A stretch of 64,000 nucleotides of DNA from Phaeosaccion multiseriatum (GCA_965112735.1 OZ218959.1:2790001-2854000), one strand, 5' to 3'; positions 1 to 64,000 are shown, counted from the first letter of the stretch. Notes: generated by a model not told the origin, from the letters alone. Made by a program: numbers and translations.

Positions 1-345
1 TCTGGGCAGATTCGACCACGTCCCCAGGCGAGACGGGCACTCCTAACGCCTGCTGCAGCTCCCAAGCCACTTGCACAGCTCGGAGGGAGTCCCCCCCGAG
101 CGCGTGGAAGGAGCTCTGGAGCAGCAACGCGGAGGGCAAGGCGCCATTTTCCGGTGCATCATCATCATCTTCTTCTCCTCCTTCTCCTCCTCCTCCTCCT
201 CCTCGAAAGAGTAGAGGCTGCAAAACTCCCAGGGCCCGCACAAGCGCTGCTTCGATCACCTTCTCTGTGTTGCCGCCATCAGTCTTCCTTAGCCCCAAGG
301 ATACGTCACCACTACGATCATCACCACCACCACCACTACCACCAC

Positions 346-383
<38 letters not shown>

Positions 384-1211
384 CCATTACCACCAGTGGC
401 AGTAGCAGCTGCGTTGCTACTATGCGTCCCCTCGCCTTGCCCCTCCTGCTCCCCCCTGCACCGCAGATACGTGTCGAGGAGGAAGCGCCGGTGCACCTTC
501 TGGGTGGCCGTCATTGGCAGCAGCTGTTTCCGTGGCTGTATGACCAACTGTTGTGGCTGAGGCTGCGTATCTGCAGCCCTCCTTTGGTTGTGGTGGTGGT
601 GTGTGTGCAGTGGGGCTCCTCCATACTCGACGAACAGGGAGGGCATTTGAGAGGGAGAGAGTGCCAGTGATCCCTGCTGCAGAGCTTGCCGGAGGTCTCG
701 TTCGCCACTCGGACTGAGCCGTTGCATAGTCCTGAAGTCGCGGCCCTCCTCGACATCACTATCGATCACCTCGACATCGATGACCTCACTTCTTCCAACC
801 TCCTCCTCCCTGCCTTCTTCCGCGGCACGACAAGCATGATGATGCTGCTGCTGCTCCTCCTCCTCCTCCTGCTGCTGCTGCCGCTGCTGCTGCTCCTGGA
901 GCTTGCCTTCCCACCGCCCTCTGGCCAGAATGCAAACCAGTCGTGCCTCTCTCTGCACCCACACCACACACACCGCCCCCGCCTCGATACCCGCACATTC
1001 ACAAATGGCGGCCTCCACGCCCTCGGGCACCACCTTCACTCCGCGCACCTTGACCGTGGTGTCTAGTCTTCCCCGCCAGTGCAAGATCCCACCTTGCCGT
1101 ACAACTACATCCCCTGTTCGAAAGCAGCGCTCCCCCTCCTCTCCCCCTCCTCCTGCTCCTGCTGAATCCGAACTCCTCGGCGGCAACTTGGTGAAAGCAG
1201 CAGTTGGTGAT

Positions 1212-1259
<48 letters not shown>

Positions 1260-3280
1260 CTAGTAGTAGTAGCAGCCACAGCGATCCTCCTCTCAGCCGT
1301 AGGTGAGTGGTGGTGGTCCTGGTGGTGGTACCCATGTTGGTAGTACCCATTCGCCAGGGGAGTGCCGAGCACCAACAGCTCTCCTGGACAACCATCCGGC
1401 AGCGCCTGGAGCTGGGCGTCCACCACAAGCAGGCGAGTGTTGCGGATCGGCCGCCCTATCGCGCCCACCAGCAGCAGCGACGATGGCGACGACAACGAGC
1501 CTGGACTGCCCCATCTTGGGTGTCCCTCCTCCTCCTCGTCGTCGTCGTCGTCGTCGTCGTTGTCCTGCCCTTGTCTTGCCTGCATGTCCCTTACCCCCCC
1601 CGTCGGCGGCGGCAGCAGCATGTCCTCCATTGTGGCGAAGGACACGTCTCCCGCTACCTCGGTTGACCCATATAAGTTCAAAAGCTGAGCGGCTGTCCTA
1701 TTCCTATTCGAGCACACTTGACTCGGTCCTTCTCCTTCCCCTCCTTCTTCTCCTCCTCCTGGTCCTCCTCCTCCTCTTGCTGCTGCTCCTCTCCCTCCTC
1801 CAGCTGCTGCTCGTTGAAACGCTCTCACGAGATGCAAAGGAAGCGGCTCTCCACTCACAAAGCAGTACCGAAGAGACGGCCAGCGCTCGCACAGTGGCGT
1901 GAGAACCGGCAGCACCGCCCCGAGAAGACTCGGAGTCAGGGTCACTCGAGTGGCACCATGCGCAGCTGCGGCAAGCAGAGTGCTCAGGGGGTTGGCCGAG
2001 CTGGAAGAGGAGGAAGAGGAGGGGAGCAAGACAGACCCAGATCCAGTGCTGCCCTTTCTTGGTGCCTGTGGCTGTAGGGGGAGAGATGGCACCAGATGTG
2101 CTGCTGCTGTTGGTGTTGCTGTGTCACCAACTGCTGCTGGTGGTGGTGCTGTTGAAGTGGCACCGCTGGATTGAGGCAGCAGGAGAGGCACGCCGGCCAG
2201 CAAGGCGCCAAGAATCTCCGCTATAGAGTCCACAAAGATGATGGGCACTCGCCTCACCACACACTCTCCGCCCCCCTCTCTCTTCCCTCCTCCTACTTCT
2301 TCTGCTTCTGCTGCTGCTTCTACTCTTGCCGCTCCTGCTGCTGGCTGTGACACCGCCGGTGGCCGCGCTGCTCCCGACCCTGCTCCTGACCCCAGGCTTG
2401 CTTGTGGGCCTTCTCTCGAGCTTGTACCAGTTGTGATAGCATCACCAACCTGCCCGGCGAAGGGAAATTGGTCCCACATCCACTGCAGCCGGTTCCGTGT
2501 CGCCTCTTGTGATCCTTGCACGAGCTTGGGCGAGCCTGTACTTCCCGAAGTGGGCATGAGGTACAGGACATCGCTGCAGAAGGGTCCTGACACCTGCGAC
2601 CCGTGGCACCTGTCGAGGTTCTCTTGGTGTATCACCAACTGCTGCTGCTGCTGTTGCTGGTGTTGGTGGCGCTGCTGCTGCTGGGGGTGGTGGTGGTGCG
2701 GGGGGAGTGGGAGCAGCAACGGGGAGCCTCGACTATCCACGACGACAACCGTGGCAACGAGAGCGAGCGTGCCAGAGAAGCCAGCCAGGACATTGGCCAC
2801 CATCGCTTGCTCACCCTCCGTCGTGATAATGACGGCCGGCATGACCCTCTCCAGCACGCCGCGCAGCACCTCCTCACTCCTCAACTTCGTACCGCTGCTG
2901 CTCGCCTCAAGGGGGAGGAAGATGGCGCCTGCTGCCATCGCGGCCAGTACAGCCACAATCTCCGCCTCACCGAACGGAGCCACGCAGATGCCCACCACAT
3001 GGCACCGGCACAGGCCGTGCTCGGCTTCCAAGAAGCGGCGGAGGTGCTGGACGCTCCGGTGCAGCTCGGCGAAGGAGGTCGAAGGGATCACCGCAGGGGC
3101 AGAGGGGCCTCGCCCTCTAGAGGGCGTGAGCCCCTCGCCCTGCTGCTGGGCGTGGAGCAAAGCAGGACCAGACACCGATGGTTGTTCTTTCTCCTCCCCC
3201 TCCTCTTGCGTAGTAGGGGGTGATGGAAAGGCTGTTCGAGGAGGGAACGCGTGCCTCTCGAACAAGGCGTAAAGCTCCAT
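1..3280 (-). CDS. NRPS-like adenylation + thiolation (PCP) protein, AASDH/ACSF4/AAE19-like; 5' part, continues beyond left edge
   Basis: Manual translation from ATG at 3280 (MELYALFERH...) keeps all motifs in one frame down to position 1. Motifs: A3 YLMPTSGSTGSPKLV, NRLQWMWDQFPF, A4-like FVDSIAEILGALLAG, VSGEPL, A5 LLNLYGSTE (~1684-1658), A6 GELLVLGTPLANGY, A7 FRTGD, A8 GRLDTTVKVRG, A10 LPMTATQKVHR, and the phosphopantetheine site FHALGGDSLRAVQ (~109-71). Absent from the ORF track, presumably because its stop lies outside the window. Confidence 0.9.
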
Positions 3281-3536
3281 CCCTGGCGTGTATCAGGCAT
3301 GGCTTGGTTTAAAGCACGCAACAATAAACAGGACGCCTCACAGATGAGCTTGAATTCTACCTCGATTACGTAAACTTACGTGAGTGTCGAGGCCCCCACC
3401 GCCCTTCAAATCGTCCTTGATTATACCGGGCTTGCTCCATCGGCAGCTGTAGAGGTTGCACCAGCAAGAGAGCAAGTAAACTGACCCTTGTGGTACTACA
3501 CTGTCTTCCTCGTTGTGTGCGGCGCTTCGGGCTGGC
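3281..3536. promoter_or_regulatory. Short divergent (bidirectional) promoter region between the NRPS-like gene and DBP5
   Basis: Head-to-head ATGs at 3280 (-) and 3537 (+), 256 bp apart; lower GC and no microsatellites. Positional inference only. Confidence 0.55.
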
Positions 3537-4130
3537 ATGTCTGAGTTAGTAGACAAGGCGGAGACAACGACGCCTGTAGCAGAGAGCAACACCGCTACGA
3601 AGAAGAAGAGCTGGGCTGACGATGATGACGAGGACGTGCCTGGAGAGTCGTCGCCCTCTACGCTGGAGCCCCCCAACGTGCCGTCAGAGGCGCCGATATC
3701 TACCGCCACCCCCGCAGTGGTAGCCAAGGCCACAGACACAGTGACAAGCGTTGGAGCGGGTGCGCTGGAGCAAAAAGAAGGCGCTAAGGCAGAGGCCGAG
3801 GCGGAGCAACCTCCTGTGGTGGCTGCTGCTGTTGCTTCTGTGGCTGCTGCTGCTGCACCAGCTACGCCGAAGGGAATTGATCCATATGCCGCCGAGTTTG
3901 TACCAGGTGGAGCTCCAGCAGCAGCAGAAGGAGCAGCAGCAACAGGGGAAGCAGGAGTAGCGGCAGGAGCTGCTCAGGAAGTTTCGCGTACGCTACAGGC
4001 CCGAGCGAGCCGTGTCGCACGGGAGGACAATGCGGATAGGGAAGCGGCCGCCTTTTTCACCAGGCTCAATCTGAGCACTGAGTCGGAGGATCAGAAGCAA
4101 GCGCGACTCAAAGTCATTCAGGTGTGGGAT

Positions 4131-4179
<49 letters not shown>

Positions 4180-7100
4180 TGTGTCTGTGTGTGTGTGTAT
4201 GTTGTGGTGTGTCTTGTCTGGTCCATTTTTTCTTCCTTTGCTCTCTCATTTTACTGGTCACCTCTGCCCTTCCTCTCCACCTCTTATGATCCGACGTGTC
4301 TGTCTCTCTGTCTCCTCCTTCATCTCTGTCGCCCCTCCCTCCCACTAATGGCAACCTGCCTCCTCACCTCACTCACACTCTAACCACACCCCATCCACAC
4401 CCGAACCACCCACCCCCCACCTCAGTCCAACCCGGACTCACACCTAAGCAGCGCCAAGACGTTCGAGGAGCTGCAACTGCACGCAGATCTCATGCGCGGC
4501 CTCGGCGCCATGAACATCGTCAAACCCTCTGCCATTCAGGAGCACGCCATGCCCCTCATGCTCAAGAACCCCCCGGAGAACCTAATCGCCCAAGCGCAAA
4601 GTGGTTCCGGCAAGACCATTGCCTTCTGCCTCGGGCTCTTGTCGCGCATAGACACGAGCCGCAACGTTGTGCAGGCTCTCATTGTGACGCCGACCAGGGA
4701 ACTAGCGGTGCAGTGCGTGGAGCAGACGCTGCTGCCCATGGCTCGCTTTGTGGAGCCCAAGCTAAAGGTTGCCATGGCGCTCAAGGGCACAATGCTGGAC
4801 AGGGGCACGCGCATTAGTGACCATGTTGTCGTGGGCACGCCGGGCAAGGTGGAGGCATGGCTCAAGGGGAGATATGTAAGTGCGTGAGTAGGGAGATACA
4901 TGAGTGTGGGAATGGGAGTGAGTGTTGGAGTGGGAGTGAAAGTATGTGTGGGTAGTGTGTGTGTGTGCATGCGTGTATGTGTGCCCAACTCCATCCCATT
5001 CTCTTCCTTAACTTGTATCCCGCTCGCTCAATGCAACTCAATGCAATGCAACAGATGGACATGTCGAATCTTCGCGTGTTTGTCTTGGACGAGGCCGATG
5101 AAATGCTGTCGTACCCATTCTCTTCCTTAACTTGTATCCCGCTCGCTCAATGCAACTCAATGCAATGCAACAGATGGACATGTCGAATCTTCGCGTGTTT
5201 GTCTTGGACGAGGCCGATGAAATGCTGTCGTACGGCGGATTCAGAGAGGATTGCGTCCGAATCAAAAAGTTTATCCGATGGTGAGTGAGTGAGTGAGTGC
5301 GTCAGGGAGGGAGGGAGGGAGTCAGTGAATGAGTTAGCGAGTGAGTTTGTGAGGGAGGGAAGGAGGGAGTGATTGATCTTGCTACCCACCCACCTACTTC
5401 CTCTACCTCCTCCTTCCCACCCGCCTACCCTCCTACTCCTCCTACCCCTTACCCACCCACCTACCTACCTCCTACTAGCAACCCATCAACCAACCAACCC
5501 CCTTGCTCCTCCCTCCCTCCCTCCCTCCCTCCCTCCCTCCCTTCCTCCCTTCCTCCTGCCCACCCACCCCACTCCCTCATGCACACCCATTCATACACCC
5601 CCCTCCCTTCCTCCTGTCTCCTACAGCCCCCACCAGAGCCTGTTGTTCTCCGCCACCTTCCCTTCTGAGGTGATTCACTTCTCCAAGAAGCTTGTCCCCA
5701 AGCCCCTGAATGAGATCACGCTCGCCAGTGACGAGGAGCTCGTGCTGCCCTTCATCTGCCAGGTGAGGGACTTGGTCATAAAGAGCGAAGGGGGGGGGGG
5801 GCAGGGAGGGATGGATGGAGGGAGCGAGGGAGGGAGGGAGGGAGGGAGCGAGTGAAGGAGGGAGGGAGGGAGCAAGGAGGGAGAGAGGGAGCGAGGGAGT
5901 GAAGGAGGGAGGGAGAGGGAGGGAGGGAGTGAAGGAGGGAGAGAGGGAGGGAGGGAGGGAGGGAGGGAGGGAGGGAGGGAGTGAAGGAGGGAGAGAGGGA
6001 GGGAGTGAGTGAGTGAGTGAGCGAGCGTTCGGAAGCTGATCAGTCCCCCCCCCCCCCGATGAGCCTGGATACTTATCGTGGGTCTTTTTGCACGTACTGA
6101 GTCCCTCTTCTCACCTTCCCACCCTCCCTCCCTCTCTCCCTCTCTCCCTTCCTCCCTTCCTTCCTCCCTCCCTCCTCCCCTCCCCTCCCAAGATCTGGGT
6201 GGATCTGCGTAACCAGGGGCCCGACGCACGCATCGGACTTCTCGGCGATCTCTACGAGATCATGGAGCTCGGACAGTCAATCGTCTTCTGTAAGACTCGC
6301 AATGAGGTAAGATAAGAGTAAGAGTAAGAGTTTGACTTTTGAGTTCGCGCCCGGCCGTGTGAGTTTCAATTGACTTTTAACTTGTGCAGGACCAGAAAAG
6401 AAGCATCGGGTATCGACTGTGGGGTCGATGTTGCGATTCAGGAAGGTCTAATGAAGTGCAACTGCAATTGCCACTGCCACAGGTACGGGCTGTCGCGGCG
6501 CGGCTCAACGAGAACGGTTACGACTGCTCAGAGATGCACGGACAGGTGGAGGGGGCGGATAGGGACAAGGCCATGCAGGCCTTCCGGGAAGGAGTCACCA
6601 AGGTGGGTGGGTGGGTGGGTGTAGAGCGTACTCGTTCAGCACTTTGTCGATGGAGCTTTGTCGTGATCGATCGAGGCTTCCCCACAAGCTTCGGTCTGCA
6701 TGACACCCTCCCTCCCTCCCTCCCTCCCCCCCACCACCGTCAGGTGCTCATTACTAGCAACGTGCTTGCAAGGGGCGTGGACGTGCCAGCTGTGAGCCTC
6801 GTTGTGAACTTCGACATGCCTGTGGACGTTACATACGCTCCGTAAGTACACATACTGTATCACCAACTTGTATACTACTACAACCACTCCTCTGCTGCTC
6901 CGCTGCTCTGCTGCTCTGCTGCTGGTGCTGCTGCAGCTGCTGCGTCCCTGTCCCCTGTCCTCTGTCCCTGCTGCCGTACCACCAACTGCTGCACCACATG
7001 ACCCATATGACCCCATGTCTCATCTCACCGCAGCGACACGGAGACGTACCTGCACCGCATCGGCCGCACCGGGCGCTTCGGTCGCAAGGGAGTGGCCATC

Positions 7101-7534
7101 AACTTCGTACACGACAATGCAGCCATGAGTGTGGTGGAGGCCTTGGAGCGACACTTCTCACCCAATAAGCCCATGATGAGGAGAGCAGAGGCAGACCTTG
7201 ACGCCATAGAAGACATCATCAAGGTTAGCCTGGGTCGTGGTGGGGGGGTGCCCAAGGTTGGGTGGGTTAGGTTTTGGGGGGGGGGGGCGCAAGGGATGAA
7301 GGGACGAGAGGTAGGAGGGGTGGGACGGATGGGAGGGGGGGGGGAGAGAGCAGGGGAGGGGGGAGGGAGAGCAGGGGAGTGGGGGGGAGAGCAGGGCAGA
7401 GGGAGGGAGAGCACAGGAGGGGGGTGGGGGGCAGGGGAGGGGGAGGGGGAGAGCAGAGGAGGGGGGGGGAGTGTGGATGATGGAGATAGGTTGATGGATG
7501 AATGGATTGGCTCCTGTGCTGTGCTCCGCAGTGA
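3537..7534 (+). CDS. DBP5: DEAD-box RNA helicase DBP5/DDX19 (mRNA export), spliced
   Basis: Exons approx 3537-4121, 4426-4875, 5174-5280, 5627-5762, 6193-6306, 6483-6602, 6744-6841, 7034-7223; terminal stop uncertain (possibly TGA 7532-7534 after a last intron). Motifs: SWAD, SAKTFEEL, KPSAIQEHAMPLMLKNPPENLIAQAQSGSGKT, PTRELA, GTPG, DEAD, SAT, QSIVFC, ARGVD, YLHRIGRTGRFGRKGVAINF. Confidence 0.93.
4996..5233 (+). repeat. Exact 119-bp tandem duplication spanning a 3' splice site and the DEAD-motif coding segment
   Basis: ccattctcttcc...gcaacag-ATGGACATG...GACGAGGCCGAT...ctgtcgtac occurs at 4996-5114 and again at 5115-5233. Confidence 0.95.
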
Positions 7535-8129
7535 AGCGTGAAGCAGTCCATGTGGAATGCTTGTCTTTGTTCTTTCGTCCTGTTCGTTCCTTCATCGCCG
7601 CTTAGCTAGTACGGTTGTCTCATGTATGATGATGCGACCACGTTTTGTCCCGTTGTGCTGCCACCCCCCCCCCCTCTGTTTGTCAGGAAACGCTTGGAGA
7701 CGGCAGTTAGAAGTTTTTGGGATTCTAGTGAATACAAATGCAAAGTTGCCCTCCTGTCGTTTGCCTCTCTGCCTGAGTGCTGCGATGAGCGATTATTATT
7801 CAAGTGATCGCTTGTCTGTAGAAAAATATGTCAAGATCACAGGTGGCAGAGGAAAAGGTCAAGTTCCAAGCTGACATTACTTTTAGACAACCATAGATGG
7901 CACTTAAGGGTGTAATATCGAGCTGAAAACCTTCTTCTGCTTGTAACAGGCAAACCGTAGAGAGTAGGATCATGTCGCACGTGGAGCAGTGACCGACGTC
8001 CGCACAAGCTCTTTAGATAGACAGCATCTTGTGCCAGTAGCCCCACAAGCCGAAGCCGCAGGAGCAAAACCCTCTCGACGTTACAGAACTTCTCCTCTGT
8101 CTCTATGGTGATAAGACGTTGCTGCTGCA

Positions 8130-21771
<13,642 letters not shown>

Positions 21772-22519
21772 AGGAGTAGGAGTAGCTTCACGGAGGAAGA
21801 TGGATGCAGATAGCCACGGCGGGCTGGAAGCGGGGTGGACGTGCTGGTGTTGGTGGGCCTGTTGGTGGTCGACAGCGTCGCCGCGAAGTGATACCTCCCC
21901 CCCCCCCCCTCCACTACGTGCTGCCTGCTCCCATGTTACATCCTCCTTGCGAGGCAGCCTTTGCAGTCAGGACAGGCCGGCCACTGCCAGGCACGCTATT
22001 TGTCTTTTGCCATTTTGCCAAAAGAATTACTTCGTAGTACTACGAAGTATGTATTATTATTATCACATATCGTACATTAGGTTAAGTAGTTTCTTCTATG
22101 AAGCTGATGATCGGCTCCAGTTTGCGCTTGTCGAAGCCTTCTCCGTCCCCACCCCCCCACTCGCGCCTTTCGTCCCTCGCCTTGGGCTGATTGGCTGGCT
22201 GATTCACTGGCTGGCTCGCGCCGGCACTAAGAAAAAAGCCTGTCTTCTTTATCTTTTGTTCTTCGCCTCTGCATTCAGAAGGGCTGAACTTGAAGCGTGT
22301 TAATTGTTCCTGTGATTGATTCTTCGGTCGGTCGGTTGGTCGGTCGGTCGGTAGAGGGAGAAGAGAGAGAGCAGCAGACCCCGAGCAAACCGTGTGGAGA
22401 TTGGGGAACGTTCCGTGTGCTACTCCTCCTTCGCCTCCTCCCTCCGCGCCTTTATATGCTCCGCCTTTTCAACTCACCTCCCCCCACCCCCACCCCCCAA
22501 CCAGCAGCAGCAGCAGCAG

Positions 22520-24314
22520 TCACCCTGCCACCGCTGCTACCGCTTCGCCTCCTTCGGCTGCCGCCGCTGCACCCTCTTCTGTAACCGTCTCGGGTACCTT
22601 GTTCGGTGGCTCCGGCGACGCCCCCACCTTGTTGAGCATGGAGATGGTCATGATGGTGGCGCGGAACTTTCTCCGAGCGTTATAGGCGCTCATCTGAGTG
22701 CCGAAGTGCGTCAGTTCGACATCCGACTCTGACTTCATCCAGGGGTGGGCCAGCACGTCCTGGGTGAGGTTGGGGAATAGGTGGATGGGGGGTAGGTGGG
22801 GGTGATTGGGTCGAGCTCATTTGGTCTGACTATAAGGGAGGGAGCACAAAGCCAGGGAGGGCGGGAGCGAGCATGTATTCCTTCATCTATGCCTCCCTCC
22901 CCCCCCTCCCCGCTTTTGTCCCCTTCGCGGACCGATGTGCGGACCGATATGCCTCTAGTCTCTCCCTCCCCTCCCCCACCACACCCACCCCACACCACTC
23001 ACTCACTCACTCACTCACTCACTCACTCACTCACTCACTCACTCACTCACTCACTCACTCACTCACTCACTCACTCACTCACTCACTCACTCACTCACTC
23101 ACTCACTCACTCACTCACTCACTCACTCACTCACTCACTCACTCACTCACTCACTCACTCACTCACCACTCACTCACTCACTCCCTCCCTCCCTCACTCC
23201 ACTCACTCACTCACTCACTCGCTCACCGACCCCTCACTCACTCAATCATTCACTCACACATTCACGCACTCCACTCCACTCCCTCCTTCCCTCCCTCCCT
23301 CCTTCCCTCTCTCCCTCACTCACTCACTCACTCACTCACTCACTCACTCACTCACTCACTCACTCACTCATTCCCTCACCTCCGCCTTGAACCTCTTCTT
23401 AGGGTCCAGCACGAGCAGGCTATCGATGAGGTCCCTCGCCCCTGCCGACACGTTATCCCAGAACGGAGACGGATACTCGTACTTTCCCGTCTTGATGGCC
23501 CGGAACAGCGCCTGATTCGACTCGTCGTAGAAGGGTGGGAACCCACACAGCAAAATGTAGCTGATCACCCCTATGCTCCACATGTCCACCTCCTTGCCAT
23601 ACCCCTTGCCTGTAAGTATCTCGGGGGCCACATACCCCGGAGTACCGCAGGCCGTCTTCATCATTGCATCGTCCGACAAGAGCTGTGCGAGACCAAAGTC
23701 CGCAATCTTGATGAACATGTTGTCGGGCTCATGCGAGCTGTACAAAAGATTCTCCGGTTTTAGGTCCCGGTGGACAATATTTTGGCTGTGACAGTACTGA
23801 ATGCCCACCGCAATGCTTTCAATACACCTGCGGGCCTCCTTCTCGCTGTAGTGGGCCTTGCTAACTATGCTGTCGAAGAGCTCTCCCCCTGTGCACAGCT
23901 CCATCACCATATAAAAGTTTTGTTGTCCGTCAAACACGTCTTCGAGCTTGACGATATTTGGGTGGTCTATCCGCTGTTGAGTGAGGGGCGGAGGTGGGGG
24001 AGAGAGGCGGGGGGAGGGAGGAGCACTTAGACAGATGTGCGGCAGAAAGTCCGCGCGGCGGTGCTGTGGCAACCATATTCCGCCCCTTCCGTTGCGAACA
24101 AGAGCAGCAAGACGAGAGCAACCTTCGCGGCACGGAGGGTTTCTCTCTTTCTCTCTCCCACTCTCTCTCTCTCACACACACACTCTCTCTATCATCTATC
24201 TCCATCTCCCACCCTCTCTCTCTCTTTCTCTCTCCCACACCCTCTCTCTCAATCTCTCTCTTTCTCTCCCTCTCTCTCTCTCTTTCTCTCCCTCTCTCTC
24301 AATCTCTCTCTCTT

Positions 24315-24364
<50 letters not shown>

Positions 24365-24611
24365 CTCTCTCTCTCTCTCTCTGCTTATCCGAAGGCCCTG
24401 CACCCACACCCACCTGCAGAATGTCCACCTCCGCTTGCAGCGCCTCTTCGTCCTCCGCCGTCAGCGAAGCCTTCTTGATCACCTTCACTGCCCATTTTGA
24501 CTGGTCCGTCTTCCTTGACGCTAGCTTCACAGTCGCAAAGGAACCCTGCCCTAAGGTGCGCGTGAGATTATAATGCTTCTGGCAAGGGTCCTTCTTCAGG
24601 AACCTCACCAT
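22520..24611 (-). CDS. CaMK1-like Ser/Thr protein kinase, 3 exons
   Basis: Exons 24611-24414, 23973-23380, 22759-22520 with GT-AG introns. Motifs: LGQGSFATV, AVKVI, HPNIV, HRDLKPENLL, DFG, CGTPGYVAPE, DMWSIGVISYILLCGFPPF, HPW, and a CaM-binding-like YNARRKFRATI. Confidence 0.95.
22996..23370 (+). repeat. (CACT)n / (GTGA)n tetranucleotide array in kinase intron 2
   Basis: Directly visible; reads (GTGA)n on the transcribed strand. Confidence 0.9.
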
Positions 24612-25266
24612 GTTCCCCTACTCACACGGCTGCAAATGCCGTCCTTTCTTGTCAACGATGTAGATGAGCAGGCAGCAGCGAGCTGCTACCGCTCCTGACC
24701 TATGTTGTACCGATGTTGCCCCTTCCCCCCCCCCCCGCGCCCTGTGTCAAATTGCTTGCTCCGGCTCCCCCCCCCTCCTTTTCCTCCCCCCTTCTCGTTA
24801 CTTTCCAAATGCTCAAGCTTCTCTTCCCACTCCTTAGCTCTCCCCTGTATGCACGACTTTTAAGCGAAGATCAGAGCAGCAGAGGCTTGTTGTTGCTGTT
24901 TTCAGACGCTGAAAAAGAGGGGAGAATAAGTGAGAAGAGCGAACGTTACATGATAAAATTTAAACTGACAACTGTCATGGCCCCTCTCCCTCTGGCGTGT
25001 TCTGGCGAGCTCCGACGAGTTGCCCCCCTCAGGGGCTGAAACTGTCGAAACTGCCCCCTGCGAAGGCCCCGCAAGCGCCCACACAAAACACAAAACACAC
25101 GCAGAAACAGCAACCATACCCCCAAAAATTATGCGCATGCGTAGTTTGCGTTTACGCTCGGCTCCCCGCCTCCCTCGGCCCGCATGACCAACATACATGA
25201 AACCCGAGAGAGAGGGATCGGGTCGGGGTGCGCTCGCCATATGACTCTCGTGTCGTGGGCAGATAC

Positions 25267-25307
<41 letters not shown>

Positions 25308-25823
25308 TCCCCTTCCTTGTCGGGCAAGAAGCCCTAGCTCCTCTCCCCACTCCTCGGATCCTCAGGACAGACCACAGAAGAAGCCACCCACTCGCTCATG
25401 GGTGGCTCGGGAAGCGGATGTATGCCCCCGCCCCCCCCCCCATTTCGATCTCGAATTTGAGGAGGGGTCTGCTGCATGTACAAAATGCGTGCTCCTCCAA
25501 AGCGTCTCCTTTACGTGTTGATGGTACGCGTATGCGTCTCGCTGCATCCCCCCCCCTCCCCCCCCCCTCCTCCTCCGGTCTTGCCTCAAACTCCGCTTAG
25601 GGCGTTTGATGCGCATTCCATCCCCGTACAAGGTATCCTCCTGCCGTTCGGGAGAAACGTCCTCTGGCTACTCCTCCTCCTCCTCCTCTCGCTGCTACTG
25701 CTCGTCGTCGTCCTCCTCCTCCTCCTCCTCCTCCTCCTCCTAATCCTCCTCCTCTTCCTCTTTCTTCTCCTCTTCCTCTTCCTCCTCCTCCTCCTCCTCC
25801 TCTTCCTCCCCCTACTCCTCTTC

Positions 25824-25865
<42 letters not shown>

Positions 25866-26815
25866 CTCCTCCTCCCCCTCCTCCTCCTCCTCCTCCTCCT
25901 CCTCCCCGTGCTGCTCTTGCACCTTCCCCTCATCCTCCTCCCCCACCACACCAACCGCGACGCATGCGCTCTTTCCCCTCGCCGAGTCTCTTGTCTCCTT
26001 CCCCATCGCGGTTTTGGACTCAGCCCTCCGTCCCACAACAACCCGGCCAGCGCCCAGCCAGTCAGAAACACTCGCCTCCCCCCTCGGAGATCCCAGACCC
26101 CTCGGGAGATCAGTATCCACCGGCAGAACGGCGTCCGAACGGCGCTCCTTTGCCCTTCTTTCCTCCCCTTCCTCCTCCTGTTGCAAAAAAAGTTACTACT
26201 ACCGTGAAGTATTTTCTAAAAAAGGTTCACACAAAAACCCATCCCAACACGCAAAAGAATTGAATGTGCCCTCACAAAACTGCGGAAGGCAAGGGGTGGT
26301 ATGAGTCCTTCAACCCACCCCATTATACCTCACCGCCCCCCCCCCAAACACACAGGCAATGCCTGTGCACCACTGGCCACAAACAAGATATTATCGCATA
26401 TGTTAGACAGACAGACAGACAGTCACCCCCTCCTCTCCCTCCCTCCTCTCCCTGTGCTGCCGCCCTCCCTCGTGTTCTCCTGATGTGCTCTAAATGCGTC
26501 CGACATTTGAGGCACACAGAGAGAGAAATCGAGGGAAGGGGCGATCGAGGTGCGTGTCTTGTGTATACGAAGGTGGCACATCGGCGGCACCGAGAGACGA
26601 GACCCTCGAAGAGCGAAGAGCCAGTCGACCCCCCTCCCCCTCCTCCTCCTCCTCCCCCTCCTCCTCCTGCTCCTCCTGCTCCTCCTCGTCGTGTGGAGTA
26701 TGTGCGTGGCAATATCAACGGTTCCTTCCCACGTGCTGGCACATGTGCGACCCCCCCACCCTCCTGAAGTCGTTTGTACTGAGAGCGCCTTGCCTTGATT
26801 CGTCGGTTGCTGCCC

Positions 26816-28226
26816 TCAAATGTTAATGTGTGTTTGCTGCTTTTCCCGCAAGCTGTCGAGAAGGGTGTCTGCGTTTGCGAACCTGTCATGCGGTGATGAT
26901 CATGCGGATGGGGAGGAGGAGGAGGAGGAGGAGGAGGAGGAGGAGGAGGAGCAGGAGGAGCAGAAGAAGCAGGAGGAGCAGGAACGGCAGCAGCAGCAGC
27001 AGGAGGAGGCAGGAGGAGGAGCAGAGGGGTGAATTCGTGTAAAAAAAGCCCCCTAAACCAGCTTCCAACAGGCTTCAGGTACACTGACCACCTCGTGCAA
27101 GCACCCAAGTCCTTCCCCTCTTCTCACTCTTCTCACTCTTCTCATGCAACTCAGTTCACTCACTCTCCGCTTACTCCTCGCCCTACTCTCCCCTCTCACT
27201 CCACTCACTCCCCTTGCTCTTCTCTCAGTCTCCCCTCCCTACTCATCTTCTCAACCTCCCCACCCTACTCAATCTCTTCGCTCTCCTCACTCACCAAGGG
27301 GAGCCTTGCCAGTGGTGGATCCTGCCCAAGATGTTCATTTTGCTGATGGGGCCGATGACCTGAAATTGAGAAATGTGTGGGCGAAGAGGGGAAGAAGAAG
27401 GGAGGGGGAGGTGGCAGTGACTGCATGTGTGAGTACCAGACTGTGAGGCCCTTCCCCATCCTCCACTTTCGCATCCCCCAGTCACAGCCACAGCCAGATC
27501 ACACACAGCCGCCGTCGATGAGAGGGGATAAACCGCTGACAAGCGCCCGACATGACAATCCGCCGCCGTTATGTCCAAACCCCGTTCTCTCGGCCCTTCT
27601 TTCCCTCTCAATGAACTATCAGTATCAATCAATCCAAACCAACTATCCATCCATCCATCCATCCATCGGCACCCTGCCACGACCACACAATACGCAACAC
27701 CATACGTACGTGCATGTGGAGGTAGGCGACTGAGAGAAAGGGGGGCATATGAAAGCCCATCGTTGCCTGCAATGGTACACGCGAACAAGAGGGGCAAGAC
27801 AAGACAAGACAAGGCAATTAGTCCCACCAGTTTGGGTGTCAGTGTGTGTGTGTATGTAAACGCGGGAGGAGCCGAGGAGCGGGGCCTTGAGTTATAGTCG
27901 CTCGCTTCTGTGGGCCCTCTGCATGATGAGAGAAGGAGGGTAAGCCCCAGGGGGGAAGGGGCGAGGAGGTACGAGTCATGAGTCTTCACCTTTGTCAGCT
28001 GTTGGTTCTCTGTCAGCCCAGCCTCCGAGAGGAGAAGTTTCCTGCCCAACGCTACCATCCCTTCCAGCATGTCGACGTGCTGTATGGAGGGGGTGAGGAA
28101 GGCCGGGTTGCGCAGGGAGACCTTCTTGGGAAGGATGAGCAGGTGTACCTGAAATGTACCGAGCAGTAGTGGTAGTAGTGGTGGTAGTAGTAGTAGTAGT
28201 AGTAGTGGGAGTAGTATTAGTAGTAA

Positions 28227-28316
<90 letters not shown>

Positions 28317-29009
28317 GAGGAGGAGGAGGAGGAGGAGGAGGAAGAAGAGGAGGTGGAAGAGGAGTAGCAGCAGGAGAAGAAGCGGAAGGTGGAGAGGGGA
28401 TAATTAGAGCGGCGAGGATGAGACCGAGGCGATAGAGGAGGAAGGCGGGACACGACCTACGCCCAGCAGCAGACGCCGCTGTTCTATGTGACATGAAGAA
28501 TAGGTAAGGCTTAGTGGAGTGTGTCAAGATGCGCTTACCTTGGATGCAGGTCTATGATCTTTGATAACGAGGAACTGGTTTTGGTGATGTGGGGTGAGGA
28601 AGGGAGGAAATGGGGGGGAGGAGAGGGGAGAGAGGGAAAATTAGCGCGACAAGAAGCAGAGATAGGCTTCATCTTTCATCAATCAGTAATAGAGCATCCC
28701 CCTTCCCTCTCTCCCTCTCTCCCTCTTGACGGCACCTTGCACAAGTCCTGTGTCTTCCCTTCCCTCCCTCCTCTCCCTCACAGCGCGTCTCACGTACATC
28801 ATCATCCTCCCATACGACCTCTGCAGGCTCCTCCTTCAGAATGATCCTGGCGAAGACATTCTAAAGCCGAGCAGAGCAGTGGAAAGACAAAGAGAAGGAA
28901 GAGGGGAGGGATGAGGAGGAAGGAAAAACAAGGAGGGGGAACTATTCTATGAGCTCACATTTGGTGGCGCCTCTGCACCCCCCACGCAGGCTTCAAATAG
29001 CTCCGGCAT
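26816..29009 (-). CDS. Histidine-triad (HIT) protein, HINT3-like, 7 small exons
   Basis: Exons 29009-28959 (MPELFEACVGGAEAPPN), 28860-28798 (NVFARIILKEEPAEVVWEDDD), 28574-28539 (FLVIKDHRPASK), 28148-27990 (VHLLILPKK..), 27766-27710 (ATMGFHMPPFLSVAYLHMH), 27359-27295 (VIGPISKMN..GSP), 26882-26816 (WFANADTLLDSLREK..stop). All GT-AG and in phase. GFHxPPFxSVxxLHxH is the HINT3 signature. Confidence 0.88.
28165..28315 (+). repeat. (TAG)n/(CTA)n trinucleotide tract in HIT-gene intron
   Basis: Directly visible. Confidence 0.9.
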
Positions 29010-29217
29010 GGAAGCTCAGTAGAGCAAGAGAAGTAGCACCAGGAGTGGAGGAAAGCGGTGGAAAGAAAGAGAAAGAGGAGAAAGCGATCAGAAAGGGGGG
29101 GGGGGATAGATGGCAGCCGATGGAGGATAGCCCGCGATCTGATCATCTGCAGCAGTCCCTACTTATGAGAAGGAAGGCTTGAGCATGAGAAGGCGAAATA
29201 GAAGGCCCTCGAGAGAA

Positions 29218-30053
29218 ATGGAACTCCCCCCTCTTCGTTTCGGAGGGAGGGGGGGTGAGTACTTGTATGTTACCAAGGGTACGTAAGGAGTGGCGGAACT
29301 TCTTCGTGCTTGCTCACGCCCCCAAAACAAGATTCGGGGCCACAGTTGCCTCTCGGTGGACCGCGTGTACGGGGCAAGGAGGAAAGGCATATTTGAACCT
29401 TTCAATCTTGAGCAAAGGTGCTGCTTTATACGGAGATGGGAGCAGCGAGCAGCAAGAGGAACGGCTTGAGTGTGCTGAAGTTGTTGAACTCAGAGGGTAT
29501 CCCGGACGAGGGAAAGGAATGCAACCGTGTGGCCTTCATAGGAAACGTTCCGCGGCTGGAGTTCCTGCCCTCCAATGAGGTCAACGTGCCGTATGACTTT
29601 TACATGTGGCACTTTGCGATACAGGCCACCCCCAGCATTAGAGTTGGTGCTGAACGACCCCAAGGTCAGGGCGGAGCTGGAGTCTGCAGAGCCACATAGT
29701 GGCCCGGGTTGGAGGCTGAAATCTCGGGCGACTACTGCCGCTCAGGAGGGTCAATGTGACACTCTACCGTGGCTACATGCCAATGCGCGTGAGCTTGTGT
29801 CTGGGATGAAGTGGTTTGCTACGTCGTCGTGAAAGGCAGCAAGAGCCTGGCCATGCTGCAGTGGCTCCAATCGGAAGAGGTGGGCTGCACGTGGGACGCG
29901 GACGGGTGCCCAGAGACCATCAGGAGAGATTGGGAAGTGGAGGAGAATGAAGGCAGAGAATGGGACATTAAGCCCGACGTGTTTTGAGGAGATCAAGCAG
30001 TGGGTCCATGCCAACGGGCACCCCTACGATTGCGAGTCCGACTGCGAGGACTG
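29218..30053 (+). pseudogene. Decayed ankyrin-repeat-like gene (algal/giant-virus type repeat)
   Basis: Fragments in shifting frames: GEYLYV/RVRKEWRNFF..KTRF, RNGLSVLKLLNSEGIP..CNRVAFIGNVPRLEFL, CDTLPWLHANA, LAMLQWLQSEEVGCTWDA, FEEIKQWVHANGHPYD. Stops and frameshifts lie between them; no introns or microsatellites. Confidence 0.55.
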
Positions 30054-30737
30054 AGGCTGCAGGGCTGTGTTTGTTGGCATGGACCTATGGTTTCGTGCCC
30101 CAAAACACATCGTCATCGATGTCCCATTCTTGACCTTCATTATGCACTTCCTCCCAATGACTGCGGCTCGTTGGGCGGGCTCCGCTATGGTCCATCTACA
30201 CTCCTAATACGAAGTACTACTACGCATGTGGTAGACCGGAGCTGAAAGCAGAGGGACAGCTTTCGCATGCATGAGCAAGCAGGTCGAAGAGGGACTTTTA
30301 AATTTTAAGTATCACTCTCCTTCGTTCCAAGCATTACGTATATTTTTTGTGTACACTTTATGTTCACCTATCGAAAACCGCACCGCCTCCAAAGCGTTGC
30401 CTGTGTTCTCATTCTGCGTTGCACTGGCCGGACTAACCAGTGTCCCTTCCAGCAGCACCCCCCCCCTTCTCTCCTCTTGTCTCCTTTGCTCTCCTCGCCT
30501 CTCTCCCCCTTCTCTCACGCTGTAATGTTTGTCCGACGCAAGAAACAAAAAAAAAGCTCCCTGACCTGACCTGCGTACATGCATGCGCCAGAGAAACTCC
30601 CCTCCCCTCCCTTCCCTTCCCTTCCACTTTCAAGGCCTCGACTTGCCCCCCCCCCAACCCCCAAACGTCTCAAGCCCAAATGCTCATCCTGCCCTCGTAT
30701 GATTGATTGTGCCTGGTCTTATCTGCCCCAATCCTCT

Positions 30738-33700
30738 TTAACCAAGCACGGACGCAGAGGCAGCAGCAGCCATACTCAGCACGTAGATCTTATCCTTATC
30801 GTAGGAAGGTACAAAGATCTTCGCCCAGCCATCATCATCATCATCGTACTCTTCCCCGCACCCACCGAACCCCACCTCCTCGGACGACAATCGCCCCCCA
30901 CTAGTCCCACCCCCACTCCCTCTGCTTCCTCCTCCATGTCCCTGTCGAGGCGCCCGCTTCTTGCCTTGCCCGAACAGCGGGCGGTGAGTGATGGCCAGAC
31001 TGCCAATGGTACCGTCGCACTCAATGGTGGCCGCGAGGTCGTACTGCAAGTCCCGTGTGCCTTCCTCGGGCCTGTGTGTGTGAGAGAGAGAGAGAGAGTG
31101 GGACACAGAGAAAGGGGATGAGGGGAGGAGGGCAACCCAGGCGGCACAGGGGGAGGGAGGAGAGAGGCGGAAGGTCACTCAGCCATTCACTCACTCACTG
31201 GCTCACTTATCTCAACCAGGCACACACTCAGCTGACCTAACCAAACACTTTCGACTGACCAATGAACCGACCCGTAGGGCCCGACTGTGCGATGCATAGG
31301 TGCCTCACACACGCCCACAATCATAAAAACACCCCAACTATTACTATGCCCCACTACTTAGCTGCTACACCACCACCACCACCAACAACAACAACCAACA
31401 ACAACAACAGCAACAGCAAAAAAAAACAAAAAAAACTCCAACAGCAACAACAACAGCAACAGCGACCCCCCAACAACAACTCTCTCTCCCCTGTGGGCCC
31501 TGTGGTGGATGACATCACACACTCGCACTAACACTATAACACACACACACTCACTCACACTCACGCACTCACTCACACACTCACACACTCACTCACTCAC
31601 TCACTCACTCACTCACTCATTCACTCACCGGAACAAGTAAGCGGTCTGGGAGCAGTCCCCCGCTAAGGCAATATAGGGCTTGCGCACGCCCTCCATGCAG
31701 CGGTGAGGGTGAAACACGTAAGGAAAGCCGGGGGCGCCGGGATTGATGCCCAGCCCCTTGACCTTAAAGCCGCTGGCGATGACCTTCTTGGGCCAGCCTG
31801 GGCTCGGATAGATGCGCTGATACACGCGCCAGTCCTGAGGTATCTCGTATGCATAAAGAGCTCCCCCTTCGCCTCTCTCCCCGCCTCCCGTTACAATCTC
31901 GTCCATGGCGCTCTCCTTCCGCACGGCTGTACTGCTGCTACTGTCGCTGTCCTCGCCGTTGTCTGTCCTATCGTTTCTCGCTTGCTGTCTGATGGCGGCG
32001 TAGTCATAGGTGCATTCGTGGCTGGTGACGAGGAGGTGCGAGGGCCGTTGGCTTCCATCGGCACGCAGGTTCGCGGCCACAACGCTGTATGCGCTTCCCA
32101 CGCGATCGTCCAGCACGTACGATTGCACCACCTTGTTGGTATTATTGGGGAGGGGGGGATATGCCCATGCATAAAGAGAACGAGAGACGCACATACACAA
32201 GAGAGACGGAGGCAGAGAAAAGGGCAAGGAAAGAAGGACACACAACACAAAGAGGAAAGGGAGGCGTGTCAGCTGGCTCGCTTGGCTTGGTGTGCCCACA
32301 ACGAGTGCGAGGGTGTGAGGATGCAAGGGGTACCTTCCGCCTTGAACACAGCGCAAGCCAAAGGAACAGCAGACAATGTCCGTAAGCACACCCACACGAG
32401 CACATGGTGTCCGCTTTCGCTCCCAGCAGTGGCTCTCCCTCCCTCCCTCCCTCGCTCGCTCCATGAAAGCCAAGCAAAGCAAGCACAAGCCAAAGCACGC
32501 ATAGCCAAGCAAGCGGAAGACTACTCACGTGAGGCCGCTTCCCGAGCGATCCGTCCCCCCACGATACAGAGTGCATGGTGAGTCGCTTGCCAAAGAACTC
32601 CGCACAGAACACCTCCACCGTCGAATCATTCACGTCCAAGTCCACCACTTCAAACATCACATCCGGCCCCTGCACGAGCACAGTCTCTCTCCAGGGTAGG
32701 GCGTAGGGGGCCAGAGGGTCAGCCACCGAGGGTGCCTCCAACAACACGAGCTCTCCCTGACCCTGGGCGAAGATCGGCTTGCTTGCCCGGGCCGTCAAGA
32801 CACCCCTGCGACCTCCGCCCATGTCCACCCACTGCGCCTTGTGGTAGAACCAGTTGTTTCGCCGGCTCTTGTTCTCGCCCGTGATTTTCACCACTCGATC
32901 AAAGTCGCACACCCTACCGATACGATCATCGCCACCACCACTACCACTGCTCCTGCTGGGGCTCCTGCTGGGGCTCCTGCTGCTGCCACTACCTTCTCTG
33001 AAACGTGCCCGTTCCTCGGCATCCTTCTGTAGGCCCCCATCGTCACCACCGTCGCCACCCGACTCGGAAACCACGATATAAACCCCCCCCTCGCTCTTGC
33101 CAGGCATGAGGAAGCCGTCTGCGATGAGCAATCCGTCCAAGCGGGCCGGACCTGCCACCTCTGCCTCCCCCTCCTCCACCTCTTCCTCCTCCTCCACCAC
33201 CACTGGAGTCCAGCTCTCTCCCCAAGACGCATCGTCATCAGCAGCAGAGGCAGCAGCAGTTGGTGATTCAGCAGCCGGAGGACCACCCTCGGCTGTTTTG
33301 CCTGGCCCCCTGAGTCGCCCCTGGGGTACCTCTCCGACCTCGTTTGGCCACTGCATGACTCCCTGTGCGTGCGAGGTGGTGTGAGAGTGGAGGAGAGAGA
33401 TGGTAGGAGCGAAGTGAGAAGGAGGAAGGAGGAGGAGGAGGAGGAGGAGGAGGAGGAGGAGGAGGAGAAAGGGTTCCTCGCGAGGGAGGAAACACACAGA
33501 CACATACCTCAAGAAGGCCTGTCAGCCTTGGCCGGTACTTGAATGCCCCCTCTCCGCCCCCCTGTGCCGGGTCCAGATCGATGCTGCACACCGCCCCTCC
33601 CTGCGCCAAACCGAACTGAGTCACGAGAAGAGAGGTTATCCCGCCGTGCTCCGTCACCTTTCGTTCAGTAAGTGAGGGAGGGAGTAGGGGAGTCGATGAG

Positions 33701-34736
33701 TACTTGAGTGGGTGAGTGAGTGAGTGGATGTGTGGGTGTGTTAGTGGGTGAGTGAGTAGGTGAGTGACTGAGTGATGCTCCTGCCGGGGTTGTGGATCAA
33801 AGTCTACCAATACGGGCATTGGGTAGACATGTACGTGACCACCACCACCACCACCACCACCACCTTGGTGGCCCCTCGCTTCGCCTTACCTTTAAATATG
33901 AAGGTCGTGAAATATCCATCTCCCCCATGAGCTTGATGGAGTCTGCATACCTCTGCGGTGTGACTTGCCCTCCTCCTCCCTGAATCGACAGCCCTCCCTC
34001 TCCACTGCTGCTGCTGCTGCCGGGGATAGAAACGCCTTCTCCCCCCTCCGCTGCATCTGCAGACCGCCCCTCCTCCCCTGCCCGCTTCAGCAGCACGTCC
34101 ACCGGACAATCGTCCGGAGCAGGGACAGCACCCGCACCAGCACCAGCACCAGCAGACGGACCATACGGAACCCCTCCTCCGATGCTCCCCAAAGAACGGC
34201 TGGAGAAGCCCCGCGGGGTGGGAGTAGCAGCCTCTGCGCCGTTGACGTACAAGAGTGACCTGCCCTGCGCTCTAGGCATGAGCTGGAGGGAGCAGGGAAG
34301 GGGCGTGCTAGGGCCCAGGTGGGCAAGGTGGAAGGGGAGGGAAAGCCTCTTCTCCTCTGCCTCGTCAAATCTCCTCCGACTGGTGGTACTACTGCTACCT
34401 CCACCTCCACCGACCCAGCTCACGGTTGGCTTAGTTTCGATAAAGTCGCCTACGCTTCCTCCCTTCTTGTCAGCCGTGGCGGCTGTGGAAGCTGTGGCTC
34501 CTGCCGACGCTGCATTCTCTGCCGCGGCGCGTTTGGCTGCGGTCTCGGCCCCTACCTTTGTGGGCAGCCAGCGACCCGCCCGACCCGCAGCCTGCGCAAA
34601 CTCGGTCGTCAAGTCCGTCACGCCCCTCACGGCCCCGTTGACAAAGCCATTGACAACGCCGTACCCGTTGGCCCGCCCAGCTCCAGCCTTCATAGCGTCG
34701 CCCCGGCTGCTTGTTCCACTACCATCGCTACTACTA

Positions 34737-34792
<56 letters not shown>

Positions 34793-35320
34793 ACTGCTAC
34801 TACTACTTCTCCCACTACTGCTCCTGTTGCTACTTCTGCTGCTTCTTCCTTCCTCTCCCAGCTCTTCCACAGAGCGCAGAGAGGCCAAAGGCGCCGGTGC
34901 CTTGACGGGGAATTCCGATCCCGCAGCAGGTTCGTCCTCCACTGCAGAACGTGCACCAAAACGGTCCTCCAATCCACTGCGGCTGACATAAACTGCTGAG
35001 CCGTCTCGTCTTCGCCTCACAGCACATCGTCTAAAGTGCTGCTGTGAAGGCTGGCCCTGCTGATTTTGGACGTTTCGGTTTGGCGGGTCCGACCACAAAG
35101 ACGCTTTCGCTGCTCGACGTGTGTGTGTGGCTGTGGGAATGAGGGCCGCAGACGGCTGCACGGCACAAAGGGCCAGCAGCAGACTGCGGCTCGCGCTACA
35201 CACCGTCAAGGTCTTTGAGGTCCCACTGCGGCACGCGTTGCTGCTGCTCCTGGTGCTACCACCGCCGCCGCTGCTGTGGTGGCTACAAGCGACGCCCCGC
35301 CTTCGCCTCTGCCCAGGCAT
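30738..35320 (-). CDS. Uncharacterised FG-GAP/VCBS-like beta-propeller protein with long low-complexity N-terminus, possible targeting presequence
   Basis: Exons approx 35320-33889, 33658-33507, 33363-32527, 32130-31629, 31071-30738. Ordered motifs WPNE, DGFLMPGKSEGGVY, WFYHKAQWVDM, LTARA, GELVLLE, GPDVMF, AEFF, LLVTSH, GAPG, LAGD, IFVPSYDKDKIYV. Hydrophobic LLLALCAVQPSAA near the N-terminus. Start codon uncertain. Confidence 0.68.
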
Positions 35321-35575
35321 CAGCGCTTTGGGGGAGGATGTAAGAGTCAGCACTGCATCGTGGTGGAAAAGAGAGGGAAGTCCAATTATGGAGGGCTGTG
35401 TCAGAAGAGACCACCCCAGACAGCGCCCCGAGTATGCCGTATCGATAAACCTAGAGGCAGAGAGTAAGTTTTCCCTTGCCGAATCTCCACAAGGGAGATC
35501 AACCCAAGGAAAGGTGGAAAGAGAACTCTTTACAAGCCCCCCTACAGAGAGAGAGTACGTATAGCGCCCGGGGGG

Positions 35576-35945
35576 GGAAGTGAGTTTCAGCTCGTTGGGC
35601 ACCTACCTAATAGTAACGCAAAGATAAAGATCGAGGAGGTACATGTATCTTCGGGAGCCAAGGCTCCTCCCCGCGACCGATACGCTCACCTGCGAGCCAC
35701 GATGGTAGGCCAGAATAAGGAGGAACGGATCACTTTTACATGCATCAATTGCTTAATTTTTCCCTCCGTATCTGCTGCCTGTCTTCGACCTTCCCGTCCT
35801 GGCCTCGGCCGCAGGGAGTGGAGTTATTCGACAAGGTGCAGGCCGCCAAGCTACTCGTTGTAGGCGCAGGAGGGATCGGTGAGTGCGTGAGTGCGCGTGG
35901 ATGTAGACCGCCCGACTGATCCAAGGAGGGGGGAAGTGGGCAGAC
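35576..35945 (+). pseudogene. Duplicated 5' fragment of UBA2 (upstream sequence, part of exon 1, intron 1, exon 2, start of intron 2)
   Basis: 35583-35615 matches 40023-40055 and 35651-35945 matches ~40133-40427 at high identity, introns included. The segment after the ATG is deleted/frameshifted. Confidence 0.92.
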
Positions 35946-36011
35946 GGACATCTCGGACAAGTTTGCGCAGTGCACAAGTATGTTGTCCAGGCCAGAAATA
36001 GCGGTAGCTGA

Positions 36012-37301
36012 CGCCTTTGTGGGCGCCTCTCTGCCTGCTCCCCGCCCCCTAATCCGCACAGAGTGATCGCACTGCACGGTCATGGGTGAGATTGGAATGA
36101 CGTTGCGAAGAGGAGGCTGCTGAGCAATCTCCTCAGGACTGAAGAACTGCTCGCCCCGGTAGCCCGAGAAGTGCACAAACACAGCCAAGGGAAGCGGAGG
36201 AGGACGTGTTCCCTCAGCCCAGTGCATATGGACGAGCGTGCCTCTCGATCCATTGCTCAGCCCCGCCGTGGTCCAAATGTTGTTGTTGAGCATGACCTCT
36301 GTGCCAACACCCAAGTACAGGCGGGCTCGCAATTGGCGGAAGTGCTTCTCGTCCACGTTGCGGTCTCCTGGGGTGGAGTGCTCAGCATCGATGCGCGCAA
36401 CATCGCTCTCAAGCCCATTGAGCTGCTCAGTGTTGCGCCTGTCGGCCTGGGCATTGGTCGGGTAGAGATGAGGAGCAGAGGCGAAGCGTTCCTGCTCCTC
36501 CCGAGAGAGGTTGGTGCGGAAACGCGTGCTGAGAAGCTCATAGTCCTCGTGCGTCACAGCGCCTCGTGCGATCCTGCCAAGTGTGGCGCGAAAAGCCGCC
36601 TGCGCCTCCCCGTCCTGCCTCATCACCTCAGTCAGCTGGACGACAACGCTGATGCTCTCCCACGCCGCCCTGCCTGCGATGCTGTGTGCTGACTGTGCGC
36701 CACTAGACTGATTCTGCCCGCCGCCCCACAAGGGCTGCCCCCCTACCGGTGGCAGTTGCAAGGGGTCGCCTGCCATGATGATGCTGAGCCCGCCGAAGGG
36801 GAGATGCCTGGTGCGAGGTCGTGCCTGTCTACATCGCGCGTCGATCTGCCCCAACAGTTCCCGGCTCATCATGGACAGCTCGTCGATGATGATGTAGTCC
36901 ATGTCCTGCAGGGAGTCTTGGAGGCGTCGTAGCTGCTCGCCGCTCAGGTGCTGAAGCTCATTCCGAGTCCCGAGGTTGAAGCCGGAGTGGATGGTGGTCC
37001 CGCCAATGAGCTGAGCCGCATTGCCAGTGGGAGCCATCAAGCGTACCCGGCGCTCCCCCAAGGTATGCACTATGGCATTGATGACACGCGTTTTGCCCGT
37101 CACAGCGGTCCCTGTGAGCACCATCAGAAGGGCCTCTGGCGGCGGCGAGGACGTAGAAGCTGCTCTCGACGCGTCCAGAGCGGCGGCGTGATTGATGACG
37201 GTGTCGTACGCAAGTGCCTGCGCCTCGTTGAGCCCCGTCCTCTCCACGCTCGGTCTGTCCATGCTTGAGGCCCCTCCTGTCCTGCTTCTCATGGAGGCCA
37301 C
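36012..37301 (-). mobile_element. Truncated PIF1-family (SF1B) helicase fragment, Helitron/Helentron-like; left arm
   Basis: ORF 35745..37301 has motif I LTGTAVTGKT, Ia MAPTGNAAQLIGGTTIHS, II IIIDELSM, III PFGGLSIIMAGDPLQLPPV, IV LTEVMRQ, LYPTN, VMLNNN..GLSNGSRG. Intronless; C-terminal motifs V/VI absent; no HUH Rep domain seen. Confidence 0.82.
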
Positions 37302-38500
37302 CCAACCCCGACTGCCGCCTGGATGAGTTGCTCAACATGATCGATTCGATCGCGATGAGCGACTCATCCAGGCCGGCAATCGGGGTTGGGTGGCCTCCAT
37401 GAGAAGCAGGACAGGAGGGGCCTCAAGCATGGCCAGGCCGAGCGTGGAGAGGACGGGGCTCAACGAGGCGCAGGCACTTGCGTACGACACCGTCATCAAT
37501 CACGCCGCCGCTCTGGACGCGTCGAGAGCAGCTTCTGCGTCCTCGCCGCCGCCAGAGGCCCTTCTGATGGTGCTCACAGGGACAGCTGTGACGGGCAAAA
37601 CGCGTGTCATCAATGCCATAGTGCATACCTTGGGGGAGCGCCGGGTACGCTTGATGGCTCCCACTGGCAATGCGGCTCAGCTCATTGGCGGGACCACCAT
37701 CCACTCCGGCTTCAACCTCGGGACTCGGAATGAACGTCAGGACCTGAGCGGCGAGCAGCTACGACGCCTCCAAGACTCCCTGCAGGACGGACTACATCAT
37801 CATCGACGAGCTGTCCATGATGAGCCGGGAACTGTTGGGGCAGATCGACGCGCGATGTAGACAGGCACGACCTCGCACCAGGCATCTCCCCTTCGACGGG
37901 CTCAGCATCATCATGGCAGGCGACCCCTTGCAACTGCCACCGGTAGGGGGGCAGCCCTTGTGGGGCGGCGGACAGAATCAGTCTAGTGGCGCACAGTCAG
38001 CACACAGCATCGCAGGCAGGGCGGCGTGGGAGAGCATCAGCGTTGTCGTCCAACTGACTGAGGTGATGAGGCAGGAGGGGGAGGCGCAGGCGGCTTTTCG
38101 CGCCACACTTGGCAGGATGGCACGAGGCGCTGTGACGCACGAGGACTATGAGCTTCTTAAAACGCGTTTCCGCACCAACCTCTCTCGGGAGGAGCAGGAA
38201 CGCTTCGCCTCTGCTCCTCATCTCTACCCGACCAATGCCCAGGCCGACAGGCGCAACACTGAGCAGCTCAACGGGCTTGACAGCGATGTTGCACGCATCG
38301 ATGCTGAGCACTCCACCCCAGGAGACCGCAACATGGACTTGAAGCACTTCCGCCAATTGCGAACCCGCCTGTACTTGGGTGTTGGCACAGAGGTCATGCT
38401 CAACAACAACATTTGGACCGCGGCGGGGCTGAGCAATGGATCGAGAGGCAGGGTCGTGCACATGCACTGGGCTGAGGGAACATGCCCTCCTCAGCTTCCC
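36190..38500. repeat. ~2.3-kb quasi-perfect palindrome (arms ~1.15 kb, centre 37345)
   Basis: Centre GATCGA-T-TCGATC at 37339-37351; arms are reverse complements with scattered mismatches. Confidence 0.95.
37390..38500 (+). mobile_element. Second, inverted PIF1 helicase fragment with a 2-bp frameshift deletion; right arm
   Basis: ORFs 37390..37860 and 37817..38632 reproduce the left-arm protein; CAGGAC-AT-GGACTAC has become CAGGACGGACTAC near 37788. Confidence 0.82.
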
Positions 38501-39750
38501 CTCTCTCTCCCCCCCCTAATAGCGGTAGCTGAGCAGAATTGGTACCAGCTCTTCCTTCACGCTACGAACGGCCGCCGTGGAAAGTTTGGGGAATGTGGCC
38601 TGCAGGTACAGGACCCAGGTGGGCAGGCCTAAGCCGGCAGAGGGAGCTGCCCGCCGGACGGCCCCAGTTTGGGATGGGACGATGCCCCTGCCGCAGCAGG
38701 GAGGGGCACCTGGTGCTCGAGGAGGAGGCGGTGCTCGTGCAGGAGTGGGAGGTGCTGGTGGTGGAAGTGGAGGTGGTGGTGGTGCGGCTGGTGCTGCGGC
38801 AGGGGCAGCTGGTGCTCGAGGAGCGAGAGGTGCTCGTGCTGGACGTGAAGGTACTGGTGCGGCTGGTGCTGAAGGTGCTGGAGGAGGTCAAGGCAGAGGT
38901 GGTGCTGGGCTTGGTGGACGTGTGGATGAAGGAGCTGGTGCTCGTCTGTGGGCTGACGTTGCTCCTGTGCCGTAGCGGGGGGGATGGGCTGATGTTGCTC
39001 GAGGACGGGGGGCCCAAACTTCGGTACAGCTACTTCAGCAGGGGCTTACCGCTCAGGCGAGGACCCCGGGGCGGCGCGATGCAGGCGACAGCCTCGTTCC
39101 TGTACGTTCCTTGCTTTGCTCAGAGCCGCGCTTGATGAGGGTCGTCGTAACCTTGGAGACACCCCGCTGTGGGAGGTGTCTGGATTTCAAGCTTGGGTTG
39201 AGCAATCGGGGGGGGGGAGGTGAACGTGAGGGGCTTCGGCACCCATGTCGAGGGGGGGGGGCGGCATGTATTTGCCCGATGGTACGCCCATCCTCACCCA
39301 CCAGACCGGCTACATCGAGGCAAACGTGCAAGAGTATCTCCTGAACAGCGCCAATGCCCGCGCCGCGCTGCAGTTGCGAACCTGGCTCGATGGTGTGGTG
39401 GGCGCCAACGACGTCGTTCTTTCAGAGGAGGAGCGCGGCGTGCCAGTGGCCGCACGCATTGCCGGCACCGTCAGTATGCCTCTTGACATCCAGCAGCGGA
39501 ATGCGAAGCAAGAGCATGTAGACGTGTGGTTAGTTCAGGAGCACGGACGGCGGCGGGGTGGTGCTGCCTCGCTGCCTCTAGACTCCAGCTGCCATCACGG
39601 CGGGGTGGGTCTGGCCCATGAGGCCCAGCAGGCCACCGTCTTTCGACGTCTTCATTTCCACATATAATTACTTACGTAAGTAAGTATGTACTTCGAAGTA
39701 TTACCCTCCAGTGATGAACCTATCACGCTCTTCTTGTAGCGATGTAGCTT

Positions 39751-39993
39751 GCAATCGGCCCCTGACATGCTTCTGAGGCGACCCTGCTTCCTGCTTCTGG
39801 CCGGCGCTGCTTCCTGCTTCTCGCTGGCGCCAGCCGGCCAGGCAGGTTCCAGGTTCTGGGGGAAAGCCATGTAATAAGGCAATGATGAGGGCCAAGGCTG
39901 CTTCCTGCTTCTGGCCGGCATCAGCCGGCTTCTGGGCTGGCCTGTCTCAGAAGCATGTCAGTCGAGGCCATCGAGAGGCCAGGCGCCGATTGC
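39751..39993. repeat. Nested short inverted and direct repeats (possible element terminus or MITE-like remnant)
   Basis: CTGACATGCTTCTGAG 39762-39777 / CTCAGAAGCATGTCAG 39946-39961; GCAATCGGC 39751-39759 / GCCGATTGC 39985-39993; 22-bp direct repeat at 39784-39805 and 39898-39919. Confidence 0.75.
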
Positions 39994-40092
39994 CGATAGG
40001 CTGCAAGCCCCCAAAAAGGGGGGAGTTTCAGCTCGTTGGGACCTACCTAATAGTAATGCGACTCGAATTCAAAGCACATAGAGCGAGGAGCC

Positions 40093-40703
40093 ATGGCCAA
40101 TAAGGCCAGTGTGGTTTCCAATGGCGGCGGAGCGGGAGCCAAGGCTCCTCCCCGCGACCGATACGCTCACCTGCGAGCCACGATGGTAGGCGAGAACAAG
40201 GAGGAACGGATCACTTTTACATGCATCAATTGCTTAATTTTTCCCTCCGTATCTGCTGCCTATCTTCGACCTTCCCGTCCTGCCCTCGCAGGGAGTGGAG
40301 TTATTCGACAAGGTGCAGGCCGCCAAGCTACTCGTTGTAGGCGCAGGAGGGATCGGTGAGTGCGTCGTGAGTGCGCGTGGATGTAGACCGCCTGACTGAT
40401 CCAAGGAGGGGGGAGAAGTGGGCAGACAGACAGCTCAACCCTTCCCCTTGATTGTGCCTACGCATTTTGCAGTGATAGATTGCTGCCTGCTCAACTTACC
40501 GATGCCATCAATGCTATCCCGGTGAACGGTGTTGGTGGGTGTGGTCTGCTCTGCTCTGCTCTGCTCTGCTCTGCTCCCTGCCCTGATGGCGCCTCCAGGC
40601 TGCGAGCTACTGAAAAATTTGGTACTTACGGGCTTCAAGGACATCGAAGTCGTAGATCTCGACACCATCGACGTCAGCAACCTGAACAGGTATCGATCTA
40701 CCC

Positions 40704-40738
<35 letters not shown>

Positions 40739-41395
40739 AAGCACACCCGCGGGACGGGGCGGAAGGGGGTCGACAGTGAGGGCGGGCGCGCGCGTGTGTG
40801 TGTTTGTGTGTGTGACACAGTGACATAGGGACACAGGGGGGGGGGGAGTGGTTCCAAGAGCATATCAAAGAACGCAGTGTTGTCATGTCTTTTTTTTCCT
40901 TCTCACTTGTTCCTGCTTCCCCCATTGGCAGGCAATTCCTCTTTCGGCCCGAGCATGTCGGCCAGAGCAAGTCCAAAGTGGCCCGGGAGGTGAGAGCAGA
41001 GGAGGTGTATGGACAGATGCTTTGAGGCGCCATCCCTTGAGATGCCCCCTGAGCAGATCTATCTGTGACGCTAACCAACCAGTTCCAGAAATTCCACCCA
41101 CTCGCCTGCTTGCCTGCCTCCCTCTCTCCTTGTCTTGTGTCGTCTTATGTTTGATGTCTGTCCATAACTACCCTCACCCCCTCACGTCCTTTGCAAGGTG
41201 GTGCTTCGCTTCAACCCTGACGCCTCGATCGTCGCCCATCATGGCAACATCAAAGCGGCTCAGTTCGGCCTGAGCTACATTGATCAGTTCGACATGGTGC
41301 TCAACGCCCTCGATAACCTCGATGCCCGGAGGTGGGTGAGCCGCGATGGGCCGGTAGCACGCTTACACGCATACACGCACAAACACACACGTACA

Positions 41396-41458
<63 letters not shown>

Positions 41459-41582
41459 CCACACGCCCACACCCCTTGCCCCGTTCTCTCAGACACGTGA
41501 ACAGGCTGTGCCTCGCCAAGGACAAGCCCCTGGTGGAGAGCGGCACCACGGGCTTCCTGGGGCAGGTGTGTGTATGTGTGTA

Positions 41583-41624
<42 letters not shown>

Positions 41625-41943
41625 TGTATGTGTGTGTACCCTGCCCTTCACCCTGACCCGTAAGGCCTTGACCCTGACCCTGACCCTGACCCTAACCCTA
41701 ACCCTTCCTCTGCGGCAGGTGTGCGTCATCAAGAAGGGGGAGACGGAGTGCTACGAGTGCACACCCAAGACCACGCAGAAGCAGGCATGTTCGTTGTTGC
41801 CGTTAGCTGTTAACCGCTTGTTTTGTTTGTTTGGGCGCAAAGGGTTTCTTTAGCTAACTCCTCCCATGCCCTCCTCTCCCTTCGCTCTCTCCCCCTTTTC
41901 TCTCTCTTTCTCTTGTCTCTGTACCTCTCTTTCTGCCCCCTTC

Positions 41944-41974
<31 letters not shown>

Positions 41975-42279
41975 TCCCCCATCACCTCGCTCTCCCTCCT
42001 TCCCTCTCCTCAGTACCCCATCTGCACCATCCGTGCCACTCCCGACAAGCCTGTACATTGCATTGTGTGGGCGAAGGAGGCCTTCAAGCTCTTCTTCGGG
42101 GACATGACCACCAGGTTAAGTCAACAAGCGGTTTTCCTCTTAGCCCTCCTACATGAAGCATTGACCCCTCTTACTATCGAGCGTTAGCCCATCTAGTGTT
42201 AACCCTCCTCACCATCGGCCGTTAACCTTCTTACCATCGAGCCTTACCCCTCTTATATATGATATATATATATATATAT

Positions 42280-42319
<40 letters not shown>

Positions 42320-43530
42320 GCCTCCTCCCCTTACGCACCATCCCCTTGCGCCTCCCCATACCTCCCCTCCACATCCCCTTCCCCATACCCCTCCAGCATG
42401 TTGTACGAAGACCCCGCGGGTCTGGAGCAGTCCGTGTACATGGCCGAGGCTCTCCAGAGACCCACAGGAGAGGGTGAGGAGGAGGGGGGGAGCGAAGAGG
42501 CCGTGCTGGACTATGCCATGAAGGCCATCAAGGGGCAGGTACGGTGTGTGTGTGCGCGTGAGCGAGTGTGTGTGTGTGTATGTGTGTGTGTTGAGTGCGT
42601 GTGCGTATCTATGTCTTACTCCAAGGAAAACGTGGGGGCCGAGGGAGGGAAGGAAGCGAAGGGGCGAAGATTTCCCCCGCCCTTCCCTGTCTGAAAGACA
42701 TCCCCTGAGACCCCTCGCCCTCCTTCTCCTCCTCCCTCCTCCCCTCCTCCTCCTCCTCCTCCTCCTCCTCCTCCTCCCTCGTTGCCTTTTCCCGACCACA
42801 CACCACACCCTACTTGTAGTGTGTGGCAGAGATTAGCAAGAAGATAGCCATGGACGTCTACAAGGGGGCAAGCAGCGTACCAGTGCCGCTCACTGAGGAC
42901 CTGATCGAGAGCGCCGTGCGAAGTTTCAAAGAGGCCCCGACGAGGACCCAGGGGGGCGGTTGGGACAGGAAGGTGTGGGACGTGCAGGACAGGTGAGCTG
43001 AAACTGAAACTGCGTAGGAGTGGGAGCGTGCACCGCGTTTCGCTCCTCCTCTGGGGCGACTGAGGGCTAAGGGCTGAGACTGGCGATGGCGTTGGCTGCC
43101 ATCGATGGGACAGCGCCTTGCCAGGCAGCAGCTCACTACCCCTCCCTCCCCCCTCCCCTGTGCTGCTGTTGTGCTGCTGTTGTGCTGCTGCTGTGTGTGT
43201 CGCCGTTCTGTGGTGTGGTGTGGTGTGGTGCAGTATTCGCGAGCTCACGCTGTGCTTTGTCGAAGTCTTCACAGACCCGGAGCAGCGCAAGGTCAGTGGT
43301 CAGTGTAACTTCAGCTCAGTTTCAGTTCGAGTTCGGCTCGATTCGGGTTCAGCTTCGGATCAGTGTTGACAGTCAAGCTTTCTAGTGCGCAGTGGGGGTC
43401 CAAAGTCGAATCCGCTGCCTCACTTACAAACTCACTTCTCTGCCTCCCCACTCCTTCCCTCCCTCCCGCACCCACTTATCACCCGCTCCCTCTCTTTTTC
43501 TTGCCCGCGCGTCCACCTGCCCGTGCATTC

Positions 43531-43572
<42 letters not shown>

Positions 43573-45747
43573 GCACAGCTTGTGGGGTCGATGGAGTTCG
43601 ACAAAGACGACAGTGTGGCCATGCGCTTTGTGGCCGCCTTCACCAATCTGCGCAGCGCCATCTTCCACATCCCACTGCAGGTGAGGAGGGAGGGAAGGAA
43701 GGAAGGAGAGAGGGAGGGAGGGAGGGAGGGAGGGAGGAAGGGAGGGAGTCAGCGAGGGAATCTTACGAAGTGCGTGGTTGGGGTCTCCTGGCTAAATCAC
43801 GGTCCTCCTCCTCCTCCTCCTCCTCCTCCTGTTTTGTGGCGGTGCACACGCTTTACACACACACACACACATCACCGCATCATCCCAACAAACTCAACAC
43901 AATGAATGCAATAGTCCTTCTATGAGGCCAAGGGCATCGCAGGCAACATCATCCCCGCCATCGCCACCACCAACGCCATCATCGCGGGTATGCAGGTCGT
44001 GCAGGCAATCACCATCCTGGAGGCCAAGGTGAGTGAGTATGTGCAGGGGTGTCAGGACAGAGGGTGGGTGGACGGATGGGCGGGTGGGTGTTAGGAAAGA
44101 GAGCGGGGGGTGAGAAGTGTCAGGACAGGGTGGGTGGGTGGGCTCCTCCTCCTCCTCCCCTGTGTCCCATCCCCTGTTTGGTTATGCACCCTTGTTGGGG
44201 CCCCAAATCCGTCTCATCATCCGCATCATCCCTCCCGTCTCTCCATCTGCTGCCGTCCAATCCCTCCCACACACATACACAAACACACGCGCGCACACAC
44301 ACACGCACCCGTACACACACACACGCACATGCACACACAACAGGCCCCCATCGTGGAGTGCTGCAAGTACGTCTACTGCCTTCGCGGCCCCACTCGGAAG
44401 GGCATGTTCTTGCAACCCGCCACCCTACGAACCCCCAATCCGTCTTGCTATGTGTGCAACACAACGACGCTGGAGCTCTTTGTGGACACGCACACCACCA
44501 CGCTTCAGACGCTTGTGGACAATGTGTTCAAGGCCAGGTTGGGCATCAACGAGCCCAATATCACCATCGGGACCAGTGGCATTTACGAAGAAGTAAGTAG
44601 TATAATGTCTCACTGTACGAATAAAGACCCTGGACCCTCACCCACACCCACACCCACCCTCGCCCTCACATCCCCACCCTTCCCCTCACCCTCACGCTCA
44701 CCCTCGCCGTCACCCTCCCTCCGCCTCACCATCACCCTCACCATCACCCTCACCATCACCCTCCCCCTCCCCCTCTCCCTCCCCCTCTTTCTCACCCTCA
44801 CCCTCACCCTCTCCCTCCGCCTCGCCCTCCCCCTCATCCTCACACTCATCTTCATCACCCATCCATCCATCCATCCATCCATCCATGTCTCCTTCGCCGT
44901 GCATCACATCTTACAAACGCAAACTCCTCACCAGGGGGAGGGCTGTGACGAGAGCCTCCACGGCAACCTTCCCACCCTCCTCAAGGATCTGCCTGCAGGG
45001 GGCGTCATAGATGGCACACAGCTGAATGTGGAGGACTTTAGTCAGGACCTCAACGTCACCGTGTGCGTGTTCCACAAAGTGCTAGACGAGAAGGTGTGTG
45101 TGCGTGCGTGTGTGAGAGAGCGTGTGTGGGTGGGTGGGTTTGTGCGCGTGTTCATGTGTGTACGTGTGTGTGTTATGTGTATGCGTGTGGGTGGTTGTTC
45201 TCTATACCCTGCTGCGGACTGACCGACTTTGCTTCCCCTCCTTCCTTCCTCCCTTCCTTCCTCCCTACCTTCCTTCCTTCCTTCCTTCCTTCCTTCCTTC
45301 CTCCCGTTCTTCCATCCTTCCATCCTTCATTCCTTCCTTCCTTCCTTCCTTTCTCCCTTTTTGCCTTCCTTCCTTCTTTCCTTGCACCCCTCTGTCCTTC
45401 CTTCCGCCCCTTCCCCGCACCCCTAGGAGGTACCCGAGGGCTTCGAGCTGGCAGGGAACACAGACAAGAAGCTCCAGGAGGATAAAGCAACAAGCGAAGC
45501 AAGGAGCGCGGCCCCTGCCTCTTCTTCCTCTTCTGCTAGTACTACTGCGGCTGCCACTGCTGTACCACCAACTGCTGCTGGTGCTGCTGCTGCTGAGGCC
45601 AGTGATGATGATATTGTGATGGTGACGGACTCCACCACCCGCAAGAGGAAGCGGGAGCAGCGAGAGGAGGCCCAAGGCCAGAGAGAAGCCAAGAAGGCAG
45701 CCAAGGGGGGGGATGGGGAGGAGCAAGAGGTCATCTGTATCGACTGA
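40093..45747 (+). CDS. UBA2: SUMO-activating enzyme subunit 2 (E1), multi-exon
   Basis: Spliced product has [71 protein letters not shown], catalytic [54 protein letters not shown], basic RKRKR and terminal SIM-like EVICID-stop (TGA 45745-45747). Confidence 0.95.
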
Positions 45748-46377
45748 GCCATACATAGGCGTGAGAGAGAGGGAGAGAGAGACCATCAAGGGGCACACTG
45801 AGACAGGCCAAGGGGCACAGTGAGCCGTGCAAGGAATCGCATGTATCACCAACTGCTGCCCTGCTTATTGGGGAGAGTGGGTCCCACACACACCCCGTGC
45901 TGCCATGCTGAAGGACATGTACCGCTACTCTACCCATGTCCCGACATGCGCCATGATTGCTGTTTTTAGTTTCAGTTTCCCCCCTTTTTAGCACCCTCAA
46001 CTGTGTAACACGCACAAGTCGATATTGTCTTGACCAAATAGGAAGGAGGACTGGAGCTGGAGCTGGTCTTAAAAACTAAGCCAATCCTCCCCTCCCCCCT
46101 CCTCTTGCCACACACACCGAACACCAGGCCGGCTCCCCTTGCCACATCCTCCAGGGCATGTATATAGTGTCGTGCCCTTTCCTTGGAGGCGGTGCCAGTA
46201 CCGTATCACCAACTGCTGCTGTATCATCTGCCATCTGCTTTGAGACTACTTCATGCTTGCTGTACCGTGCTGGTGCGCGCGCTGTATCACCAACTGCTGC
46301 TGTATCTGTAGCATCAGCAACCCCAAAAAAAAACTGCTAATGCTGTGGATTGTATCACCCAACTGACTTATGATACA

Positions 46378-49300
46378 CTATGCGTAGAGCTTGCGTGTGT
46401 ACGAATGCAAGTCGTGAACACCCCCTTCCTTCTGCGCGGAGGGGCTCCTCAGCTCAAAGCGGACCACCCCGTCCCCCACGCCTGCGTGCACGGCCTTGAG
46501 AGAGAGCTGCCCGAGGTCTTGCAGGCCGTGGCGGATGGATTGGACCATGTACGGTACGAAGCGGTGCAGAGAGCCTCTGTTCAGCAGCAGGAGGAGGAGG
46601 AGGAGGAGGAGGAGGAGGAGGGGGAGGAGGAAGAAGAGAGGGTGGGGGGGGAGGCAGAATCAGTGAAATAAATCCCTGCCCTCTCTTCTCTTCTCTCTCT
46701 CTTGACTCTCTCTCCTCCCTCCTCTCCCTCTCCTTCTCCTCACCTGTCTACGACGACCCCGCTGACTCCGCTGGAGCCTGCAAACATGGAGAGGTCCCCC
46801 CCATTCCTCGTCCTTGCCTCCAAAGCGGTGGTGGCTTGATAGTGCTTGACTCGCACCCCGTCTTGAAACGCGTACTCGCCAGGGGCTTCTTCAGTGCCTG
46901 CGAGCAGCGAGCCCATCATCACGGCACTGGCTCCCTGGGGGGAGGGGAGGGGAGGGGAGGGAGGGAGGGGAGGGGAGGGGTGAGAGGCGAAGGGGGGGAA
47001 GGGGAAGAGGGAGGAGGAGGGGGGGGGAGGGGGTAACGGGCGAGGAGACAGGAGGACAGGGGAGGGAGAGAAAGGGAGGGAGAGTTCATCAGGGCACACC
47101 GCCACACTTCCCCCCACACTCGCACCCTCTCGCACATCACCAACCCCCCACCCCTTACGTAGCCCCACACGTGACCCCCACGTAAGCATACGTAAGGTAA
47201 TGTAAACGTACCAGTGTGAGTGCTTTGATGGCGCACCCCGTGTTCATGATGCCCCCATCCGCCACCACAGGTACACCAAACTCTCTTGCCACGCGGGACA
47301 CGTGATAAACTGCGCTGATCTGAGCACGACCAACTGCTCGAACCTGGGGGGAGAGGGGAGGGGAGAGGAGGGGAGGGGAGGAGAGAGAGGGAGGGAGTGA
47401 GTGACTGAGGGAGTGAATAAGGGAAGGACTGTTTGAGTGAGTGAATATGAGTGAGGGAACTAGTTTGTGGGTGGGTGGGTGAGTTGAGTGAGTGAGGGCA
47501 GGATGGCAATAGGACTAGAGTTTAAGCAAGGCAGAACGGAAGGAAAGAGGGAGGGAAAGAAGGAAGGAGAAAGGACGGAAAGAAAGACGGAAGAAAGGAG
47601 GGAAGGGAGGGAGAATGCACCCTCGTCCCATCTCATTCCGCCGTACCTGTTGGACATTGGAGACGGAGCCTGCCCCCATCCCGACTCGGATGCCGTCAGC
47701 CCCTGCCTCGAGCAGCGATCGTGCCTGGCCTGCTGTCACCACGTTACCAGCCATCACATCCACGCCGGGGTGGTTCGCCTGTCCCAGGGGGGCAACAAAG
47801 ACGAATACAGCGGTGCGGGCAGGAGAAGTGGCCGTGTCAGCAGCAGCAGCAGCAGCAGCAGCTGACTCCCTGGTCCCTTCCTTCTTCACCGTCGCGCTCG
47901 CCTCCGCCTTTTACCAGTACGACCACTTTCCCCACTCCGTACCACCGACGTGCCTACCTTAATGTATCTAATGAGGTCCCCCTGTGCGGCCGTGTGTCCG
48001 TTCCGCTCGTCCATGCACAACAGATCCACCCCCGCCTCCACCAGCAGAGCGATGCGGGCCTGCTCCGACGGGTTGGCAGACACAGCGGCTCCCACCTGTG
48101 TGCCGGGGCGTGCATGTGTGTGTGTATGTATGTGTGTGTGTGTGTGGTCAGCGCTCGTTCTCATGTCAAATGGTCTGGTTGTTTTGTCTCTACTCTTCTC
48201 ATCTCAAAGGATTTCCAGTAGTCTCGCCTCTCTCTGTGTTCCACCCTCCCCTCTCCCCCTCTCCTCCCCTCTAGCCCTTCCTCTTCCTCTCTCTCGCCCC
48301 TCTCTCCTCTCTCTCCCTCTACTCGGGTCTCCCTCGTCTCACCCTAAGCTTGCCGGTGACGGGGTCCTTGGTGGAGTGCGGAAAGTCTCGTGACTTGCGG
48401 ATGTCTGTCCGTGTAGTGAGCTTGCATAGGTTTCCCTCCTTGTCTACGATGGGCAAGTAGCCTGTGAGAAGAGTAGCCAGTAGAGAGAGAGTGAGAAGAG
48501 GAGTCAGTAGAGAGAGAGTGAGAAGAGTAGTCAGTAGAGAGAGAGTGAGAAGAGGAGTCAGTAGAGAGAGTGTGTGTCGAGCAGAGGAGGGAAACAGAGA
48601 GATGATAGAGGAGAGGAGTGATAGAGGAGAGGAGAGATGAGAGAGCGGGAGGACAGGAGAGAGCGAGAGGAGAGAGGGAGGGAGAGAGAGAGAGCGGAGA
48701 CGGAGTCAGTATTCGTCGAGTTGTAACGAACGAACGGACGGACGGGGGGCTTGCACAAGACAAGCAAAGCCCAACCCACACCAACCCGGTATAGTGACAA
48801 TGCTCGTCAAAGACGGAGCCGTGCTTGCTTGCATTGTTTGCATGGAACGTAGGGTGGATGGAGCAGGGATGGGCAGGCAGGCAACCCTGACGATAACAAC
48901 ACCGCCCCATATGCCTCTACGGGTACCTCAGAGGAGGGCCAAGTTGGCTCAGAGGCATGTGACATCGATTTTCTGGTTCGATGTTGCGGATCGATATTGG
49001 CTAAGGTATAATGAACTGTCCGTCCCTCCCTCCCCATACGCCTTTACCTTCTCTCTCCCTCCCCATACCCCTCCAACTGACTCACCTTTCTTGCTCTTCA
49101 TGAGCCGCTCCTGGGCCTCCTTGACGGAGATGCCCTCCTGCCCCACCACGATCTTATCGATAGGGGTCATGGTGTCTTGCAGCGTGCAGGAGCGGTCCTC
49201 CAGCAGATCCTGGGGAGGGAGGGGGGAGAGGGGGAGAGGGGGAGAGGGAAAGGGGTTGAGCGCACCACTCACACTTCTTCCTCTCGTCTTTCTCCATGCC

Positions 49301-51038
49301 TTCATTGCTTGCTTGCCTGCCTTCCTGCCCAGCTCCCTCCAAGTCACCGTGTGGTGTTTCTCCTGCACACACACACCCATACACTGACAAATACACATAC
49401 ACATACACGCCCACGCCCACACACACATGCACACCCACACCCACCCACACGCACATACACCCACTCACGGCTCTCACCGTATCTCTCTTGGTGCATAGCC
49501 CTACAAGCTTGGAGCCGAGGCGCCCATCCGTGGTGATGGGCACGCCTGTGATGTTCTTCTCTCTGCGAAGCTGGTCCAAGTCGCTGACCAAGTGCTGAGG
49601 GGAGAGCGTTACAGGGACGTCGATGAAACCGTTCTCGAAGCCCTTTACCTTGCGAACCATCTCCGCCTGAGGTATGTAGATATGTGTGTATGTATCATGA
49701 AGGGACGAGGGAGATGGGAGGGGGGAGGAGGGAGGGAGGGAGAGGGAGGGAGAGGGAGGGAGAGGGAGGAGGGTAAAAAGAGGGGGAGAGAGAAAGGGAC
49801 AGAGGGAGGCGGGGGAGTGTGAGTGTGAGAGAAAGGACACGCGCGTCAGAGAGAGAGAAACACAGGTGAGGCACGAGAATGGGGATGGCTATGGGTGGGG
49901 CCCCTTCCTCCCTCCCTCCCTCCCTCCCTCCCTCCCTCCCTACCTACCTACCTGCTTCTCCGGGGTGGTGTTGTTGTGCAGGATGCCGATGCACCCCTGC
50001 AGGGCCATGGCGATGGCCATCTTGGCCTCTGTCACGGTGTCCATGGGGGAGGCCGCTAGGGGGTACGCCAGGGGGATGTTGCGAGTCACGCAGCTGTGAC
50101 AGGAGGCAACAGAGTCAGTCAGTCAAGTCAGCCAGTGAGTGAGGGAGAGAGTGAGTGAAATAAGTGAGTGAAGTAAGCGAGTGAGTGAGTGAGTGAGTGA
50201 GTGAGTGAGTGAGTAAGTGAGTGAGTGAGTGAGTGAGTGAGTGAGTAAGTGAGTGAGTAAGTGAGTGAGTCAGTCGGTCAGTCGGTCAGGCCGTCAGTCA
50301 GGCAGTCAGGCAGTCAGGCAGTCAGGCAGTCAGTCAGGCAGTCAGCCTGTCAGACAGTAAGTCAGTAAGTTGGAAGCAGCAGCTTTAGCAGCTATAGGGT
50401 GGCTCAATAAAGGAGGCGAGGGTCAGTCAATCAGTCAGTCAGGCTGTCAGTCAGTGAGTCAGTCAACAATGGAAGGGCCCATACTGCCTTTACTAAATGC
50501 CTTCCTGCCGCTTACGCGTCGCTTGCTCACCTGTGCAGCTCCACCTCCTCCACGCCAAAGTCGATCTGCCCGGGTAGCGCAATTATGTCATCGAAGGTGA
50601 AGCCTGTGTGTACATATATATATATATATATATGTAATAGCATCACGGGAGAGGAGAGAGTGTGAGGGTGTGGGACATTAACCCCCTTGAGGCTGATCGA
50701 AGCGCGGGCATGGGGCCGGCCGACGAGTCATCTCACAGCACACACACACACACACACACATACATACATAATACATACACACACATACGCCCACACACAG
50801 AGAGAGAGGGAACCTGAACACGAAGACGAGGCCAATGCCTAATCAAGACAAAGACACACGGCCTGCTTGTCTGGCTTTCTGCTTCACTGCCTGCCTGCTC
50901 ACTCCCTCAGTCCCGTCACTATCTGCTGCTCTCCTCCCTGCTTGACTGACCTCTTGACCCTGGAGAGGAGAAGATATGGCTTGCGCTGTATCCGTCTTGT
51001 AGGTCTGCCTCGGTTACAGTCACCCCATTGTGCTCCAT
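46378..51038 (-). CDS. IMP dehydrogenase-like protein with CBS pair; catalytic Cys and flap residues missing (putative pseudoenzyme)
   Basis: About 11 exons from ATG 51038 ([23 protein letters not shown]) to TAG 46380-46378. Motifs [115 protein letters not shown]. Catalytic loop reads [12 protein letters not shown]. Confidence 0.93.
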
Positions 51039-51763
51039 AGGAGCGCCGCCCTGGTCAGAGCAGGGGAGAGCAGACCAGCGAACCGATAACAGATAAGAGA
51101 TTGGGTAGAGGAGGGTAGAGCAGAGGAGGGAAGAGTAGAGCAGAGGAAGGCAGGGGAGAGTTGAGCAGCAGACGCAGGGGATTCGAGGTGGAGAATGCCT
51201 GCGTGATTTGGACGCTTCGAGTCAAGAACCCCGGTTATCAAGCACCACCGAAATCAGCAGCAGCGGCCCTGGATCGACCGGATCGATGAGATCGCCAGCC
51301 AAGCTCCCCCCCCCCCCCTTATAGCAAGAGCTAAGGAAGGCAGGGGTGCAACACATGAGTACCGCCGGCCGCCACTCAGCAATCTTACATCTTCACACAT
51401 AGTGCAGTGCCACACCAAAAAAAAAGGGGGAATTTGGTCGCTGCTGTCCCTCTCGGCTCTTCCCCAACACAATGGCAACGACTCCCTCCCTTCAAAGGAT
51501 GCTGTGCTAGTACTGCTGCCTGCGATCTGGGCCTTTCCCAGGTACTATCTGCTCTTCTCGCCTGGCCCTCCCTCACAGCCGCCCGACCAGGTTGGTGCGT
51601 TCCAGCCCGCGCCCCTTCCTTCGACCATCTCCCTATTTTCTTGCCCTCTTCTCACTTCCATCGTTCCCAAGCCTTTCCATGGTCGCAGTGAGCGCGCCTC
51701 CGAAGGAATACAGTCGCGCGAGACAAGCAAGCCCTGAAGCTGGTGCTGCAAAGCAGTCACTGG

Positions 51764-51815
51764 ATACGTCTACAGACAAAAGGGTAAATATACGTCTACA
51801 GACAAAAGGGTAAAT
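51764..51815 (+). repeat. Exact 26-bp tandem duplication
   Basis: ATACGTCTACAGACAAAAGGGTAAAT at 51764-51789 and 51790-51815. Confidence 0.95.
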
Positions 51816-52856
51816 CCGTGCAGCGGCCGGCCGCTCTCCGAAGCAAAGCTTTCCTCCGACGAAAGCCAGACTCCACACTCCACACTGCACACTCCAAAGT
51901 GTGCTGGTAAAAGCGCTGCTGTCGCTTGTTTCAAGCTCTCCGAGACCTTCCGCACCCTCCCTCTTGCCGCGTCTCCGCCTCCATCCATATTATCTCGGTT
52001 CTCTGCATCCTTAGAGATCGAGCCCCAGATACCCACGGTCAACGGGTAGCCATCTCCCCACAACTAAACCAGAGCGCGCCCACAGTCACAATCATCTGCA
52101 GCCACACTGTCTCACCTTCAAATAAAGGAGAGGAGGCGGCGAAGGCCAAACCAATTACAACTCTCGGTTAAAGTTCGCCCAAAGTCTACACCAGGGAACA
52201 GGCAACAGCGAAGGTTCAATTCCTGTCCGTGCAAGGATGTAGTGCACCAAGTCTTTCTCTCTCTCTCAAGCGAATAAAAAGGCAGGGAGGGGAAGAAGGG
52301 CCTCCCGGGGGCGGAGTGCGAGTTTGCGCTTCCTTCGAAAGATGAATCGCTCGTAAATCACACACACTCTCTTTATCACACACAGTTAAGGTAAGAGAGG
52401 AAAGGATGGTTGGAGAATGGTTTAAGTGCGATATAGGGGGGGGTGGGGGGGAGGGGAGGCCGAAAGGGGAAGGATGTCTCCCCGCTTTCCTTTTCGGTTC
52501 ACTCGCCCTGAAATCTCCCGTCTAATCCTACGTTTCGCCCATTTCCGTCTATTAAGAACGGCCAACGCACGGCTGCTAGTCCGCTCTCTCGCGAGTGGTG
52601 AAGCGAATCGAGGACGTTCCCGCATTCCCAATGAAGGGAGACTTGTTCGTTGTTTTTGTGCGTTGGGCGGCCTCTTTTTTCTCCTCCTTTTGTTTGGTTG
52701 GCCTCCCATGATTATGGGCTTGATAACCTGGCGCCTCATTTCGTTCCTCGCCCCTCCCCACCCCCCCCCCCTCCCCCCCACCGCGCTTCCCTTTGTTTCC
52801 CTGTCCCTGTCCCTCCTCTCCTGCCTCAGCCGAAACCAACTACACAACTCTCCACC

Positions 52857-54748
52857 ATGCCTCCATTCTACAAGGACCTGGCCAAGCCCTCCGTCGGTAA
52901 GCACTGCACGCATACAGCAGTACGTGAGCAGTCCTATAGCAGCCAGGGTATGCCTGAGGGGTGCCACCGATTGGATTGGATTAAAGGGGATGAAGACTTG
53001 GTACATTTGAAAGAGCACTCCTCATGTGGGCCGACGTGTGATATCCCCCTCTCTCTCATACTCTCTACCTCCCATCTCCCTCTTATCCTCCATCTCTCTC
53101 TCCTTCCCTCTCTCTCTCACTGCCTGTCTCCCTCCTTCTTTTTCACAACAGAGCTCTTCAGTGATGACTTCTCGCTCAAGCGCGTGCTCAAGGTCAAGCA
53201 CACCACCCCCAACGGCGTGTCCTTCACCACGGAGAACGAGCACAAGAAGGGTGTGACTGGTAAGGTCAGCGCCAAGTACGCTCACAAGCCCTCGGGCTTC
53301 TCGCTCGACAAGATTTCCATCAGCCCCGACGGATTCCTCGCCATGGAGTCGAGTGTGAAGGACATTGCGCCTGGACTGAGGCTCACAGCAAAGGTATGTG
53401 GAAACAAAACACATCAAAGAAAAGAAACGAACAACGTATTTTACGTGTTTCTACTTGAGAGACGGAGAGAGGAAAGCGTGTCAGATGGAAGAGCTTCAAT
53501 CTAGACAACACCAGAGCAAGAACGACTCTAAACTACAATCGTAGCAAGCAGCACACACCGGTGTGGTCTTATCAAGAACCCCTCTATCTTCTCTCTCCCC
53601 TCTCCCCTTACACCACTCCGCCCTCACACCATCCCTCCTCCCCTGCCTTTCTCCCATACTGCATACACTACACCCCTCCCCTGCCTTTCCACCTGCCCCA
53701 CCGCACCAACCCCAACAGACCGACCAGGAGATGAAGGGTGACATCGGCCTCGAGTACGTCAAGCCCCAGTACACAGTCGCAAGTGTTATGGATATGGAGC
53801 TCAGTAACCTCAAGACGAGCGCGGTTATGACCGCCAGGAATGGAGTCAACGCGGGGGCGGAGGTCAAGTATCAGTTCGCTGGGGAGAAGGCGAGCGAGCT
53901 GAAGGACTACAACGCCGGTGAGTGAGTGAGTGAGTGAGGGAGGGAGGGAGGGAGGGAGGAGGGAGTGAGTGAGTCGAGTGAATGATTGAGCAGGGCATGC
54001 GGGTGTGTGAGACCTTCGTGTGTGCGGATGGGTGGGTTGGGAAGTTACACAAATATATGTCTGTCCGAATTCGCCGCTGCTGCTACTGCGACGTACGATT
54101 ATCCCCATCATTTGTCTGTCTTACAACAACCCACAACCCACAACCCACACAAACAGCCATCTCGTGCTTCATGGGCAAAGGCTACTGGGCCGCCCTGACC
54201 AGCACCAACAAGATGAGCAACTACACGCTGTCCGCCATGTTCAGTCCTGCGAAGGACACTGTTGCGGGCATCCAGGCCACCGCTGCCAAGGACGCGCTGT
54301 CTTCGCCCTAGTAAGTCAAGGGGAGGGGGTGGCTTGAGCGTGTGTGTGTGTGTGTGTGTACATGGGGTTCTGACGTTTTGTAGGGCCTGTCGAGGATGAA
54401 GATTTGACTAAAGGTTACAGATCGATCGAGAGGAAGCAGGGTACTTAGCACTTCCTCTCTGTGATGCAGTTGCTCAACGCCACCCCACCCCATACACATA
54501 CCCCACTGCTTTGTTCTCTCTCTATTTGCCTCCCCCCACTCGCCCGCCCGCCCCACAGTCTGACTGTGGGAGGCCTGTACCGCTGCAACCCTAAGACCAC
54601 CATGAAGGCCAAGGTCACTTCAGACGGGATCCTGTCAGGGTTGGTGTCGCAGACGTGTGCGGCCAAGATGCTCGTCAATGTCACTGGTCAGGTGGATGTC
54701 AGGGAGGTCTCGTCACCGCGATTTGGACTCTCTTGCACCCTCGGCTAA
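52857..54748 (+). CDS. VDAC: Mitochondrial porin (voltage-dependent anion channel), 5 exons
   Basis: Exons approx 52857-52896, 53152-53392, 53719-53917, 54157-54310, 54559-54748. N-terminal MPPFYKDLAKPSVELFSDDF, LKVKHTTPNGVSFT, alternating beta-strand pattern, KAKVTSDG, C-terminal PRFGLSCTLG beta-signal. Confidence 0.88.
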
Positions 54749-55640
54749 GCCGGGGCAGTAGCAGAGCATCAGCAGTTGGTGATACAGCAGCAGAGTAGAA
54801 GTTGGTGATACAACCCGTGTTGTGCCTCTCTCCGGCGAGTGTGTGAAGGGGAGGCAGTGGCGGGGTTGTGGCAGACGGGGAGAGCGCATCAGGAGGAGGG
54901 AGCAGTGAGCGCTCGGAGTGTTAGAAGTACTATCAGGCTGAATGGTGGGGTGAGTCACGGGCATGCGATGCTTTGGATGTGGACGGAGCGAGGTTGGTTG
55001 GCTGGTTGGTTGGTCAGACAGAACGGTGGGAAGGAAGGAAGGAAGGAAGCTGCCCGTAGAGGAGCCACAAGGAGAGAGAGAGGGCGGGGGCAGGGCTATG
55101 CTGTGCTGCTCTTGCGCGGCGTGGTCGACGAGAGAGAGAGGCACGACGTTTGTTGTCATTAGAGAGAGGGGGGAGGGGGTGGCGCCAGGGTGAAACCTTG
55201 TCCGGTGATTGGATGGTGGACAAGTCAGTAAGTGTGAAGGCAAAGGGGCGGGGGGACTGGGTCAGTCACAGTCGCGCGATGGAGCGGGAAAGGGATCGAG
55301 GGAGGGAGGGGGTTGGAATCCAGGAGAGGAGAGGCAGGCATTCTGTCCGCTCTCCGCTCTGCATGGTGCGAGGTGCGAGATGCAGCTTTCATTCCTCATG
55401 TAATGATTAATTAATAAAGTCTTGACGAGAAGGAGAGCTCCAAAGGGGAAGTAGGAAGTAGAGGCTCTGGGAAGTGGGAAAGGAGGAGAAAAGGAAAATG
55501 ATGGAGTGGAGAGGGCGCCTAAAAGTAATGTAGTTGGAATCCTACGGGCGATCGCGAACGGTTGACGATTGACCCCGCCTTCTTGTCCGTATGTTCAGAG
55601 GCGTGTAGCGCGAGGCTTCCTCCCTCTCTTAGTGCTTAAG

Positions 55641-56606
55641 ATGAATCACAGTGTACGATATGCTGGTGAGGAGGACGAGAGATTCTTTGCAGACGAGGAT
55701 GGACGCTCCTCCTCCTCCGAGGAGGACGATCCTGAGGACCGACCTCGGGAGGGGATGCTGGATTCAATGCGCTCCCTCGTGGCCAAGGAGAGGGCTCTGC
55801 GAGCAATGCAACTGGAGGAGAAGGAGAGAGAACTCCAGGTACCTGCCAGTCAGTTTGTAAAGACTCACTTTCCCTCAGGGAAGAGACGGACTTACTGTTT
55901 GGAGAGGCAGAATTTCCCCCCTCGCTCTGAATAATGCTTGTGCTGCATGTTTCCTCCACGCTCTTTGTTTTGCAGGCATGGCGCAAGATGGCCACGCAGT
56001 TGCAACAGGAACTGCTTGGAGGACGGGAGGAGGGAGAGGAGCAGCAGCAGCCAGGAGAGGGAGGCGATGGAGGAGAGTACCATAGCGAGGACCTGCATCA
56101 CTCTGCACAACAGCAGCAGCTGCAAGACGCAGTGAACGCCATGGCATCGGTTCAAAGTAGACGAGGAGGGGGGGGGCGAAGCAGCAATGATGGGGGAAAC
56201 TCTGCTTCGGACCTCCAGCTCTTGGAGCTCATCTCATCCGGCAACGACAGGGCTGCCAGGAAACGAAACGCGCAGTTGGTGAGTAGTAGCAGCGCCACTG
56301 CTACGGGCGGGAGACTGAGGAATAAGGCCAGCCTGAGCCTGGTCGGGCTGTCTGTGCTGCGCCAGCCCTCGGCCATGCAGGGGTATGTGGATAAGATGCG
56401 CTGGCTGCCCAAGCTGATACGGCTGGACCTGCGGTACTGCGGGCTAGACGACTCCTGTGCATCCCAGGTGAGAAGCATGAAGACGCCAAGCGAATAGAGC
56501 GTGTGCTGTGGTTGAGTGAGGAGGTCGAGTCCGAGGACTGGAAACGGAGACGCTTCATCGGAGTCAGCAGGTCGAGAAGAAGAAGCGCACCGAGCAAAAA
56601 GTCTGC

Positions 56607-56652
<46 letters not shown>

Positions 56653-59600
56653 CACGTACTCGAAACCTCCACACCACAAGCTCAATATTCCCCCGTGTGA
56701 GAGCCGGCGGCCGGATTGACCTCCCGCTCCTCTCCTCCCCTCCCTTCCCTCCCCTGGCACCACAGGTAGCAGCCTTGCTGGAAATGCCTACGGGAGGCCT
56801 CCGCAGTCTGGACTTGCGCCACAACTCGCTCGGCCCCACCACTGCCGCCCTCCTCATCAGCAGCCTCGCCCAGCCGCGCAGACCGCAGCAGACGCTTCGA
56901 AACCTGCAGCTCGGCGACAACATGCCCATGGCCGGGGTTGCCCATCTCGGGTCGGAAATCGCGGCGGCCCTCAAGGGCGGCCGGTGCCTCCACCTCTCCT
57001 CTCTCGGCGTAACTCTCAACGACTTTGCAAGTCGCTTCGCCCCCCCCCCTGCCTCGGCCTCGGCCTCTACCGGTGGTGGAGGGGGTGTCGGGGGCCGCTC
57101 GGCTGGAGGGGGTGGGGGGGGCACACGGCGAGGAGCGGCGCCGCAAAAGAGAAGACTAAAAGGTGTGTATGGAGGGGTGTGTGTGAGTGTGTATGTCAAA
57201 AGACCCACCAAATCCAAACTCTCTGGAAAGGCTCTTCCTTCCCTCCTTTCTCCCTCCCTGTGCCTCCCTCTCCGTCCGCCCCTCCCCCCCTCCAATCTCA
57301 GCCTCTTTTGACGTGCATCCTGACCGTACCATGTCTGTATTCTGTATCACCAACTGCTGCTACTACTCAGTGGGACATCCCATGAACGCGTTGTGCTTTC
57401 TCCGAGCCTTCATCGCGAGTGAAGGCAAGGTGAAATTGGACACTCTCAGCCTCGCACACGCGAGCCTTCACACCAGGTGCGTGCGTGCGTGCGTGTGTGC
57501 GTGTCCTGGATAGCAAAAGTAGAACGCGAGGACAACAGTTGGTGCACTGCAGTGCTTTCCCTGCCGAGGCGCTGCTGACGTCAGCGTCAGTCAATCCATT
57601 GGCCAGTCATAGGGCAGGGCATGCTGTCGAAGAGAGACAGAGACAGAGACTGAGACAGAGACAGACCGAATCGACTTATGACCACCTCCTGACCCAGTGC
57701 TTTCCCTCCACGCATGCGCTGCTGCTCCTCCGTGTACAGTACTTTACTCACCTGTGAAATCAAATCACTCATTTGAAAACAAACCCCTCTTTCGCTTCTC
57801 CATGTATGTATGTATATATATACATGTGTGTCTATGTATGTTGTGTGTGTGTATGTGTACCTACGTATGTAACGGCTTGACGCGTGTGAGCAGGTCCGTG
57901 CAGCAGCTGTCCAGCGACGGGCTGCCTCGCCTCACCAGCCTCGACCTGTCCAACTGCTTCATTGGCACAGAGGGGGCCCTCCTGCTCGCCAGAGGCCTCA
58001 AGATGGGCTACGGCCGACGGAGAGGAGGCACCCCCAGGGGAGGAGGGCCCTCACCGAGAGGAGGGGGAGGAGGAGGAGGCAGCCAGACGACCTCTACGCC
58101 CCGGGGGGGGGCTTCCCCGAGAGGGTCACTGTCTTACAAGCACAGCAAGTCGCCGCTGCGAACTCTTTTACTGCCCCACAATGCCATCGCTTGTGGCGGG
58201 GCCCGGGCCTTGGCGGAGGCTCTGGCGGTGAACACGTGTCTAAAGGAGTTAGACCTTCGCAGCAATCTCATCCGAGGGGAGGGGACGCAGGCGCTGGCCG
58301 CGGGGATACGGGCCAGTGCGACGCTCACCTGGCTGGATGTGAGTGAGTTGTCGCTCTTTGTGATAGAGAGGAGGAGGAGGTGGTGGTGGTGGTGGTGGTG
58401 GTGGTGGTGGTGGTGGTGGTGGAGGAGGAGGAGGTGGAGGAGGAGCCGGGCTTGAGGTTCCCGCGATCATTCCACCTTTACCTTGCACCCGAAGAACGGA
58501 GACTGTTCCAAGAGGAGAGCTCCTGAACCCCTCCCCTTCTCCCCCCCCCACTCCCCCTCTGTCCTGCTTCTCCTTCTCTGTGCAGGTGGGCGACAACCCC
58601 CTGTCCGCCGAGGCCCTGGACCGCTTGGTGCAGGCTGTGAAGGGCCGGCTCGCTGCTGCGGCACTGCGAGGAGGAGGCCCTGCTGTGGTCCTGCAAGGTC
58701 TTGATACAGTGCCCATCTCGGTCAATGGTAGGGACATGGCCGCCGTGGAAAAGGGAGGCCACGGCAGTAGAGCGGGAGGAGGAGGAGGAGGAGGAGGAGG
58801 AGGAGGAGGAGGAGGAGGAGGAGGAGGAGGAGGAGGAGGGGAGGAGGAGGGCCTCGTGATGATGTTCCCAAAGCGCCAGCGTCCTTTGGCCCGCACAGAG
58901 GGAGAGGCAATGCTACAGGCAGCTGCCGATGAGGAGGCGGAAACAGGGGAGGGAGGAGGGGCTGGGCCTGGGTTTGTTCTAATGACCAAGGTGCGACTAC
59001 CGATGGCCGTGCCGGAAGAAGAGGAGGAAGAGGAGGAGGAAGGTGACGAAAGCGATGGAGGAGGAGAGGACGACGATGGGGCTGGGAAGGAGGATGAAGG
59101 GAGGACGGGTAGGGGCAGGGGGAACAAGAGCAGCTCAGGAGGAAAGTGTCGCTGGACAGGAGAAGGGGTAGTGTGTACTCAGTGGTGGTGTAATCGCTCG
59201 GGCGGGTCTAAGAAAATGAGAGGCAGCAGTTTGGGCGGTAAAGGAGGAGGAGGAGCAGGACGGAGCAGCGCGCCCTCTGCCCTGAGGTGGCGGCTGACTC
59301 GACATCGAGGAGGGCCTTCATCTGGCTTGGTTGCGCCTTCTTCCCCCTCGCCCTCCTCCTCCTCCTCCTCCTCCTCCTCCTCCTCCGTCTCGATTGTGCA
59401 CGAGGGTATGCTGGGCGAGCAGGCGTGGGCAGTGCAGCAAGGGCAGCAGTTGGTGATACAGCAGCAGGAGATTGCGTCGGAGTACTACCATGCGCAGTCA
59501 GTGACGACGGGGTGGAGGGAGGGGGATGAAGTGGGCATTTGGTTGGCGGCCTGCGACGCCAAGGGTACCGTTCCCCCCCTTACCATGCGCAGGAGTATGG

Positions 59601-60176
59601 GGTGGATGAAATGCAGAGATGTGCGCGTTTATCCTTGTGCAGGTGAGAGCTTGAGGGTTGGTGGGTTGGTGGGTGGGTGGGGAGGTAGTGAGTGAGTGAG
59701 TCAAAGGTTGGTATGTCATCGCAAGAAAGGGTTCACCAACAGGTATGAGTTTGCGGAAAAGGGGGCAGCCCGTGGTTGGTTGGGTGCCCACCCCTCCCCT
59801 CAGTTTGGTTGCGCCACGACTCAAGATCCTCCTCTCCTCCAACACCTCTCGCCCTCGCCCCTCTCACAGGGGAGCACGGCATTGTCTACGCGGATGACCA
59901 ACACGTGGAGCAGAGCGTCGCAGGCGCTACCGCTGCTGCATTCACTGAGCCTCGCACGGCCAGCGGGGTGAGGATAGAGGCGAGGTTTGAGGTGGGAGCA
60001 GCCATGCAGCGCGCACGTGAGGCAGCGGCAGCAGCAGTTGGTGATACAGCGGGTCCTGCTGGCCTTCGCCTGCGCTGCTGCAAGGAGGCCTATGTGGGCT
60101 TTGGAGGAGACGTTCGCGTCCTGTGGCAGTCGCGCCTGCTCTTGACGGAGGAGGGCGGTGGTGGGGGGGGAGGAGT

Positions 60177-60214
<38 letters not shown>

Positions 60215-60669
60215 GAGGAGGAGGAGGGAGTAAGGGTTTGGGCACCCGCTTGCTACGCACAGCTGCGGCGGGTGGCGGATACTGCTGGGCCGTGACGAGG
60301 AGCCGCCCTGGGGCTCCAGGAGTGGTCGCGGCTATCGTGGGGAGCGGTGTCAGCCCGACCCGGCCATGGGAGTGGGCAGATCTGGAGTGTGTGGCGGAGG
60401 GATGCCTGCCGGGCGATGTATTGGGTCTGTGGCTGGATGACCCAAGACTGCCTCCCGGCGCGGGGGCAGCTCGGGCTACTGTGAAGGGTTTCTCTCTCGG
60501 GACGGTGGATAGGGTGTGTATGGGTAGCGAGGGAGGGAGTGGGAGTGGGAGTTGTGGTAGTAGTAGTGGTGCGATGAGCCAGGCCCCTCCTTTTGTGCAG
60601 AGGTGCCCGCTGGCCTTCTACGGAGCATACCCCATGAACATGGTTGCGGGGGGAGGGAGCTGGAACTAA
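55641..60669 (+). CDS. RNI-like leucine-rich repeat protein with N-terminal coiled coil
   Basis: Exons approx 55641-55838, 55977-56467, 56766-57162, 57371-57475, 57893-58340, 58586-59642, 59870-60669. LRRs: LIRLDLRYCGL, LRSLDLRHNSLG, LRNLQLGDN, LTSLDLSNCFIG, LRTLLLPHNAI, LKELDLRSNLI. Confidence 0.78.
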
Positions 60670-60834
60670 GTCGAAACCCTCCCTGGTGGAGGAATCAAAT
60701 CTGTTTTTGTGTGACGCAAGTCGGGCATAGTCCAGTTTGAGTTTCACCTTTTTCGTTTCCTTTTTCGCTGGGATCGTTCCCGGACCGACGGTTGGAATGT
60801 GCGATTTCTCTCATCACATCAACCATTCACAACC

Positions 60835-62271
60835 ATGGTGCAGATCAACAAGAACAAGATGAACAACAGCAAGACCACGAAGGAGAACTGCAGGATTGCT
60901 GCCAAGGGTGGGGAGGACGACGACGGCTGGGTGGAGGCAAAGGTGGAGGAGGGAAGCGCCAACGCCAGTCCTGGCAGAGACGAGAAGCGGAGCAAGGAGG
61001 AGCGCGGGGCTCTTCAGGAAGTCCGCAAGGCCCGCTTCTCCTCTCTCCATGCCTCTCTGGATGCTGACCCAGAGGCCTCTGAGCTGCTGAAGGCTGCCAC
61101 GGCCTCGCTGGACGAGCGTTTTGGGCTGGTCCTAACCTCCACTCAGCTGTGGGGCTTCTTGCGCCTCTCGCAGCTGCCCGTGTGCCGCCTCAAGGGCGCC
61201 GAGCTCATCAAGGGCGGGGAGCTGAAGCAGGCCATGGATGCCGCTGCGGACTTCACAGCCCCACCTCCCCCCCCTGCCGTGGGTGCGGAGGACCGCGTGA
61301 TGGCCAAGGGAGTCACGCTGCTGGCTTTGCTCGTCAAGGGCATGGGCGGCGGGCTGGACAGCAAGGCGGACGCTCGCGTGCTGCTGAAGGCCCTCAATGT
61401 GGCGCCCCAGCGCTTCGTTCGCTTGGGCCTCTTGGAGAAGCAACAGCTGCGCGAGTTTCACGCCGAGGAGAAGGAGAAGCCCGAGATGGACAAGGAGGAG
61501 AGCCGCCAACTCAGCAAGAAGGAGGGTGCCGTTGAACGCGAGGTCATTGCCGCCACGAGCGGTGAGGACGACGCCGGCTGGGTGGAGGCAAAGGGGGAGG
61601 ACGCGAAGGGAGATGAAAGCAAGAAGCTGGGCAAGCGCCAGGCCCGCGTCTCTGCTCTCCACTCGTCTCTTGATGCCGACCCGGAGGCCTCTGAGCTGCT
61701 GAAGTCTGCCACGGCCACGCTGGACGAGCGCTTCGGGCTCCGCCTGACGCCCACTCAGCTGTGGAGCTTCCTGCGCGTGTCGAAGCTGCCCATCTGCCGC
61801 CTGAAGCAGGCGAACATCATCAAGGGCGGGGAGCTGAAGCAGGCCATGGATGCCGCTGCTGTGGACTTCACGGCCCCACCCCCTCCCCCTGCCATGGGTG
61901 CGGACGACGACATGAAGGTCGAAGACGGCGCGTCGCTCCTCTCTGTGCTGGCTAAGGGCGGGGTGGGCCTCCACAGCAACGTCGAAGCCCTGACCCTGCT
62001 GAAGGCCCTCAACGTGCTGCCTGGGCGCTTCGTCCGTTTGGGCTCTCTCGGGAAGGAGCAGCTGCAAGACTTCCACCGCTTTGCCCAGCGCCACGCTCGC
62101 CTGATGCAAGGCGAAGGACATGGAGGAGCTGCTCACCCTGCTGCTGGCCGTGCTGCTGGCCCTGCTGCTGGTCGCGGCCCCCATGGCAAGGGAGCGCAGC
62201 CTACTCCTCTCCACCACCGTGGCCCCACGTTGGGCCTCCGCCGCCGCCGAGCCAACCGAGGAGGGGAGTGA
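60835..62271 (+). CDS. Intronless hypothetical protein made of two ~200-aa tandem homologous domains
   Basis: ATG 60835 in ACCATGG context, strong GC3 bias; repeat unit DDxGWVEAK..SLDADPEASELLK..LDERFGL..IKGGELKQAMDAA..LLKALNV..RFVRLG at ~60913-61460 and ~61564-62075. C-terminus probably frameshifted near 62107. Confidence 0.75.
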   Translation: MVQINKNKMNNSKTTKENCRIAAKGGEDDDGWVEAKVEEGSANASPGRDEKRSKEERGALQEVRKARFSSLHASLDADPEASELLKAATASLDERFGLVLTSTQLWGFLRLSQLPVCRLKGAELIKGGELKQAMDAAADFTAPPPPPAVGAEDRVMAKGVTLLALLVKGMGGGLDSKADARVLLKALNVAPQRFVRLGLLEKQQLREFHAEEKEKPEMDKEESRQLSKKEGAVEREVIAATSGEDDAGWVEAKGEDAKGDESKKLGKRQARVSALHSSLDADPEASELLKSATATLDERFGLRLTPTQLWSFLRVSKLPICRLKQANIIKGGELKQAMDAAAVDFTAPPPPPAMGADDDMKVEDGASLLSVLAKGGVGLHSNVEALTLLKALNVLPGRFVRLGSLGKEQLQDFHRFAQRHARLMQGEGHGGAAHPAAGRAAGPAAGRGPHGKGAQPTPLHHRGPTLGLRRRRANRGGE

Positions 62272-62739
62272 GTAGGGAGGTACACTGGATATTGATATGA
62301 TCCCCTAAGGGGACTTGATTGCAGCTGTGTAGAGATATTCCTGGCTTATGAACACGGGAATCACACTCGACAGCTCTGCAGTTCTGCACTCAAGGAAAGG
62401 AAAGGAAGGGAAGGGAAAATGTGAAGTTAGGGGGAGGGGTGGAGAGGGGGGGGGGGGGGGCACAGGCAACCAACGACGACACTGTTGGAGCCGTGCCACT
62501 ATTCATTCAATAAAAAAAGGCCACACAGCGCGGCCACCAAAACCAAATAAAAAGGGATAAAAAGAAACACGAAAATGCCCCTGCTTTAAGTCCTTTGTCT
62601 CCCACGTATATCCCTTCTTCGACCTTCTCCACAGACCACCGCTCTAAAAATCGCGGCGTAAAAGAAAACAGCACTTCCCTCCTCCTCCTCCTCCTCCTCC
62701 TCCTCCTCCTCATCCTCCTCCTCCTCCTCCTCCTCCTCC

Positions 62740-63928
62740 TCATCCTCCTCCTCCTCCTCCTCCTCCTCCTCCTCCTCCTCCTCCTCCTCCTCCTCCTCCT
62801 TGCCCCTGCCCTCCCCTCCCTCCTCGCCCTCCCCGCCCTGCCTTTCCTCCTCGCCCTCCTCGCCCTCCCCTCCCTCCCTTTCCTCCTCGCCCTCCTCGCC
62901 CTCCCCGTCCTCCCTTTCCTCCTCCTCCTCCTCCTCCTCCTCCTCCTCCTCCTCCTCCTCCTCCTCCTCCTGCTGCTGCTCCTCCTCCTCCTCCTAAACC
63001 ACCGCCAAGGGGAACTGCGGCAATTGGACCCTGAGTGATCACGCCCCTCACGTTGGGAGGAGGAGAGGGAGGAGCAAGGTTTGCTCCATACTGGTGCAAC
63101 TGCTGCTGTTGCTGCTGTTGCAGGCGCATCTGCTGCTGCTGATGCTGCCGTTGCTGCTGCGGCTGTTGCTGCTGCTGCTGCTGGCCAGGTGGACGTCGCC
63201 CCCGTGCCTGCTGCTGCTTCTGCTGCTGCCCCTTCGGCTCCTGCCCCGTCCATAGTTTCCTCCCACCTGCACCTCTACCGGCCCCTCCCTCTTCCCCTCC
63301 GCCCCTTCCTCCTCCCGCTCGCCTCGCCGCCCTGTTCTGTCCTTGGCCATGGCGCTGCGGGGATAAGTTGCCTCTTCTACCACCCCTGTCCTCCTTGATT
63401 TGCACGGGGGTAAAGACCTCCTCCCAGCTCTTGGGCTCCAGGGTACCCAACAACACTGCCGCCCTCTTGAGCTCTGTATTGATTCTCTTCTGGCCTGTTC
63501 GAGGCGGGAAGGTTCAGGTTGAGGTCGATAGAAGGTTTTCACACCGTGTTTGATCGGAAGAAGATGAGGAAGGAAGGAAGGAAGGAAGGAAGGAAGGAAG
63601 GAAGGAAGGAAGGAAGGAAGGAAGGAAGGAAGGAAGGAAGGAAGGAAGGAGGAAAGGAAGGAAGAAAGGAAGGAAGGAAACGAAGGAAGAAAGGAGGGGC
63701 AAAGGGGGAGCAACGCTTTTGTTAATTCACAGCTGCCCAGGACAAGGCTTAAGAATTGATGGACAATGCTTGCTTGCACAGTACATTGAAAATTGACACG
63801 CCAGCATCGTGAACGTCAAGTGCTATTCGTCAAGTGAACTGACCTGTTCGACTGACCACCGTGCCGAGATCGTGCGGAAAGATGCTATCGACCGTCTCGA
63901 ACGGGTCCTCGATGCTGATGCGCCACAG
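62740..63928 (-). CDS. 3' exons of a Cid1/TUTase (non-canonical poly(A)/poly(U) polymerase) family gene with Q-rich and RGG-rich tail; gene begins beyond right edge
   Basis: Exon 63928-63844 LWRISIEDPFETVDSIFPHDLGTVVSRT (PAP-associated IEDPF..HxLG motif) splices in phase to 63494-62740 GQKRINTELKRAAVLL.., then polyQ and (GGR/GGK)n. Confidence 0.75.
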
Positions 63929-64000
63929 CTGTACGAGGGGAGTCACACACACACACACATGGACACACACACATGCCCGCACACACGCACACACGCACAC

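Follow-up and report, generated by a model that had tools for sequence, protein, structure and literature searches.

A gene in Phaeosaccion multiseriatum encodes a protein related to inosine-5'-monophosphate dehydrogenase (IMPDH) that is probably a catalytically inert paralogue, drawn from an ancient, vertically inherited stramenopile clade without the catalytic cysteine that stands beside the canonical enzyme; we infer that it works without catalysis, as a purine-nucleotide-responsive oligomer. IMPDH controls the guanine-nucleotide branch point, is a drug target and is used as a model of regulation by allostery and by filaments. A dead paralogue kept throughout a major eukaryotic group would add a new layer to IMPDH regulation or be a new purine sensor; among the members of this group are kelps and other brown algae, chrysophytes, and the plant pathogens Phytophthora and Pythium. 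The literature searched, a body short of most subscription journals, contained no account of a eukaryotic IMPDH paralogue without the Cys, and the stramenopile family is apparently undescribed.

Within the window (the whole 64-kb stretch of DNA that was analysed), a splice model on the minus strand from 51038 to 46378 gives a clean gene of 11 exons, with a CDS of 1527 nt that translates into 508 amino acids with 0 internal stops and with GT-AG boundaries at 10 of 10 introns. Its parts are as follows.

51038-50951, minus strand: exon 1, start codon and N-terminus (MEHNGV...DGYSASHIF)
50603-50531, minus strand: exon 2, N-terminal strand of the barrel
50093-49952, minus strand: exon 3, ASPMDTVTE segment with S68, M70 and D71 kept (Pfam IMPDH, 8e-16)
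49666-49478, minus strand: exon 4, first CBS motif with R161 and D162 kept
49209-49086, minus strand: exon 5, linker and second CBS motif, with the MTPID segment
48461-48343, minus strand: exon 6, second CBS motif, KKG-Y-LPIVD (Lys208 to Tyr), R224-T-D226 motif kept
48095-47958, minus strand: exon 7, MDERNG (48014-47997) in place of LDSSQG, with D274 kept and S275, S276 and Q277 replaced
47778-47647, minus strand: exon 8, former catalytic loop of 12 residues (47682-47647), Ser331 codon TCC at 47661-47659, T333 to Val, E335 to Gln
47343-47212, minus strand: exon 9, ADGGI (D364, G365 and G366 kept) and NTGC (H372 to Cys, clade-wide)
46934-46744, minus strand: exon 10, MMGSLLAG (G387 and S388 kept), finger strands, KHYQATTA (46847-46824), flap remnant (46823-46773) and GSSGVSG (46778-46758; Q441 to Ser)
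46576-46378, minus strand: exon 11, C-terminal helices, a strand of 12 residues (E500, G501 and G502 kept) and the stop codon TAG (46380-46378)

The limits of this model are identical to those in a preliminary description of the gene, which had also read its exons as open. The motifs quoted there (MDERNG, KHYQATTA, GSSGVSG and the loop) are all found, its serine codon is present in the spliced protein at the C331 position, and the CBS pair, a 13-residue segment and GGVHDLHSY are retained as it had said. By local tblastn all 11 exons are closer to the Cys-less orthologue of Ectocarpus than to the canonical Tribonema IMPDH. The N-terminus in exon 1 has no targeting extension, and in the alignment the MTPID segment of exon 5 is two residues longer in Cys-less sequences than in most canonical ones. 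About 0.9 of the words sampled from the stretch, introns included, are present in four sequencing runs from one study, which makes these runs look DNA-like. The neighbours of the gene are a UBA2 C-terminal ORF and an LRR ORF, with no functional link to it, and only about 3 of its 10 intron positions coincide with those of the Ectocarpus gene, which is uninformative.

In IMPDH the R429/Y430 Arg-Tyr dyad on the mobile flap activates water, and the loop Cys is used by GMP reductase as well. Ungapped phmmer alignment to solved human IMPDH1 sets the serine on C331, the valine on T333 and KHYQATTA on KKYRGMGS. The earlier reading that the catalytic Cys, the following Thr, the flap dyad and the AQGVSG and DSSQG motifs are all altered is confirmed. 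The purine ring is normally contacted by M414, G415 and Q441; the window protein carries T, T and S at these positions, and V and Q at T333 and E335 of the loop. Its flap, from residue 416 to the Q441 position, is 17 residues long and lacks Arg-Tyr, against 22-25 residues in canonical sequences, of which 180 of 180 have the dyad. At the NAD site D274, N303 and R322 are kept, and S275 and S276 have become Glu and Arg. Because C331, the flap Arg-Tyr base, E335, M414, G415, Q441, S275 and S276 are lost, neither the IMPDH nor the GMP reductase reaction is possible by known mechanisms.

The rest of the protein remains under constraint. The architecture is complete, with a (beta/alpha)8 barrel, an inserted CBS pair (Bateman domain), a finger domain and the C-terminal strand, and the ribose-5'-phosphate pocket (S329, D364, G366, G387, S388 and Y411) is present at 6 of 6 positions and is near-invariant in the Cys-less clade. 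Nucleotide contacts of the Bateman domain, with residue roles taken from PMC4660370, are mostly kept (G113, I115, G141, R161, D162, K205, K206, G207, R224, D226, K229 and K238). The protein probably still binds nucleotides and oligomerises, and it is probably a regulatory partner or sensor.

Homologues were gathered with exon 10 as the query and then with the retrieved hits P0041, P0269 and P0034; the window's own protein was absent from the listings for these four queries, and a search of the ESM Atlas gave an oomycete cluster and nothing further. Among 73 full-length Cys-less sequences, position 331 is Ala in 36, Ser in 31, Gly in 5 and Asp in 1; the 180 canonical sequences have Cys there without exception. 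Of the 73, 4 carry the RY dyad, and flap length varies from 13 to 66 residues. All Cys-less rows form a single clade (SH-aLRT 100, and 99 once the trait columns are removed), within which the branching order approximates the species tree. Every member with a name is a stramenopile, and these comprise brown algae, xanthophytes, Chrysoparadoxa, chrysophytes, Florenciella, Phytophthora, Pythium and Platysulcus. Orthologues of the window protein include Ectocarpus CAN0278990.1, Tribonema KAG5192348.1 and Phytophthora infestans XP_002906713.1. The preliminary description had pointed to Cys-less orthologues and their phylogeny as a check, and the window gene indeed sits inside this single-origin clade, in a subclade of 10 rows (support 100) with brown algae, xanthophytes and Chrysoparadoxa. 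Identity of the window protein to the members from Ectocarpus, Tribonema, Vaucheria and Chrysoparadoxa is 62-68%, and the protein has all of the clade-derived residues: H372 to Cys (64 of 73 members), G463 to Ser (99%), N213 to Asp, A188 to Gly and, in Bateman site 2, K208 to Tyr (48 of 73) and F139 to Ile (52 of 73). D274, N303, R322, T332 and Q334 are conserved throughout the clade, which together with the near-fixed Cys372 may mean residual or altered ligand chemistry. The window copy strays further from the clade in the pocket, where T332N is unique to it and T333V and F401A are seen in 2 of 73 and 1 of 73, respectively; these changes could mean extra relaxation in this lineage. Orthologues at 50-68% identity range from oomycetes to brown algae in one clade, so the loss of the Cys is ancient, and from its phylogeny the family is ancient, vertically inherited and conserved in stramenopiles.

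The orthologues are transcribed and under purifying selection. Those of brown algae occur as spliced, mRNA-like contigs with an uninterrupted CDS and UTR-like flanks in six public runs, and the Ectocarpus genomic gene has 10 introns. As the preliminary reading of an intact, functional gene would have it, dN/dS is well below 1, at 0.04 among the brown-alga orthologues and at most 0.16 between these and the window copy. An entropy comparison of two unequally sampled clades confines relaxed constraint to residues 233-320 and 400-416, the Cys loop and the flap, which takes in the NAD side and the finger tip; in the Bateman domain and at 341-399 and 441-514 conservation equals that of the canonical clade. 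Across the Cys-less clade, residues 251-253 on the adenosine side of the NAD site are relaxed, and the Bateman contacts, finger and C-terminal strand are conserved. Five species have both the Cys-less paralogue and a canonical Cys-bearing IMPDH: Tribonema minus, Chrysoparadoxa, Florenciella (in one transcriptome), Phytophthora rubi and Pythium insidiosum. Local tblastn with canonical IMPDH found no second IMPDH gene within the 64-kb window. The preliminary description had proposed a pseudoenzyme beside an active IMPDH, acting as a regulatory subunit, sensor or filament component. The pseudoenzyme is supported by an intact gene with catalytic loss under constraint, and an active partner by these five species; which of the three roles it plays is something that we infer.

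Canonical eukaryotic IMPDH (EC 1.1.1.205; human IMPDH1/2 and Ashbya gossypii) shares its domain order and fold with the window protein, with the CBS pair inserted in the barrel, and stramenopile IMPDH is about 50% identical to it. Unlike the canonical enzymes, the Cys-less clade lacks C331, R429/Y430, E335, M414, G415, Q441, S275 and S276, has a short and variable flap, and branches as a separate clade. GMP reductases belong to the same superfamily, and the CBS-bearing Trypanosoma brucei GMPR and mycobacterial GuaB1 have the same barrel-plus-CBS layout, but their loop Cys is absent from the window protein, and the orthologues fall far below every GMPR/GuaB1 cut-off. Another parallel is GuaB3 of Actinobacteria (TIGR01304, Rv3410c / MSMEG_1603), an IMPDH homologue that stands beside a true IMPDH without the conserved catalytic Cys loop and most IMP/NAD contacts, and that has no known activity yet is required for growth of M. 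tuberculosis (PMC9790621). GuaB3 is bacterial and has no CBS domain, whereas the CBS pair is retained in the stramenopile clade, whose origin lies within eukaryote-type IMPDHs; judged by these features, the two are independent losses of catalysis.

The specific model that we favour, tentatively and by analogy, is a heteromer with the active paralogue. The Cys-less protein would enter into joint assemblies with active IMPDH by way of the conserved tetramer and octamer contacts and would tune guanine-nucleotide feedback, akin to the dead paralogues of PRPP synthetase or trypanosome AdoMetDC. As described in PMC13252144 and PMC6221367, the PRPS-associated proteins and the AdoMetDC prozyme are each a dead copy of a nucleotide or polyamine enzyme that is kept beside the active one with its oligomer interfaces conserved. 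Their folds are unrelated to that of IMPDH, and the co-assembly demonstrated in those systems is proposed here by likeness. A bolder elaboration, which we regard as possible and offer with more reserve, is a dedicated dead subunit by which stramenopiles would control guanine-nucleotide synthesis. In mixed tetramers and octamers its altered Bateman site 2 (Ile139, Tyr208) and non-catalytic pocket would reset sensitivity to GTP, GDP and ATP, amounting to a 'prozyme/anti-zyme' IMPDH system that would predate the oomycete-ochrophyte split.

Nearly as likely as the heteromer, although doubtful in itself, is a stand-alone nucleotide sensor or scaffold. It would form its own tetramers and octamers, sense adenine and guanine nucleotides with its Bateman domain and what is left of the pocket, and act on something else than IMPDH, such as nucleic acid, a transcription factor or the cytoskeleton. 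The conserved Bateman, finger and C-terminal features are equally compatible with self-assembly, the changes of F139 to Ile and K208 to Tyr suggest a ligand preference unlike that of the enzyme's own feedback site, and IMPDH reportedly has moonlighting partners. However, the present data indicate no such partner, and a shared complex would account no less well for the strict co-occurrence with canonical IMPDH in the five species examined. A neofunctionalised enzyme, with a remodelled pocket and perhaps the new Cys372 carrying out a different reaction on a nucleoside monophosphate, is improbable. The retained ribose-phosphate pocket, D274, N303, R322 and Q334 speak for it, as do Cys372 and Ser463 as fixed new residues. 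The replaced positions, however, are variable and not fixed anew (A/S/G/D at 331, N/T/M/S/K at 414, S/T/F/G/Y at 415 and S/H/A/F/T at 441, with the flap spanning its wide range of lengths), a pattern of relaxed constraint and not of a new active site, and the relaxation extends to the adenosine side of the NAD site.

Some of the pocket changes are lineage-specific, as would be expected if the gene were a recent duplicate in decay, an unprocessed pseudogene still open by chance. We consider this very improbable in view of the open frame over 11 exons with 10 canonical introns, a phylogeny that contradicts it by tracing the Cys-less clade from oomycetes to brown algae, the low dN/dS ratios, and an end branch of 0.49 for the window protein that is similar to those of its sister lineages. 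Even more remote is an artefact at the serine itself, either a single-base assembly error that gave TCC for TGC, which differ by one base, or a Cys-bearing alternative exon. The preliminary description had held that several coordinated changes argue against sequencing error, and at least 12 coordinated replacements are spread over four exons. The nearest orthologues (Ectocarpus, Tribonema, Vaucheria and Chrysoparadoxa), whose genomes and transcriptomes are independent sources, all read Ser at position 331; hence Ser331 is not a base-calling slip. As to an alternative Cys exon, which the preliminary description had named as something that would count against it, the tblastn search with canonical IMPDH found none in the window.

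Along its whole length, the AF2 model of the Ectocarpus orthologue (P0292; pLDDT 84.7) superposes on human and Ashbya IMPDH with a TM of 0.86-0.89; its fold matches also include a PDB entry whose title names an integrative IMDH-CodY model. Membership of the IMPDH/GMPR structural superfamily is clear: the window exons match Pfam PF00478, the spliced protein can be aligned with IMPDHs from end to end, and the orthologue P0269 covers PF00478 positions 1-345 of 345 plus the CBS domain. Against the GMPR/GuaB1 models the orthologues score 95-199 bits, where the cut-offs are 344-675, and against the GuaB3 model TIGR01304 (cut-off 342) they score 81 and 74 bits. On the IMPDH equivalog TIGR01302 (cut-off 481.5 bits), the orthologues P0292 and P0312 reach 523 and 500 bits and canonical paralogues 628 and 639, which leaves the Cys-less proteins 100-140 bits short of canonical paralogues from their own or related species. 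Passing this cut-off explains why Cys-less genes are annotated as IMPDH, and nothing beyond.

Fusions to a kinesin (Phytophthora nicotianae) and to a RING domain (Globisporangium) in public gene models were considered as clues to function and rejected, since the neighbours differ between genera and point to merged gene calls; an oomycete flagellar-proteome paper does not mention IMPDH. Public records label the Cys-less proteins 'inosine-5'-monophosphate dehydrogenase'. With these labels, and with orthologues above the NCBI IMPDH cut-off, metabolic reconstructions and target lists may count two IMPDHs where a single one can work.

The minus-strand IMPDH-like gene of the window adds a new member to a conserved, catalytically dead IMPDH variant that is apparently undescribed. 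It has 11 exons when the open pieces of the minus-strand translation of 46300-51150 are joined at canonical splice sites; GT-AG bounds all ten introns, and the ends coincide with the 46378-51038 of the preliminary description.

Exons of the window gene (splice model)
51038-50951, 50603-50531, 50093-49952, 49666-49478, 49209-49086, minus strand, exons 1-5
48461-48343, 48095-47958, 47778-47647, 47343-47212, 46934-46744, 46576-46378, minus strand, exons 6-11

The coding sequence of 1527 nt ends in a TAG stop (46380-46378) and encodes 508 aa, and individual exons match Pfam PF00478 (IMPDH/GMP reductase domain). By local tblastn, the 64-kb window contains neither a further gene of the IMPDH family nor a spare exon for the catalytic loop. 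The introns (46580-51000) carry many CT-rich and GT/CA-type low-complexity runs, which translate into long spurious ORFs whatever the frame (LPSFLPSF and CVCVCV stretches, for instance). A plus-strand ORF at 44110-45222 encodes a ubiquitin/SUMO-activating enzyme UbL domain (PF14732, 1.7e-14), fits the previously proposed UBA2 gene and is convergent with the IMPDH-like gene, facing its 3' end. Another plus-strand ORF (57697-58455) encodes leucine-rich repeats (LRR_6, 1e-9), and the remaining long ORFs at 52-63 kb of the window have no Pfam match.

At 47682-47647 is the former catalytic loop, [12 protein letters not shown], in which TCC (47661-47659) encodes Ser331. Ungapped phmmer alignments to the solved human IMPDH1 place this Ser on C331, Val on T333 and KHYQATTA opposite KKYRGMGS ([14 protein letters not shown]); a vertebrate IMPDH2-like sequence among the aligned rows served to verify the human numbering. 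MDERNG replaces LDSSQG, GSSGVSG replaces the AQGVSG motif, GGVHDLHSY is kept ([19 protein letters not shown]), and every motif, coordinate and the Ser331 codon quoted in the preliminary description is found in the translation. The pocket changes T332N, T333V and F401A are private to the window protein. We take C331, T333, R429/Y430, D274, D364, S329, S388, Y411, M414, G415 and Q441 to have the roles assigned to them in IMPDH enzymology.

With exon 10 as query, phmmer against the full library returned fragments with the loop GSV[A/S]T. Together with word searches that used one such fragment, the closest full-length match and a canonical stramenopile IMPDH, this search yielded 252 full-length sequences, 180 of which have Cys in the C331 column. 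In the other 72 and the window protein (n = 73) the residue is Ala (36), Ser (31), Gly (5) or Asp (1). A maximum-likelihood tree unites every Cys-less row in a single clade (SH-aLRT 100); the clade persists (SH-aLRT 99, 56 rows) after deletion of the trait columns (274-278, the Cys loop, residue 372 and 411-442). Its internal branching roughly tracks the relationships of the organisms, beginning with unnamed marine lineages and Platysulcus, then oomycetes, then the window protein with brown algae, Chrysoparadoxa and xanthophytes, and then Florenciella and chrysophytes. The window protein shares 67.6% identity with Ectocarpus sp. 6 CAN0278990.1, 67.3% with Tribonema gayanum, 65.9% with T. minus KAG5192348.1, 63.6% with Vaucheria litorea and 62.5% with Chrysoparadoxa. 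Named members among the matches listed are stramenopiles only, including the oomycetes Phytophthora infestans (XP_002906713.1), Globisporangium ultimum (K3WPY9) and Pythium insidiosum; neither diatoms nor pelagophytes are represented among the best 120 matches of each search.

Across the 73 Cys-less sequences, C331, E335 and Q441 are never kept, M414 and G415 survive in 10 and 9, and S275 and S276 are lost or relaxed. The flap spans 13-66 residues without conserved sequence, against 22-25 in canonical proteins, and the RY dyad occurs in 4/73 (by chance) versus 180/180 canonical sequences. Invariant or nearly so are M70, D71, N303, R322, G324, G326, S329, Q334, D364, G365, G366, G387, Y411, G442 and E500-G501-G502. 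In a comparison that is only rough because the clades are unequally sampled, the added variability is limited to 233-320, the Cys loop, 400-416 and the flap, and the conservation of the Bateman domain, 341-399 and 441-514 equals that in the canonical clade. The Bateman contacts G113, I115, G141, R161, D162, K205, K206, G207, R224, D226, K229 and K238 are conserved, and conservation extends to the finger strands and to the C-terminal strand, which packs on the adjacent subunit (Bateman-site and finger-domain roles from PMC4660370). Clade-specific changes are fixed at H372 (Cys), G463 (Ser), N213 (Asp) and A188 (Gly), with F139 to Ile and K208 to Tyr at canonical Bateman site 2; the window protein carries all six.

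The residues on which covalent catalysis, the activation of water and purine recognition depend are absent from the Cys-less proteins, and the architecture, ribose-phosphate pocket, Bateman nucleotide sites and oligomer contacts are still under selection. With the catalytic residues gone and the rest selected, the pseudoenzyme of the preliminary description is supported; its specific role we infer. An artefactual Ser331 is scarcely credible. Four sequencing runs contain ~0.9 of the words sampled from the stretch, introns included, and so look like DNA. That the gene is a decaying duplicate is very improbable; two brown-alga orthologues give a dN/dS of 0.04 against each other, and the window gene gives 0.16 against these, an upper bound because dS is saturated (Nei-Gojobori). 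Brown-alga orthologues in six public runs are unbroken 1.5-kb ORFs with UTR-like flanks in contigs of ~3 kb, which are spliced transcripts, given that the Ectocarpus genomic orthologue covers 8.7 kb and has ten introns. An AlphaFold2 model of the Ectocarpus orthologue (pLDDT 84.7; less confident in the old Cys loop, flap and C-terminal tail) superposes full-length on human IMPDH1 and Ashbya IMPDH (TM 0.86-0.89). A new enzyme is unlikely, the lost catalytic positions being variable in the alignment with no new fixed set in their place.

The Cys-less protein would instead be a non-catalytic, nucleotide-responsive oligomer. We tentatively favour co-assembly with an active paralogue, because both co-occur in the five species checked, the C-terminal strand and finger are near-identical and dead regulatory paralogues set a precedent. 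A self-assembling sensor acting with some other partner is only slightly less likely. The earlier suggestion of an active IMPDH alongside the dead copy has a parallel in five other stramenopile species, in which a canonical GSICTTQE protein accompanies the Cys-less one: Tribonema minus, Chrysoparadoxa australica, Florenciella (same transcriptome), Phytophthora rubi and Pythium insidiosum.

Canonical IMPDH and GMP reductase share the superfamily structure with the window protein, but their defining catalytic features have no match there. In functional terms its closest analogue is GuaB3 of Actinobacteria, an IMPDH homologue that lacks the catalytic loop, is needed for Mycobacterium tuberculosis growth and has no known function (PMC9790621). 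GuaB3 lacks the CBS pair that the Cys-less stramenopile proteins have, and these score far under the GuaB3 model cut-off; the two are therefore independent events. Orthologues reach 523 and 500 bits with the NCBI IMPDH equivalog model (canonical paralogues, 628 and 639) and, because they exceed its cut-off (481.5), are named IMPDH in public records. The literature searched, of incomplete coverage, holds no description of the Cys-less stramenopile clade, so its novelty is provisional.

Several database proteins merit separate mention. T. minus seems to have two Cys-less copies (P0294 and P0515; KAG5192348.1 and KAG5191181.1) beside its canonical IMPDH (P0483). A Cys-less subgroup with Gly or Asp at 331 (P0203, P0213, P0225, P0230, P0242 and P0304) has N-terminal extensions of ~36-47 residues, which might be targeting peptides. 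Phytophthora nicotianae models P0504 (967 aa) and P0501 have a kinesin motor upstream of the Cys-less IMPDH-like gene and Globisporangium splendens P0512 (938 aa) a zinc-ribbon and RING protein downstream; these are probably merged neighbouring genes, because the partners differ between genera. Among other IMPDHs, those of the predatory bacterium Vampirovibrio (P0440 and P0446) share ~64% identity with a canonical IMPDH from a stramenopile and fall among eukaryote-type sequences in the tree, which may reflect transfer between eukaryote and bacterium. An IMPDH intein has been reported in Cafeteria roenbergensis virus, and the Lys- and Asn-rich P0054 (783 aa) has a ~300-residue insertion directly before its catalytic SICTTQE loop that looks like a putative intein.
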